Source of the DNA: Alkalispirochaeta sp.
GTDB lineage: Bacteria > Spirochaetota > Spirochaetia > DSM-27196 > Alkalispirochaetaceae
Direction: 5' to 3'
DNA length: 64,000 nt
Assembly: GCA_965242725.1 (NCBI GenBank)
Contig: CBDESZ010000022.1
Coordinates: 64,001-128,000 of the forward strand
Position numbers and translations under genes: made by a program. The notes below the pieces were generated by a model. It did not search any database. It was not told where the DNA came from and was given only the letters and a program-made list of their open reading frames with translations. This document shows positions 1 through 64,000 of the stretch, piece after piece (within the stretch, counting starts at the first letter, position 1; each line of letters opens with the position of its first letter).

Positions 1-547
1 CCCGCACCTTTTGCGGCGCGTATTCGACTGCCAACGATTTCGTCAGCATGATCACCCCCGCCTTTGATGTATTGTAGTTGGCCTGAAACTGGGGAACATT
101 GACCATCGATCCGGAAATCGACGCGATGTTGATGAGACTGCTTCCATGTCCCATTACGGCGAGCTCGGCACGACAACATGCGTAGACACCCTTCAGGTTG
201 GTATCCATGACTCGGTCCCACGCATCTTCATCGAGATCCTTGAAGGAAATGCTGTTGGCGACGCCGGCGTTATTGACGGCGATATCAAGCCCTCCCAGTT
301 CCGCCACGATGCGGTGGATTCCGTTCCGGACCGAGGAAACGCTGGTGACATCGATTTCCACACCGATCGACGTCGCGGAATAACGCTCCGTCAGATCCGC
401 GGCGACACGGGCAGCGGCGGCGGCGTCACGACCGGTGACCGCAACTGACGCGCCTTTTGATGCAAAGGCTTCGGCGATGCCGTAGCCGATTCCTCGATAT
501 CCGCCGGTGACGATCACCCGTTTTCCGGAAAAATCTAATTCATACAT
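1..547 (-). CDS. SDR family oxidoreductase (partial, runs off the left edge)
   Basis: Manual minus-strand translation from ATG 547: MYELDFSGKRVIVTGGYRGIGYGIA (TGxxxGIG) ... INIASISG ... YNTSKAGV (YxxxK). Not in the ORF track because it is truncated. Confidence 0.9.
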   Translation of the reverse strand, partial: MYELDFSGKRVIVTGGYRGIGYGIAEAFASKGASVAVTGRDAAAAARVAADLTERYSATSIGVEIDVTSVSSVRNGIHRIVAELGGLDIAVNNAGVANSISFKDLDEDAWDRVMDTNLKGVYACCRAELAVMGHGSSLINIASISGSMVNVPQFQANYNTSKAGVIMLTKSLAVEYAPQKVR

Positions 548-599
548 GAGAGAAACAATTGTACACCCCCGGGAACGGAAATGAAATCGCCCCGCCCTC

Positions 600-1461
600 C
601 TATGACATATCCCGGCGCCTGTAGTACGCCGCAAGGGTTCTGTCCAGGAGGATAAACAGAAACAGCGGGACAACCACAAAGAGAAGGGTGAATACCGAGG
701 CGGGGGTACGGTCTCCGCCGGTCAGATAGGGAAAGAGAAAGGTAGTGTACGACTCTACGACACCTCCACCGATGAGAAATATCAGGAAGTACTCTGAAAA
801 GGCGACGAGAAAGACGACGGAGCCGCCGGAAAGGATTGCCGGCCCAAGGAGCGGCAGGTGAATGACCGCCATTCGCCTGAAAAGTGACGCCCCCAGATTT
901 GCGGCACAGGCGTCCATGTCGGGATCGATCCGCTGGAATCCGGCGATGAGGGCGCGGAGCATATTAGGGATACGCCGCCGCCGTCAGGACCAGAACGACT
1001 CCCGGCAGCGTATCGACAAGTCCGATACGGATAAAAAGGAAGTGTATCCCCATTCCGTACGTTATCGCCGGGACGAGGACCGGCGACATGAGAAGGGCTT
1101 CCAGTGCAATACGACCGTGAAACTCATAGCGGGCGAGAACACTGGCAGGAAGCAGGGAGACCAGGAACGAAAGTACCACGGTCGCCGTTGAATACGCGGT
1201 GGACGACAGCAACGATCCGGCGATTTCGCCGCCGTTTTCCAAAAGGAGCAGAACTCCCCGGGCGGTGAACTCCTGGGGAAGCAGCCCCGGATAGGTCCAC
1301 CGCGCGGCGACGGCGTGGATTGCGACGATGATCAGGGGAAGCAGGAAGATCACCGCCATGAGGCCGGCAAAGAGAAGCCACCGTGACGGGCCGGGCTTCC
1401 CCGGAGCGTATGCCTTTGCCCCGCCGGTCCTCCCTTTATCGCGGTCGACCTCTTCCCTCAC
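600..1461 (-). CDS. ABC transporter permease, YnjC C-terminal-half-like (frameshifted at ~964)
   Basis: ORFs 964..1461 and 600..962 join as ...AAYP-Y-MLRALI... if one base is removed at 964-965. Multiple TM segments and an EAA-like loop (ACAANLGAS). Confidence 0.8.
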
Positions 1462-2375
1462 AGCGGCCGCTCCCGTATGGAAAGACGCCGGGCTATACGG
1501 GAATAGACAACGACAAAGGCGATCGCAATCGCCGCAAGCAGCGTCAGCGAGGCCATGGCAATCGAGCGATCCGCGAGAGAGCCCTGAAAATAGAGCGAAT
1601 ACACAGTCATGGGAATCATCTGGGGACGACTTCCATCAAGAAGCCAGGGAATGTCAAAGCCTCCCAGTGCATACAGAAAGAGAATGATGAAGAGTTGATT
1701 CAGCATAGGCCCGAGCATGGGCAATATCACTCTGACAAATGTACGGACCGGTCCCGCTCCAAGCATATACGCCGTCGTGACCATTTGTCCGGGAATGCGC
1801 TCAAGGACACCCAGGGTCAGGAGCATCACGAATGGGAACTCCTTGTACACGTAGGCCATGATGATCCCCACGCCGTTCCGTGAGTAGAGGAGCTGTGGAA
1901 AGTCTTCGATTGCCGAGGTAACACCCAGATGGTACGACAGAGACGCGATGATGCCGGTCCGGGACCAGAGCAGCATGACGATATATGCGACGACGATGTG
2001 GGGAAGGATGATGGGTACCCGATAGATCACCCCGACGGAACGCACCCAATCGGGAGCTCGCCACAACAGGTACGCGCCGACGGCGCCCGTTCCCACCGCG
2101 ATCAGGGCCGAAACGCATGCGACATAGAGGGTATACAGAATGGACGCAAGCAGCTCCGGACGCATGAAAAGCTCACGGTATCCATACCATACGCTCATGC
2201 TGCCACGGTCCGGGTTAAGCGCGGGAGGTCCTGCAAGCCCCAATGACTGCAGCGCTCCATGGAGGAGTCCCGCGCCGACGGTGGCGGCAAAGAACAACAC
2301 CAACGGCAGGAGACGCAGCAGAATCCCCAGACGCTGCTTTCGGTCCGCAGGGAGGCGGCGACGAAACTCTCCCAC
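1458..2375 (-). CDS. ABC transporter permease, YnjC N-terminal-half-like
   Basis: Hydrophobic ORF with YVYKEFPF and an EAA-like loop (TAYMLGAG). 4-bp overlap with the next permease. Confidence 0.85.
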   Translation of the reverse strand: MGEFRRRLPADRKQRLGILLRLLPLVLFFAATVGAGLLHGALQSLGLAGPPALNPDRGSMSVWYGYRELFMRPELLASILYTLYVACVSALIAVGTGAVGAYLLWRAPDWVRSVGVIYRVPIILPHIVVAYIVMLLWSRTGIIASLSYHLGVTSAIEDFPQLLYSRNGVGIIMAYVYKEFPFVMLLTLGVLERIPGQMVTTAYMLGAGPVRTFVRVILPMLGPMLNQLFIILFLYALGGFDIPWLLDGSRPQMIPMTVYSLYFQGSLADRSIAMASLTLLAAIAIAFVVVYSRIARRLSIRERPL

Positions 2376-2379
2376 GGCA

Positions 2380-3628
2380 CTACTTCAGACGGACGTGCCG
2401 GTCCCACCCGGCTTCCAGCGCTTCCCAATACTCCGAAGGGATTTCCGGAACTCCATACCGGTCAAATTCCGATGGCGGGACCGTGGCCTCTCCCAACCGG
2501 AGACTCGCAAAAAGGGCCTGATCCTCCTCGGGAAGACGGTCCAGAGAGAGCACGGTAAAGTCGCCCCAGTTTTCTACACGATTCTTGGAATACTGTGCCT
2601 CCGGCGACAGGAGGAAGTTAGAGAGGGACGATCGCCCCTGCGGGATTCGGCGCGTTGAATGGAATTGCGGTGAAATGGGTATTGAAGAGCGATCCGTCGG
2701 TCATTACGAAGGACGTGACGGACGCGGGATATCGACCGTTGGCAATGCGGGTGGCGGCGGTCGTCTGGGTGAAGGACATCGTAAAGTCCACCTCGCCGCG
2801 CTCAAAGAGGGCATCCAGGTTTGCCAGGTCCCGGGGATAACTGTTCCCCTCCTGCCACAGGTACGGTTCCAGGGCATTGAGGTAGTCCCATAATGCCGGT
2901 ACCTTCGCCTCGTAGAGGTCACGGTCGAAGCCGTCGATGTACTGTGCATAGCCTCCGGTACGCGCATAAAAGGCCTGCCGGATAAAGGCGGAACCGGTGA
3001 AGTCCGGCGGCTGGGGATAGGTGAAACGCCCAGGGTTTTCCTTGACCCATGAAAGAAGGTCGGCAAAATCGGTGGGATACTCGGGAACCCTGGCGGTATC
3101 CACAACCATGTTGAACTGCGCCCGTCCCCAGGGCGCTTCATACCCTTCTACGGGAAATCCCGCATCCGTCGCGACCGTCGAGGGATCGACGTACTTGCGG
3201 TAATTGGGAAGCAGATCGACAAACGGTCCGAGAAGAAGACCTCCCTCCCTGGCGATGCGAAAGTTCTCACCGTTAATCCATACGAGATCGATCGTACCGA
3301 CCTCCCGCCCCGCCTGCTTTTCCGTCAGAAGTTTGTTGATGAACAGAGACGCGTCCATCGGTATCCGCCGGAGTTCAATGCCGTAACGGGACTGCATTTC
3401 CTCCGTCACATATCCGTCGATCCATCGGTTCACCGTATCGGAACCGCCCCACATGTAGAACCGGACCTCCCTTCCCCGGGCGTCCGCCGTTATTTCATCA
3501 AAGGACCGGGACAGAATCTCTCCGGACGCTGTTTCCTGCGTTCCCGTCGCCCCAACGTGAACGTGCGTCTTCGGAAGGAGAAGCAGAAAAAACGCCAGAA
3601 CGGCTACGGGATAAAGTGATCCCTTCAT
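2380..3628 (-). CDS. ABC transporter substrate-binding protein, YnjB-like (frameshifted at ~2626)
   Basis: Motifs FYMWGGS, DLVWINGENF, GRFTYPQPPDFTGSAF, HFTAIPFNA. Removing one base at GGG 2625-2627 restores the C-terminus VLSNFLLSPEAQ...WGDFTVL...GWDRHVRLK*, ending at 2380. Confidence 0.85.
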
Positions 3629-4350
3629 GGAACCTCCTGAATCGATTTGAAAATCCTCGCGACTTCGGTGTTTTCCGGATTCCGTCGGATATCGGTGTAC
3701 GACGCCACTTGATGGAGGCGTCCGTCGATAATGACGCCGATTCGATCCGAAACCGCTCCCGCTTCTTCAAGGTCGTGGGACACAAGCACCGTCGTCACGC
3801 CAAGTTCTCTCTGCAGGGAACGTATGAATCGCGCGGTATCCCCCTTGAGATTCTTGTCGAGATTTGCAAAGGGTTCATCAAGGAGCAGCAGTGCGGGTTC
3901 CATCACCAGAGCCCGTGCCAGAGCGACGCGCTGCTTTTGCCCGCCCGAGAGCTGGGCGGGCCATACCTCCGCTTTGTCCCCGATGCCAAGGTGGTTGAGG
4001 TACCGGCAGACGCGGTCTTTCACATCGGAACGTTCAAGTTGAAGGTGACGACGGCGGGAGCGTAATCCGAACGCGACGTTTTCAAACACCGTCATATGGG
4101 GAAAGAGAAGATAGTCCTGAAAGACGAGAATTGCCGGGTGGTCCCGGGAAACGGGCTCCCACCGTTCGATCGTTCCCGCGGTTGGCTGATCGATACCCGC
4201 GAGCAGTTTGAGCAGGGTCGTCTTGCCGCTCCCCGACGGTCCAACGAAGGATATCAACTCACCCTCAAAGATGGTTACATTGATATCCGAAAGGGCCGAG
4301 AAATCGCCGAAACGACGTGAAATCCCATGAAGATGCATGTACCTCTTCAT
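3625..4350 (-). CDS. ABC transporter ATP-binding protein (YnjD-like)
   Basis: Walker A GPSGSGKTT, signature LSGGQ, Walker B LLLLDEPF. Start uncertain (4338/4350/4368). Confidence 0.9.
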   Translation of the reverse strand: MKRYMHLHGISRRFGDFSALSDINVTIFEGELISFVGPSGSGKTTLLKLLAGIDQPTAGTIERWEPVSRDHPAILVFQDYLLFPHMTVFENVAFGLRSRRRHLQLERSDVKDRVCRYLNHLGIGDKAEVWPAQLSGGQKQRVALARALVMEPALLLLDEPFANLDKNLKGDTARFIRSLQRELGVTTVLVSHDLEEAGAVSDRIGVIIDGRLHQVASYTDIRRNPENTEVARIFKSIQEVP

Positions 4351-4403
4351 CACCACTGCAAACATCACAAAAAATCGCTACTGTGTCTATCGGAGGTGTA
4401 AAA

Positions 4404-5030
4404 ATGCTTGACCAGGTAACCCGTTCCCTGAAGGATAGCCTCCTCACTCCCCTTGAACGGGTTATTCCTCACGGTCTGCACCCCGACACCATTACGTGGG
4501 TTTCGCTCATTCCCGGACTTGCAGCGGCACTCCTCGCGGGCGTCGGACTCACCGGCTGGGCGGTTGCGGCCTTTGTGGCAAACCGCATTCTCGACGGACT
4601 GGACGGACTGCTTGCCCGGCGGCGACATCTGCAGTCCGATTTCGGCGGGTATCTCGATATCATTGTCGACTTTGTCGTCTATGCCGCCATACCGATCGGC
4701 GTATGGTACGGCGCGGCGGGCGGCGCCGGCGCCCTTCCCCTTGTCCTGCTCCTTTCGGTCTTCTATGTGAACGGCGCGTCGTGGATGTACCTTTCGGCGG
4801 TTCTTGAAAAGCGGCGTCCGAAAGACGGCGAACCATCGTCGTCCCGGCGCAGCGAGCATACAACCGTAACGATGCCCCGCGGAGTTGTTGAAGGAACGGA
4901 AACGGTCATTTTCTTCACGCTCTTTTTGCTCATACCGCGGTTGTACGTGCTTCTGTTTTCAATCATGACCGCCCTGACCGCCGCCGGAGTTGTACAACGA
5001 CTGGTATGGGCGTATCGAAACATACGATGA
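4404..5030 (+). CDS. CDP-alcohol phosphatidyltransferase family protein (YnjF-like)
   Basis: Motif DGLDGLLARR..SDFGGYLDIIVD and YnjF-like EGTET. GGAGG upstream of ATG 4404. Confidence 0.85.
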   Translation: MLDQVTRSLKDSLLTPLERVIPHGLHPDTITWVSLIPGLAAALLAGVGLTGWAVAAFVANRILDGLDGLLARRRHLQSDFGGYLDIIVDFVVYAAIPIGVWYGAAGGAGALPLVLLLSVFYVNGASWMYLSAVLEKRRPKDGEPSSSRRSEHTTVTMPRGVVEGTETVIFFTLFLLIPRLYVLLFSIMTALTAAGVVQRLVWAYRNIR

Positions 5031-5148
5031 ACAACTCAATGGACCGGACCCGTATCGGCGCGGCGGGGAGTACACCGGGCAGGGCAGAGATCGCGATACC
5101 TTGCGTCCTCCGCCGTATGGCGATACGGTAGAAATACGGGGGAAAACA

Positions 5149-5989
5149 ATGTCCATACAACGTGTTGTAGTGACGGGAAGCGAAGGCAAGGCGGGACGCC
5201 ATGTGGTAAGCCACCTGAAGGCAGAGGGGTACGAGGTACTGAGAGTCGACCTCGCAGCTCCCCTGGACGCGGCCGATCATTCGGTACGCCGCGCTGACCT
5301 TACCGATCTTGGCCAGACGATGGAGGTTCTTCACGGAGCGGACGGCGTCGTCCATCTGGCGGCGATACCTGCACCCTACATGGTTACCGACGCCGAGACG
5401 TTCCGCATCAATACAATTTCGACCTACAACGTCTTTTCCGCCGCCGCAACATTGGGACTTCGGCGCGTCGTCTGGGGCGTCCAGCGAGACGACACTGGGG
5501 TTGCCTTTCGACAGACCACCCGATTACGCACCTGTGGATGAGAACCACACCTATCCCGAGTCGTCATACGCGTTATCCAAGGTCGTCTCGGAGGAAATTG
5601 CCCGCCAGTTCTCCCGGTGGCGGGATATCCCGATCGTCGGATTACGACTTTCAAATATCATCACCCCCGACGAGTACGTCCTGTTCCGGGAATTCCAGGA
5701 CGATCCTGCGATGCGGAAATGGAATCTCTGGGGATATGTAGATGTCCGCGACGTGGCACAGGGCTGTCGCAGGGCCCTTGAGGCGAAGGTCGTCGGCGCC
5801 CGGAATTACATAATTGCCGCCGCCGATACCGTGATGAACCGGCCCAGCGCCCGACTTATGGAGGAAGTGTTTCCACAGGTGCGGATTACCAGACAACTGG
5901 ATACCCATGAAACGCTGCTCTCCATCGACCGCGCACGGACCGAACTGGGTTACCATCCGGAATACAGCTGGCGGGATTCACTGACCTGA
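5149..5989 (+). CDS. NAD-dependent epimerase/dehydratase (frameshifted at ~5475)
   Basis: VVVTGSEGKAG, VVHLAAIP, YALSK. The frames join as VVWASSET if one G is removed from GGGG 5474-5477. Confidence 0.85.
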
Positions 5990-6068
5990 CTGTCAGGCTC
6001 TCTTTTCAAATCCGCTGCTTCGGGATTTGCGCTGTTTTCGGGTATTCTCATTGTATGTGCACATAAAG

Positions 6069-6097
6069 TTGACGCCACGCCTGCGGTGATGTAGCTT
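6069..6097 (+). promoter_or_regulatory. sigma70-like promoter, probably giving a leaderless mRNA
   Basis: TTGACG-N17-TAGCTT, ending 7 nt before ATG 6105. No SD sequence. Confidence 0.55.
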
Positions 6098-6104
6098 TCA
6101 CGAC

Positions 6105-6848
6105 ATGAACCGTGAACGCCTTCTCCGGGGTGTCCTTCTCGCCGCTATCACAGGTACGGCGATCACCGTCGCCATACGGTATGATGCGCCGGCCCTCCTG
6201 CGACAGCTCCTCGAATGGGTGGACACTCAGGGGATGCGGGGCATACTTGTCTTTATCGCCGCGTATGTGGGAGCTACGATCCTCTTCGTTCCCGGAAGTA
6301 TTCTCACCCTCGGGGCGGGATTTGTATTCGGCGTGACGGGGGGGACGGTTGCGGTCTCCATTGCGTCTACGCTGGGTGCATTGGGGGCATTTCTCGTCGG
6401 ACGCTATATAGCACGGGGGTGGGTTGCCGCAAAAACGGCGGGCAATCCCCGATTTGCCTCGATTGATGACGCGGTCGGCCGGGAGGGATGGAAGATCGTC
6501 CTCCTTACCCGCCTTTCACCGGTCTTTCCATTCAACATGCTGAATTACGCCTACGGCCTTACCAAGGTGTCCGTTACGTCGTATTTTTTCGCATCATGGA
6601 TCGGCATGCTGCCGGGTACCCTGATGTACGTCTACTTCGGGTCGGTAGCCGCCAATCTCGCGACGATAGGTGGCGCAGCCGCCGACAGGGGCGCCGCCCA
6701 ATGGATCGTCTACGGTATCGGACTGCTTGCGACGGTCGGCGTCACCGTTTTTATTACCCGCCTCGCACGACAGGCGTTAAAAAAAACGCTTCCCGATACC
6801 GCGCCGGCAGTCACAACTCCGACGGAGCCGGAGAAGGCCCATGAATAA
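6105..6848 (+). CDS. TVP38/TMEM64 (DedA superfamily, YdjX/YdjZ-like) membrane protein
   Basis: PGSILTLGAGFVFG, LLTRLSPVFPFNMLNYAYGLT, GMLPGT. Confidence 0.9.
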   Translation: MNRERLLRGVLLAAITGTAITVAIRYDAPALLRQLLEWVDTQGMRGILVFIAAYVGATILFVPGSILTLGAGFVFGVTGGTVAVSIASTLGALGAFLVGRYIARGWVAAKTAGNPRFASIDDAVGREGWKIVLLTRLSPVFPFNMLNYAYGLTKVSVTSYFFASWIGMLPGTLMYVYFGSVAANLATIGGAAADRGAAQWIVYGIGLLATVGVTVFITRLARQALKKTLPDTAPAVTTPTEPEKAHE

Positions 6849-6872
6849 CCGGTACCGTCCGGTACGACAGGT

Positions 6873-7232
6873 TCACTTCATTTCTTCAATCGAAATTTCG
6901 ACACCCGCCTCGGACCACTTGTCCGGTTGAAATCCGACGACAAATCCGCCTTGTGCGGTGATGAGGACGGGGAAAATAAGCCCTCGGGGCGGAACCATAT
7001 CCTTGAGCCCGCGTAAAAAGGGGCCGCGCACCGCCTGGGGGAGCGTGTCGAGGTCCACATATCCAAAGGCCACTCCCTTTTCCTTCAGTACTTTTTCAAC
7101 CTTGTGGCACACACCGCACTGTGTCAGGCCGACGATGAGCACCTCTTTGGGATCGTCGTCGGCTCGCGGCCCGGCGCCTTCGGTAAAGGTAAAATCTACG
7201 TCCTCCAGTCCTGCAATCTCTCGGTATGCCAT
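6873..7232 (-). CDS. Glutaredoxin-like protein
   Basis: CGVC (CxxC), cis-Pro-like FPVL, VVGF..DKW. Confidence 0.75.
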   Translation of the reverse strand: MAYREIAGLEDVDFTFTEGAGPRADDDPKEVLIVGLTQCGVCHKVEKVLKEKGVAFGYVDLDTLPQAVRGPFLRGLKDMVPPRGLIFPVLITAQGGFVVGFQPDKWSEAGVEISIEEMK

Positions 7233-7274
7233 ACGACCAGTGTACAACATGCCGCTCGCCTTTGCCGGAGTCCG

Positions 7275-8126
7275 CTACGCCCGGCCGTCCCGTTCCACCT
7301 CTTCAACCAGGGCGGAAAGGGCTTCACCGGCATTGTCACGTATGGAAATGGTCGCCGACGGTGAGAGGGGCGTTTCCCCTGGATTAATTTCCACCACCGG
7401 TACACCTGCCCGGACGGCGAGTTCCGGCAACATCGCTGCGGGATAGACAATCGAGGATGTACCGATACTGAAAAGGAGGTCCGCCGCTTCCGTTGCGGAA
7501 AAGGCCCGGTGGATCGCCTCCTCGGGAAGACTCTCGCCAAACCACACTACGTCCGGCCGAAGGTAGTCGCCGCACACCGGGCAGCGGGGAACCTCCCTGA
7601 TGAGCACCGACCCCTTGGCTCCGACGGCGTCGGAAGAATCTTCCGACACTTTCGTCGTATTCGACGCACGGTGGTCCCAGGCAAACACCGCGCGCGCCTC
7701 CGGCGACGGATCACCGGATTCGTAGGAAATGCAATTGTGGAAACAACGAACCCTGAGGATGTTGCCGTGGAGCTCCACCACATTGCGGCTCCCCGCCCGT
7801 CGGTGCAGACCGTCCACATTCTGGGTGATGAGGGTGAAATCCGAAAGGAGACGCTCAAGTGTCGCCAGGGCGACATGGCCGCGATTGGGGGTGACGGAAC
7901 TGACCATGGATCGCCGCCAGGCGTACCAGCTCCACACGGTGCGGGGATCACGACGGAACGCTTCCGGCGTCGCCAGGTCCTCCGGCCTGTAGCGCTCCCA
8001 CAGACCCGTCTGGGCGTCCCGAAACGTGGGAATTCCACTTTCCGCCGATACCCCAGCTCCGGTGAGCACAACGACGCGACGGCTCGTCCGGATCAGTTCA
8101 GCAACCTGTTTCAGCTCGTTCATCAC
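7275..8126 (-). CDS. cobB: NAD-dependent protein deacylase (sirtuin, class III)
   Basis: GAGVSAESGIPTFR, YxxR, TQNVDGLH, ELHG, RPDVVWFGE, GTSSIVYPAA. Confidence 0.92.
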   Translation of the reverse strand: MMNELKQVAELIRTSRRVVVLTGAGVSAESGIPTFRDAQTGLWERYRPEDLATPEAFRRDPRTVWSWYAWRRSMVSSVTPNRGHVALATLERLLSDFTLITQNVDGLHRRAGSRNVVELHGNILRVRCFHNCISYESGDPSPEARAVFAWDHRASNTTKVSEDSSDAVGAKGSVLIREVPRCPVCGDYLRPDVVWFGESLPEEAIHRAFSATEAADLLFSIGTSSIVYPAAMLPELAVRAGVPVVEINPGETPLSPSATISIRDNAGEALSALVEEVERDGRA

Positions 8127-8254
8127 ACGCTCCCGTTCCCGACGGTATCGATCGCCGGATCTTCCCGCCGGGGATGGCGGTCAGGCGGATCGTCATTGAG
8201 ACCACCTCCCAATAGATACCATAAAACGGAGCGCTTCGGTTATACTTATGGGCT

Positions 8255-9127
8255 ATGGAGACCGTCGAGAGCATTCAAAGGAAGATCGAGCATCGATTTA
8301 ACGACTTGAGCACCGCCGAACGCCGCGTCGCCCGGGCCATGCTCGTAAACTACCCGCTTTCCGGTCTGGAAACGATCGCCACCGTCGCGGAACGGGCAAA
8401 TGTCAGCGATCCGACGGTGCTTCGTTTTATTGCAAAACTCGGTTTTAAACGGTACATCGACTTTCAAACGGCGATCAAGCAGGAACTTGATCAGCGCATG
8501 CAGGGTCCCCTGGGAATCCGCTCCGCCGCTCCCGGCTCCCAGACCGACCTCCAGAGCTACCTGAATACCTTCCATCAGGCTATTACAAAGAACGTGGAGG
8601 AGACCTTTCACGGTATTTCAAATGCCGAGTTTGAAGGCGTTCTGAACGTCCTTATGGATCTGAAGAAACAGATCCATCTGGTAGGAGGCCAGTTTACCGA
8701 CTCCGTCGCGCGATACCTCTATTTCCACCTCCGCAAAATGCGTCCCCAGGTGCATTTGATTCAGGGGCAGGGTCCCAGCAGAATCGACCACCTCCTGGAC
8801 CTCGGAAAGAAGGACGCACTCATCGTCTTTGATGTCCGAAGGTATCAGCCGGATATTGTGGAGTTTGCCGCCAGGGCATCGGAAAAGGTGGGAGCCCTCA
8901 TCGTCATTACCGACCAGTGGCTCTCACCGGCCGCCAAATATGCGGGGTACGTTCTCTCCTGCTGCGTCACTTCGGTCAGCCGCTGGGACAGCCTCGTCGG
9001 CATGACCGCGCTGATCGAAGCGCTCATGTCCTATTTTGCGGAACAACACTGGCAGGAAATACAGCCGCGCCTCGCCGCGCTTGAGGAGATCCGCAATGAT
9101 ATCGACTCCAGCCAGTATCTGGAATAA
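8255..9127 (+). CDS. MurR/RpiR family transcriptional regulator
   Basis: N-terminal HTH (VAERANVSDPTVLRFIAKLGF) followed by a SIS domain. Confidence 0.9.
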   Translation: METVESIQRKIEHRFNDLSTAERRVARAMLVNYPLSGLETIATVAERANVSDPTVLRFIAKLGFKRYIDFQTAIKQELDQRMQGPLGIRSAAPGSQTDLQSYLNTFHQAITKNVEETFHGISNAEFEGVLNVLMDLKKQIHLVGGQFTDSVARYLYFHLRKMRPQVHLIQGQGPSRIDHLLDLGKKDALIVFDVRRYQPDIVEFAARASEKVGALIVITDQWLSPAAKYAGYVLSCCVTSVSRWDSLVGMTALIEALMSYFAEQHWQEIQPRLAALEEIRNDIDSSQYLE

Positions 9128-9354
9128 CGGTAGTATTCAGAAGCCTGTTGATAATCCTTGTCTAACTCTCTCTGTGAAAGTGATTAATTGCCGAAAGAGG
9201 TGCCTGGAGAGAATAATTCCTCCCGGCGCAGACAGTTACGAAAAAAAATCAACACTCTTCTCAATACTCGAATGAGGAGGCCGCGCCGGCGCAGTCCCGA
9301 CACCTACCGACGTACGCCGGGCGTCCCCCTCCAACCGCAATAACGCGGGCGACC

Positions 9355-10740
9355 CTACTTCGACTCGGGGTCGGTCATGCCCACGGCTTCTTCAAACTCA
9401 ATGCCCGTCTTGATTCGCGATTTTGAATAGCCCTGGTAGATCAGAACCAGGACGGCGGTACCGACGATAACATAGACGATGGCTATCGGATCGCTGGAAA
9501 AGACCATATACATCGTTGCAAGGACGCCCAGGAAGGCGACGACAAACAGTGCGGGCCGTATCCGTGCCGGCAGTTTCCACTGCAACTGCTCCCATTCACG
9601 GGGAAACTTCTGCTTGTATTTCACCGCCGCCATGAGGGTGATAAACCAGCAGACGATACCGACGCCGACACCGGTCATGCTGATCGTGACGTATGCCGCG
9701 GAAAGGGCGCCCCAGTTGCCCATAATAATCAGGGCAACGCCGATCGCCCAGGAAATGAGTATGGTGACCCAGGGAACGCGCGTCTTTTTTGTAAGCTTTG
9801 TAAAAGAGGGAGGGAGTGCCCCTTCCTGTGCCATTCCGTAGAGCAGCCGCGAAGCGGCGTACATTTCCGCGACAAGACACGTCACCGTCGCAACCCACGC
9901 CGCGAAGTTCATGATGAGTCCCGCATAGTTGCCCCATACCTGCGCCGCCGAATAGGTAAACGGAGACTCAAGGGCGGCAAACTCGGAGTACTTCACCAGT
10001 CCCACCATGACCAGCATGGAACTTGTATAAATCACTAGAAACGTGATGAACGCCCAGAACATCGCCTTCGGAAGAACCCGTGCATCCTTCAGCTCTTCAC
10101 CGGTGGTCAACAGTGCCAGGGGTCCCATGTAGGCATAGAGACCGAGGCCCGTGGCCGCCATGAAACCGGTAAAACCGTACGGAACGAGAGGCTGATAATT
10201 TGCCGGGTCGATCCGCCCGCTTACGAGGCCGGAAACTGCGAAGAGGAGCATCACGGCGGTCAGGATTGCCACCAGGACAAACTGAGCCTTTCCCGCCAGC
10301 TCCGCCCCGGACAAGCTTATCGCCATGATGGCGGTCAAGAGGAGTACGGACCAAATCACCGCCGAGAGGGTGGTATTGTCGGTCCATTGAAAGAAGTAGT
10401 TGCTGACGATCCCCGCAGCGATGGATACCGAGCCAAGGAAGGTGATATTCATCAGCGTGTATGACAGCCCGGCAACGGTGCCATATCCCGGCCCCTGAAT
10501 GCGACGGCTCCACAAATGGATCGATCCCGCCGTAGGCATTCCAATCGCGAGTTCACACATTGTCATCATGATGACCATCATCACGACACCGGCGACCAGA
10601 TAGGAGAATGCCGCGGAAGGCCCGGCAACGGAAACGCCCTGGCCGACCAGATAAAAAATGCCGTCACCGACCACCGCGCCGACTCCGATTGCCCAGACGT
10701 GCCAAAATGTCATTTTTCTCATCAGTCCAGAATCTGCCAT
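9355..10740 (-). CDS. APC family amino acid/amine permease
   Basis: About 12 TM segments; GAVVGDGIF, ELAIGMPTAG, SRLLYGMAQEG. GGAGG SD. Confidence 0.9.
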   Translation of the reverse strand: MADSGLMRKMTFWHVWAIGVGAVVGDGIFYLVGQGVSVAGPSAAFSYLVAGVVMMVIMMTMCELAIGMPTAGSIHLWSRRIQGPGYGTVAGLSYTLMNITFLGSVSIAAGIVSNYFFQWTDNTTLSAVIWSVLLLTAIMAISLSGAELAGKAQFVLVAILTAVMLLFAVSGLVSGRIDPANYQPLVPYGFTGFMAATGLGLYAYMGPLALLTTGEELKDARVLPKAMFWAFITFLVIYTSSMLVMVGLVKYSEFAALESPFTYSAAQVWGNYAGLIMNFAAWVATVTCLVAEMYAASRLLYGMAQEGALPPSFTKLTKKTRVPWVTILISWAIGVALIIMGNWGALSAAYVTISMTGVGVGIVCWFITLMAAVKYKQKFPREWEQLQWKLPARIRPALFVVAFLGVLATMYMVFSSDPIAIVYVIVGTAVLVLIYQGYSKSRIKTGIEFEEAVGMTDPESK

Positions 10741-10780
10741 TCCTTGTACCTCCCCCGTCGATTTGAAATATTCTCGTTTT

Positions 10781-10820
10781 AGTGTAGCCGGGATACTCCA
10801 GCTGTCAAGTAAAAATTACA
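10781..10820 (-). promoter_or_regulatory. sigma70-like promoter of the APC permease with an adjacent imperfect operator
   Basis: Minus strand TTGACA(10808-10803)-N16-TACACT(10786-10781). TGTAATTTTTACT (10820-10808) abuts the -35. Confidence 0.55.
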
Positions 10821-10851
10821 ATTATTCAATATTATGATTTTTAAGTAATTT

Positions 10852-11646
10852 TTATTTCTTCTCATGTTCGTCCCGGGGTGCATCAGCCCCTGTTGCCTCG
10901 AACTTCAGGAGAATGTTGAGCAGGTGATCGGTGATCACCTTTATCGACTCCCCTTCGCGGAGCAGATCCTGTCTGATTTCAATGAGGACCGCGTCGACAT
11001 TCCTTTGTCCGCCGTGGGCGTGCATGCCGTAATCTCCATCACGGGTGACCGGATAGGGTTGATTGATACCGACCGGCCTGAGTTCCGTGTTCTGCAACTC
11101 CTCTATGAGATAGGAGGCGAAGGAAGATTGATTTTCATAGGTTATGCCGATCGGCCACGGTCGCCGGCGCCCGTTCAGAATCGGAGTAAAGCTGTGAATT
11201 GCCAGATAGTACATATTTCCCTTGCGCCGTATGTGGGAGGAAAGGGTCTCGGTGATGGCTTCATGATAGGGAAAAAAAAGTTCGTCATACCTTCGTCGCC
11301 GCGCGTCCGCCGTCAGCGTGACGTTGCCGGGAATGGTTACACCGTGGATCGTCGGGGGAATCGATTCCGGTGCATCCAGCGGCCTGTTACAGTCTATGAC
11401 GAGGCGGGAGAATTTCGTTGCGACCAGTGGGGCGTCCAGTGCATCGGATATGGCCGTACTCACCTCGTACGCCCCGATATCCCAGCCGGCGTGGGAGTTC
11501 AGGGTATCCGCAGAAACACCGAGATCCCCGAGCCGCTCGGGCACGGCGTTGAATGCGTGATCGCATGTCAGAAATATCCGTGATTTCCCGTCGCCGTTTC
11601 TGACCGTATACGCCGGTCTTTCATGATCAAAAAGCAGTTCTTCCAA
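10852..11646 (-). CDS. N-formylglutamate amidohydrolase family protein
   Basis: LTCDHA, HAGWDIGA, SRLVIDCNR, IHSFTP, NQPY, IEIRQDL. Confidence 0.9.
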   Translation of the reverse strand: MEELLFDHERPAYTVRNGDGKSRIFLTCDHAFNAVPERLGDLGVSADTLNSHAGWDIGAYEVSTAISDALDAPLVATKFSRLVIDCNRPLDAPESIPPTIHGVTIPGNVTLTADARRRRYDELFFPYHEAITETLSSHIRRKGNMYYLAIHSFTPILNGRRRPWPIGITYENQSSFASYLIEELQNTELRPVGINQPYPVTRDGDYGMHAHGGQRNVDAVLIEIRQDLLREGESIKVITDHLLNILLKFEATGADAPRDEHEKK

Positions 11647-11694
11647 TTCGGCCCCCTGTCACCTATCCTTACCGTGCTCCGTCTCATTGCGAAG

Positions 11695-11773
11695 TGTAAT
11701 AATTATTACATGTTCATCTTTCATTGTCAAAACGTAATTTATGCTTGACCGGGGTTCCGGCGGCTGGTACGAT
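11695..11773. promoter_or_regulatory. Divergent promoters with a perfect 16-bp palindromic operator
   Basis: TGTAATAATTATTACA at 11695-11710. Leftward -35 TTGACA at 11730-11725; rightward TTGACC(11745)-N17-TACGAT(11768). Confidence 0.65.
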
Positions 11774-11816
11774 AATTCCACAACTGGATACGGACCACTC
11801 ATATAAGGAGCAGAAC

Positions 11817-13160
11817 ATGGGGGACATTGAACGAATACAGAAAATTGTCCGGGAGCGGGATATAGAACTGACCCGATTTCTCTATACCGACAACGACGGT
11901 GTGACCAGGGGCTATTCCACCACCGCCGACTCCCTGAAAGGCGATCTTGAGCGGGGACACACATACGCAATCGCCATGCCGCTCTTCAGCGCCCATGATG
12001 ACCTCGTTCCTGACAGTAACTACGGTCCCGTCGGTGAGCTGCTGGCAAAGCCCGACCTCAGCACCTTTACCGCGATTCCCTATGCGGAGAAATCGGCCGC
12101 CGTCATTTGCGACTTCCACGACATAAACACCTACGAACCGAGTCCACTCTGTCCCCGATCGGCACTCAAGAAGACCCTCGGCAAGAGCCGGTATGAAGTT
12201 ACGGCAGCTTTTGAAAATGAATTTTATTTCCTGCTCCACGACGAGTCGGGGAATGTCGTTTCAGCGGAGGAGAGTCTCTGTTTCGATACCCGCGGCATGA
12301 ACGTAATGAACCGCGTCATCCTGGATATTATCGAGAACCTCAAGGTCCAGGGCATAACGGTGGAGAAACACTACCCGGAGTACGGCCCCGGCCAGCACGA
12401 AATCGTCACCAAATATGCCGACGCGCTGCGGGCCGCGGACAATCAGATACTCTTCAAGGAGACGGTGAAAGCCGTTGCCGCCCGGCATGGCCTCATCGCG
12501 TCGTTCATGCCGAAACCCTTTGAAGACAAATCCGGCAGCGGAGCCCATATTCATATCAGCCTGCAGGAAAATGGACGGAATGTCTTTTACGACGGCGCAC
12601 ACGAAAGCGGATACAGCGATATCGCGCGCTATTTCATTGGAGGCATCCTGAAACATGTCGAAGGGATTCTCGCCTTTACCTCTCCCATCGTAACATCCTA
12701 CAAACGCATCATACCCCACAACTGGGCAAGTGCCTTTGCGGCTTACGGCGATGCAAACAAGGAAACTGCCGTCCGTATCATTCGGGGGCTGCGGGGAAAT
12801 GAAGAAAAGGGATTCAATATCGAATTCAAACCCGCCGACGGCACCGCAAATCCCTACCTCGCCCTGAACGCACTGCTCATCGCGGGCTTTGACGGCATCA
12901 GAAACAAGATTGATCCCGGTCCGGAGCTGACGGTCGATCCGGCGGAGCTCTCCGGAGAGGAACTGGCGAAGCGGGGGGTCCGGGAACTCCCCAAATGCCT
13001 CGGCGAGGTGATCACCGCGCTGGAGGGAGACGAGCTTTTTCGGACGGAACTCGACCCCATACTTTACGCTGAATATCTGAAAATCAAGAAGTACAACTGG
13101 ACCAAATATCTCCGCCACGTATCACAATGGGAGATCGATAACTTTCTTACGATCTTTTAG
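11817..13160 (+). CDS. Glutamine synthetase-like gamma-glutamyl ligase (GlnA3/FluG-C-like)
   Basis: FENEFY, EYGPGQHE, FMPKP..SGSGAHIHIS, SYKRI, NIEFKPADGTANPY (Lys form as in FluG/NodGS). No adenylylation Tyr. AAGGAG SD. Confidence 0.88.
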   Translation: MGDIERIQKIVRERDIELTRFLYTDNDGVTRGYSTTADSLKGDLERGHTYAIAMPLFSAHDDLVPDSNYGPVGELLAKPDLSTFTAIPYAEKSAAVICDFHDINTYEPSPLCPRSALKKTLGKSRYEVTAAFENEFYFLLHDESGNVVSAEESLCFDTRGMNVMNRVILDIIENLKVQGITVEKHYPEYGPGQHEIVTKYADALRAADNQILFKETVKAVAARHGLIASFMPKPFEDKSGSGAHIHISLQENGRNVFYDGAHESGYSDIARYFIGGILKHVEGILAFTSPIVTSYKRIIPHNWASAFAAYGDANKETAVRIIRGLRGNEEKGFNIEFKPADGTANPYLALNALLIAGFDGIRNKIDPGPELTVDPAELSGEELAKRGVRELPKCLGEVITALEGDELFRTELDPILYAEYLKIKKYNWTKYLRHVSQWEIDNFLTIF

Positions 13161-13172
13161 GAGCCGACGAGT

Positions 13173-14261
13173 ATGGATTTGACGGATCTTCCGGTACTGG
13201 ACAACCATTGCCACTTTTTCTCGACCGAATTTGACGCGTCCCTGCCGCTTCACCGCGTTCTGACGCTCTCACTCAACGAAATGCCCGACGATCAGCTGCG
13301 TCATTCCCTGCTCTATCGCCACACCCTTTCGGCGTTGTCGTCTCTCTTCGACGTCTCCCTGGATGAATCTGTGATACTTGAAACCCGACGCAGGGAGGGT
13401 ACTGGAGACTACAAAAGGTACGTGCACCGCCTGATGGGGGACATCAATATGCGGTGGATGCTCGTGGACATCGGGCTGCAGCGCTCAACCGTCGACTTCT
13501 CCCGCTTTGAGGCACTCATGTCCTGCCCCGTCCACTACGTCTACCGCATTGAAACCGTGGTGGACAGGCTGGTACGGGAACACGTTTCCCCCGGGGAAGG
13601 GGTCGAACGGTTCCGTCAGGAAGTCACCGCCGCGGCACGACGGCTTCCCGCGGTTGCGCTGAAAAGCATCATCGGGTACCGGACCGGACTTGAAATCGAC
13701 CCGACCGTGACCGTTGCTGTCGCCGAGGAGCGGGGAGACGAGGCTTCCTACCGGAATCTCCTTTTCCTTGAAGCAACAGAAATCTGCCGCGAGCTCTCCA
13801 TTCCGATCCACATCCACTCCGCATTCGGGGAATCCAATATCGATGTCCGGCGCAACAACCCTCTCCACCTGAAGCCCTTTCTCGATTCATCGTTTGCACG
13901 GGATATCGCGGTAGTGCTCATCCACGGGGGGTATCCCCGCGTCTTTGAGGGAGGGTACCTGGCGGCGATGTACCCCAATGTCTACATAGACATTTCAGAG
14001 TTCATTCCCTTTGCAACAATGGGAATGCGGCGCGGGCTGGAAGATGTTATGAGCATGTGCCCCCTGAACAAGGTGATGTACGGCTCCGACGGATTTGACC
14101 TTCCGGAAACTCACTGGTATGCCGCACGAGCCGGAAAAGAGGCGCTCGCCGCGGTTCTCGAGGCGATGGTCGGCGGACGACAGATACCTGCGCACTATGC
14201 GGAAGAGGTCGCCCATATGGTACTGTACCGAAACTCCCTGAACCTGCACCGCCTTGAATAG
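13173..14261 (+). CDS. Amidohydrolase_2 family protein (FluG/NodGS N-domain-like)
   Basis: LDNHCH, KSIIGYRTGL, HIHSAFG, LIHGGYP, MYGSDG..PE. Confidence 0.88.
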   Translation: MDLTDLPVLDNHCHFFSTEFDASLPLHRVLTLSLNEMPDDQLRHSLLYRHTLSALSSLFDVSLDESVILETRRREGTGDYKRYVHRLMGDINMRWMLVDIGLQRSTVDFSRFEALMSCPVHYVYRIETVVDRLVREHVSPGEGVERFRQEVTAAARRLPAVALKSIIGYRTGLEIDPTVTVAVAEERGDEASYRNLLFLEATEICRELSIPIHIHSAFGESNIDVRRNNPLHLKPFLDSSFARDIAVVLIHGGYPRVFEGGYLAAMYPNVYIDISEFIPFATMGMRRGLEDVMSMCPLNKVMYGSDGFDLPETHWYAARAGKEALAAVLEAMVGGRQIPAHYAEEVAHMVLYRNSLNLHRLE

Positions 14262-14275
14262 CGGCTCTACAGGCG

Positions 14276-14482
14276 TCACTTGCGCCGACGGCGACTGATG
14301 CGGGACAACCCGACGATAAGCCAGCTGGTGATCATTCCGGTGAGAAAGACCGCAAGCAACACCAGTACACGCGGCGCGGTGACCGTCCACCAGAGAAATG
14401 AGTAACTCACGACTTCCGCGTTCTGCGCGGCAAACACGACGATCACCGCCCCTATGACTATCCCGATAAGCATTCGTATCAT
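14276..14482 (-). CDS. LapA/DUF1049-like small membrane protein
   Basis: Two TM helices with FAAQN..V.YSFLWW and a basic tail. Confidence 0.7.
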   Translation of the reverse strand: MIRMLIGIVIGAVIVVFAAQNAEVVSYSFLWWTVTAPRVLVLLAVFLTGMITSWLIVGLSRISRRRRK

Positions 14483-14495
14483 GGTACGTTCCAAT

Positions 14496-16454
14496 TTATA
14501 CCGTAGCCGCATATGTCGTCAAAACAATAAGCTCCACGGAACCGCTCAAATCGACTTCCAGATCGAGCGGCGGGTTGAGATATATCCCACCGTTGTATTT
14601 ACCCGGCGACGACACATACCTGATACCGATCAATGTCTCTCCATGAAGGTACACAATATCCCGGACGTCCCGGAAGGTTCGGCTGATACCCGTTATGGAA
14701 TAGGACCGTGACGATTCAAAATAGATTTCCGCGCCACCAACGGTGAAGAGTTCATCAAATACGCTGTTCAGCTCTCTCCGAAGGGAAACGTGGGCAATGA
14801 TGTGGCTCAACATATTGGTGCTGATGAGCACTTCTCCAGGTTTCCGGTGAAAGAGCCGTTCATTGTCGGGGTCCATGAGTTCCAGAAGGATTTCCGGCGA
14901 TCTGCCGTCATGGGACAACAGATCCTGCAGGACGAGATAACCGAGAATGGTCCGGGCGTCGGCTTCTTCATGGGACGAAAGCCATCCATTTGCCAGAAAG
15001 ACGATGTTGTCGTACCCCCCGGGGTTCAGGCGCATGAGATCGGACGAGGATGTGTAGTCTCCCTCGATATGGCGGACATTCGTTCCCCTGGGTAATGAGT
15101 CATTGCGAACCATCTGTGTCTCCCGTTCGGCAATCGGCACGAGGGAGAGGAGGTCTATCGCGAATGTTTCATGGGTATAGCTTCCGAATTCCCGGATAAG
15201 GGCGGGCACCTTGTGGTTCCAGCCGAGAATCAGCAGACGCTTCTTTACCTTCCGCCCGGCATCAGGGCGGCTGCGTCCCTGCCGTAGTGCAGGCGGAGAT
15301 ACGCTCGATCGCTCCACCGGTTCTATGGCCCGGTATTCCCGCGCCACAAAGACGATTCGATCACCGGGTTGTACGATCGTGCCCTCCGGTGGATTGAGAA
15401 GCGGGGAAAAACCGTCCTCACCGTTCCGGAGGAGTCCCAGAACGATGGCGTTCCGGAATCTGTCCGTCAGTTCCGCCACTGGTGTTCCCACGAAGCGGGG
15501 AAACTCACGCAGATATATCTCGTTCCCGTGACTGTGGGTCAAAAGCTCCGCATAAACATAGGAGAGGCCCCGGTGACGAACGTTCTGCGCTATGAGACGA
15601 CTGATTACGACATCTCCGGCGATCGCCTCAAGGTGCTTCCGGTAGGCCGTTCGTGCAATCGGAATCTTGCGGGGATCTATGAACTCCGCGACGACAAGGG
15701 GGTGCCGGGACAGTCTGTGAAAATTCTCGTCGTTGGCGACGGTCAGCAGCGATTTTATCACGCCCATATCGGATGCTTCAGAATCCTCCTCAAAGAAGTC
15801 CGAACCGGGATACATGATGACGCCGGCGCGGAGATAATCTACGCGTTCCAGGTGGTCCGCCCTCAGCGGTGATCCCGACCGGAAGGTGATGAGCGAGGCG
15901 TTCCAGTACGGACCGAGAGCCTCTTTCAGTTCCGTGAAGATCGATGTGCTCACGTCTTCCGCAAGAATGACGATGCGAAGCTTCCGCGCGCCGATACGTT
16001 TCAGGAAACGCCGCACCCTACCCTGGGAGACTGCCAGTTCCCGCACGATGGAGGCGGTGCGATTGGTCCAGCCGAGAATCAGAATATGGTCCTTCATTGA
16101 AATCGGCGTCAGGCCCCGCTCCAGTCTCCTCATCGTACCGTGGAGCCACTGCGTCATGATGGCGATGAGGGCGCCCATGAACAGGACGTACCCCAGTATG
16201 GTCACGACGGTTGATACAACCTTGAGAACCAGACCCTCGTCATCTCCGAGGTATCCGGGGTCGGTGAGCCGCAGAAAGGCCCACCACGCCGACGCGCCGA
16301 AGACGTCAAAACCGTCGGTAAGATGAAAAACAAGGAGCCCCGCCAGAAATGAGATGACACTTATGAGGGAGGCGATAATCAGGAGCTGGTACAGAGCTCC
16401 TTTCAGCAGGAGTTTTTCGATGAGAAAGGTGATTCGATCATAGAAGCGTTTCAT
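14496..16454 (-). CDS. CASTOR/POLLUX (DMI1)-related ion channel with RCK domains
   Basis: TM-pore-TM (WWAFLRLTDPGYLGDD) followed by two RCK-like repeats (HILILGW, LLILGWN). Confidence 0.8.
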   Translation of the reverse strand: MKRFYDRITFLIEKLLLKGALYQLLIIASLISVISFLAGLLVFHLTDGFDVFGASAWWAFLRLTDPGYLGDDEGLVLKVVSTVVTILGYVLFMGALIAIMTQWLHGTMRRLERGLTPISMKDHILILGWTNRTASIVRELAVSQGRVRRFLKRIGARKLRIVILAEDVSTSIFTELKEALGPYWNASLITFRSGSPLRADHLERVDYLRAGVIMYPGSDFFEEDSEASDMGVIKSLLTVANDENFHRLSRHPLVVAEFIDPRKIPIARTAYRKHLEAIAGDVVISRLIAQNVRHRGLSYVYAELLTHSHGNEIYLREFPRFVGTPVAELTDRFRNAIVLGLLRNGEDGFSPLLNPPEGTIVQPGDRIVFVAREYRAIEPVERSSVSPPALRQGRSRPDAGRKVKKRLLILGWNHKVPALIREFGSYTHETFAIDLLSLVPIAERETQMVRNDSLPRGTNVRHIEGDYTSSSDLMRLNPGGYDNIVFLANGWLSSHEEADARTILGYLVLQDLLSHDGRSPEILLELMDPDNERLFHRKPGEVLISTNMLSHIIAHVSLRRELNSVFDELFTVGGAEIYFESSRSYSITGISRTFRDVRDIVYLHGETLIGIRYVSSPGKYNGGIYLNPPLDLEVDLSGSVELIVLTTYAATV

Positions 16455-16525
16455 AGAGGTCTACAGTGTAATACGCCCCTTCGCCGATTGCACTTACCGT
16501 TCGCGCATAAAATTTTCCCGATACC

Positions 16526-16554
16526 TTGACGATTTTCAAATGCTGTCATATGTT
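16526..16554 (+). promoter_or_regulatory. sigma70-like promoter of the EIIA/antiporter operon
   Basis: TTGACG-N17-TATGTT, containing a TGAC-N14-GTCA inverted pair. Confidence 0.5.
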
Positions 16555-16571
16555 TACTTTTGAGGACATTA

Positions 16572-17261
16572 ATGGACAACAGCAGCCGTTTATGGTCACT
16601 ACAGGACTTGGCTACATATCTTCACGTTGCCGAGAAGACGGTATCGCGCATGATCCAACGGGGAGACCTCCCGGCGGTGCGGGTAGGAAATCAGTGGCGT
16701 ATCGTTCCTTCCGAGGTGACGGAGTGGATCGCCCGACAGCGAAGCCGCCCGGAATCGCTCAGGGACATGTTGCGATCGGACCCGATGGCGGTTCCTTTTG
16801 ACCGCCTGATCCGCGGGGAACATATTCTCTACGCACCGGAGATACGCGATGAGCCGACCGTATTGAAACGCCTTGCGGCGATGGTTGCCGATGCCTACCC
16901 GGAGGTAGACGCCGATGAATACCGCCTGGCCCTCGAGGAGCGGGAACAGCTCATGTCGACATCCCTCGGCGGGGGTGTTGCCGTACCGCATATTCGGCAT
17001 ATAGACCGAAATCCCCCGGACAGCCTGGACCCCTTTCTCCTGATAACCGGCGAGAACGTCTCCTTCGGGGGATCTCCATGTCGGATTTTCTGCCTGATAT
17101 GCACCGATGATCTGGTCCTCCACTTACGAATGATCCAAAAAATCACATACATCTTGCGCCGGGACGACGTAATCGAAGAACTGACGCGTCAGCACGACGT
17201 TGACGGAATACTTCGCGCGATCGTCCGCGCAGAAAGGACTTTATCCTATGAAGAATCATGA
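16572..17261 (+). CDS. Excisionase-type HTH fused to a PTS EIIA (Ntr/Fru-type) domain
   Basis: LATYLHVAEKTVSRMIQRGDLPAVRVGNQWR (HTH_17) and REQLMSTSLGGGVAVPH (EIIA phospho-His). Confidence 0.88.
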   Translation: MDNSSRLWSLQDLATYLHVAEKTVSRMIQRGDLPAVRVGNQWRIVPSEVTEWIARQRSRPESLRDMLRSDPMAVPFDRLIRGEHILYAPEIRDEPTVLKRLAAMVADAYPEVDADEYRLALEEREQLMSTSLGGGVAVPHIRHIDRNPPDSLDPFLLITGENVSFGGSPCRIFCLICTDDLVLHLRMIQKITYILRRDDVIEELTRQHDVDGILRAIVRAERTLSYEES

Positions 17262-18036
17262 AATTGCACTTGCCGAGTGCGGCGCACATATCCGCATCGA
17301 CAATGGCGACCTCGTCCTTGAAGAGGCGGCACGCCGCATCGCCGACGCACTGTCACTTCCGGAAGCCGACGTCCTGCGCCGGCTGAAGCATCGTGAATCA
17401 CAGGGTTCCACGGGGCTTGAAAAAGGAGTCGCCCTGCCGCACTGCTCCCTTCCCGACGCGGATCGCTTCACCGTGGGGATCATCACCACCCGGGAACCCA
17501 TCGATTTTCGTGCCGTCGACGGCAAAAAATCGGACATCTTCGTCTTCGCCGCGGGACCGGAACAGAAGAGATCAGATCACGTCCGCATACTGGCGGCCCT
17601 CACGGCGCAGCTGAAGGAAGAGGGGGTACGAAAGGATATCCGTGAAGCCGACGACGGGGGCAACCTGCAGAAAATGCTCTCCAACGCCCTGCTTCCGGAG
17701 GAGCATGAAGAGACCGATCGCTATTCCCTCCTCCTCGTGTATGTACAGAATCAGGATCACTACGAGTCGATCCTTGAGATCATTTCCGCGGAAAAAGACG
17801 CGTCGGTCTCCGTCATGGACGCAAAGAGCGCCGGATCAATCCTGCACCGACTCCCCCTCTTTGCCACCTTCTGGAACGAAAGTGAAACCCGTGAAATCCA
17901 CCGTATTGAGGCGGTTCTGCCTGCGGACCGCACCAACCGGTTGATCCGCAAAATTGAAGAAATCAATACGTCCCGCAGGGGCGTCCAAATAAGCGTACTC
18001 GATCTCAGCTATGGATCGGGTGTCCTTGATCTGTGA
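17248..18036 (+). CDS. PTS EIIA domain fused to a C-terminal PII-like domain
   Basis: RESQGSTGLEKGVALPH (EIIA). The C-terminal ~105 aa has the beta-alpha-beta pattern of PII-like proteins (SAGSIL.RLPLFA). Confidence 0.75.
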   Translation: MKNHEIALAECGAHIRIDNGDLVLEEAARRIADALSLPEADVLRRLKHRESQGSTGLEKGVALPHCSLPDADRFTVGIITTREPIDFRAVDGKKSDIFVFAAGPEQKRSDHVRILAALTAQLKEEGVRKDIREADDGGNLQKMLSNALLPEEHEETDRYSLLLVYVQNQDHYESILEIISAEKDASVSVMDAKSAGSILHRLPLFATFWNESETREIHRIEAVLPADRTNRLIRKIEEINTSRRGVQISVLDLSYGSGVLDL

Positions 18037-18049
18037 GCGAGGCAGTACA

Positions 18050-19276
18050 ATGACGTTATCCCATATTATCACTTCGCCCACCGTCATAGTCGGGGTGGGT
18101 ACGGTCGCGGCTTTCTACGCCGGAAATCTCGCCCGGAAAGTCAAATTGCCGTCCATTATCGGTTTCATGGTACTGGGGGCGGTGCTCGGTCCATCGCTCG
18201 TCCATTTGCTTACGGAAGAACTGCAGAATCAGCTCCAGTTCATTAATGATATTGCCCTCGGATTTGTCGCCCTTTCGATCGGACTGGAATTGAGCATTTC
18301 CGCCCTGCGACGTCAGGGGCGATCAATCATATGGATCATTTTCAGTGAAAGCATCTTTACCTTCATCGTCGTCACCCTTGCCCTCGGCTTTCTCACGGGC
18401 AACTGGGCATTTGCGCTCCTCTTTGGTGCCATAGCTCCGGCCAGTGCACCGGCCGGTACCGTTGCGATTATCCGGGAGTACCGGTCCAAGGGACCCCTCA
18501 CGCAGGCGCTCTATTCGGTCGTCGGTTTTGACGACGGTCTCGGCATCGTGATTTTCGGATTCGCCTCGGCAATTGCCGTCCAGATCCTACAGAATGCGGC
18601 TTTCTCCATGGGGCTCCTGCTCCAGCCGCTCCTCGAAATCGGAGGCAGTATCCTGGTCGGCGCCGTCGTCGGCGGAATTGCCGGGCTTCTTTCATCACGG
18701 TTGAAGTCGAGGCGGGACACACTGACGCTGATCTTCGGTTTTATTCTCCTTTCGACGGGTCTTTCCAACGCGCTTCATCTTTCGTTGATCCTCACCAATC
18801 TCGTAGCGGGTATTACCCTGATCAACACCCAGCAGGGCGAGACCTCCGAACGGGTAGGTGAGTCCATTTCATCGGTCATGCCGCTTCTCTTTACCCTCTT
18901 CTTCCTGCTGGCGGGGGCACACCTCAAGATTGCGGCGTTGCCGGCGCTGGGATTGATCGGACTGGTTTACATTCTGGGCCGTTCCTTCGGTCTCATCGGA
19001 GGTGCGTGGATCGGAAGCGTCCTGGGCGGTGCGGACAATACGATCAAGAAGAACCTGGGGCTGGGTATTCTCAGCCAGGCCGGTGTTGCCATCGGGCTGG
19101 CCTTGTACGTGCAGCGGACCTTCTCAGCGTATGGCGAAACCGGCGCATGGATCGGTACGACGATTATCACGACGGTCACGGCGACCAGTATCATTTTTGA
19201 GATTGTCGGTCCGATACTTACAAAAATCGCATTGACCCGGGCCGGAGAGATACCAACCGAAACATCGGGAAAATGA
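18050..19276 (+). CDS. Cation:proton antiporter (CPA2/Na_H_Exchanger family)
   Basis: LPSIIGFMVLGAVLGPS, ASAPA, VVGFDD, LSQAGVAIGL, FEIVGP. About 12-13 TM segments. Confidence 0.9.
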   Translation: MTLSHIITSPTVIVGVGTVAAFYAGNLARKVKLPSIIGFMVLGAVLGPSLVHLLTEELQNQLQFINDIALGFVALSIGLELSISALRRQGRSIIWIIFSESIFTFIVVTLALGFLTGNWAFALLFGAIAPASAPAGTVAIIREYRSKGPLTQALYSVVGFDDGLGIVIFGFASAIAVQILQNAAFSMGLLLQPLLEIGGSILVGAVVGGIAGLLSSRLKSRRDTLTLIFGFILLSTGLSNALHLSLILTNLVAGITLINTQQGETSERVGESISSVMPLLFTLFFLLAGAHLKIAALPALGLIGLVYILGRSFGLIGGAWIGSVLGGADNTIKKNLGLGILSQAGVAIGLALYVQRTFSAYGETGAWIGTTIITTVTATSIIFEIVGPILTKIALTRAGEIPTETSGK

Positions 19277-19326
19277 ATAAAAATTGCAAGTACCGCAAAA
19301 TCTAACATTCCGTGTATACTTGCTTT

Positions 19327-20064
19327 ATGGACGGAGCACAGATCGAGCTGTTGATGGCAGGCGGCCGCATGGTCCTGACCGAACAGGGTGAGGAAAGCGC
19401 AATCAGGAAAAACCCGATTGACGGTCCCCGGAATGTGAAGGCCGACGGTCTCGACGGCGATGATCACGCGTATCACCATCACGGCGGCGCCGACAAGGCG
19501 CTGCTCCACTATCCGGCGGAACACTACGACACCTATCGCCGTCGCTTTCCCAGGTTTTCGGCAAATCTGAACGGGCCACGCCGGGGATTCGGCGAGAATA
19601 TCAGTACCCACGGCATAACCGAAGAGGATGTGTGCCTCGGCGATCGCTACCGCATCGAACCGGCAGACCCCGCCGATGCGCGCCGGGGTATCCTCGTGGA
19701 AGTCTCGGGCTTCCGGCAGCCGTGCTGGAAGCTCGGTTTTAACTGCGCCGTCCGGGATGTTCCACGATTGATGCAGGATCAGGGGAAGACGGGGTGGTAC
19801 TATCGGGTGATCGAGCTTGGCGCGATCGCTCAAGGTGATCGCATTGCTCTCGTCCAGCGGCCCTTCCCGGAGTGGACCATCGGTCGGCTGATCAGGGGCT
19901 TTTACGGCACACCGCTGGACAGGGAATTTCTTGCCGGCGTGGTAAAGCTCCCCGCCCTCGCTGAGTCGCTGCGGGTGGTCATGGAACACCGACTGTCGTC
20001 TGGCGTCGTGGAGTCCTGGGACGACCGTCTCTACGGACACGAAAAACAGTTTCACCAAAAGTAA
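19327..20064 (+). CDS. MOSC domain protein (YiiM-like, with 3-alpha domain)
   Basis: HHGGADKAL, FGENI, RQPCWKL, TGWYYRV. Confidence 0.88.
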   Translation: MDGAQIELLMAGGRMVLTEQGEESAIRKNPIDGPRNVKADGLDGDDHAYHHHGGADKALLHYPAEHYDTYRRRFPRFSANLNGPRRGFGENISTHGITEEDVCLGDRYRIEPADPADARRGILVEVSGFRQPCWKLGFNCAVRDVPRLMQDQGKTGWYYRVIELGAIAQGDRIALVQRPFPEWTIGRLIRGFYGTPLDREFLAGVVKLPALAESLRVVMEHRLSSGVVESWDDRLYGHEKQFHQK

Positions 20065-20083
20065 TCGGCGGCCGTAGTGCCCG

Positions 20084-22201
20084 TTACTGCTGGAGAACCC
20101 GCCTTATTTCGGCCCACACCTGAAACTCCCGATACGGTTTTGAGAGAAAACCGTCCATTCCCGCTGCGTAACACTCATCGATCTGCTCCTTGAACGCGTG
20201 GGCGGACAGGGCGATGATGGGGTGCCGGGACGCTCCACTGTCATGCTCCCAGGCGCGTATGCGACGCGTGGCGGAAATTCCGTCAAGATGAGGCATTGAA
20301 ATATCCATGAGAATCACGTCAAAGTCCCGTTGCGTGACCGCTTCCGCCGCTCTGACCCCGTCGGACGCCTCCTCCACCTTTGCCCCTGCCCGGGAAATGA
20401 AATGGGAAAGGTAAATTCTGTTGATCGCCTCGTCTTCAACGATGAGGACCGAGAGGCCGTCCGCCACGCCCTTCTCCGCAGGCGCATCCTTTTCCGCCGG
20501 TGCGATTGTTTCCGCGGACGGCAACGGTAACGTCACGTCAAATTGTGACCCCTCTCCGATTTCGCTGACAACAGTCACCGTGCCGCCGTGCAGATCCACA
20601 AGTGTCTTCACGATCGCAAGACCGATACCCAATCCGGCGGTCGTGATTGCAGGTTCTCCCGTTCCCCGAGTGAATGGCTCAAAGATCGCGGACATCTCCC
20701 CGTCGGGAATTCCCGGTCCGGTGTCGCTCACCGAGATGAACAGCGTATCGTCGCGGTAGTCAAGAGCAAGGGAGACCGTACCGTCATCGGTAAACTTGAT
20801 CGCGTTGCCCCCCAGGTTAATGATGATCTGGGCGATTCTCTCCCGGTCACCGAGGACACGCACATCGTTTCCGGCATATGTGACGTGCCATTGAAGTTTC
20901 TTGTTTACGGCGGCCACCCCAAGTGTCTGATCGATCCAGTCTACCATCTCCTGGAGCCTGAAGGTGGTCGGCTCAAGAGTCATTCCACCCGCGCCGGTAC
21001 GGGAGATTTCGAGCAAATCAAGAAGGATACGGGAAAGATGCTGCGACGCCCCTTCAATTGTCCTGACGAGCTGAAGCTGCCGCCCGTCCAGCCCCGACTT
21101 GCCCAGGATATCGGTCATCCCGATTATACCGTGGAGCGGCGTGCGAAGCTCGTGACTCACATTGGCGAGAAAGCGCAGCTTCGCGTCGTTTGCATCACGC
21201 AATTCATTCTGGATTTCGGTGCTTCTGTTCAACGCTTCCGTCAGTTCCCTGGTACGCCGTCGTATCTGCCGCCTCAATATTGCGACCCACGCAAAGGCGC
21301 CGATGCCTACGCCAATGACGACATGAAGAACGACCACCACGATCCGTCCCTGCGTCGTGGTCCACCACGGTGGTCGTTCCAGAATGCCGAACCACTCCTC
21401 GTACAGCGTGTCAAACTCGCCGGTCGATTTGAGAACTCCCAGTCCTTCATTCAATATCGCCAGCAGATCAGCGTCACCCTTCCGGACGGCCATCCCATAG
21501 GGTTGGCGGAAAAGCGGCTCCTCGAGCATGTATATATTCCGATACCGGCCACGCCGGATCTCCCTCATCCCCTGGCCCATCCCGAAGATGGCGACCTCTC
21601 CCCTGCCCGTCTCAAGCGCTTCAAGGACGTCGCTCCACTCGGCGATGGGAACCACCTCTCTCCCGATACCCTCTTCCACGACATAATCATGCGCAAGGTC
21701 GCCGCGATGAACGAGGATGGTGGCATCATCCACATCCTGTAATGTACGAACGGCGGAACCTGAGGTGGTAAACACCCCGTAGGACACCACAAAGAGAGGA
21801 ATGGTGAAGTCGTGCAGCTGGTCCCGCGCCGGGGTCCGGTACATTCCCTGAAGCATATCCACTTCACCCGTCTCCAGACGCCGCCGCGCATCACTCCAGG
21901 AGGTAAGCTCCACCTCAATATCGAGATTCATTATTTCCGCCACACGTGCAACGATGGCGGTATTGAAACCGTCGGGCTCTCCCTGTTCATTGAGATACTC
22001 AAAGGGCGGATAGTCGTGGTCTCCACCCACACGGACCTTTCGCGAAAGCGATGAACCCGTGCCGCTCTCCACCGGGACGGTGCGGGAAATGAACCGCCCG
22101 TCCCTGCCGTCCATATTTTCAGGTACACAGGCGGAGACAATCAGCAGAATGCACGCGAGGAAGATGAAGGTCCGCACGCCCCCTCCTCCCACTGAGTTCA
22201 C
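20084..22201 (-). CDS. Hybrid sensor histidine kinase (SBP family 3 sensor - HisKA - HATPase - REC)
   Basis: DYPPFEY periplasmic domain, SHELRTPL, NAIKFT, DTGPGI, LMDISMP. Confidence 0.92.
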   Translation of the reverse strand: MNSVGGGGVRTFIFLACILLIVSACVPENMDGRDGRFISRTVPVESGTGSSLSRKVRVGGDHDYPPFEYLNEQGEPDGFNTAIVARVAEIMNLDIEVELTSWSDARRRLETGEVDMLQGMYRTPARDQLHDFTIPLFVVSYGVFTTSGSAVRTLQDVDDATILVHRGDLAHDYVVEEGIGREVVPIAEWSDVLEALETGRGEVAIFGMGQGMREIRRGRYRNIYMLEEPLFRQPYGMAVRKGDADLLAILNEGLGVLKSTGEFDTLYEEWFGILERPPWWTTTQGRIVVVVLHVVIGVGIGAFAWVAILRRQIRRRTRELTEALNRSTEIQNELRDANDAKLRFLANVSHELRTPLHGIIGMTDILGKSGLDGRQLQLVRTIEGASQHLSRILLDLLEISRTGAGGMTLEPTTFRLQEMVDWIDQTLGVAAVNKKLQWHVTYAGNDVRVLGDRERIAQIIINLGGNAIKFTDDGTVSLALDYRDDTLFISVSDTGPGIPDGEMSAIFEPFTRGTGEPAITTAGLGIGLAIVKTLVDLHGGTVTVVSEIGEGSQFDVTLPLPSAETIAPAEKDAPAEKGVADGLSVLIVEDEAINRIYLSHFISRAGAKVEEASDGVRAAEAVTQRDFDVILMDISMPHLDGISATRRIRAWEHDSGASRHPIIALSAHAFKEQIDECYAAGMDGFLSKPYREFQVWAEIRRVLQQ

Positions 22202-23886
22202 CCGGCGCCCCCCGCCGGCGCGGTAAGAACGATTCCCGTCGCAGGGGGGAGGGAAATGGTACCGTTTGAAAAACCGACGTCGGGGTCACTTGTAAAAATG
22301 GGATGTGCCTCCGCCAATGGAAGGGCAAACTCTCGCCTGCGGCGACCGAAGTTTATCGCAACGAGGCACGTTTCAGCCCCTTCAGCCCCGGCTTCCCGTA
22401 TATATGCGACGACCGTGGACGGTAATTTCCGGGGATCAACAAGACGGAGGGTACCCCGGGAAAGGGCGGGAAAGGTCCTGCGAATTCTCAACAGGGCGCG
22501 ATAGTGCTCCAGGAGGGAACGGGAATCCGACTCCTCCCGGGCGACGTTTACCGTCGATCTGTTTTCGTGAAGGGGCAGCCACGGCTCCCCGGTGCTGAAT
22601 CCCCCCTTTTCGCCTCCGTTCCACTGCATGGGAGTTCTGCAACCATCGCGATTGAGATAGAGCCCGAGGAGGTTTTCAAGCCACCGCGGTACCCATGAGT
22701 ACTGCCGCGCGACGGGATCGAGGGCACCTGCGAGGGGAAACTCCGCGTTTTCCATGCCGATCTCTTCCCCGTAATAGACGACGGGAATGCCCCGGGCGGT
22801 CAGCTGGAGGAGGGAGACACATTTCGCCCGGCCGATGTCGCCGCCCAGGCGGGTTATCCACCGACGCTGATCGTGGTTGCCCAGTACGAGGGTGGGCACC
22901 AGCGGCGGGGGGTAGAGCGTTTCAAATGTCTTGAGAACTGAACGAAAGAAGCGCGCTGAAAAGGTGAATCGCAGCAGCTGGAAGAGAAATATTGCGTGGA
23001 GTCCCGGTCGTTGACCGTCGCCGAGGTAGTTCCGTATCACGTTGTGCCGTCCGAAAACTTCGCCGATCAGGAGCCGTTCTGCGTCCCACCTGTCGGTGAA
23101 CTCCCTCAGCTCCCGGGCAAACTCGAAATTTTCAGGCAGGTTCATCGTGTATTTCTTGATCTGGTTGGCTCCATCGTTGGAATCGACGGGCTGGCCGATA
23201 CGGAACGAAAAGGGGTTGTTCCGGAACCGGTCATCCTTGAAGATTGCGTGAAATATGTCCAGGCGGAATCCGTCGACCCCCCTGTCGAGCCAGAATGCGA
23301 CATTATCGAACATCGCCTTTTTCACCGGCGGATGACGGTAATTGAGGTCCGGCTGAAAGGGAAGAAAGTTGGCGTAATACCATTGGCCCCGACGGGGCTC
23401 AAAGTGCCAGCCGTTCTTGCCGGTAATCGACTTCCAGTTGTTGGGCGGGCGGCGACCGCCCCTTTTCCCCTCCCGCCATATATACCAGTCGCTGTAATAG
23501 CCGTTCCGTTCCCGCCGGGAACGCTGAAACCATGGGTGTTCCAGCGAGGTGTGACAGAAGACCATGTCAAAGACGATACGCATATCAAGGTCGTGGACGG
23601 CATCGATAAGTCTCCGGGCGTCGTCCATCGTACCGTATTCGGGAGCGATCTCCCGGTAGTCCGAAATATCGTATCCATAATCCTGTTGCGGACTCCGGTA
23701 GAAGGGAGATATCCAGATCGTTTCAAATCCGAGATCCTTGATGTAGGTAAGGCGGGATATGATTCCGGGTATGTCTCCGACGCCGTCGCCGTTGGAATCC
23801 ATAAATGAACGGGGATAGACCTGGTACACCGTCGTGGACCGCCACCATCCGTTGTGCTGGTCCGGTATTATCCATCGCTCTTCCAC
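22198..23886 (-). CDS. GH13 alpha-glucosidase/oligo-1,6-glucosidase
   Basis: YQVYPRSFMDSNGDGVGD, QPDLN, GVDGFRLD, IGE, NHD, YYGEEIGM. Confidence 0.92.
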   Translation of the reverse strand: MEERWIIPDQHNGWWRSTTVYQVYPRSFMDSNGDGVGDIPGIISRLTYIKDLGFETIWISPFYRSPQQDYGYDISDYREIAPEYGTMDDARRLIDAVHDLDMRIVFDMVFCHTSLEHPWFQRSRRERNGYYSDWYIWREGKRGGRRPPNNWKSITGKNGWHFEPRRGQWYYANFLPFQPDLNYRHPPVKKAMFDNVAFWLDRGVDGFRLDIFHAIFKDDRFRNNPFSFRIGQPVDSNDGANQIKKYTMNLPENFEFARELREFTDRWDAERLLIGEVFGRHNVIRNYLGDGQRPGLHAIFLFQLLRFTFSARFFRSVLKTFETLYPPPLVPTLVLGNHDQRRWITRLGGDIGRAKCVSLLQLTARGIPVVYYGEEIGMENAEFPLAGALDPVARQYSWVPRWLENLLGLYLNRDGCRTPMQWNGGEKGGFSTGEPWLPLHENRSTVNVAREESDSRSLLEHYRALLRIRRTFPALSRGTLRLVDPRKLPSTVVAYIREAGAEGAETCLVAINFGRRRREFALPLAEAHPIFTSDPDVGFSNGTISLPPATGIVLTAPAGGAG

Positions 23887-23949
23887 CCCCCCTGCTCATT
23901 TCAAAAAGATAGTAGCGACACATTCACCGATCGCTGTATACTGAACCGC

Positions 23950-25562
23950 ATGGCGATGCGACGGACCGACCACTACACCGTTCCGGATAAACTCTATTCC
24001 ATACCGGAACCAAAGGTCTACCGCGACGCCTATTTCGAACTTCCTTTTTTTACGACGCCTGTTCATCCTCTTGCGATCATGGTTCAGCAAGTCCGACATC
24101 TCCCGGATGATCAAGGAACAGGAGCTGGAAACGATCAAGCACCGTATCGCCGACGATGAATCTGCGATTCTGGATCCGACGATTCCCGCTCTCCGCGACG
24201 GCTTTCACAGCAGGATCCGCACGGTGGGACAGCTCATTCAGAAGCTGAAGCCGGTGCTCATGGAGGTACGGGGTTCGGGGGCGGGGCCCTTTCTCCGGGG
24301 GATGCTGGAGAAACTTGACAGTGAACTCTACAAGACGCTTCAGGCGGCGTGTGTCATTCCCGAGGAAATCCTGACAAAAGCGACAACCACCGTGGCGGGC
24401 GCCAAGAAGCGGGTACAGCATGACCTGTTGCAGGCCCTTGAAATCAACGAGAAGACGATTAAAGAGTACCTCACGCCGATCTGGAACAGCATCGAAGCGC
24501 TGGCACTCCTTTCCACCGTGGACTTTGCCGCCCTCGTTCCCGGTGAAGGCGGAAAAGGGCTGCAGGTACCCATGCGTCCCGTCAAGGACCAGCTCATTCA
24601 GCTCGCCTGTGCGATGGACGTATGCTCCCGGAATAACCGTCCCGGAGCCATCAAGGGTGCGACGGAGTACGTCTCTCTCCGTACGGGGAAAACGGAATAC
24701 CGCGGGAGAGACGATCTGGCAGGCAATTGACGATGTACTGAAGGCCATTCCCCTTGCGGACCTCGCGCGACTCGCCGCAGATGAGCCACGAATGGAACTG
24801 GTACAGATTACCACTCCCAACAACTGGTGGCAGCGTTTTTCAGCGACGTGGCTGGAGCGGATCGATGTTCAGGGGCCGCTGATGCGCCACCGGTCAATGG
24901 TCCTGGAAGAGATACTCCGCAGCGGGTTTGAGGTGGGGGAACCCGTTCCGGCGTGGATACCACCCTCCCTGTACCAGCGCTCAGCCGGCGCCTTCCGTCG
25001 CCTTGCCACGGCACAGCGCTTCCGTGACACCCGGACAATGGTGGGAGCCCTCGCACGGGAACACTCGGCAATGCCCGCCGCCGATCGCGCCAAGATCCTG
25101 GAAGCCCATGTGGAACTTGACCGCGTCTATACCCGACTGGAAGAGCTTATTGGAATCGGCGAGTCCCGGGGCATGCTGGGAGACGATTTACGCCGCCTGC
25201 GGCAGGCCGATGAGGCGCGCGCCTCGGTGGCAGGCATGCAGAAGATGAATATCTATACAAAACACCGTCCGACGATGCGCACCCTTATCGACCAGGGAAT
25301 TGAGGCGATGAACACAATTGCGGGACACTACAGCCGCAACAAGACGTTGCTGAAAAAGATGCTCCGTAGCGGGGTGCTGCGTATCGATCTCGGTTCCGAC
25401 GAAGTGACGCCGACGGAAATTCTTGAACTGGTCACCGACGGATATATCAAACTTGCCCAGGCACTTCGGAGCCTCGTCGCCCTGGAACATGAATTGACGA
25501 AGGGTCTTCAGTCCGCCGCCGAGGAGGAGGAAGAGACCACCGCCGTTGACGAAGCGGGGTAG
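23950..25562 (+). CDS. Spirochaete conserved helical protein, DUF5312-like (two frameshifts)
   Basis: Three consecutive frames join if one base is removed at T7 24045-24051 (LPFLRRLFILLRSWF) and one at 24685-24692. Family assignment is from resemblance only. Confidence 0.55.
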
Positions 25563-25573
25563 ACGGACGCCTG

Positions 25574-27629
25574 TTACGCGACGGATTCACCGGTGCCGCG
25601 GCGTTTTCCAACCGTCATGAGCAGAATCGAAAGATCGGAATTACGAACCCCGGAAATGCGCGACGCCTGCGCGACCGAAAGAGGTCGAATGTGCTTGAAC
25701 TTTTCCCGCGCCTCGTTGGAAATGCCCTTGAGGGTATCCCAGTCAAAATCGGCGGGGATTTTCATCTGTTCCATGCGGCGGAACCGTTTTACCATCTTCT
25801 CTTCCCGGGCGACGTAACCCTCGTACTTGATGTCCAACTCCACCTGCCGGAGCCACTCGACCGGACGGGGCTCACCGCTGCGGGGATCGTTCACGAGGGA
25901 GGTGTCCAGCTGAGCGAGATCCGCGAGTGAGACCTCCGGGCTCTTGAGGATGTGGGCAAAGCTCTTCCCCACGAATTTTGCGAGGCCGTTACCGCCACCA
26001 CTCTCTCCGTCGGTCCCGGAGGCCGCCCCGCTTCCCGCTTTTTCAAGGGCGGGTGAAGCGTCCCGTCGCGATGAGAGTGCCGACGGCGACGCAAGTTCTT
26101 TTTCAGAAAGATTGCGGGTCCGCAGAAGCTCCCGTATCTCTTCGATGGCGGCGCGTTTTTCCTGAAACCGTTCCCACTCCGCGGGGGTATGCATACCGAC
26201 ATTCCAGGCGCGCTCGTAGAGGCGCATGTCCGAGCTGTCATGGCGGAGATTCATGCGGTGCTCCGCCCGGGAGGTGAACATGCGGTAGGGCTCTTTGGTG
26301 CCGAGAGTGACGAGATCGTCGATGAGGACACCGATGTACGCTTCCGAGCGGCTCAGGACGAAGGGTTCCTTGCCCTGCATGCGCATTGCAGCGTTGATCC
26401 CGGCGATGAGTCCCTGTCCCGCCGCCTCCTCGTATCCCGAGGTGCCGTTGGTCTGTCCGGCGATGTAGAGGCCCCTTACCATTTTGGCTTCCAGGCTGGG
26501 ATAGAGCCGGGTGGGATCGATGTGGTCGTATTCCACGGCGTATCCGGGACGGACGATTTCCGCCCCTTCCAGGCCGGGTATGGAGTGTATGAACTGCTCC
26601 TGCACCTCTTCCGGCAGGGAGGAGGAGATGCCGTTGAGATACATTTCTCCCGTTGAAAGTCCTTCAGGCTCTATGAATATCTGATGTCGCGTCCGATCGG
26701 GGAATTTGACCACCTTGTCCTCTATGGAGGGGCAGTACCGCGGTCCCGACCCGACGATGAGCCCCGAGTAGAGGGGTGAGCGGGCTGATGTTTGCCTGTA
26801 TGACGGCGTGGGTCTCTTCTGTGGTGTAGGCGATGTAGCACTGCACCTGCTTCCGATCCACACGCCGGTTGCCGTACGAAAAGGGGACGATCTCGTCGTC
26901 GCCGAACTGGGGTTCCACCTTGTCAAAGTCTATGGAGCGCCGCATGACCCGCGCGGGGGTGCCCGTCTTCATCCGGCCCATGGGGAATCCAAGTTCCCGA
27001 AGGGGCCTTTCAAGTCCCCGGGCGGCGGGCTCGGCGATGCGACCGTTTTCCGCGTTGTACTCACCGATGAATATCCGTCCGTTGAGGAATGTACCGGTGG
27101 TTATGACGACGGTGCGGGCGGTGAAGCGTTTGCCCCGCTCGGTGATGACTCCCGCCACGGAGCGCGCCGTCGCCGGTGATGTGGTAAGAGACGACGGGGC
27201 GGGAGATGCCGCCGTTGCGCCCGCCGGTCCGACAGGCACATCCGACCGGCTGTAGAGCAGTCCCGTCACGGTATCCTGGAAGAGGCTCAGATTTGACTGT
27301 TCCTCGAGAACCTGCTTTGCCTTGACCTGGTACGCAAGTTTGTCCGCCTGGGCGCGGGGCGCCTGCACGGCGGGACCGCGGCTGCGGTTGAGAACGCGAA
27401 ACTGGATCATCGTCTCGTCGGTAATCCGTCCCATTTGCCCGCCCAGGGCGTCGATTTCACGGACCATATTGCCTTTGGCGAGACCGCCGATGGCGGGATT
27501 GCAGCTGAGTTTGCCGATTGTATCAAGATTCTGGGTAATCAGGAGGACGCGAAAGTCCAGACGGGCTATTGCGCTGGCAGCCTCTATTCCGGCGTGGCCT
27601 CCTCCAACTACGATGGCATCGAAATCCAT
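25574..27629 (-). CDS. mnmG: tRNA uridine 5-carboxymethylaminomethyl modification enzyme MnmG (frameshifted at ~26783)
   Basis: [55 protein letters not shown]. Removing one base restores NISRSPLYSG. Confidence 0.95.
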
Positions 27630-27664
27630 GTATGATAGAGTATCAAAATGCTGAGGATTGTTCT

Positions 27665-28880
27665 ATGAATGAAGAGCTGTTGGGCCCGGCCAGACCGCTC
27701 ACGCGATGGGTGGAAGGTATCATCCTTGTGGATGATGAAGACGATGTCCTCAGGTCCCTTGCGCGGGACATCAGGAGCTGGACCCGGAGCCGGAATCTTA
27801 CGGTCTACCCGGTGCATTCCGGTGAGGAATGCCTGGACCTCGTCCGCGAAAAGTATCCCTCCATCGGTCTGGTCGTATCGGACCTGCGTATGCCCGGTAT
27901 GAGCGGCGCCGACCTTTTTATAGCCCTCAACGATGCGTATCCCGATATCGGATGCGTCATGGTCACCGCCTACGCCGACATGGATCAAATCACCCGCGCC
28001 CTCTCGTCATCGATGATGGGCCTTATCCAAAAACCGTGGACGCCGGATGAGTTGCAGGCGGATCTTGACCGCGCCCTGGAACAGGTTGAATACCGACGCA
28101 GTGCGGAAGAACGGAACAGGGAGCTGAATCAGCAGCTCGAGCTGGCCGGTGCCTTTCAAAAAGCGGCAATGGCGGTCACCATTCCTCCCGACGAACGTGT
28201 GGAATATCAGGGCTTTTCCCGCCCCGCCAAGGAAATGCACGTAACCGGAGACTTCAATGATTTTCTCAGACTTGACAGGGACCGGTACCTCCTTCTGGTG
28301 GGAGACGTCTCCGGTCACGGCATGCGGGCGGCGTTGCTGTCGGCGATGCTCAAGATCGTGGTCCGCTCATACGTTGACCGGGGACAGAGCCTCGGTCGCG
28401 GGGCCGGCGGAACTCCTCCGCCAGGTCAACATCGCAATATCCTCCTATTTACCCCGTACTTCAGGTATGATCGCCTCCTGCGCGGCGGTAATTGTCGATC
28501 TTCAGTCACAGACGCTGCTCATTGCCAACGCTGGCCATCCTCCCGTTTTTGTGGTGCGTAACGGAACCTTCGCATACAGTTCCATACTCGATCCCGCGAT
28601 GGGCATTTCCATGGACACTGCGTACCGGGAAGAGGAGTTGCCCCTGCAGCACGGTGACAGAATCGTCCTCTTTTCCGACGGCCTCTACTCCAATGCGACA
28701 AAGGACGAGGAGTATTTTTCCACCACACGGACCGGTACGATTTTCCAGGGAGCCCACGGGGGAACGCACTTTTCCGACGATGTGATACGTCTCGTCATGG
28801 CTGATCGCATTATGCACGGTCGTCCAACCGTACCGTTGTTTGCCGATGATGTTACAATAGTCTCACTCATGGTGTATTGA
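27665..28880 (+). CDS. Response regulator receiver - PP2C/SpoIIE phosphatase (frameshifted at ~28380-28403)
   Basis: LVDDE, VSDLRMPGMSG, KPW; TGDF, GDVSGHG, ANAGHPP, FSDGL, DDVT. Confidence 0.88.
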
Positions 28881-28884
28881 AGCG

Positions 28885-30707
28885 ATGGAATATCAGCTTT
28901 TTGTCATACTCGCACCGGTTGCGGCGATCGTACTCCTGATCACGGCGGCACGAATCTTTCCTTTTCGCGGCGTTCTCATGTCACGGACGATTCTCGCCTA
29001 TCTCATCGCCGTCTCGGCGCTCCTGGCCGCCAACACGCTGGAACTGGTCGTGGACACACCCGGAGTGGACGCTGTTTTTCGCCCGGCTGGTCCATCCGGC
29101 GTGGCACGCCGTGGCGATTACGTGGTTCCTCTTCGCCGCGTTCTACTCCGGTCGGAACACATGGGCGCGGGCGTCCCGTATCGCGGGACTTGCATTCTAT
29201 CCGGTCCTTTTCAGCGCGGCCATTCATATTGAATCGGTATCACACCTGTTCTGGACGTCCCTGCAGTTTTTTAAAGTTGACGGGTATCTCACCATGTCCG
29301 GTCGTTACGGCTGGCTCTTCTGGATAAACGGAGTATATGCATACAGTCTGATTCTCATCGGGGTAATAACAATCGTACGAAACGCCCTTGATCGTCCCGA
29401 CTGGTATAAGCGGCAGACCCTTGTCCTCGTCGCAGGCGCCGTACTGCCCGTTCTGGCCAACCTTATATATATCTTCCGCCTCTTTCCGTGGCCGCAAAAG
29501 GACTACACCTCCATTGCCTTTGCCCCTCTCGGGCCTCGCCTTTTACCTGGGCGTTCAGAACGTAAGCCTTCGCGGAAAAAGACCGTTGACGAGAAGCACC
29601 GTACTGCAGGACGTACACAGCGCCGTGCTCGTCCTTGACAATGAGGGTACGATCCTGGACGCAAATCCCGCCGCGATGGAAATGCTGAACCTTACCGTTC
29701 AAGGCGGTCTGTATCACCACAGTTCTCTTTCCCGCGGCGTGGTGAGTGACCTTTCGCTGTCGTCCCATCACAACACGGTAAAGTCCCATGACTGGGACAA
29801 TGGGGAGCAGCGGACCTTTGACATCACCGTAAGACCCGTCGCGGAAACGACGGGCGTTCACTCTGCGGCGGTGGTGACGATTCATGAAACGACGGAATGG
29901 CTCCGACTCAAACAGGCCAATCAGGACATTCACCTGCGTTATGATCGAGCAGGAACGGCTGGCGACGATCGGCATGCTCTCCGCAAGCATCGCCCATGAG
30001 ATCAAGAATCCCCTGACGGTGCTCAGGAGCACCTACGGCTCGGTGTACGACATTGCCCGGCGGTTGCTCGCGGAACAGACGGACCTATCGGAGAGCCCCC
30101 TCCATGAGGAGCTGCAGGAAAGCGATGAAGCCTTTCGTCGCGGATTTGAACGGATCGGGTCGGTGCTGCAGACAATGACGGGCCACGCGAGACCATTTGA
30201 AAATGAATCCCTTGTGAACGTTGATCTGCACCAGATTATCACCGACACCCTCCAGCTGACGCGCTCGGTCTATCGCGGCGTTGCAACGGTGGAACAGCGA
30301 TTTGGCACCATCCCCACCGTATTCTGCATGCCCGGTGCGATAAGCCAGGTATTTCTCAATATTCTTCTCAATGCGGTTCAGGCCATTGAATCAAAGGGAC
30401 ATGACGGTGACTTTTCCAGGTACGGTAAGATCGTCATAGAAACCGCCGTCGGTGGATCCGCCGACGAAAAGAAGATGGTCCAGTGCAGGATCCTGAACAA
30501 CGGTCCCGAAATTCCGTCGGAGGTGGCCGCGAAGATCTTTGAACCGTTCTTTACGACCAAATCCGCCGATGTCGGATCAGGTCTCGGCCTCTCGATTTCC
30601 CGGCGGATCATCGTGGACCGCCATAACGGCCGGTTGGAAGTGATTCAACGGGACGGTATATGACCGGTTTCCTCATCGGTCTGCCCATTGTGGAGCCGGA
30701 ACCGTGA
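28885..30707 (+). CDS. HisKA_7TM - PAS - histidine kinase (four frameshifts)
   Basis: Frames join at 29059-61, 29523-26, 29939-40 and ~30657-61. AHEIKNPL, FFTTK, GSGLGL. The restored end TGFLIGLP..* at 30707 overlaps the thpR GTG. Confidence 0.8.
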
Positions 30708-31330
30708 GGGACAGTACATCCCGTAAATTATTTGTTGCCTATACCCTTCCTGCGGCACTGCGAGGACGCGTTGCCGATCGTCAGGAAATCCTCCGGGCAT
30801 CCCTCGGCACCAAAGACATTTTGAGGATGGTGGCACCGGAGAAACTGCATCTCACGCTCCTTTTTCTCGGCGAAGTGCCCGGGGAGAAGGTGCATCCCCT
30901 TGCGGCAGCGATGGAAGAGGCCATTCCGGAGGGAACCGAAAAACCCCGTCTGGTCCTGACCGGAATCGGCGCGTTTCCGTCACCCCGCCGCCCGAGGGTG
31001 GTGTGGGTCGGGGCCCTAGATCCGACGGGGTATACCGAAGCCCTGGCCGGCAATCTCCGGTTCCGCCTCTCTTCCGTCGTCCCTGATCTCCTTCCTTCCG
31101 ATGGAGACCATACCTTTGTACCCCATATCACGATCGGGTATCCCCGGCGCGGACTCTCGGGAGAAGAGCGAACGACGCTGAGTAACGTCCTCCGGAACCC
31201 TTCACTCGTGACGCCGGAGGAGGCGGGAGAGGAGCAACCCGCCTTTGATGTGGGCGAAGCAGCCCTGGTGGAGAGCGTCCCCACCAATCGGGGTACACGG
31301 TACGACGTCCAATACGCCGTCAAAATATGA
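30704..31330 (+). CDS. thpR: RNA 2',3'-cyclic phosphodiesterase (2H phosphoesterase)
   Basis: Two HxT motifs (HLTLLFLG, PHITIG) and GAFP...PRVVWVG. Confidence 0.88.
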   Translation: MRDSTSRKLFVAYTLPAALRGRVADRQEILRASLGTKDILRMVAPEKLHLTLLFLGEVPGEKVHPLAAAMEEAIPEGTEKPRLVLTGIGAFPSPRRPRVVWVGALDPTGYTEALAGNLRFRLSSVVPDLLPSDGDHTFVPHITIGYPRRGLSGEERTTLSNVLRNPSLVTPEEAGEEQPAFDVGEAALVESVPTNRGTRYDVQYAVKI

Positions 31331-32490
31331 GACTTTTTCGACCCGATCTTGTTGCGACATTTGTCGACAGACCAAACAGATTTCTCATAACCGCACGGTC
31401 ACCTGACGGCCGGCTCCTGCACGCCCACTCCCCCAACCCCGGCAGAATGTGGGAGCTTCTTTATCCGGGCACTCCTCTCATCCTTCAGCACGCCCCCACC
31501 GGAAACACGTCACCTTCCAAACGCAAGACCGCATGGTCCGTCGTCGCCGCTATCCGTCCTTCCGACGGCACGGTGGTTCCCCTCGTATCGACGGCGGCCA
31601 ACGATATCGCGGCGGAGCTTATCATCCCCGATCTCTTTCCCCGCGCCACTGCAACACGACGGGAAGTGACGCTTGGTGAGAGTCGTTTCGACTTTGTCGT
31701 CGGCACGGGAGATATCGAAACGGTCATCGAGGTGAAGAGCTGCACCCTGGAAGCGTACGGCGTCGCCATGTTTCCCGACGCCGCAACCTCCAGGGGGTTG
31801 AAACACCTCACGGCATTGAAAGAGATGCGCCATAGGGAGCGAATGGTTCTCTTTGTGATTCAGGGTCCCCGGGCCGAACGATTTGTTCCCGATATTCATA
31901 CCGACCCCGCATTTTCGATGGAACTCAGGGAGGCACATCATGCGGGCGTGCACGTCCATGTCGTCGCGACGGGTACCGACGGGGACGGGACGACCCGGGT
32001 GGTGTCCGACAACGTCCCCGTTGACTGGGAACCGCTGACTGCGGTGGATGAGGACAGCGGTGTGTACATCGTCCATATGGAATTGCCCCGGCACCGTGAG
32101 GCTGCAATTGGTGCCCTGGGGACCTTTTCACTCAGGCCGGGTCACTACCTCTACGTGGGATCGGCAATGAAGTCGATGCGGAGCCGAACCGCCCGCCACC
32201 TGCGCGCCCGGAAGCGAAAACGCTGGCATATTGACTATCTTCGGGCCGTCGCCGGGAGCGCTGCGGTTTACCCGATCTATACGACACGGTCTCTTGAATG
32301 CTCCCTGGCCCGGAGCTGCGCGGCGTTTTGTACGCAACCGGTGGCGGGATTCGGTTCAAGTGACTGCACCTGCGGGAGCCATCTTTTTTATCTGGAGGAC
32401 GATCCCCGGCGGAATCCGGCGTTTGTGGAGATGATGCTGCGGTACCGCCACTCCGAAGCCCTCGTCACTTCCCGACACAGAATCCACTGA
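31327..32490 (+). CDS. sfsA: SfsA nuclease fused to a C-terminal GIY-YIG/DUF123 domain
   Basis: RPNRF, NPGRM.EL, SRFDF, IEVKSCTL, FPDAATSRG.KHL; then GVYIV..YLYVGSA..R..RH..WHIDYL..GFGSSDC.C.SHL. Confidence 0.88.
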   Translation: MRLFRPDLVATFVDRPNRFLITARSPDGRLLHAHSPNPGRMWELLYPGTPLILQHAPTGNTSPSKRKTAWSVVAAIRPSDGTVVPLVSTAANDIAAELIIPDLFPRATATRREVTLGESRFDFVVGTGDIETVIEVKSCTLEAYGVAMFPDAATSRGLKHLTALKEMRHRERMVLFVIQGPRAERFVPDIHTDPAFSMELREAHHAGVHVHVVATGTDGDGTTRVVSDNVPVDWEPLTAVDEDSGVYIVHMELPRHREAAIGALGTFSLRPGHYLYVGSAMKSMRSRTARHLRARKRKRWHIDYLRAVAGSAAVYPIYTTRSLECSLARSCAAFCTQPVAGFGSSDCTCGSHLFYLEDDPRRNPAFVEMMLRYRHSEALVTSRHRIH

Positions 32491-33925
32491 AAACGGCATC
32501 AAGAATATCTTCCGACGTCACCTCGCCGGTTATTTCTCCAAGACCGTGAAGAGCGTCCTGGAGATCGACACTCAGGGCATCTACCGGAATCGACTCCTCG
32601 GCACCGCGGAGAAATTCATCCAGGGCGGCGATGGTACGCTCAATACTGTTTTTCTGCCTCAGCGAGTCGATCACCGGCACGCCGGTATGCGGTTTTTGTG
32701 CAGGCTCCAGTGCTGCGGCGATCGCGGATACAAGCCCGTCCACACCCTGAAGGGTACGGGAACTGACGGTGATGAACGGTATGTCTCCGGGAGGGGCTTT
32801 GCATTCCCGGTGGTCACTTTTGTTCCAGACCGGCACGACCCGCCCGCCGCCCCGGCGTAGTGATTTGCCCGTATCGGTTGTGCTGCCCCGGCGTGGTGGC
32901 TGATCCGCATCGGCTGTGGCGCTCGGCGGTGTCGCCGACATGGGGTCGGCGACACCGCCGAGCTCTCCTATATGTTCACGGTCGCCCTCGGAAAGACCTT
33001 CCGTGCCGTCAACGACGTAAACGACGATGTCTGCGCCCGTGGCGACGTCCCGGGTTCGACGTATACCCTCTTCTTCAATGACCTCCGTCGTGCTCCGCAG
33101 CCCCGCCGTGTCAAAAAGTTCCACCGGGATGCCGTGAACGTTGATCCGGCTGCTTATGTAATCCCGCGTCGTCCCGTGTATTTCGCTCACGATGGCGCGC
33201 TCTTCCTTGAGAAAGGCGTTAAAGAGGGAGGACTTGCCCGCATTTGTACGCCCCGCAAGAACCACCCGCGCACCGTCCTGATAGAGCTTCCCCGTCTGAT
33301 AGGTGTCCATGAGTTCTTTGAGACGGGAACGACTGCGCCGAACGACGTCGAGATCGACGGGGATTTCTCCCGTTTCCTCCTCCGGATAGTCGAGCTGTAT
33401 GGCGACCGATGCCATGACACGGACAAGGTCATCCCTGATCTCTGTGACGGCGTGCTCAATGCTTCCGCCGAGGCGCTGTACCGCCATTTGAAAGCCGGTT
33501 TCCGTCTGGGCATTGACGATTTCGTTTATCGCTTCCGCCCTTGTCAAATCGACCTTTCCGGCGAGAAAGGCGCGCTGGGTGAACTCTCCCGGGTCGGCGG
33601 GTCGAAACCCGGACTGATAGAGCTGCTGCAATATGCGCCTGATCCCGGGGACGCTTCCGTGGCTGAATATTTCCACAAGATCCTCACCGGTGTAGCTCCG
33701 GGGAGTGCGAAATACGGCGACCATCACCTCATCGATGACCTCGTTGGTACCAGGATCGATGAAATGTGCCCGCCGGATTCGGCCGCCCTCGGTGTTCCGG
33801 ATCTTTTCCGCACGGTCCGTCAGGGAGGCAATCGCTTCCACGCATTGCGGGCCGCTTGTGCGTATGACCGCCAGTGCCGACGGTGACAACGGCGTAGCCA
33901 ATGCGGCAATGAGATCGTTTTCCAT
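32465..33925 (-). CDS. mnmE: tRNA modification GTPase MnmE
   Basis: SYTGED, GEFTQRAF, GRTNAGKSS, GTTRD, DTAG, NKSD, FSGFCVGK. Confidence 0.97.
   Translation of the reverse strand: MENDLIAALATPLSPSALAVIRTSGPQCVEAIASLTDRAEKIRNTEGGRIRRAHFIDPGTNEVIDEVMVAVFRTPRSYTGEDLVEIFSHGSVPGIRRILQQLYQSGFRPADPGEFTQRAFLAGKVDLTRAEAINEIVNAQTETGFQMAVQRLGGSIEHAVTEIRDDLVRVMASVAIQLDYPEEETGEIPVDLDVVRRSRSRLKELMDTYQTGKLYQDGARVVLAGRTNAGKSSLFNAFLKEERAIVSEIHGTTRDYISSRINVHGIPVELFDTAGLRSTTEVIEEEGIRRTRDVATGADIVVYVVDGTEGLSEGDREHIGELGGVADPMSATPPSATADADQPPRRGSTTDTGKSLRRGGGRVVPVWNKSDHRECKAPPGDIPFITVSSRTLQGVDGLVSAIAAALEPAQKPHTGVPVIDSLRQKNSIERTIAALDEFLRGAEESIPVDALSVDLQDALHGLGEITGEVTSEDILDAVFSGFCVGK
32921..32963. repeat. Perfect 19-bp inverted repeat inside mnmE
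   Basis: GCTCGGCGGTGTCGCCGAC-ATGGG-GTCGGCGACACCGCCGAGC. Confidence 0.9.
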
Positions 33926-33968
33926 AGCCTGCAGAAACTACCTCTGTTGCACTACAATGACAAGGAGT

Positions 33969-34790
33969 ATGAAACACCCCCTATTGAAAACGCTTATGGA
34001 CGCGGGGAGAAGTGGAACGCCCGTTCTTTTTGCCCACAGGGGAAGCTCCGCCGCTGCCCTTGAGAATACGATGTCCGCCTTTGTCCGATCACGGGAGGAC
34101 GGTATCCCCGCCGTGGAACTGGACGTTCAGGTAAGCGGCGACGGGAAACTCGTCGTCTTTCATGACGGCGATCTCCGCAGATTGGGGGGCGTCCCGGACA
34201 GAATCGCAAATACGCCCTACCACGAGCTCGCTTCCATCCGCCTTTCCGGACCGCCCCGGGGGAAGAACGGAACGGGCGGAGAATCGGCCCTCCTCACCGA
34301 TGTGGGCATCCCCCTCTTTTCCCACGTCGTAGAAGCCCTTGGTCCGCAGATCATTCTCGACGTGGAGATCAAATCATATGACGATACGCCCTGGAAAACG
34401 GGAATGATCCTCGCCGAGGCCGTTGCAACACTCGGTATTGCCGATCGTGTCCTCGTTTCCTCCTTTGATCCCCGTCGTATCTGGTCCTTTCGTAAAGGTG
34501 CCCGGCACTTCCTGAAGCGCCACCCAGTGCCGTGTGCCGCCATTTACGCCCGGGAAGAAGAGGTGCCCTGGTACCTGCGTCGCGGCGCCGGACGACTCAT
34601 CGGAGGCGGAAGAATCCGCAAACCCTCATGGCGTGACCTTGGAACCGGGAAGCCGCTACCGGCGCTGACGATTCCCTGGACAGTGAATGATGCAGTGGTT
34701 GCCGCCGACCTGACGCGCCGGGGCGCGGCAGGTATCATCAGCGATGATCCCCTGCGCCTTACGGGCGTATGGGGCGAGAATTTGAGTTAA
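33969..34790 (+). CDS. Glycerophosphodiester phosphodiesterase
   Basis: AHRG, ENT, VELDV, FHD, VEIK, SSF, WTVN, IISDDP. AGGAG SD. Confidence 0.9.
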   Translation: MKHPLLKTLMDAGRSGTPVLFAHRGSSAAALENTMSAFVRSREDGIPAVELDVQVSGDGKLVVFHDGDLRRLGGVPDRIANTPYHELASIRLSGPPRGKNGTGGESALLTDVGIPLFSHVVEALGPQIILDVEIKSYDDTPWKTGMILAEAVATLGIADRVLVSSFDPRRIWSFRKGARHFLKRHPVPCAAIYAREEEVPWYLRRGAGRLIGGGRIRKPSWRDLGTGKPLPALTIPWTVNDAVVAADLTRRGAAGIISDDPLRLTGVWGENLS

Positions 34791-34830
34791 GTAAATAGCG
34801 AGCCGCGGCGGCGCGCCCCGGCACGGTCCG

Positions 34831-36261
34831 TTACGGCAGCTGCGGCGCCAGAATACGTGCCAGGCGACGACCGGATTCCTGAAACGCCGCGCGAATCGTC
34901 GCCTGAGCGCTGCTTCCCGATATCCGTTCGGTAACCGTCACCTGCGGAAAGCGGTGATCACGGCGCAGATCAAACGTTACCGCTCTCGTTTCCACAACGA
35001 TATTGTACCCTTCGTTCTCGTCAAACGAGATGATTCGGGCGTCGCCCACAATCGCACGGTCGACGGACGAGAGGACTTCGAAGGGGAAAATATCATACAG
35101 ATCGGCGACGGTGAGTTCTTCATCCGCCGAAAGTCGGTCCCGGTCTTCCGCGGAAAGGGTAACGGTACGAACCCGAAAGCCGCGATCCCCCAGCTCCTGC
35201 AGGACTCCCGTCATCGCTGAAATGCCGGTGATCGGATTTCCCGCAATGTCGCGATCGACAAAGGCGACGGCAGTGGGAATCTCCGCGGCGCGACTCGTTA
35301 CACGTAGTATCGCCTGGTCCCGCAGACGACCGGCCACTCCTTCAAGAAGTTCCCGTTCTTCCGGCTCCGTCACCAGTTCTTCCCATCGGAGATGAACGTT
35401 CCGGAACCACGCGGGGGCGACTTCAATCACGGTAGTTCCGGCGTACTGCGGCGGCGGAACGGCAACTTCCGCCACGCCTGCACCGTCGGTTCTTGCCGTC
35501 AGAGTCGTTCGATTCCGCTGACCGTCAACTACCGGACCGATGATCTCGGCCGCAACGGCGAGCGGCGCAAAGAGGTCACCGGAAGTGAGATCCTCAATGG
35601 CTACCGTTACGACGTGTTCCGCACCTTCTGCAAGGGGGCGGGTCTCCTCCGCGGGAAGAGCAGTAACGGTCAGGTTGGACGCCGCCGACATGGCTCCCCG
35701 GAGTATCTCAATCCGGGATCCTTCATCAGCGGGAACTTCCCGGTCCAGCAACCTCCGCAATCTCACCATCGCCTCTTCTTCGCGCTCGGGAGCGCCGTCG
35801 GCTCGTTTTCCCTCTTCCGTTGTCCGAGTGAAACGACGCACGATGGTGTCGACATCTTCCGTGATCTGAGAGGTTCGATAGAGGAGCAGCAAGAAGACCT
35901 CGTGAAAGTCGGTGGAGTCGACGTGTCGATAGTCATCGAGATATTCGACGTGATCCATGCGTCGTCGGGCGATTTCCTCTATGTGCAGGGCGACATTATC
36001 GTCGATGGTGATCGGCCGGCTCTCCAGCTCATCGACGATGATCTGCTCTATTCTCCTCATGCCGTCGTCCGCGGCGGCGGCGCGCGCGCCGGAACGATCC
36101 TCACCCCGTCCATAGGCGATAAACTGAACTCCATCGGGATGACTGCCGCCCACGCCGGATATCCATTGCGGGGGTCCCTCCAGGCGGGGAGAGACACATG
36201 ATGCGAGAGCGAGGACGAGAGAAATTGCAACGGATGCGTATATTATGACTCTGCGTTCCAT
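34831..36261 (-). CDS. Hypothetical lipoprotein (LPP20-like N-terminus)
   Basis: Signal peptide with lipobox LASC, then PPQW...FIAYG. Long ORF in an operon. Confidence 0.65.
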   Translation of the reverse strand: MERRVIIYASVAISLVLALASCVSPRLEGPPQWISGVGGSHPDGVQFIAYGRGEDRSGARAAAADDGMRRIEQIIVDELESRPITIDDNVALHIEEIARRRMDHVEYLDDYRHVDSTDFHEVFLLLLYRTSQITEDVDTIVRRFTRTTEEGKRADGAPEREEEAMVRLRRLLDREVPADEGSRIEILRGAMSAASNLTVTALPAEETRPLAEGAEHVVTVAIEDLTSGDLFAPLAVAAEIIGPVVDGQRNRTTLTARTDGAGVAEVAVPPPQYAGTTVIEVAPAWFRNVHLRWEELVTEPEERELLEGVAGRLRDQAILRVTSRAAEIPTAVAFVDRDIAGNPITGISAMTGVLQELGDRGFRVRTVTLSAEDRDRLSADEELTVADLYDIFPFEVLSSVDRAIVGDARIISFDENEGYNIVVETRAVTFDLRRDHRFPQVTVTERISGSSAQATIRAAFQESGRRLARILAPQLP

Positions 36262-37386
36262 CTACTGCACTTCTTCCATGGTAAAATAGCCCAACCGCGC
36301 CTCATGGTCCATGTCAAATCGGTATGGCCCGCCTTTCAGGGCGTCCATGATGCGTTGTTCCGCATCCCCGGGAGAACGATGTATATACCATAGGTTATCG
36401 GATTCTCCCGGGATTCCTATACTCCGCATAACGGCATACTGGACTGTGGCGTCACCGTTCCGGTCGAAATAGATGCGATAGGTGAGTCCCGTACTGCCTA
36501 TCTCGTCCGCCGCCCGACGTCGTAGTTCAAAAACGACCCGCTGAAGGGAGCGTGGATTCACGCGGTAGAGCGAATTCAGCGCCGCATCTCCATACGACAG
36601 TGAACTGAAGACAGAGGGGCCTGAAACCGCAACGTGATGAAGTTCTTCATCCCACCCGGCAATATAGATCCCCGCCTCAAGTTCCGCGGTGGCATAATAG
36701 GTGCCGGGACCGGGGCTCTCCTGAAATCTGTCCGAAATGACAATGACGAGACGGTTTCCAAAAGCAGCCGTCTCGCCTGTGGGCGCCCCGCCTGCGGACA
36801 TTTGGTCTGCAGAATCGCCGTCAGCGGGTACTCCGATCACTCCGTCATAGACGACGCCGCCCGCTTCAAGGAGCCCAAGGATGATGTGCCGGCGGATCGG
36901 GTCATCCCCGTCATCGGTATTGAAGCGAATCGCCGTCGGGCGGGAGTCGACCCACCTCGACACCCGCAGCGCCGTTGTCCGGTTGGGTACGGATGTCGCC
37001 ACTTCCGTGGGAGGCCGCCACGACGGGGAGACCGCCCGCCTCTCGTCCGCCGGTGGCCGCGGTTCCTCCGGCGTTTCAGGTTTCTCCGGCAATTCAGGTT
37101 CCTCCGCTGTTTCCGGCTCCTCCGGCAGTTCAGGTTCCTTTCGTTCCGCCGGGGTCGGAGGAACGATCGCGGCGACGGCTTCCTGACCGTCTTCAGGTAT
37201 TTCCTGTTCCGCGGGGCCGACTGTTTCCGCCGCGTCTTCCGGAGAACGTTCGGGGTCGGCAGATACGGTGCGTCCGCCCCCCGATGGTTCGGGCGCAACG
37301 GCCGTCTGACATGCCGACAGGAATAAAAGAATGGTCACGCCGGTGATGACATAGAGCGAAATAAAAGAAGGGGACGATCCGGTCAC
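36262..37386 (-). CDS. Hypothetical lipoprotein with a Pro/Glu-rich linker
   Basis: Lipobox LSAC and EPELPE repeats. Confidence 0.65.
   Translation of the reverse strand: MTGSSPSFISLYVITGVTILLFLSACQTAVAPEPSGGGRTVSADPERSPEDAAETVGPAEQEIPEDGQEAVAAIVPPTPAERKEPELPEEPETAEEPELPEKPETPEEPRPPADERRAVSPSWRPPTEVATSVPNRTTALRVSRWVDSRPTAIRFNTDDGDDPIRRHIILGLLEAGGVVYDGVIGVPADGDSADQMSAGGAPTGETAAFGNRLVIVISDRFQESPGPGTYYATAELEAGIYIAGWDEELHHVAVSGPSVFSSLSYGDAALNSLYRVNPRSLQRVVFELRRRAADEIGSTGLTYRIYFDRNGDATVQYAVMRSIGIPGESDNLWYIHRSPGDAEQRIMDALKGGPYRFDMDHEARLGYFTMEEVQ
37061..37138. repeat. 18-bp degenerate tandem repeat (~4.3 copies) encoding EPELPE/EPETPE
   Basis: ggttcctccggcgtttca / ggtttctccggcaattca / ggttcctccgctgtttcc / ggctcctccggcagttca. 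Confidence 0.8.
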
Positions 37387-39182
37387 GAGTCGGATACCGT
37401 CGCTATGACGGCGCCATTGCCGTGGTCCGCCAGTCTACCGGAAACAATATAAAGCTCACTTCCTATCGCATCGGGAACCGTTATCACCCCGTCGTCACTG
37501 AGGGCATAGTCGATTCCCGTTGCGAGAGAAAGACCTGTGGAGACGACTCTATTGGATACAATGTCCGAGTAGGAGTCAAACGAATCCACGGGATAACCGG
37601 CACCCTCCGGATCAAGGAGATATACCGTTTCCGCGTCCCGCCATACAAGGAACTGAGAAACATTGTCCCGGGACAGAACGAGAAAATAGTGGTCTTCCGG
37701 CAGGCTGAGGTGAACCTGCTCCACTGCAAGATCAACGAATGCAGACCGAATCGGCCGGTCCTGCGTTCTGCCGCCGTGATGGAAGAAAAAGGTGGAATAT
37801 TCCGAATCAAAATAGTCCTGCACGCTTTTCACTACGGCAACCTCAAACAGTTCCATGAGAATAGATCCCGGTCCCTCAAAGGTCATCTCCGGAAAATCCA
37901 CAAAAGGAACTTCCTCTCCCGTCACCACAGGAAAAACAGAATACGGTCTGCCTTCAGATTGGGGGATAAGAAAGAGACCATCTTCGTCGTGAACAAGAAG
38001 GAGCGAAAGGTTTATCCACTCCGACCGTACCGCCCCGAAACTATTCGTTCCCGTCCGATATGGTTCCGAAGGTGTCACCGCCGTTTCGATATCGCCGCTG
38101 CCGTCACGGCCTATACGTATCCGGATAGAGGTATTGTCGTCTCCTCCAAAGGCAAGAATGAAGGTATCCATGTCGGATTCATTCCCCTGGACGGAAGGGA
38201 CATCACTCCATGCAAAGCGAACGTTCAGCCGTACCGCATCGCCGACATCAGGGACGATCTCGTAGGGGATTTTTACCGTACCGCCGGAATACAACCGGTA
38301 TCCAAGACGTTCCTTTTCCACGTCGAGGGTCACACCGTCGTTCACTTCAATCGCACGGAACTCCCCTTCAACGGCATCGACCACCGGAGTCCGACGTCCG
38401 TCAAAGGGATACTGCAGGATGGTTGAACCGGCGGCGCGGGTTTCCCTGGCGGCGGAACGTATGAATACTTCCGTCCCCGCGCTTATCGTCGTCGGTTTTG
38501 TGATATCGACGCCCTCTTCCGGACCCCACGGATAGAGATCCACAACGATAGGATGGACCCCTATCGCCCCGCCCGGTGAGAAGACGATCTTTTCACTTCC
38601 CGCATCGACATATCCCTCTCCTACGACGCGATCCCGAAAATACCAGACGAGATACGGTCTCGTACCGTCGGCGACGGCCACATCCGCAACCGCGACGGCA
38701 TCGGAGTCCGCCTCCACCGCAGAGGGGTAGACGGTGACACTGTCAAAGGCAGGGGGCGTCTCCATGACGAAAAACTGCCGTTCATCAAAGAGGAGCACTT
38801 CCTCGCCACGGTAGGCGGAGACTCGCAACAGATACGATCCTGGCACCGGGTTGGGAAGCTCGACTTTCGGCAACTGAGACTGGAGGAGAAGATCGTCGGA
38901 AAATGTAGTTTCACCGATTATCTCACCGTCCATATCGACGAGGGTTACGTTGAGTTCCGTCGCCCGGGACATATCCTCCTCGGGGTACGTCAACTGAATG
39001 GAGAGAAATGAATCGGGCGTCACCACCTCACCGACGGCGAGAGTCTGCAGAACGGGCCCCTCAGTCTCATCGAGGGATGAGAAGAGATCAAGATTTTCCG
39101 TACAGCCCGACAACACTCCGAACACGAGAAATACGAAAAATACATGCAATCCGGCCAGGCCGCGCCGGATAAACCCCTCCAT
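37383..39182 (-). CDS. Hypothetical acidic beta-rich lipoprotein
   Basis: Lipobox LSGC. Start 39182 lies 7 nt after TATATT. Confidence 0.7.
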   Translation of the reverse strand: MEGFIRRGLAGLHVFFVFLVFGVLSGCTENLDLFSSLDETEGPVLQTLAVGEVVTPDSFLSIQLTYPEEDMSRATELNVTLVDMDGEIIGETTFSDDLLLQSQLPKVELPNPVPGSYLLRVSAYRGEEVLLFDERQFFVMETPPAFDSVTVYPSAVEADSDAVAVADVAVADGTRPYLVWYFRDRVVGEGYVDAGSEKIVFSPGGAIGVHPIVVDLYPWGPEEGVDITKPTTISAGTEVFIRSAARETRAAGSTILQYPFDGRRTPVVDAVEGEFRAIEVNDGVTLDVEKERLGYRLYSGGTVKIPYEIVPDVGDAVRLNVRFAWSDVPSVQGNESDMDTFILAFGGDDNTSIRIRIGRDGSGDIETAVTPSEPYRTGTNSFGAVRSEWINLSLLLVHDEDGLFLIPQSEGRPYSVFPVVTGEEVPFVDFPEMTFEGPGSILMELFEVAVVKSVQDYFDSEYSTFFFHHGGRTQDRPIRSAFVDLAVEQVHLSLPEDHYFLVLSRDNVSQFLVWRDAETVYLLDPEGAGYPVDSFDSYSDIVSNRVVSTGLSLATGIDYALSDDGVITVPDAIGSELYIVSGRLADHGNGAVIATVSDS

Positions 39183-39220
39183 AATTACAAATATACACGC
39201 GGTGAGTCGGAAAAACCAAA

Positions 39221-40513
39221 TCAAACTTCATCGGAAAGGCGCGGCAGCGGCGTATCCGCCGGTACCGACCGTCCCCACTCGCGGAGAACCTCCAGAATCG
39301 TCGCTGCGGCGCGTTCCATAGACCCGAGGGGCACCCATTCATAGGGACCGTGAAAGTTCAAACCTCCCGCAAACACATTGGGGGTGGGCAGACCCATTTC
39401 CGTGAGCCGCGCGCCGTCGGTACCGCCCCGTATCGGTTCCAGAACGGGCGTCACTCCGACCGACTGTATCGCCTTCTTCAATATGTCCACCATAAAGGGA
39501 TAGTCCCGCAGGGTGTCACGCATATTGAGATACTGCTGCTCCGACGTCACCGAGACACGACACCGGGGATACGCCTTTTCAATCGTTTCTGCCAGCGACT
39601 CGATGAACGCGACCCGCCGCAACACTTCCGTCAGTTCGAAATCCCGGATAATGAACTCAATCTCCGCATGCCCATAGTCGCCCGTCACTTCCACAGGGCA
39701 GTAAAATCCAAAACGACCGTCAGTCGCCTCGGGACTTTCATTCTGGGGAACCATGGAAAGGAACTGCCCGGCGATTGTCACGGCGTTGGCCATTTTTCCC
39801 CGGGCGCTGCCGGGATGTATGACGTACCCGTCAATAGCAACGCGAACACGGTAGGCGCTGAAGCATTCCGCCTCGATGCTCCCCTCTTTTCCGCCGTCCA
39901 TGGTATAGGCAAAGCGGGCGTGAAGGGAGGGTACGTCGAGTCTGTCCACTCCCCGCCCTATTTCCTCATCGGGGGTAAATATGATTTCCAGCTCGGGATG
40001 AGGAAATTCCGGATGATCCACAAGAAACCGGACGGCCGCCATGATCTCCGCAACCCCCGCCTTGTCGTCGGCTCCGAGAAGGGTCGTACCGTCGGCGGTG
40101 ATGATCGTCTCGCCCCGGAAATCAAGGAGATCCGGGTACTCCGCGGGATCGATAGAAACACCGTTGCCGAGCTCGAGCACCGATCCGTCATAATCCACCC
40201 ATACCCGGGGGGATACATTCTTTCCGCTGCTGTCCGGTGCCGTATCCATGTGTGCGAGGAAGGCCACAGCCGGTGCCGAGACCCCTTTCGTCGGGGGAAT
40301 GCGGGCGATCACGTATCCATACTCCGTAATGGTCACATCGGATAGTCCCAACTCGGTCAATTCCCGCTCCAGCATACGCGCCAGGTCCCATTGCTGCGGG
40401 GTAGAAGGCGTCGTATCACTGTGGCGTGAGCTGGTCGTATGAACGGCCACGTATCGAAGAAAACGGGCGAGCACATCCTCCCGGAGAGCATCGCGATATT
40501 GTGTCAGATCCAT
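39221..40513 (-). CDS. pepT: Peptidase T (tripeptidase)
   Basis: RFLRYV, AHMDT, LLGADDKAG, FTPDEEIGRG, IRGGTDG, NFHG. True start at 40513; the ORF-track extension is antisense to the next gene. Confidence 0.95.
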   Translation of the reverse strand: MDLTQYRDALREDVLARFLRYVAVHTTSSRHSDTTPSTPQQWDLARMLERELTELGLSDVTITEYGYVIARIPPTKGVSAPAVAFLAHMDTAPDSSGKNVSPRVWVDYDGSVLELGNGVSIDPAEYPDLLDFRGETIITADGTTLLGADDKAGVAEIMAAVRFLVDHPEFPHPELEIIFTPDEEIGRGVDRLDVPSLHARFAYTMDGGKEGSIEAECFSAYRVRVAIDGYVIHPGSARGKMANAVTIAGQFLSMVPQNESPEATDGRFGFYCPVEVTGDYGHAEIEFIIRDFELTEVLRRVAFIESLAETIEKAYPRCRVSVTSEQQYLNMRDTLRDYPFMVDILKKAIQSVGVTPVLEPIRGGTDGARLTEMGLPTPNVFAGGLNFHGPYEWVPLGSMERAAATILEVLREWGRSVPADTPLPRLSDEV

Positions 40514-40567
40514 GACGCATCTTACCGCCATTTGCATTGTACCGACAAGTTTCCGTATATTGAGGCT

Positions 40568-41488
40568 ATGGGAATACCTCAATACCCCGACTGTGCCCCC
40601 ATCGATCTTTCGATGCGGGATCAACTTCATCCGCGCCTGTCGCTCTTGCCCGACGGCGTCTCCGAGTTTACCTTTGCCGGACTCTATCTGTTCCGTGACA
40701 CCTATAATTATCACGTCTCCCTCCTCCCGGAAGACAAGCTGCTCATCAGCGGAGAAAAGGAAGGGGCCCACTTTTTCATGCTTCCCTGCGGACTGCCCGG
40801 GGATGAGGACGTCATAGGACAGCTCTTTGACCGCTACGACTATTTGAAGGGACTGAGCGAGCGGAATGCCGACGAGGCGTGGATCACCCTTGAAAAACTG
40901 GGACTGCAGGTCAGGGAGGATCGGGACAATTTTGACTATCTCTACCTCAAGGATGACCTTGCCAACCTGCCGGGAAAGAAATTTCACAAGAAACGGAACC
41001 ACGTGAATGCCTTTGTCAACAACTATCAGTTTGACGAACAGGCGCTCAAAGAACGGCACATTCCCGACGCCATGGGAATTCTTGAAGCGTGGCAGAAGGA
41101 CAGGGAGGACCGCGCCGATTACGCCGCCGCCCGGGAAGCGCTTGAGCGGTTTCAGGAGCTTGAACTCAAAGGGTATATCGTCTACGTCGGCGACAATCCG
41201 GCGGCCTATACCGTCGGAGAACCCCTCATGAAGGGCCAGAGCTTTGTCGTTCACTTTGAAAAGGCCGTCGATGACTACCGCGGCATATACCAGTTTATCA
41301 ATAAGGCCTTTGCAACGATGCTTCCAAAGCATTACAAATGGATAAACAGGGAACAGGATCTGGGGGATGAAGGTCTGCGACAGTCAAAGATGACCTACCG
41401 ACCCACGGGATTCGTGAAGAAGTACCGGGTTGGCAGAAATCTCCCCGAAATGGGTGGTGATGCAGGAGAAACTCAAAAAAGCGCTTGA
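40568..41488 (+). CDS. DUF2156 family protein (aminoacyl-transferase/GNAT-like)
   Basis: SEFTFA, DRDNFDYLY...L.GKKFHKKRNH, HFEKA, INREQDLG.EGLRQSKMTY.P. Confidence 0.85.
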   Translation: MGIPQYPDCAPIDLSMRDQLHPRLSLLPDGVSEFTFAGLYLFRDTYNYHVSLLPEDKLLISGEKEGAHFFMLPCGLPGDEDVIGQLFDRYDYLKGLSERNADEAWITLEKLGLQVREDRDNFDYLYLKDDLANLPGKKFHKKRNHVNAFVNNYQFDEQALKERHIPDAMGILEAWQKDREDRADYAAAREALERFQELELKGYIVYVGDNPAAYTVGEPLMKGQSFVVHFEKAVDDYRGIYQFINKAFATMLPKHYKWINREQDLGDEGLRQSKMTYRPTGFVKKYRVGRNLPEMGGDAGETQKSA

Positions 41489-44400
41489 CCGGGAACTTTT
41501 GTCCCGTACCGGAGACGTAATGGCATGTCTCCCGGAGCGTTATTTTTCCGTCCATAGTGAAAAGGAGATTGCCGCTCACGCCCGGGCAATAGCCGAGCTG
41601 ACTCAGGAGTATCCGGTCCGGATCGTGCAGGGCGAAGGCGATACGGAAGAGGTCGGTTTTACCGTTTGCACCTGGGATGCGCCGGGTCTGTTCAGCTACA
41701 TTTGCGGTATTCTCGGTACCCGGGGACTGAATATTCAGGCGGGGGAGGTGTTTACCGGCACCAACGGATTGGTGGTGGACACGATTTCCGGCATCCTCCC
41801 GGAGGACACCGATACTTCCCGCTGGTGCGACGCTCTGGAGCGGGAGCTGGCAACGCTCTTTGTCCCCCTCCGGATGTCGCCCCCCGACGTCGACGCGGTA
41901 CGTATCACCGTCATGGAACGGGTGGCAAAGCGCTATACAACCCTTGCTCCCGAGCGGTCCACCCCCGATGAGGGAGAGCCGCTGCTGCCGATACGCATAA
42001 CCATCGACTCCGACGGCCCCCTGACCCGCGTCTCCGTAACTTCCCAGGACACGCCGTATTTTCTCTATTCCCTTGCCAGCGCCCTCACACTTCAGGACAT
42101 GTCGATCAAGCAGGTGGCAATCGAAACGACAAACATGGAAGTACAGGACACCTTCTGGGTGGAGCACGCCCGGGGCGGTCCGGTAACCTCCGAGAGCGAT
42201 CGTCGACGCCTGCAGCTCTCCATTCTGGTGACAAAGCAGTTCACTCACGCCCTCGACCAGGCCGCCGATCCCCGGGGCGCGTTCATCAGGTTTGAGGAGC
42301 TAGTACGCAAAGTTGCCGGCGACGGCAGCGAGGAGCGGCTCCAGAAGCTTTTAGCCGATCCCTCGGCGCAGCGTGAACTGGCACGTCTCCTCGGTGCAAG
42401 CGACTTCCTCTGGGAGGATTTCATACGGCTGCAGTATGAAAGCCTCCTGCCCCTGCTTCAGCAGGACCACAACCGCCGTCCCCTGAGCACGGCGCCGGCG
42501 GAGCTGCAAAAAAAGCTTGCCAGAGAGTTTGCAGATGCCCGGACGAGGGAGGAAAAGAAGGATCGCCTCAACGCCTTCAAAGATCGGGAGGCGTATCTCA
42601 TTGACGCGGATCACATTCTGCGACGGGATACGGATTTCTTCTTTTTGAGTCACCGTCTTACCGCCCTGGCGGAGCTTGTCGTCAGGAGGGCCTACGACAT
42701 CGCCTGGGATACCCTTTGCCAGACCTACGGCACACCCCGGAGCGCCGGCGGACTTCCGGCGGATTACGCGGTGTTCGGTTTGGGCAAACTTGGCGGAAGT
42801 GCTCTCGGTTACGCATCGGATATCGAACTCATGACGATATACAGCGATCAGGGTGAGACCGATGCATCGGAACGTCCCATTTCGAACCGGGAGTTCTTTG
42901 AGCGCCTCGTCAGGGAAGTGAGCGACCTGATCGATACCAAGCGGGAGGCGATCTTTGAAATCGATATTCGCCTTCGGCCCTACGGAGACGACGGTCCCCG
43001 GGCCGTCCATATCGAGAGCTTTCTCGACTATTTCGGGCCGCTGGGAAAGGCTCACAGCGCCGAACGACTCGCCCTCATCAGGATGCGTCACATCGCCGGA
43101 GACGAGGAGCTGGGCCGTCGTATGATCGCAATCAGGGATCACCTCGTCTACGAGACGGACGCAATCGACGTAGCCGAAATTCGGGAGCTCCGGCAGCGGC
43201 AGGCAGAGGATAAGGCCGGCGGCGGTCGCCTGAACGCCAAATTCAGCGCCGGCGCGCTGGTTGACCTGGAATACAACGTTCAGCTTCTGCAGGTTCGTGA
43301 AGGCCGGGGACATCGGGATATTCGCAACCCCGGTATTCACGCCACACTGCGCGCCCTGTCCGAGCTCGGCACGATAGACCCCGATGAAGCGGAAGGTATG
43401 GTCCGGGCATACCGCTTTTTGCGAACCCTCATCAACGGTCTGCGCATGCTCAGGGGAAATGCACAGGATCTCTTTCTTCCTCCCTTCCATACGGTGGAAG
43501 CGGCGCACCTCGCCCGGCGCATGGGGTATCGTGATCGCGTCGACCAGTCCGCGGCGGAGCAGTTGCGCGTCGATTTTGAGGTTGAGACGGCCGCGGTCAG
43601 AAGTTTCGTCGAGCGGCACCTCGGTGAAGAGGCGCTTCCGGAACTCCCCGTTGGAAATCCCGCCGATCTCGTCCTCTCAGACCGATTGAGTGAAGAGCGG
43701 AGCGCCCTCGTCCTTGAAAGCGCGGGTTTTCACAACCCTTCCCGGGGGATCGTCAACCTGCGACGTATTGCCGGCCACGGCGCGGAACGGGAGATTTTTG
43801 CCCGTCTGCTCGTTCTTGCCTGGGACTATCTCACCCGCTCCGGAGACCCCGACATGGCGCTGAACAACTGGGACCGCTTCACCGAACAGGTGACCGACCG
43901 GGCGGCATTCTTTCAGGACCTTCTTGCCCAGCCGCGACGGATCGAAATGATGATCCTCATTTTTGCGGGGAGTCAGTTTCTCAGTGACACCCTTATCAGA
44001 AACCCCGGTTTTCTCGAGTGGATAAGCGATCCCGCCGTCGTAAACGGTCGCCGCAATGCGGCCGCGATGCGGCGGGAACTTTCGGACCAGATGGGAGAGC
44101 TGACGGAACGACATGAACGGCTCGATGCGATGCGCCGCTTTCGCCGGCGGGAAATACTGCGGATCGGGACGAAGGATATCTGTCTCGCCGGAGACTTCTC
44201 GGAAGTCGTGGAAGAGCTCAGTGATCTCGCCCGGGCGATCGTATCGGCGGCGCTGGACCACATCCTGTCGGATCAACCGGTGTTGCCGGGCCGCCTCTGT
44301 ATTCTCGCCTTCGGCAAGCTGGGCGGAAACGAGCTCAACTACAGCTCCGACATCGATCTCCTCGCGGTCTATGAACCGGATTCCACGATCCACGACCAGG

Positions 44401-45140
44401 AGCGCGTCGCCGCAGCGGTATTCCGCCAGCTCGTCCGTGATCTCAGCGACTTTACCGTCCAGGGCCAGGTCTATCGCGTCGACCTCCGCCTCCGTCCCTG
44501 GGGCAACGCGGGACGTCTCGTCTACGCCCGTCCTGCGGCGGTGCGCTACTACAGCTCCGAGGCGGAGCTGTGGGAGCTGCAGGCACTGATCAAGCTTTCT
44601 CCGATCGCCGGCGACATCGCCCTGGGAAGGGAATTTCTCGATGAGCTCCACCGGCCCTTCGGCAAGCGGATCACGTCGGCCGGAAGAAAAGAGGTCCTGC
44701 GGACGATTCGCCATTTGCGGGGCCGGGCGATTCAGCAGTACGAGAGTCCGAACGGCACGGATATCAAGAACGGTCAGGGCGGTATACGGGACGTGGAATT
44801 TCTCGTGCAGGCACTGCAAATGCTCCACCACGACCTCTATCCGGAGCTCCTGACGGGCAATACCCTCCGCGCGCTGGAAACGATGGAAGAGACGGGCATA
44901 CTCGACGGCGCGACGGTTCAGGAACTGCAGGAGGACTATCTCTTTCTGCGACGAATTGAACACTTTCTGCAGGTATATGACGACCGTCAGCTTCACTCAA
45001 TTCCACAGGAGCCGGAAGCGCAGGCAAAGCTGCGTCGTGTCGTCATGGCGTCATCGGACGAAGAGAAGACACTGGTTTCCCGTCTTTCGGATACGCTGCA
45101 GCGCGTCCGTCACCGGTACAACTCAGTCATTGGAGAGTAG
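41460..45140 (+). CDS. glnE: Glutamine synthetase adenylyltransferase/deadenylase with N-terminal tandem ACT domains
   Basis: Two NT motifs (GKLGGSALGYASDIE; GKLGGNELNYSSDID), each followed by D.RLRP. GlnD-like ACT repeats at the N-terminus. Adjacent to glnA. Confidence 0.9.
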   Translation: MQEKLKKALDRELLSRTGDVMACLPERYFSVHSEKEIAAHARAIAELTQEYPVRIVQGEGDTEEVGFTVCTWDAPGLFSYICGILGTRGLNIQAGEVFTGTNGLVVDTISGILPEDTDTSRWCDALERELATLFVPLRMSPPDVDAVRITVMERVAKRYTTLAPERSTPDEGEPLLPIRITIDSDGPLTRVSVTSQDTPYFLYSLASALTLQDMSIKQVAIETTNMEVQDTFWVEHARGGPVTSESDRRRLQLSILVTKQFTHALDQAADPRGAFIRFEELVRKVAGDGSEERLQKLLADPSAQRELARLLGASDFLWEDFIRLQYESLLPLLQQDHNRRPLSTAPAELQKKLAREFADARTREEKKDRLNAFKDREAYLIDADHILRRDTDFFFLSHRLTALAELVVRRAYDIAWDTLCQTYGTPRSAGGLPADYAVFGLGKLGGSALGYASDIELMTIYSDQGETDASERPISNREFFERLVREVSDLIDTKREAIFEIDIRLRPYGDDGPRAVHIESFLDYFGPLGKAHSAERLALIRMRHIAGDEELGRRMIAIRDHLVYETDAIDVAEIRELRQRQAEDKAGGGRLNAKFSAGALVDLEYNVQLLQVREGRGHRDIRNPGIHATLRALSELGTIDPDEAEGMVRAYRFLRTLINGLRMLRGNAQDLFLPPFHTVEAAHLARRMGYRDRVDQSAAEQLRVDFEVETAAVRSFVERHLGEEALPELPVGNPADLVLSDRLSEERSALVLESAGFHNPSRGIVNLRRIAGHGAEREIFARLLVLAWDYLTRSGDPDMALNNWDRFTEQVTDRAAFFQDLLAQPRRIEMMILIFAGSQFLSDTLIRNPGFLEWISDPAVVNGRRNAAAMRRELSDQMGELTERHERLDAMRRFRRREILRIGTKDICLAGDFSEVVEELSDLARAIVSAALDHILSDQPVLPGRLCILAFGKLGGNELNYSSDIDLLAVYEPDSTIHDQERVAAAVFRQLVRDLSDFTVQGQVYRVDLRLRPWGNAGRLVYARPAAVRYYSSEAELWELQALIKLSPIAGDIALGREFLDELHRPFGKRITSAGRKEVLRTIRHLRGRAIQQYESPNGTDIKNGQGGIRDVEFLVQALQMLHHDLYPELLTGNTLRALETMEETGILDGATVQELQEDYLFLRRIEHFLQVYDDRQLHSIPQEPEAQAKLRRVVMASSDEEKTLVSRLSDTLQRVRHRYNSVIGE

Positions 45141-45183
45141 CGCCGGCGGCGGACCACCCGGAGGTGGACCGCCAAACCCGGCG
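45141..45183. terminator. GC-rich hairpin between convergent glnE and glnA
   Basis: CGCCGG..GGCGG-A-CCACC-cgga-GGTGG-A-CCGCC..CCGGCG. No clear U tract. Confidence 0.5.
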
Positions 45184-45194
45184 ATACAACGGAA

Positions 45195-46616
45195 TCAAAT
45201 GTCGTAATAGAGGGCAAACTCGTAGGGGTGGGGCCGGAGGTCAAGGGCCATCGCCTCGTTCTCCCGTTTGTATTCAATCCACGTCGCAATGACGTCTTCG
45301 GTGAAGACATCTCCCTTCAGGAGAAACTCGTGATCCTGTTCGAGGGCGTCGAGTGCTTCTCTCAGGCTGCCCGGCGTCTTGGGTACCGCCGCCGCCTCTT
45401 CTGCGGGCATATCATAGATGTTGCGGTCCAGGGGATCACCCGGGTCGATCTTGTTCTGTATGCCGTCAATCGCTGCCATGAGCATCGCGCTGAAGCCAAG
45501 GTAGGGGTTGCTCGACGGATCGGGACAACGGAACTCAAAGCGCTTCGCTTTTTCGCTGTGGGAGTACATGGGTATACGAATTGCGGCGCTTCGGTTTCGA
45601 CTGGAGTAGGCAAGATTGACCGGTGCCTCATATCCCGGGACGAGACGCTTGTAGCTGTTGGTCGTCGGGTTGGTGAAGGCAAGTATTGCCGGCGCGTGCT
45701 TCAGGATTCCACCAATCGCATAGAGTGCCGTCTGGGAGAGACCGGCATATCCGTCTCCGTAGAACTGGTTCTTGCCGTCTTTCCAGATCGAGAGGTGGGT
45801 GTGCATTCCGCTCCCGTTGTCCATAAAGAGGGGCTTGGGCATGAACGTGACGGTCTTGTTGTGTTTCCTGGCGACGTTTTTCACGACGTACTTGTACTTG
45901 GTCATGTTGTCCGCCATCTCAAGTAGCGGAGCAAAGCGCATGTCGATTTCACACTGTCCGCCGGTGGCCACCTCATGGTGATGGGCTTCAACGTTCAGAC
46001 CGATCTCGTCCATGATCACTACCATCTCGGACCTGATATCCTGCAGTGCGTCACTGGGGGGTACGGGGAAGTATCCCTCTTTGTAGCGCGGCTTGTATCC
46101 GAGGTTGGGACCTTCGTCCTTACCTGAGTTCCATCGACCCTCGGAAGAATCGATGTAGTAGTATCCGCTGTGCTCATTCTGGTCGTACCGGATGTCGTCA
46201 AAAATGAAGAACTCCGCCTCGGGACCAATGAAGGCGGTGTCGCCGATACCGGCGCTGCGCAGATAGTTCTCCGCCTTCCTGGCGATATTACGGGGATCTC
46301 TCGTGTAGTCCTCACCGGTGATAGGATCGCCAATGTTACACGTCATGACCAGCGTCTTGATTTCCATGAAGGGATCGATAAACGCCGTCTGCGGTTGAGG
46401 TTTTACGATCATGTCCGACTCGTTGATGCTTTGCCATCCGCGAATACTTGACCCGTCAAATCCGAGACCGTCGGTAAAACTCTCTTCGTCGATCTTGCTG
46501 GCAGGAACCGAGAAGTGCTGCTGCATTCCCGGAAAGTCCATGAATCGAAAGTCGACGATCTTGACGTCCTCTTTTTTGATTAAATCGAGCACGTCTTTGG
46601 CGGTCATATCACTCAT
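45195..46616 (-). CDS. glnA: Type I glutamine synthetase
   Basis: [41 protein letters not shown], adenylylation site NIYDM. GGAGG SD. Confidence 0.98.
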
Positions 46617-46630
46617 CCTGTACCTCCCGT

Positions 46631-46733
46631 ACATTTAAGTTAGCCCGGCACCACAACTCGTCATAAATGTCGGTTGAACAGGCCAAAGCTACATTTATGT
46701 GGGTAATCTATACAAAAACGCCCGTTGTGTAAA
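46631..46733 (-). promoter_or_regulatory. glnA promoter and structured 5' leader
   Basis: TTTACA(46733-28)-N17-TAGATT(46710-05). Inverted repeat 46691-99/46662-70 and a third copy at 46631-39. Confidence 0.55.
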
Positions 46734-46754
46734 GTGAGTTTTAAAAAAATACGG

Positions 46755-46791
46755 AAAAAGTGAATAAATATGTAGCCGCCCGCGGGGCGGC
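46755..46791 (-). terminator. Possible intrinsic terminator after pgsA
   Basis: GCCGCCC-GCG-GGGCGGC (46775-46791) followed on the minus strand by an AT/U-rich stretch. Confidence 0.45.
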
Positions 46792-46797
46792 CGAGGG

Positions 46798-47388
46798 TTA
46801 CCGATCTTTGCTGCGGTAGTGGCGACGGAGAATAATGAGGTAATCGATCATGCTCGTCCAACTGAGAAGGACGGAAAGGCCGAATGCACCTATCGCGACC
46901 CAGGGAAGCCCGGGCATGAGAACGTGCAGGTTCTGCAGGCGCAGATGCATGAGCATGAGCAGGCCGAGACCGGCACTCACCGCATACATGACCGCTTTCA
47001 GTTTGCCCCCCTTGCGCGCGGCAAGGGCGACGCCGTCTTTCATCATCATCATGCGGACAAAGATGATTCCCACCTCGCGATAGAGGATGAGAATGAACAT
47101 CCATACGGGCATTATCGAAAATGCCGTAAAGACGACAAAATAGGTGAGTCTGCTCACGACGTCGGCAAAGGGATCAAGCAGCTTTCCGAGATCTGAAACG
47201 ATCTTCTGTCGGCGTGCCACCATCCCGTCGAGCATGTCTGAAAGTTCAATGACTACAAAGAGAATCCACAGGAGGATTGTCGTTATCAGGGCAAAACGAC
47301 CGGAGGTCCAATAGGGCAGAAAGGCGGCGACAAAGAAAAGGGGGCTTAAATAGAGTCGAAGACTGGTAATAAAATTGGCGACATTCAC
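46798..47388 (-). CDS. pgsA: CDP-diacylglycerol--glycerol-3-phosphate 3-phosphatidyltransferase
   Basis: N..T.LR, DMLDGMVARR..VSDLGKLLDPFAD, RE, GKLK. Confidence 0.88.
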   Translation of the reverse strand: MNVANFITSLRLYLSPLFFVAAFLPYWTSGRFALITTILLWILFVVIELSDMLDGMVARRQKIVSDLGKLLDPFADVVSRLTYFVVFTAFSIMPVWMFILILYREVGIIFVRMMMMKDGVALAARKGGKLKAVMYAVSAGLGLLMLMHLRLQNLHVLMPGLPWVAIGAFGLSVLLSWTSMIDYLIILRRHYRSKDR

Positions 47389-47394
47389 AGGAGG

Positions 47395-47423
47395 ATGCTA
47401 CGAGGGGCACCGGAAACTGTCAA
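47395..47423 (-). promoter_or_regulatory. sigma70 promoter of pgsA (leaderless)
   Basis: TTGACA-N17-TAGCAT, 6 nt before GTG 47388. Confidence 0.65.
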
Positions 47424-47435
47424 CCGTCCCGGCAA

Positions 47436-47735
47436 TCAACCGCCCCCGGCGGCAAATGCGGCAAGGTGGCGCTGGAGGTTGTCAAACCGTCCCGAACCGA
47501 AATAGCTGTACAGCAGGGAGTACCCCTTCCGGAGGCGGCGATCAATCATACCCCGCAGGGCTCGCTGCATTTCACCCTGGGTTTCATAGGTGAAGTAACG
47601 CTCGCTGGTCATAAAAAAATCACGACCCGAATTTACAGTCAGAGTATAATAGCCGAAAAGATTTCCCTGCCGGTCGGTGATCGTCACGTACCGGGTGCTC
47701 CCGTCTTCCATACGTTGATAGAGCGTTACCATCAT
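47436..47735 (-). CDS. Small WGR-like domain protein
   Basis: RY...Q.NLFG...L...SGR ... E...AL......LRKGY pattern. Confidence 0.55.
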   Translation of the reverse strand: MMVTLYQRMEDGSTRYVTITDRQGNLFGYYTLTVNSGRDFFMTSERYFTYETQGEMQRALRGMIDRRLRKGYSLLYSYFGSGRFDNLQRHLAAFAAGGG

Positions 47736-47745
47736 ATATTAGTGA

Positions 47746-48657
47746 CTATCGGTCGGTTGATCCCGGAAGATGAGGCCCCGTTCCAACCTCGAGGGCATAT
47801 GTTCCCGGCTGGATGAATATGTCGTCTCCGACGGGCAGTGCCGCGCCATATGCGCGCGTCTGCACCGCGCCGGCGCGACGCAATACCGACAACAACCGGA
47901 ACCTGAGGTCCGACGGATGATATCGGAACAGGACCGTACGGTCCGCCACCGACAGGAAAAGGGGAGTCCCCGCAGGAGGGAGCCACCACAGACAGGGAGG
48001 TACATCGGTCACGACCAGAGCGAACTCGACCCTTCCCTCCAGGGGGATCGTTGCGACGGACGGCCACGGCCCCGGAACCTCTTCCCGGGAGGGATCGCTG
48101 TATTCCGGCCGGTATGAAAGCTCGCCGTTCAGCGGCAGAAGAGAAACATGCAGAACGTCACTGACACCGCGGCTGACCCGTATGAGGGCAATACCTGTTG
48201 AGAGCTCGTGGAATGGATAGTCGCCTCCTTCAAGGTGAGTCAGCCTGACGTCAATCTCATCCGAAGGGGAGTGTAAAAAAGAGCTCACCGTCGGCCAGAG
48301 AAAAAGGGGAGGAACGATCACACCGACAATGAGCAGGGTTAGGATCACCTTGCCCCACCACCGGGCAAGAAGGAACAGCACCGTGACGACGAAGGCACCG
48401 ACGACGGTTGCGCCTGCGGCAATCGGTCTCGACAGCGCCGCAGCACCTCCCTCACCTCCGAGGGCGGGCATGATAATGGCGACGGCGACAACTGCCGCTG
48501 CGAGAGCGTACTCGCTGCTGCGCCCGCGACGTGCGAAACCGCCGTGCCGCCGCGCCTTCCGGCGAATCAGAAGGGCCGCAGCCCACCCCCAGAAGATGCC
48601 CGATATCGTCAGGAGGAAAAAAGGATGACCTGTGAGGAATTTTGCCACAGACGGCAC
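47746..48657 (-). CDS. Hypothetical membrane protein
   Basis: About four N-terminal hydrophobic segments. Starts 2 nt after the M32 peptidase stop. Confidence 0.55.
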   Translation of the reverse strand: MPSVAKFLTGHPFFLLTISGIFWGWAAALLIRRKARRHGGFARRGRSSEYALAAAVVAVAIIMPALGGEGGAAALSRPIAAGATVVGAFVVTVLFLLARWWGKVILTLLIVGVIVPPLFLWPTVSSFLHSPSDEIDVRLTHLEGGDYPFHELSTGIALIRVSRGVSDVLHVSLLPLNGELSYRPEYSDPSREEVPGPWPSVATIPLEGRVEFALVVTDVPPCLWWLPPAGTPLFLSVADRTVLFRYHPSDLRFRLLSVLRRAGAVQTRAYGAALPVGDDIFIQPGTYALEVGTGPHLPGSTDR

Positions 48658-48659
48658 CC

Positions 48660-50156
48660 CTAGAAGGAGTAAATCTCCCCGTACTTCTTTCGCAGATAGT
48701 CAAGAAAGAACCGCGGACTCACCGCCTCTCCCGTCAGCTCCTTCGCCAGTTCCCCGGCGGAACGCACCTTTCCGTGACGATGTATCCGGTCCCGCAGCCA
48801 CACAAGAACAGGGTCGGTTTTTCCCCGACGGACGCTTCCCCACAGATCTTCGATCTCCCGCTCCATAACGGTGAGAAACTGTGCCGCGTAGAGGTTACCA
48901 AGCGCGTATGTCGGGAAATAGCCGAAGGCGCCGAAGGACCAGTGCACGTCCTGCAATACCCCTTCCGCGTCGCGCTGCGGTTCAACCCCCAGAAAGGCCT
49001 TGCTCTTCGCATTCCATGCGGCCGGGAGGTCCTCAACGTTCAGATCTCCGGACAGGAGCGCCTGTTCCAGTTCAAAACGCATAATGATGTGCAGGCTGTA
49101 GGTGACTTCATCCGCTTCCACCCGTATCAGCGACGGACGGACGCTGTTAATGCCCCGATAAAAAGCCTCAAGGTCCACTCCCTTTACCTGGTCGGGAAAG
49201 ATCTCCGCGAGCTCGGGAAGCCAGTGGTGCCAGAAGTCGCGACTGCGACCGATTATATTTTCCCACATGCGACTCTGTGATTCATGGATGCCCAGACTCG
49301 TACCCTCCGCGAGGAGGGTGCCGTGGAGGGCTTCATCAAAGCCCATTTCATAGAGGGCGTGCCCCGCTTCATGAATCGTTGAGAAGAGGCTGGAAGTTAC
49401 CATCGATTCGGAATAGCGTGTGGTTATACGAACATCGTGGGAACCCAGGGTTGTCGTAAAGGGGTGGGTACTCCGATCGAGACGGCCACGGTTCATGTCA
49501 TACCCCAGCGCGGCCAGCACCCGGCGGCTCATCTCCTCCTGCCCCGAAACAGGATAGTTCCGTTCCAGAAAGGTCGTATCCACCGGCGCGGCATCCTGTA
49601 TCGATCCAACGATGTCAACGAGACCGTCACGCAGCTCCGCAAAGACCGATCTCACTTCCGCGGTCTTCATATACGGCTCGTACTGATCGAGGAGCGCGTC
49701 GTAACGTGTGCCGTCGTGGCCGAGGGCGTCGGCCATTTCCCTGCTGAGATCAATCAGCCGGGAGAGCCATGGCTTGAACTGGGGATAGTCGTTCTCGCTC
49801 CGGGCGATAGCCCACGCGTGCTGACCCTTGCTGGCGGTTTCCGCAAGCTCCCGTACGAGCCGCGGCGGGACGCGCGTCGCCTGTTCGTACTGGCGGCGCT
49901 TTTCCCGTATGAAGGCGCGATCCCTTTCATCTGCGGGAGCGGTACCTCCGGACAGGAGGTCAAGCAGCTCCCCCACCCGCTCGGCCGTGTTCCGCTGATG
50001 CACGAGACTCTGCAGGAGCGCCTGTTGTTCCGCACGCTCTTCAACCGCTCCGGCGGGCATGTACGTTTCCTGATCCCAGCTGAGAATTGCCGCGGTATGT
50101 TCAAGGAGGCGGGATTCCCGGTCCAGTTCTTTCAGTTCCGTTATATGACTGTTCAC
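48660..50156 (-). CDS. Carboxypeptidase M32 (Taq-like)
   Basis: WDQETYMP, HPF, HEAGHALYE, HESQSR, IRVEADE, QDVHW, GYFPTYALG. Confidence 0.95.
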   Translation of the reverse strand: MNSHITELKELDRESRLLEHTAAILSWDQETYMPAGAVEERAEQQALLQSLVHQRNTAERVGELLDLLSGGTAPADERDRAFIREKRRQYEQATRVPPRLVRELAETASKGQHAWAIARSENDYPQFKPWLSRLIDLSREMADALGHDGTRYDALLDQYEPYMKTAEVRSVFAELRDGLVDIVGSIQDAAPVDTTFLERNYPVSGQEEMSRRVLAALGYDMNRGRLDRSTHPFTTTLGSHDVRITTRYSESMVTSSLFSTIHEAGHALYEMGFDEALHGTLLAEGTSLGIHESQSRMWENIIGRSRDFWHHWLPELAEIFPDQVKGVDLEAFYRGINSVRPSLIRVEADEVTYSLHIIMRFELEQALLSGDLNVEDLPAAWNAKSKAFLGVEPQRDAEGVLQDVHWSFGAFGYFPTYALGNLYAAQFLTVMEREIEDLWGSVRRGKTDPVLVWLRDRIHRHGKVRSAGELAKELTGEAVSPRFFLDYLRKKYGEIYSF

Positions 50157-50161
50157 GCTTA

Positions 50162-51910
50162 TTAAATAACCTCTTTGTTGTCCACTTTTGACTGAAGCAT
50201 CCGGGAGAACTCCTCAACGGCCATCGCATCGAGACGCTCTCCGGTGCGGGTACGGGCACTCACTGAACCGGCGGTCTGCTCGTTTTCACCGACCACCAGC
50301 ATGTACGGCACCTTCTGGGTCTGCGCCGTCCGGATCTTGGCGTTCATACGGTTATCCGAGAGGTCGGCCTCCACGCGATACCCCTTTTCAAAGAGGGTCC
50401 GCGCAACCTCCGCCGCGTACTCTTCAAATGCCGGCGCCACCGGAATGACCACCGCCTGAACGGGTGCGAGCCAGACGGGAAAGGCGCCTCCGTAGTGTTC
50501 AATCAGGACACCGAAGAAGCGTTCAAGCGAACCCAGCAGGGCACGGTGTACCATATAGGGCCGTTTTTCCTGGCCGTCCTTGTCGACAAAGGTCATATCG
50601 AATCGCTCCGGCATGTTGAAGTCGAACTGAATGGTCGTCATTTGCCACTCCCGGCCCAGGGCATCCTCGATCTTCAGATCGATTTTGGGTCCGTAAAAAG
50701 CGCCGCCGCCCTCGTCGAGCTCGTACTCCATTCCCTCCGCGTCGAGCGCCTTTCTGAGGCTCTCCGTTGCGCGATCCCAGTCGGCGGGGTCGCCCACTGC
50801 CTTTTCCGGCCGGGTGGAGAGATACGCCTTGATTTTTTGGAAACCGAAGGCGTTCCACATGCGCATCGAAAACTGGAGGACTTCCAGAATTTCCCCCTCG
50901 ATCTGGTCGGGGGTACAGAAGATATGGGCGTCGTCCTGGGTGAATCCCCGCACCCTGAGCAGGCCGTGAAGGACGCCCGAGCGTTCGTACCGGTAGACGG
51001 TACCGAGCTCACCCCATCGAAGGGGAAGATCCCGGTAGCTCCGCTTGTCGGTCTTGTAGATCATGATATGGAAGGGACAGTTCATCGGCTTTGTGTAGTA
51101 GTCGGCGTTGTCCAGCTCCATGGGAGAGTACATGTTTTCCTTGTAGAACCCGAGATGTCCCGAAGTTTCCCAGAGCCAGCTCTTCCCCACGTGGGGCGTA
51201 TAGAGCAGGTCGTACCCGCCTTTTCGGTGCTCCGCCCGCCAGAAATCCTCGATGGCGACGCGAATGCGGGATCCTTTGGGATGCCAGTAAATGAGGCCGC
51301 TTCCCGCTTCCTCGTGGGTGGAAAAGAGGTCCAGTGCCCGTCCAAGCTTGCGGTGATCCCGCTTTTCAACTTCAGCGAGCCAGTTCAAATGCTCCCGCAG
51401 CTCCTTGGGCGTCTCCCAGGCGGTGCCGTAAATGCGCTGCAGCATCGGCCGCTTCTCATCACCCCGCCAGTATGCGCCCGCCACGTTGAGCAGCTTGAAG
51501 GACTTGGGGTGGATATCCGCGGTACTCTCCACATGGGGCCCCTTGCAGAGGTCCACAAAGGTATCGACGGTATAGGTGGAGACCTCAACATCCTCGGGCA
51601 GATCATCGATGAGTTCGATCTTGAAGGGCTGGTCCCGGAATATCTCCCGCGCCTTCTCCTTGCCCACCACTTCCCGGGTCAGTTCATGTTTGCCCGTGAC
51701 GATTGTGCGCATTTTTTCTTCGATCTCTTCAAGATCTTCCGGTTTCAGGGACCTGGGCAGGTCGAAATCGTAGTAGAACCCGTTCTCTATGGGCGGACCA
51801 ATGGCGATTTTTGCGTCCGGAAAGAGTTGCAGCACCGCCTCAGCCATGACGTGCGCCGTGGTGTGCCTAATTCGATAAAGTTTCTCGTCACGAGTCAGGG
51901 ATTCTCCCAT
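50162..51910 (-). CDS. thrS: Threonine--tRNA ligase (short form lacking the TGS domain)
   Basis: HTTAH, DLCKGPH, KPMNCPFH, RVRGFTQDDAH, AFYGPKID, HRALLGSLERF. Confidence 0.98.
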   Translation of the reverse strand: MGESLTRDEKLYRIRHTTAHVMAEAVLQLFPDAKIAIGPPIENGFYYDFDLPRSLKPEDLEEIEEKMRTIVTGKHELTREVVGKEKAREIFRDQPFKIELIDDLPEDVEVSTYTVDTFVDLCKGPHVESTADIHPKSFKLLNVAGAYWRGDEKRPMLQRIYGTAWETPKELREHLNWLAEVEKRDHRKLGRALDLFSTHEEAGSGLIYWHPKGSRIRVAIEDFWRAEHRKGGYDLLYTPHVGKSWLWETSGHLGFYKENMYSPMELDNADYYTKPMNCPFHIMIYKTDKRSYRDLPLRWGELGTVYRYERSGVLHGLLRVRGFTQDDAHIFCTPDQIEGEILEVLQFSMRMWNAFGFQKIKAYLSTRPEKAVGDPADWDRATESLRKALDAEGMEYELDEGGGAFYGPKIDLKIEDALGREWQMTTIQFDFNMPERFDMTFVDKDGQEKRPYMVHRALLGSLERFFGVLIEHYGGAFPVWLAPVQAVVIPVAPAFEEYAAEVARTLFEKGYRVEADLSDNRMNAKIRTAQTQKVPYMLVVGENEQTAGSVSARTRTGERLDAMAVEEFSRMLQSKVDNKEVI

Positions 51911-52134
51911 TGGTTAACCTCCACATAGTTTCGCGTGCCCCGCTGTTGCGGTACCCGAAATACCAAGAATATCCGGCTGACGCCGTCTATTTTTGTATGA
52001 GTATACCCTCCCGGTACATACCTCATGGAAATCTGACACTTCCGAGAAGGGACGCGCCCCGCCGACTTGCCTTTCCATGGGATATGAACAGAAGCGAGCA
52101 CCATAGGCATATCACCGGACGGCTCCCCTGTCAA
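51911..52134 (-). promoter_or_regulatory. Long structured thrS leader
   Basis: -35 TTGACA at 52134-52129. Long stem 52017-52031/52072-52086. Confidence 0.45.
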
Positions 52135-52193
52135 GAAAGCGCGCCTCCTCGTCGGCGCCGTCACGTGTGCCCGGCCCCTGCCTGCTGCCCTCC

Positions 52194-54353
52194 CTACCGC
52201 CGGTCGAACCAGTCGGTCTGAAGGACAAGCATCGACCTGGCGGGGACGTCGAGACGCGTTCCCCCCGGTACCACATTCTCCGCTCCGGAATCGGGAAAAT
52301 CCCGGGGCGAGACCTGGGAGGTATCGAGAATACATCGCCACGAAAGTCCCCGCGGCGGGTCCGCTATGGTGAATGCCGTGTGATCACGCCCGGCGTTGAA
52401 AATAATGAAAAAGTCGTCGTCCACCCGTTCACCGGTGGACGCAAGTTCCGTACCGTCGATATAGACGGCGAAGGAAGAGCGGTCGAGCCCCCAGTCGAGG
52501 GGGCGCCCATCAGCGCCGTGCCATTCGATATCGGCCCGGGTGCTGCGGCTCGTATCACGACCGGTGTAAAAATCGGGGCGTCGAAAGACGGGATGGCGCC
52601 GGCGCAAGGCGATGAGCATGCGGGTGAAGCGAAAGACCTCGCCGTAGCGTTCCCCAAGGCGGTAGTCATTCCAGCTCAGTTCATTGTTCTGGCAGTAGGC
52701 GTTGTTGTTTCCCCGCTGGGTTCGGCCGAACTCATCTCCCGACAGAAGCATAGGGGTGCCAAGGGAGAGAATAAGCGTGGCGAGAAAGTTCTTCATTTGC
52801 CTGATCCGTACCGCCTGGATATCGGGGTCGGACGTTTCACCCTCAACTCCGTAGTTGAAGCTGTAGTTTCCGTTGTGGCCGTCCCGGTTTTCCTCTCCGT
52901 TTGCCTCGTTGTGTTTCTGGTTGTAGCTCACCAGATCACGCAGGGTAAATCCGTCATGGGCGGTGATGAAGTTGATACTGTGAAAGGGCGTCCGCCCGTC
53001 ACGGTGGTACAGATCTGCGCTGCCGGCGAATCGCGTCGCCACGGAACCGACTGTGTTCTTATCGCCCCGCCAATAGCGCCGCACGTCGTCCCTGAACCGG
53101 TCGTTCCACTCCGCCCACCGCCCCTGGAAAGCGCCGACCTGATAGGCGCCACCGGCGTCCCACGCCTCGGCGATGATCTTCGTGTCCCGAAGGATGGGAT
53201 CTTCGGCTATTCGCTCCAGGATCGGCGCGTTGTCAAGCATCCGTCCCGCAGGGTCGCGGCCGAGTACGCTGCCCAGATCAAAGCGGAAGCCGTCCACGTG
53301 CATATCCACAACCCAGTAGTGGAGCGCTTCGGTGATGAGGGTCCGCATGACGGGATTATTGCAGTTGAGGGTGTTCCCGGTACCGGAGTAGTTGCGGTAG
53401 AAGCGCCTGTTTTCGTCGAGCATATAATAGGTCGTGTTGTCGATGCCGCGAAAACTGAGGGTGGGACCGAGCTCATTGCCCTCTCCTGAGTGGTTGAAAA
53501 CGACATCCAGTATCACTTCGATGCCGGCACGGTGGAACTCACGGACCATCTCCTTGAACTCCGTCACCTGTTCTCCAAGCGCTCCATCCGCGGCATAGGA
53601 ACCCTTGGGTGCAAAGAACGCGATCGTGTTATAGCCCCAGTAGTTCGTGAGCCGTTCCCCGGTGAGCGGGTTGTGCCGGGGAACCTCAAACTCGTCAAAC
53701 TCCTGTACCGGAAGAAATTCCACACTCGTAATTCCCAGATCCTGCAAATAGGGAATCATCTCGACGGCGCCGCGGTAGGTGCCCGGGTGCCGCACCTCCG
53801 CGCTTGGGTGGGTCGACAATCCCCGAATGTGCGCCTCATAGATGATCGTCTCCCGCAGGGGATAGTTGAGGGGTCGGTCGCCCTCCCAATCAAAGGAGTC
53901 ATCAATGACGATACACTTCGGAAGTTTTCCCGCGTCGCCGGAACCGCGAAATGAGAGGTCCCTGTCCTCCGCAGCAGTCTGATATCCCTGGGCTTCCGAG
54001 AGATCCCATCGAAAATCACCTGTCAGTGCTTTGGCGTAGGGGTCAAGAAGCATCCGGTACTTGTTGAAGCGCAGCCCCTTTTCCGGTGCAAAGGGGCCGT
54101 CGACACGGTATGCGTAGAGCGTTCCCACACCGAGACCGTATACCTCGATATGCCAGACGTCACCGGTACGGTGGCGGTCCGGCGTGAGTTCAAACTCCAT
54201 TGTCGGATAGGATGCGTCGGAGCGGTCGTATATCTGCAGCCACACCATCGTCGCGTTGCGGCTCACCAGGGAAAAGTGGGTCCCTTTACTGCTTAAGGTA
54301 GCTCCCAGAGGATACGGTTTTCCTGGTTGAACAAAGACGGCGGCTGACTCCAC
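52194..54353 (-). CDS. glgX: Glycogen debranching enzyme (isoamylase)
   Basis: PLGAT, NYWGY, DVVFNHSGEG, DGFRFDL, AEAWD, TAHDGFTL, GNNNAYCQ. Confidence 0.95.
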   Translation of the reverse strand: MESAAVFVQPGKPYPLGATLSSKGTHFSLVSRNATMVWLQIYDRSDASYPTMEFELTPDRHRTGDVWHIEVYGLGVGTLYAYRVDGPFAPEKGLRFNKYRMLLDPYAKALTGDFRWDLSEAQGYQTAAEDRDLSFRGSGDAGKLPKCIVIDDSFDWEGDRPLNYPLRETIIYEAHIRGLSTHPSAEVRHPGTYRGAVEMIPYLQDLGITSVEFLPVQEFDEFEVPRHNPLTGERLTNYWGYNTIAFFAPKGSYAADGALGEQVTEFKEMVREFHRAGIEVILDVVFNHSGEGNELGPTLSFRGIDNTTYYMLDENRRFYRNYSGTGNTLNCNNPVMRTLITEALHYWVVDMHVDGFRFDLGSVLGRDPAGRMLDNAPILERIAEDPILRDTKIIAEAWDAGGAYQVGAFQGRWAEWNDRFRDDVRRYWRGDKNTVGSVATRFAGSADLYHRDGRTPFHSINFITAHDGFTLRDLVSYNQKHNEANGEENRDGHNGNYSFNYGVEGETSDPDIQAVRIRQMKNFLATLILSLGTPMLLSGDEFGRTQRGNNNAYCQNNELSWNDYRLGERYGEVFRFTRMLIALRRRHPVFRRPDFYTGRDTSRSTRADIEWHGADGRPLDWGLDRSSFAVYIDGTELASTGERVDDDFFIIFNAGRDHTAFTIADPPRGLSWRCILDTSQVSPRDFPDSGAENVVPGGTRLDVPARSMLVLQTDWFDRR

Positions 54354-54374
54354 GATGGTCGATTATACTACACC

Positions 54375-55190
54375 CTATCGGAGATGACCGAGTACCAGCT
54401 GAAGAAAACGTTCTTTCTCTTCCACGTGGAGCCAGTGTCCCGCCTCCTGAATGGTCTCATAACTGACGTCGGGAAAATGGCGGGAGAAGAGTGACCGGTC
54501 GTCGTCCGCCACGTAGGTTGAGGCGCCGCCGGCGATAACCGCGACGGGCCCTTCGTACCGCTCATCACGGTAGGGCCAGTCGGTGATGTCGGGATACCCC
54601 GCCCGTATGCCCTCGAGATCAAGCTGCCAGCGATATCCGCTATCGCCGGAAACAAGGCTTTTCAGCAGAAAGAGCCGTACCGCTTTTTCAGGAATGTCTT
54701 CCGCCATGAGACGCTCGGCGGCGCTCCTGTTTTCCGGTGCCGCCCCGGCGACGCGCTCCATGGCGCGAAAGATCGTGTCGTGTCGCGGGGGATACCGCTT
54801 CGGTGAGATGTCGGCGACGATCAGGGAAGAAAGGGCGGCCGGTCGGGAAAGTGCCATGGCCATCGCCACTTTACCACCCATTGAGTGGCCGAGAAGCGAA
54901 ACGGGAGCACCTTCGCTGCCGTAACCCAGCTCTTCAAGGGCATTCCACATCGTCTCACTGAGCATCTGATAGGTGAAAGAATCGATCGAACGGGAGCTCC
55001 CGTGTCCGGGCAGGTCGGGAAGAAGGACGGTCCGGGAGGATGAAAGGGCGCGACCGTGGGAACGCCAGTTATCGCCGGAACCAAACAGACCGTGAAGGAC
55101 GACGAGCGGCATCGATGCATCGCTGCCGCTCCGGACGTGCTCCTCCGATGACTCGGTCAGCACACGCCAGAATACGCCGCCGGCTTCCAC
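54375..55190 (-). CDS. Alpha/beta hydrolase (YbfF-like esterase)
   Basis: LHGLFGS..NW, GHSMGGK, AGHWLH. Confidence 0.9.
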   Translation of the reverse strand: MEAGGVFWRVLTESSEEHVRSGSDASMPLVVLHGLFGSGDNWRSHGRALSSSRTVLLPDLPGHGSSRSIDSFTYQMLSETMWNALEELGYGSEGAPVSLLGHSMGGKVAMAMALSRPAALSSLIVADISPKRYPPRHDTIFRAMERVAGAAPENRSAAERLMAEDIPEKAVRLFLLKSLVSGDSGYRWQLDLEGIRAGYPDITDWPYRDERYEGPVAVIAGGASTYVADDDRSLFSRHFPDVSYETIQEAGHWLHVEEKERFLQLVLGHLR

Positions 55191-55210
55191 GGTCCGTTCG
55201 TCAGTTGAGT

Positions 55211-56308
55211 TTACCGTGTCTTCTTACCCCGTTTTTTGCTGCGCTTCTGTGCGATTGCGCGCTTGGTTGCCTCCACCTCGGCGGAGGTGGGACCCGCATC
55301 CTTTGTCGAGGAGCTTTTGGCCCCCCCTTCGGATTTTGCGGATGCTGCGGCGGCGTCCGACGATTTGACGGTGGCACCTTTGTGATACCGTTCAATGTCA
55401 CGCCGTTTTCTCCGTGCCACTGCGCCGTTATGCCATGCCAGAAGAACGGGCGAGGCGACAAAGACGGAGGAGTAGGTACCGACGACCACACCGATGATCA
55501 GTTTCAGGGCAAAGAGCTGTATCTGACCGGTGCTGAAAATATAGATCGCCGCGACCGCAAGAAGCGTTGTCAGCGATGTGATGAGGGTACGGCTCAGACT
55601 CTGGGTGATGCTCGTGTTGATCACCGACCGGAAGGAGCTGTCCCGCAGAAGAACTTCGTTTTCCCTGATACGGTCAAAAATGACGATCGTGTCGTTCAGG
55701 GAGTATCCGATAATCGTCAGAACCGCGGCGATCGAGGCAGTCGAAACTTCAAGCTGCAGCGTCCCGATGACACCCAGGATAATGAGAACGTCGTGTACCA
55801 GCGCGGTAATCGATGCCAGGGCATATCCCAGACGGAAACGAAACCACAGATAGGCGAGAATCAGGAGCAGTGCAAAGACGGTGAGATATACCGCCTGGCT
55901 GGTCAGGTCCTCGGAAAAACGCGGTCCCACATAGGAGGCCTGAAGTTCTTCGATCCGGGAGCCCGAAAACGCGCTGCCCAGAGAATCGAGAATCTCCGCG
56001 CTTGCCACCTGTTCAAAATTGTCGATGCTCCCGTCGTCGCGCACACGGATGACAAACTGGTTGTCCTCCGCGTCACCGAGGCGCTGGATCTGCGCGCCGT
56101 CGTACTGATCCAGGGCGGAGCGTACGTCTTCGACCTGCACGTCTCCTGCACCTGAAATCTCGACGGTCAGATTCAGACCGGCCTCAAAATCTATGCCCAG
56201 GTTGAAACCACCCTGAGCCACCGTACCGGCGATACCGCCGACAATAACCAGGGCGGAAATGACGAGCATCACCACCCGGGATTTCATGAAGTCGAATACT
56301 CGTTTCAT
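55211..56308 (-). CDS. secF: Protein translocase subunit SecF
   Basis: GIDFEAG, HDV, IIGYSLNDTIVIFDRIREN, GTYSS. Confidence 0.97.
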   Translation of the reverse strand: MKRVFDFMKSRVVMLVISALVIVGGIAGTVAQGGFNLGIDFEAGLNLTVEISGAGDVQVEDVRSALDQYDGAQIQRLGDAEDNQFVIRVRDDGSIDNFEQVASAEILDSLGSAFSGSRIEELQASYVGPRFSEDLTSQAVYLTVFALLLILAYLWFRFRLGYALASITALVHDVLIILGVIGTLQLEVSTASIAAVLTIIGYSLNDTIVIFDRIRENEVLLRDSSFRSVINTSITQSLSRTLITSLTTLLAVAAIYIFSTGQIQLFALKLIIGVVVGTYSSVFVASPVLLAWHNGAVARRKRRDIERYHKGATVKSSDAAAASAKSEGGAKSSSTKDAGPTSAEVEATKRAIAQKRSKKRGKKTR

Positions 56309-58029
56309 GCCTTCCTCCAGGCGATGCTGAGCTTGCTGCGTTTGAGCGTTTCCGTACTGAAGTCAAAGAAGAGCCGGGTGACCACCAGCGCGGTAAACAT
56401 GGACGAGACGATACCGACGGCCAGTGTGACGGCAAAACCCTGAATCGGTCCCGTTCCCAATTGCGAGAGGAACAGTGCAGCGATAAAGGTGGTGATATTG
56501 GCGTCCATGACGGTCCAGAATGCCTTCTGAAAACCCGCCGTGACCGACGCTCGGGCACCTTTTCCGAGACTGTACTCTTCCTTGATACGTTCAAAGATAA
56601 TGACGTTGGCGTCAACTGCCATACCGACGGTCAGGATAATACCGGCGATACTGGTCAACGTCAGCGTGAGATTGAATGCCGACAGAATGGCGACGATGAA
56701 AAAGAGGTTGAGAATCAGCGCCACGTCCGCAACAAGCCCGGCACCTTTATAGTAAATGAACATGAAGACGACGATCAGAATGAACCCGAGGGCCACCGAA
56801 CGCAGTCCCACGTCGATTGCCCGTTCACCCAGCGTCGCTCCCACGACCTGCTGGTTGACGATCTCCAGATCGACGGGCAGCGCCGCGGTCCTCAGGACTA
56901 GGGCGATATTGGACGCCTCTTCATTGCTGAAGCCGGTGATCCGCACCTGACCGGTGGGAATCTCCTCCTGAATACGCGCGTAGGCGCGAACCTTGTCGTC
57001 CATGACGATGGCGAGGGAGCTGCCCACATTGTCCCGGGTCAGTCCGGCAAAGATGTCTGAACCCTGGCCGTCAAGGACAAAGTTGACCGTCGGCTGATTT
57101 GTCAGGGGATCGCGGGCAACCTGGGCGTCCTGAATGTGCGCACCGTCGAGACCGTACTGGTCGATATCTTCATAGATGGCGATCCACCGCACCCGCTCGT
57201 CGATACCGTATTCGTCACGGGTCACATATTCCCGAACCACCGTACCGGCGGGTATGAAATCGGGAGTACCGTCGATTTCGGGCGACCATCCGGGGTTTCT
57301 GTTCTGCAGCTCGATGAGCTGCGAAGTCGCCTCGTCATTGACTATGTGAAAGTTCAGGCTTCCCCGGCCGAGGAGAAAGGAGTTTACCCGCTCACGGTCA
57401 TTGTCGCCGGGAATCTCAATGAGAATCTGATTGTTGTCGCTTGTACGGATCTGCGGCTCGGTAACGCCGAAGCGGTCGATCCTGTTGCGAATGATCTCCA
57501 CCGCCAGGTTGACGGCGTCATCCATTTGCGCCTGCGAGGGCTCCTCGCCCAGTCGCTCCGCAAGACTCTCCCGGTCCGCTTCAAGGGTGACGCTGATACC
57601 GCCTGAAAGGTCCAGACCGAGCTGGACGATCCGTTCTTTCATTTCTTTCAATACAAGAACTTCGTTACGGTAGTGCTGTTCAAGCGTATCAAAGGCCTCA
57701 TTCTGGTCCCTGAAGGCGCGGAGCACATCTGCCGCACCCCATTGTGAGGGAATGTCCTCACCGGTCATCTCCAGATTTTCCTTCGCCGTTTCGGTGAGGA
57801 ACGAGTACTTCGCCGGCAGCGCTTCTTCAGCGGCGGCGGCGGCACGCAATTCATCGAGGGCGACGCGAGCTTCACCTCGCGCCCAGTCCCGGATTTCGAT
57901 ACGAGAACTCTGGGCCAGCAGCTTTTGGTCTTCCGGTATAAAAAAATACCACCGAACGGTCGGTAATATCGCCGTCACGCCAAAAGCCACCAACGCCAGA
58001 ATGATCAACAGACGTAGTCTTTTAGTCAT
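56305..58029 (-). CDS. secD: Protein translocase subunit SecD
   Basis: LGLDLSGG, RIDRFGVTEP, GMAVDANVIIFERIKEE, DANITT. Confidence 0.97.
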   Translation of the reverse strand: MTKRLRLLIILALVAFGVTAILPTVRWYFFIPEDQKLLAQSSRIEIRDWARGEARVALDELRAAAAAEEALPAKYSFLTETAKENLEMTGEDIPSQWGAADVLRAFRDQNEAFDTLEQHYRNEVLVLKEMKERIVQLGLDLSGGISVTLEADRESLAERLGEEPSQAQMDDAVNLAVEIIRNRIDRFGVTEPQIRTSDNNQILIEIPGDNDRERVNSFLLGRGSLNFHIVNDEATSQLIELQNRNPGWSPEIDGTPDFIPAGTVVREYVTRDEYGIDERVRWIAIYEDIDQYGLDGAHIQDAQVARDPLTNQPTVNFVLDGQGSDIFAGLTRDNVGSSLAIVMDDKVRAYARIQEEIPTGQVRITGFSNEEASNIALVLRTAALPVDLEIVNQQVVGATLGERAIDVGLRSVALGFILIVVFMFIYYKGAGLVADVALILNLFFIVAILSAFNLTLTLTSIAGIILTVGMAVDANVIIFERIKEEYSLGKGARASVTAGFQKAFWTVMDANITTFIAALFLSQLGTGPIQGFAVTLAVGIVSSMFTALVVTRLFFDFSTETLKRSKLSIAWRKA

Positions 58030-58056
58030 TCATTAACTCCGATGGGAGACGTTTGC

Positions 58057-58452
58057 TCAGTTTTTACCGGAATCGTCGTTTGCCGATTCATCGGCAACTT
58101 CAGTCTTGGATTCCCCAGCCTTCTTATCCAGAATCGAGCTGATCGCGCTCCGTGAAAACTGCATCTTCGTGCTGTCGTCGACCTTGAGAACCACCACGTC
58201 ATCCTTTAAGGAAAAGACGGTTCCCCGTATTCCGCCGATCGTTACCACCCGGTCACCCTTCTTGAGAGCGGCGAGCATCTGTTTTGTCTCTTTTTGCCGT
58301 TTATTCTGGGGTCGAATAATGAGGAAATAGAAAATCGCGAAAACGAGACCGAAGGTTACCAGTGTGGGGGCAACCGATGCAGGTCCCGATGCCGCAGCGC
58401 CGCCTGCCGGCGCACCCATGAGTAACGGCAACTCCTGAAGAATATTCATCAT
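58057..58452 (-). CDS. yajC: Preprotein translocase subunit YajC
   Basis: FYFLIIRPQ, LKKGDRVVTIGGI.G. Confidence 0.95.
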   Translation of the reverse strand: MMNILQELPLLMGAPAGGAAASGPASVAPTLVTFGLVFAIFYFLIIRPQNKRQKETKQMLAALKKGDRVVTIGGIRGTVFSLKDDVVVLKVDDSTKMQFSRSAISSILDKKAGESKTEVADESANDDSGKN

Positions 58453-58542
58453 CTACGTGTCCTTTATAATCTGAAAAATCGTTGGCTACGGTACCACGCA
58501 CGCGGTAGCGGGTCAAGTTGGACCGTCTCGAATCGCGTCACC

Positions 58543-58839
58543 TCACGACACAATGGAGACTTTCGTCACCGATTCGGGTATTTCAAAGACCCCGTACATT
58601 CGCTGCAGCGCCTCCGGCGAGGACGCGTCGATTCCCGTCGCGGCGATATAGTCGGGGAAGAACGTTTCCAGTTCGCCGTCATAGAGGGCGGCACAAAAAG
58701 CCGGTCTGTACAACCCCTCTTTGAGCAGCTCCCCGGCACTCATCGATCCATACCGCTTGCGTGCTTTCCCGTCGACCACGGCCGTGTCGCCCTGATACCC
58801 GATGGTAAAAATAAAATCGCTTCGTTTCATTTCCGCCAT
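58543..58839 (-). CDS. Conserved hypothetical protein
   Basis: GGAGG-type SD and protein-like composition (FIFTIGYQG..AVVDG). Confidence 0.7.
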   Translation of the reverse strand: MAEMKRSDFIFTIGYQGDTAVVDGKARKRYGSMSAGELLKEGLYRPAFCAALYDGELETFFPDYIAATGIDASSPEALQRMYGVFEIPESVTKVSIVS

Positions 58840-58886
58840 TCTCTGATTCCTCCGTTATCGCCGCCGCCGGCACGCGCAAAAGCGCC

Positions 58887-58916
58887 AAAAAAAGGCGGGG
58901 TATGGAAACCCCGCCT
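58887..58916 (-). terminator. Rho-independent terminator of groEL
   Basis: Minus strand AGGCGGGGT-TTCCAT-ACCCCGCCT followed by a T-run. Confidence 0.85.
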
Positions 58917-58948
58917 CATACTACCATACGTTGGCGTGACGGCGTCGA

Positions 58949-60649
<1,701 letters not shown>

Positions 60650-60723
60650 TTACGCGTCCATCTGACGCGCTGGCAAAGATACAAATGTTTTTCCGAATCA
60701 TCAACTGATTTTTTCAAATTAAT

Positions 60724-62508
60724 ATGAATATGGCCCGTCAAAACGAGACAATGAGATTATTATTGACCCTTCCATCCCTGAACGGGACGACAAGCTCCTT
60801 TATGATCACCTTCCTTGGGGAACTACGGCGCATGGCGGCCGACACGGCGGTCACGCTTCACACACCGTCGATTATCTGGAACTCCGACGACGCGATGGAC
60901 CGGCAGCTCCGCACGCTGGTGGGGGAACAGCTCACGGCGGGGACGATTGAAGTGTGGTCCGCCGGATATACCGGCGCCGCGGCGGATCTTCTCCATCCGG
61001 GAGAAGCGGAGCTGGAACGACGGTGGGGAGAGTCAAACCGATGGCATGAAGGACTCACCGATCGCTTTGGCATCGAGGGACTGCGGTATGCACCGTTTCG
61101 CGTCACCGCAGCACAGGCGACACTGCTCGCGGAGGGGGATTTCCCCGTATGTGTCGGCGCCCCTGCTCTCCCGAAACGTACGGAATGGCGGGAAGAGACA
61201 TACACATTGTGGGATGGCGCGGGGACCGGTCGGTCACGACAATTGCTGCCGGTCATGGCGGCGCGGATTGATGCGGACGGATCTCTTCCCGCACCGGCTG
61301 CATCGGCGTCGGCGGACTCGGTTCATATCGTCCTGCCGCGGAACGGAATGAATACCGCAGAGGGGGCGGACGCGGCCCGGACGGTTGCATCTCTGCTCCT
61401 CCGTTACCGGAAACGGGAGAACGGTGCGGCGACCGCCTCTGACGGTGTCCATCCCGCGTCGCCGCTTTGTATCGGAGCGAACCCCTATTCTCCAGCCCGC
61501 GAGCCCCACGTACTTGCCCGCTTGTTCAGGATGGACCGGACGGTCTCCCTTGACGAAACAGGCGGGCTTTCTCCCCCAAAACGTGAATCGGTCAGGTCGG
61601 TACTCCTTGCGGCGGGAGACCGCCGCCCCGCCGCTGGAGATGCTGCCCATGACGACGGGGTACCGCCCGCGGCGGTAATGCCCGAGGGTGCGGAATGGGA
61701 ATTACAGGGTTCCGTCTTCGGCACCCTTTCCATCGATGAGCCTCCGCTGCAGACCTCCTTTATCGCCGGCAGGGCCGCAGGGGTGCGCAGGAACATGCAG
61801 CCCGGCGAGGGCGAACAGAAGGGATCACGGAGCCGGCGGGATGTACGACGCTCCCAGGGCTATATACGGCGGCGGACAAAGGGAGGCGCGTCGGCGGACT
61901 ATCTGGACACACGGTTTGCGGCGTGGTTTACCGGCGACGGCATCAGGGGAATTAAAGAATCCGCCGTATTGCGGGACGTGCTTGAGGTGCATACAACGGG
62001 TATCGTCAAAGATGACGTCCCGGCACTCGTGCTCAACCAGCTATTTGTCGTTCAAAATCCGACCGTGGACGGGGAGACGGTAAGTCCCTATGAGTTTCCC
62101 CTGTGTATTCTTATCGGAGAGGATACGGTTTCCGTCACATGTGACGACCATACCGCCGGGATTTCCGCCGCCCGTATCGGGGAGGTAATGCTTTCCGGAC
62201 ACCGCCTGAGTGTGGACGCCGGCGCGTACCGAATACATCTGCAGCCGGGAGGCGCCGATGATCGGCGGGGCAGGAACTTCATCGTTCCCTTTCATCTCGT
62301 ACTCTTCGCTTCTGGCGACGAGGTGGTTGTGGCGCTACGCACGACCCCGGCCGTCGATTGCGGCGAGCGGGAGAATGGAGACGATCCGTTCGGCGCGGTG
62401 ACCGACTGGACCACATCTTATGTTTTTTCCATTGATGAGCCGCCGTCGTCCGTACCGGAAGAGTCCATTCCCTTTACGGCGCGGGAAGGCGGCGAACCGT
62501 CCCGGTGA
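60724..62508 (+). CDS. Hypothetical protein with a degenerate GH57-like N-terminal region
   Basis: 594-aa ORF. GTIEVWSAGYTG...LL..E..LERRWG resembles the GH57 conserved region 2. Confidence 0.55.
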   Translation: MNMARQNETMRLLLTLPSLNGTTSSFMITFLGELRRMAADTAVTLHTPSIIWNSDDAMDRQLRTLVGEQLTAGTIEVWSAGYTGAAADLLHPGEAELERRWGESNRWHEGLTDRFGIEGLRYAPFRVTAAQATLLAEGDFPVCVGAPALPKRTEWREETYTLWDGAGTGRSRQLLPVMAARIDADGSLPAPAASASADSVHIVLPRNGMNTAEGADAARTVASLLLRYRKRENGAATASDGVHPASPLCIGANPYSPAREPHVLARLFRMDRTVSLDETGGLSPPKRESVRSVLLAAGDRRPAAGDAAHDDGVPPAAVMPEGAEWELQGSVFGTLSIDEPPLQTSFIAGRAAGVRRNMQPGEGEQKGSRSRRDVRRSQGYIRRRTKGGASADYLDTRFAAWFTGDGIRGIKESAVLRDVLEVHTTGIVKDDVPALVLNQLFVVQNPTVDGETVSPYEFPLCILIGEDTVSVTCDDHTAGISAARIGEVMLSGHRLSVDAGAYRIHLQPGGADDRRGRNFIVPFHLVLFASGDEVVVALRTTPAVDCGERENGDDPFGAVTDWTTSYVFSIDEPPSSVPEESIPFTAREGGEPSR

Positions 62509-63241
62509 ATACGGTGACCCTGCCGGTTGGTGTTTCGAGAATGAGAGCCCCCGTATCGGCAATGTCCAGCAACGTTCCGCGAATGTCGGTCGTCCCGCCC
62601 TCCATAGACGCAGTGACGCCTACGTGACTGTTTTTCCACGCCAGCCGACGACGGACCGCTTCCAGCCATTCACCTCCCGTGAAATATCGTGAAAAGGCCG
62701 CCCCCAGGGTGTGGACGATCATTTCTTCCCGGGGAATCTCGCCGTACTCCCGAAGGGATCTCGGCACCACCGCCGTCAACTCGTCCCGCCACCGGTGCAC
62801 CCGGGCCGTTTCGTCGGGCCGGTACGTATTGAGGCCGATTCCGATGTAGAACCAGCGTGGATCCGCCTCGATGAGAATACCCGCCACCTTCCCGTCGTCG
62901 ATGTACACGTCGTTGGGCCATTTTATCGCCACCGTTCCCCGTGTGTCTGATGGTGTGATTATCGATTCCACAGTTTCGGCAACTGCCGCGCCCGTCCGCA
63001 GCGCCAGAATTCCCGGATTGTCGTCACCGGGATCGAGGGATCCTCTCCGCCGCACGGCGAGAGTGACCATTATGGCGCCGCCGGGTATGTCAAACCAGCT
63101 CCGGCCCCGTCTGCCCCGTCCCGCACGCTGATGGTGCGTCCGAACGAGAAATGCGTCGCCAAAGGCCCGGGACGCAATGGTCCGGGCCTCTTCCATCGTG
63201 GTGTCCACCTCTTCAAAGAAGTATTCAGGAATGTCATTCAT
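62474..63241 (-). CDS. birA: Biotin--[acetyl-CoA-carboxylase] ligase (no HTH)
   Basis: Q.AGRGRRGRSW, IKWPNDV, KVAGILIE, GIGLN. Confidence 0.92.
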   Translation of the reverse strand: MNDIPEYFFEEVDTTMEEARTIASRAFGDAFLVRTHHQRAGRGRRGRSWFDIPGGAIMVTLAVRRRGSLDPGDDNPGILALRTGAAVAETVESIITPSDTRGTVAIKWPNDVYIDDGKVAGILIEADPRWFYIGIGLNTYRPDETARVHRWRDELTAVVPRSLREYGEIPREEMIVHTLGAAFSRYFTGGEWLEAVRRRLAWKNSHVGVTASMEGGTTDIRGTLLDIADTGALILETPTGRVTVFTGTVRRLPAP

Positions 63242-64000
63242 CGGATTTCTTGGGAGGCCCTTTGTCCTTTGCCGTCTCTATTTTCCGGGCAACGATGTGT
63301 CCCGATGAGGGATCTACCGAAAACTCGGTCCCGTGCAGGGGATCAACGACTGCATATTCGGCACGTCCTATTTGAATGACCACGCCGGGATAGACCGTTT
63401 CGGTCACCGTTATCCTGACGTGGTCCGGAACGTACATCGTCGCCGCGAGCTCACTCATCCCGTGGGTGAGTTTTTTCTGTTCCTTTTCGAGGGTGCGCAC
63501 GATTTCCAGCTGCCGGGACGTGGGGTGGTCGCCCATTCTCGCCGTGAGCCGGTCGAGACGGGTGGTTATCTTATGGTGTTTCTCCCGCTTCAGCCTCATT
63601 TTACGTTCAACGATGAAGTTGACGCCGCCGCGGATATGCGTCGGAATTCCCGCGTTATTTCCAAGGGTTCCACACTCGATGCTGCCTGCAGCGGTCACAA
63701 CGCCGCCGATGATGCGTCCGCCCTTTTCCATGGAAAAAGATCCAAGACAGCCGATACGTCCATGGTAGGCATACTGTTTCACAACCACCGAGTCCTTGCT
63801 TTCTACATAGCAATTTCCCACAAAGCGGACGTGTACCGAGCCGCCCGAGCGGAGCAGCGCCTTGCCGCGTCCGATGATTCCGCCGGCGCAGGAAAAGTCT
63901 CCGCGGCAGTAGATTTCCGAGACATCCACGGTACGGTCGGCGTGGATCGTCCCGCCCGCCCAGATGTGAAAACCTTCCTTGATCTCCCCCTTGACGGAGA
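63234..64000 (-). CDS. FapA/DUF342 family protein (partial, runs off the right edge)
   Basis: Beta-helix repeats (GGIIG.GK, GRIIGG), coiled coil, VYPGVVIQIG. The frame stays open to 64000. Confidence 0.8.
   Translation of the reverse strand, partial: SVKGEIKEGFHIWAGGTIHADRTVDVSEIYCRGDFSCAGGIIGRGKALLRSGGSVHVRFVGNCYVESKDSVVVKQYAYHGRIGCLGSFSMEKGGRIIGGVVTAAGSIECGTLGNNAGIPTHIRGGVNFIVERKMRLKREKHHKITTRLDRLTARMGDHPTSRQLEIVRTLEKEQKKLTHGMSELAATMYVPDHVRITVTETVYPGVVIQIGRAEYAVVDPLHGTEFSVDPSSGHIVARKIETAKDKGPPKKSDE

Follow-up and report, generated by a model that had tools for sequence, protein, structure and literature searches.

The DNA window analyzed here, a 64,000-nucleotide stretch from Alkalispirochaeta sp., carries a glnE variant whose product is confirmed, by sequence comparison, as a GlnE with a GlnD-type ACT pair in front and its catalytic halves in swapped order, and which probably reads nitrogen status directly. 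We assign the product to an ACT-bearing GlnE subfamily, as a putative bifunctional glutamine synthetase (GS) adenylyltransferase/removase. GS adenylylation is among the founding models of control by covalent cascade, and the known examples are, to our knowledge, from Proteobacteria and Actinobacteria. The gene, its parts and the neighboring glnA are listed below, with AT and AR denoting the putative adenylyltransferase and adenylyl-removase halves.

41430..45140, + strand: glnE variant, 1236 aa from TTG, in the order ACT-ACT-(short R)-AT-(R-like)-AR
41463..42227, + strand: GlnD-type C-terminal module, comprising lead helices (YF..H motif), ACT1 (residues ~63-144, D83-A-P-G-L-F) and ACT2 (residues ~189-266, D207-T-P-Y-F-L)
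42228..42539, + strand: shortened R-type helical region preceding the AT half (HHalign probability 99.5, E 4.3e-23)
42540..43616, + strand: first NT + helical unit, residues 371-729, putative adenylyltransferase (GKLGG..LG-Y-A-S-D464-x-E466, D512)
43662..44102, + strand: full R-like helical region, residues 745-891, preceding the AR half
44103..45125, + strand: second NT + helical unit, residues 892-1232, putative adenylyl-removase (ELN970-Y-S-S-D974-x-D976, D1018)
45195..46616, - strand: glnA, type I GS and presumed substrate, converging on glnE and retaining the adenylylation Tyr (DRNIYDMP)

The open reading frame runs uninterrupted to 45140 from either candidate start, TTG at 41430 or ATG at 41460; the choice between them is uncertain, and both overlap the upstream ORF, which ends at 41488. 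Its translation contains every motif quoted in the original prediction. PF03710 (319 bits) and PF08335 (135 bits) each match in two stretches, giving two GlnE NT + helical units, and the best PDB sequence and fold matches are to E. coli GlnE (946 aa, NP_417525.1), represented by 1V4A (AR half) and 3K7D (R + AT half), both fold matches at E 1e-17. As in the E. coli enzyme, the two NT + helical units are homologous to each other, are of Pol-beta type and each have an intact acidic triad; all six metal-binding acids (D464, E466 and D512; D974, D976 and D1018) are invariant in 106/106 homologues. As for E. coli GlnE, the GS beside which it is presumed to act is of type I and carries the target Tyr. 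The adjacent GlnA scores 682 bits against TIGR00653, and the expectation that it retains this residue was borne out by alignment with Tyr398 of E. coli GS (counted from Met1). Scores against the NCBIfam GlnE models all lie below the cut-offs (PRK11072, 444.7 versus 487; PRK14108, 370.2 versus 724; PRK14109, 438.4 versus 625). An assembly artefact or a chance fusion can be ruled out because all 17 genomes of the genus contain a match to the gene (three matches in pieces, two with one stop) and the ACT-ACT-AT-AR layout is common to 106 aligned homologues.

The GlnD-type tandem ACT proposed for the N-terminus was corroborated by matches to GlnD models and by HHalign. Residues 12-266 match the C-terminal ends of PRK05092 (677-920 of 940, E 6.9e-25) and TIGR01693 (624-844 of 850, E 4.2e-24), aligning with the lead helices and two ACTs of GlnD (E. 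coli NP_414709.1); the family ACT alignment against E. coli GlnD 655-870 gave an HHalign probability of 95.8 (E 7.4e-9). While the GlnD models match, the Pfam ACT profile PF01842 alone stays under its gathering cut-off of 27, with 16.5 bits for the whole protein and 20.5 bits for the fragment, and it reaches E ≤ 0.1 in 6 of 27 family members (best 2e-7). The predicted structure of the pair has ACT topology and its structural neighbors are ACT domains (9c7n, Z 8.1, rmsd 2.3 over 79 residues); the structural search gave no close solved relative (best Z 8.5). Unlike GlnD, the protein has GlnE-type catalytic halves, an N-terminal ACT pair and no HD domain by Pfam, which rules out a full GlnD-GlnE fusion, and its whole-protein TIGR01693 score of 84.8 bits against a cut-off of 519 places it outside GlnD. 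The shortened R-type region aligns to E. coli GlnE from approximately residue 507 onward, so that the ACT pair occupies the place of E. coli residues ~441-506.

Whereas E. coli GlnE is ordered AR-R-AT, the present protein is ordered AT-AR. The ACT2-AT module occurs in three layouts, namely AR-ACT2-AT, a split AR + ACT2-AT (Nitrospira-like) and the ACT2-AT-AR of this gene, which is thus a permutation; since the ACT pair is fused to AT in all three, it travels with AT. Trees of the separate halves, together with an AU test, agree with the predicted reversed order (IQ-TREE LG+C20, 50 halves, quick search, several rows of uneven composition, without Actinobacteria, whose halves cluster together). 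The first catalytic half falls on the AT side, inside the first halves of ACT2-AT-AR and the second halves of AR-ACT2-AT proteins (SH-aLRT 97), and the second half falls on the AR side (SH-aLRT 97). With support 100, all 28 ACT-linked halves group together, whichever of the three layouts they come from. The collinear order, in which all first halves are held together, costs 102.6 lnL and is rejected (p-AU 1.7e-69).

If the order were not functionally reversed, the DxE half would be a removase or inactive and the second half would adenylylate. We regard this as highly improbable, even though the first half scores 132 bits to E. coli AR and 97 to AT by BLAST, the alignment of the region preceding the second half spans the canonical R domain in full, and the Asn motif appears in some second halves (Legionella, L077 and L080), so that the Asn/Gly motif is not absolute. 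Pairwise BLAST against the E. coli halves is unfit as a discriminator because both halves score higher against AR. Apart from the AU test, three observations speak against a non-reversed order: AR-ACT2-AT proteins carry the DxE half where AT lies, at the C-terminus; no other part of the present protein is so well conserved; and the R-like region (residues 745-891) is best matched by the N-terminal ends of Nitrospira-like stand-alone AR proteins (81-93 bits versus ≤68 for others). We infer the AT label of the first half from the trees, from its position in AR-ACT2-AT proteins and from the Gly/Asn motif. The helical region match suggests that the Nitrospira AR is akin to the AR half of ACT2-AT-AR, a sister relationship that the tree left unresolved. 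The permutation may most simply have arisen by fission and re-fusion.

The original prediction had also called the DxE of the first active site atypical. E does replace D at position 466, unlike in the E. coli AT half, but there is no sign of decay: the residue is invariant in 106/106 homologues and DxE is common to the AR-ACT2-AT and split forms as well, a family signature. A dead site is rejected as unlikely, given this invariance and its place in the most conserved half.

The proposed bypass of the GlnD-PII cascade held in part. No glnD was found in this genome (91.8% complete), in any of the 17 genomes of the genus, in 10 further ACT2-AT-AR spirochaetes or in 16 Spirochaetota-labelled genomes (sets may overlap). 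The genome check did return PII: the only copy has Ile at 51 in place of Tyr51. Tyr51 is likewise absent in 18 of 19 PII copies from 11 ACT2-AT-AR spirochaete genomes. With glnD not found across the genus and a PII without Tyr51, control by GlnD/PII-UMP is unlikely here, a difference from E. coli drawn from genomic comparison. Judging by gene content, this step is very probably missing in the genus, and the nitrogen signal must then enter at GlnE itself. However, the bypass is not general. Among the genomes surveyed, mostly incomplete MAGs, glnD is kept in 20/50 with ACT2-AT-AR, 19 of these among 21 Desulfobacterota/deltaproteobacterial genomes, and in 8/17 with AR-ACT2-AT; at four loci (L169, L173, L186 and L219) glnD and a Tyr51-PII occur within one locus. 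The ACT pair as a general replacement for GlnD is therefore rejected outside Spirochaetota.

PII itself is kept in all 11 ACT2-AT-AR spirochaete genomes, and control could be joint or PII-dominated, with unmodified PII (in its 2-oxoglutarate/ATP/ADP state) binding the R-like helices and setting the AT/AR switch and the ACT pair confined to tuning or relaying. In 10/80 ACT2-AT-AR loci a PII with Ile/Val51 is encoded immediately upstream and on the same strand, the full R-like region survives preceding AR, and a precedent is offered by Rhodospirillum rubrum GlnE, which is reported to be controlled by unmodified PII (bioRxiv 10.64898/2026.09.02.748916). We nevertheless consider such joint or PII-dominated control unlikely: neither PII nor glnD turned up in four AR-ACT2-AT genomes (G032, 98% complete; G119, 95%; G097, 84%; G088, 75%), the ACT pair stands in for the initial portion of R on the AT side, and the PII gene of this genome adjoins amtB on another contig than glnE. 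A complex prediction of the PII trimer with residues 262-905 scored 0.00, which favors neither view.

We favor, as a reasonably likely explanation, an ACT-bearing bifunctional GlnE in which the ACT pair gates the AT half and the signal enters at GlnE. In nitrogen excess, an amino acid would bind the ACT pair and switch on the adjacent AT half, which would then adenylylate the Tyr of the neighboring type I GS; as ligand levels drop, AMP would be taken off GS again by the AR half. That the ACT pair governs the AT half is likely, and glutamine is the leading candidate for the bound amino acid, held with modest confidence. Whether unmodified PII adds a 2-oxoglutarate/ATP-ADP input is an even call. 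GlnD requires its ACT domains for its glutamine response, and a related ACT renders the Chlamydomonas amylase AMA2 glutamine-activated (PMC11190351). AMA2 and the plant ACR proteins have GlnD-like ACT domains and are eukaryotic, with other or no catalytic domains (PMC11190351).

The choice of ligand bears on a further alternative, in which the ACT pair responds to a different ligand (some other amino acid or a GS end product) or mainly oligomerizes, and any glutamine that is sensed is bound by the AT half, as it is in E. coli and Herbaspirillum. The ligands of ACT domains vary, canonical GlnE C-terminal halves respond to glutamine without ACT, and conservation across the homologue alignment is lowest in the ACT region (mean identity 36% versus 61% for AT), where ACT1 bears a large variable insertion. 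This low conservation, along with an algal ACT in which the conserved Asp is dispensable for the glutamine response (PMC11190351), means that the ligand is not named by sequence. We think this alternative has little chance of being correct, as GlnD and the ACR types, both glutamine-linked, are the nearest named relatives of the ACT module, the D-x-P-x-(F/L)-(L/F) loop in each ACT lines up with DRPYLF and DQPGLL of GlnD, and D117, D207, T208, F211, L212 and D240, ACT2 residues among them, are invariant in 106/106 homologues (D83 in 103/106).

Both direct glutamine sensing and adenylylation independent of PII have been reported for canonical GlnEs: the former for Herbaspirillum seropedicae GlnE (bioRxiv 10.64898/2026.09.02.748916), and the same preprint reports PII/GlnD-independent control of Streptomyces coelicolor GlnE. 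The novelty here would thus lie in architecture more than in logic: the Herbaspirillum, R. rubrum and Streptomyces enzymes are described as having AR at the N-terminus and AT at the C-terminus, unlike this GlnE, and the word ACT is absent from that preprint. We found no description of the ACT-bearing GlnE architecture in the openly accessible papers searched, including passages of the HEPN review PMC3710099.

A scan of 185,579 species genomes gave at least 534 stretches matching the subfamily, which spans Spirochaetota, Desulfobacterota, Lentisphaerae/Kiritimatiellia/Verrucomicrobiota, Planctomycetota, Chloroflexota and Nitrospira. A broader and more tentative reading is that a multi-phylum GlnE subfamily adopted the ACT sensor of GlnD, reducing the bicyclic GlnD-PII-GlnE cascade to a single enzyme that senses for itself and can do without GlnD and PII, with AT and AR working in any order and ACT2-AT serving as a portable ligand-gated GS off-switch. 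If so, the fused, split and permuted forms would show that the halves tolerate any arrangement. The subfamily suggests how GlnD-less lineages couple nitrogen status to GS; it may also offer a tractable GlnD-type ACT pair for locating the glutamine site, and a natural test of the importance of AT/AR order in intramolecular signaling. ACT2-AT could itself be a natural one-way, possibly ligand-gated adenylyltransferase, of a kind reportedly engineered for ammonia-excreting diazotrophs.

Among the best 150 matches of the profile search, 42 are ACT-AT-AR, 21 are AR-ACT-AT and 41 are ACT-AT (some of them fragments). A glnA lies within 2.5 kb of the ACT2-AT-AR gene in 37/80 loci, and in 25/41 of those with 2 kb of flanking DNA on either side. 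The stand-alone ACT2-AT protein is 759 aa long and falls in a 41-member cluster with Nitrospira names; wherever the upstream DNA is long enough, its gene lies head-to-head with an AR-only gene (~570-620 aa).

The predicted glutamine synthetase (GS) adenylyltransferase/removase encoded beside glnA is a real and widespread GlnE variant. It is read from a single open reading frame, whose translation contains all of the motifs quoted in the original prediction, and its close homologues carry Alkalispirochaeta or Spirochaeta names. An AlphaFold model of residues 31-1228 has a pLDDT of 90.9 and a pTM of 0.84, and the best fold matches to the whole GlnE model are two E. coli GlnE fragments. The relevant features, in window coordinates, are as follows.

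40439-41488, (+), upstream ORF with PF09924 (LPG_synthase_C), overlapping the glnE start
41430-45140, (+), GlnE ORF, 1236 aa
45195-46616, (-), type I glnA, convergent with glnE
12036-13142, (+), second GS-family gene, 31% identity to E. coli GS, without the adenylylation Tyr

The overlap at the glnE start suggests that the PF09924 ORF and glnE are co-transcribed. The second GS-family gene is unlikely to encode a GlnE substrate. A short G+C-rich stretch with nested inverted repeats (45141-45194), possibly a shared terminator, separates the stop codons of the convergent glnE and glnA.

The N-terminal ACT pair had been predicted to be of the GlnD type, which is borne out by two comparisons: residues 12-266 correspond to the final 240 positions of GlnD models (PRK05092, E 6.9e-25), and a 27-sequence family alignment of the region matches E. 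coli GlnD 655-870 (probability 95.8, E 7.4e-9). The Pfam ACT score is under the Pfam cut-off. The AlphaFold model of the region (pLDDT 88.9) depicts two ACT-like units, and it matches ACT-type domains among known structures with middling Z.

The adenylyltransferase (AT) half had also been predicted to precede the removase (AR) half. BLAST against the E. coli GlnE halves does not decide their identity: the scores on AR and AT are 132 and 97 bits for the first half, and 151 and 110 bits for the second. Of 301 genomes searched in the phylum, 52 have GlnE above the cut-off, and layouts were read in 48 of the 51 besides the source genome: 10 are type N (ACT pair, then both halves, as in the window), 17 are type M (ACT pair between the halves; one as two ORFs), 19 are without ACT, and 2 are contig-edge fragments. 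The motif of E. coli AR (Asn, DxD) is carried in type M by the half that precedes the ACT pair, and Gly with DxE by the half that follows it; in type N these two motifs come in the opposite order. The catalytic acids of both halves are conserved in 106/106 homologues, and the DxE agrees with D-x-[DE], the general pattern of Pol-beta nucleotidyltransferases. In a FastTree built from 121 halves (those <250 aa dropped), type-N first halves group with type-M second halves, and type-N second halves fall close to AR halves at a weak support of 0.72. Fifty halves were chosen for a quick IQ-TREE run (LG+C20), drawn from 7 proteobacterial references, 9 type-N proteins of five phyla, 6 of type M, and 3 without ACT, with Actinobacteria left out. 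In this tree the AT and AR sides split at SH-aLRT 97, and the first half of the window's GlnE falls on the AT side. A constraint joining all first halves is rejected (p-AU 1.7e-69). These results give the reversed order good support as ancestry, from which the first half would be expected to have AT activity and the second AR activity. The predicted anatomy holds. In the FastTree, the two halves of actinobacterial GlnE (L095 and L096, from two genomes only) cluster with each other and apart from proteobacterial AR and AT, which hints at gene conversion or a separate duplication.

The ACT pair belongs with the AT half. An ACT-region profile search gave 304 clusters at E <= 1e-30, the best 150 of which comprise 42 ACT-AT-AR, 21 AR-ACT-AT, and 41 ACT-AT, with the others partial or of unread motif. 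The ACT-linked halves of the three layouts, 28 in all, fall into a single group at SH-aLRT 100 (LG+G4 quick tree). Many ACT-AT proteins are 725-790 aa long; one cluster has 41 members with Nitrospira names (759 aa), and wherever the upstream DNA is long enough in its best 80 metagenome loci, ACT2-AT is arranged head-to-head with an AR-only gene. Such divergent AR-only and ACT2-AT genes are seen at L231:6224-10277 and in most of the Nitrospira-like loci L231-L310. On the AT side, alignment to canonical GlnE begins at residue 267, equivalent to E. coli 507, so that the ACT pair takes the place of the first part of the helical R domain. Clancy et al. (2007) reportedly identified this part as a PII contact in E. 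coli. The AR side retains a full R-like region, whose best matches are the Nitrospira-like AR-only proteins. The simplest history would be fission of an AR-ACT2-AT gene followed by re-fusion in the opposite order, the order of events being outside the tree's reach. One 1586-aa AR-ACT2-AT protein (L064:4801-9558, (-)) has additional insertions flanking the ACT pair on both sides.

Across 185,579 species genomes, at least 534 stretches were confirmed, the best 80 of which are labeled Spirochaetota, Desulfobacterota/Deltaproteobacteria, Lentisphaerae, Kiritimatiellia, Verrucomicrobiota, Planctomycetota, and Chloroflexota. AR precedes the ACT pair in none of these 80 (5 end before the second half). 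In 37 of them (25/41 of loci with flanks) glnA lies within 2.5 kb, always with the target Tyr; PII is found within the same distance in 12, and in 10 of these it is a same-strand upstream gene whose residue 51, the uridylylation position, is Ile or Val.

A bypass of the GlnD-PII cascade had been proposed. No glnD was found in the source genome (91.8% complete), and its one PII, adjoining amtB, has Ile at 51. Neither was glnD found in 10 further type-N spirochaete genomes; these and the source genome hold 23 PII matches, and 18 of the 19 read are without Tyr51. The genus very probably lacks the uridylylation arm. A bypass of GlnD is likely in the genus (glnD in 0/17 genomes) but not family-wide, as glnD is kept in 20 of 50 type-N genomes chosen from the best 80 loci (Spirochaetota 0/16, Desulfobacterota/delta 19/21, PVC 1/9, others 0/4). 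Among type-M genomes, 8 of 17 have glnD, all 9 PII copies read have Tyr51, and in four neither gene was found; all these glnD and PII counts include non-independent kin and mostly incomplete genomes. Six Desulfobacterota/deltaproteobacterial genomes (G317, G329, G331, G335, G344, G346) have two full-length glnD each, the copies often being oppositely oriented and separated by a few kb. In the proposed mechanism, an amino acid, probably glutamine, would bind the ACT pair and activate AT, AR would reverse the GS mark when the ligand is low, and a carbon/energy signal may also come in through unmodified PII.

According to bioRxiv 10.64898/2026.09.02.748916, canonical E. coli and H. seropedicae GlnE sense glutamine via the C-terminal half, R. 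rubrum GlnE is controlled through unmodified PII, and S. coelicolor GlnE is independent of PII/GlnD. PMC11190351 describes the ACT domains as needed for the GlnD glutamine response and attributes the activation of an algal amylase by glutamine to a related ACT, in which Leu110 is important and the conserved Asp is not. The GlnE passages of PMC12409994, PMC3710099, and PMC2700814 have canonical order only and no ACT-GlnE, and a search of titles and abstract openings, with subscription literature mostly outside its scope, returned no description; the ACT-bearing variant is apparently undescribed.

Among GlnEs without ACT, those of the Spirochaetota loci L068-L074 (~900-925 aa) have a degenerate second half (motif not read, very long branch) and are possibly removase-only proteins. 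L077, L080, and L083 combine a degenerate first half with an intact second half and may be one-way enzymes.
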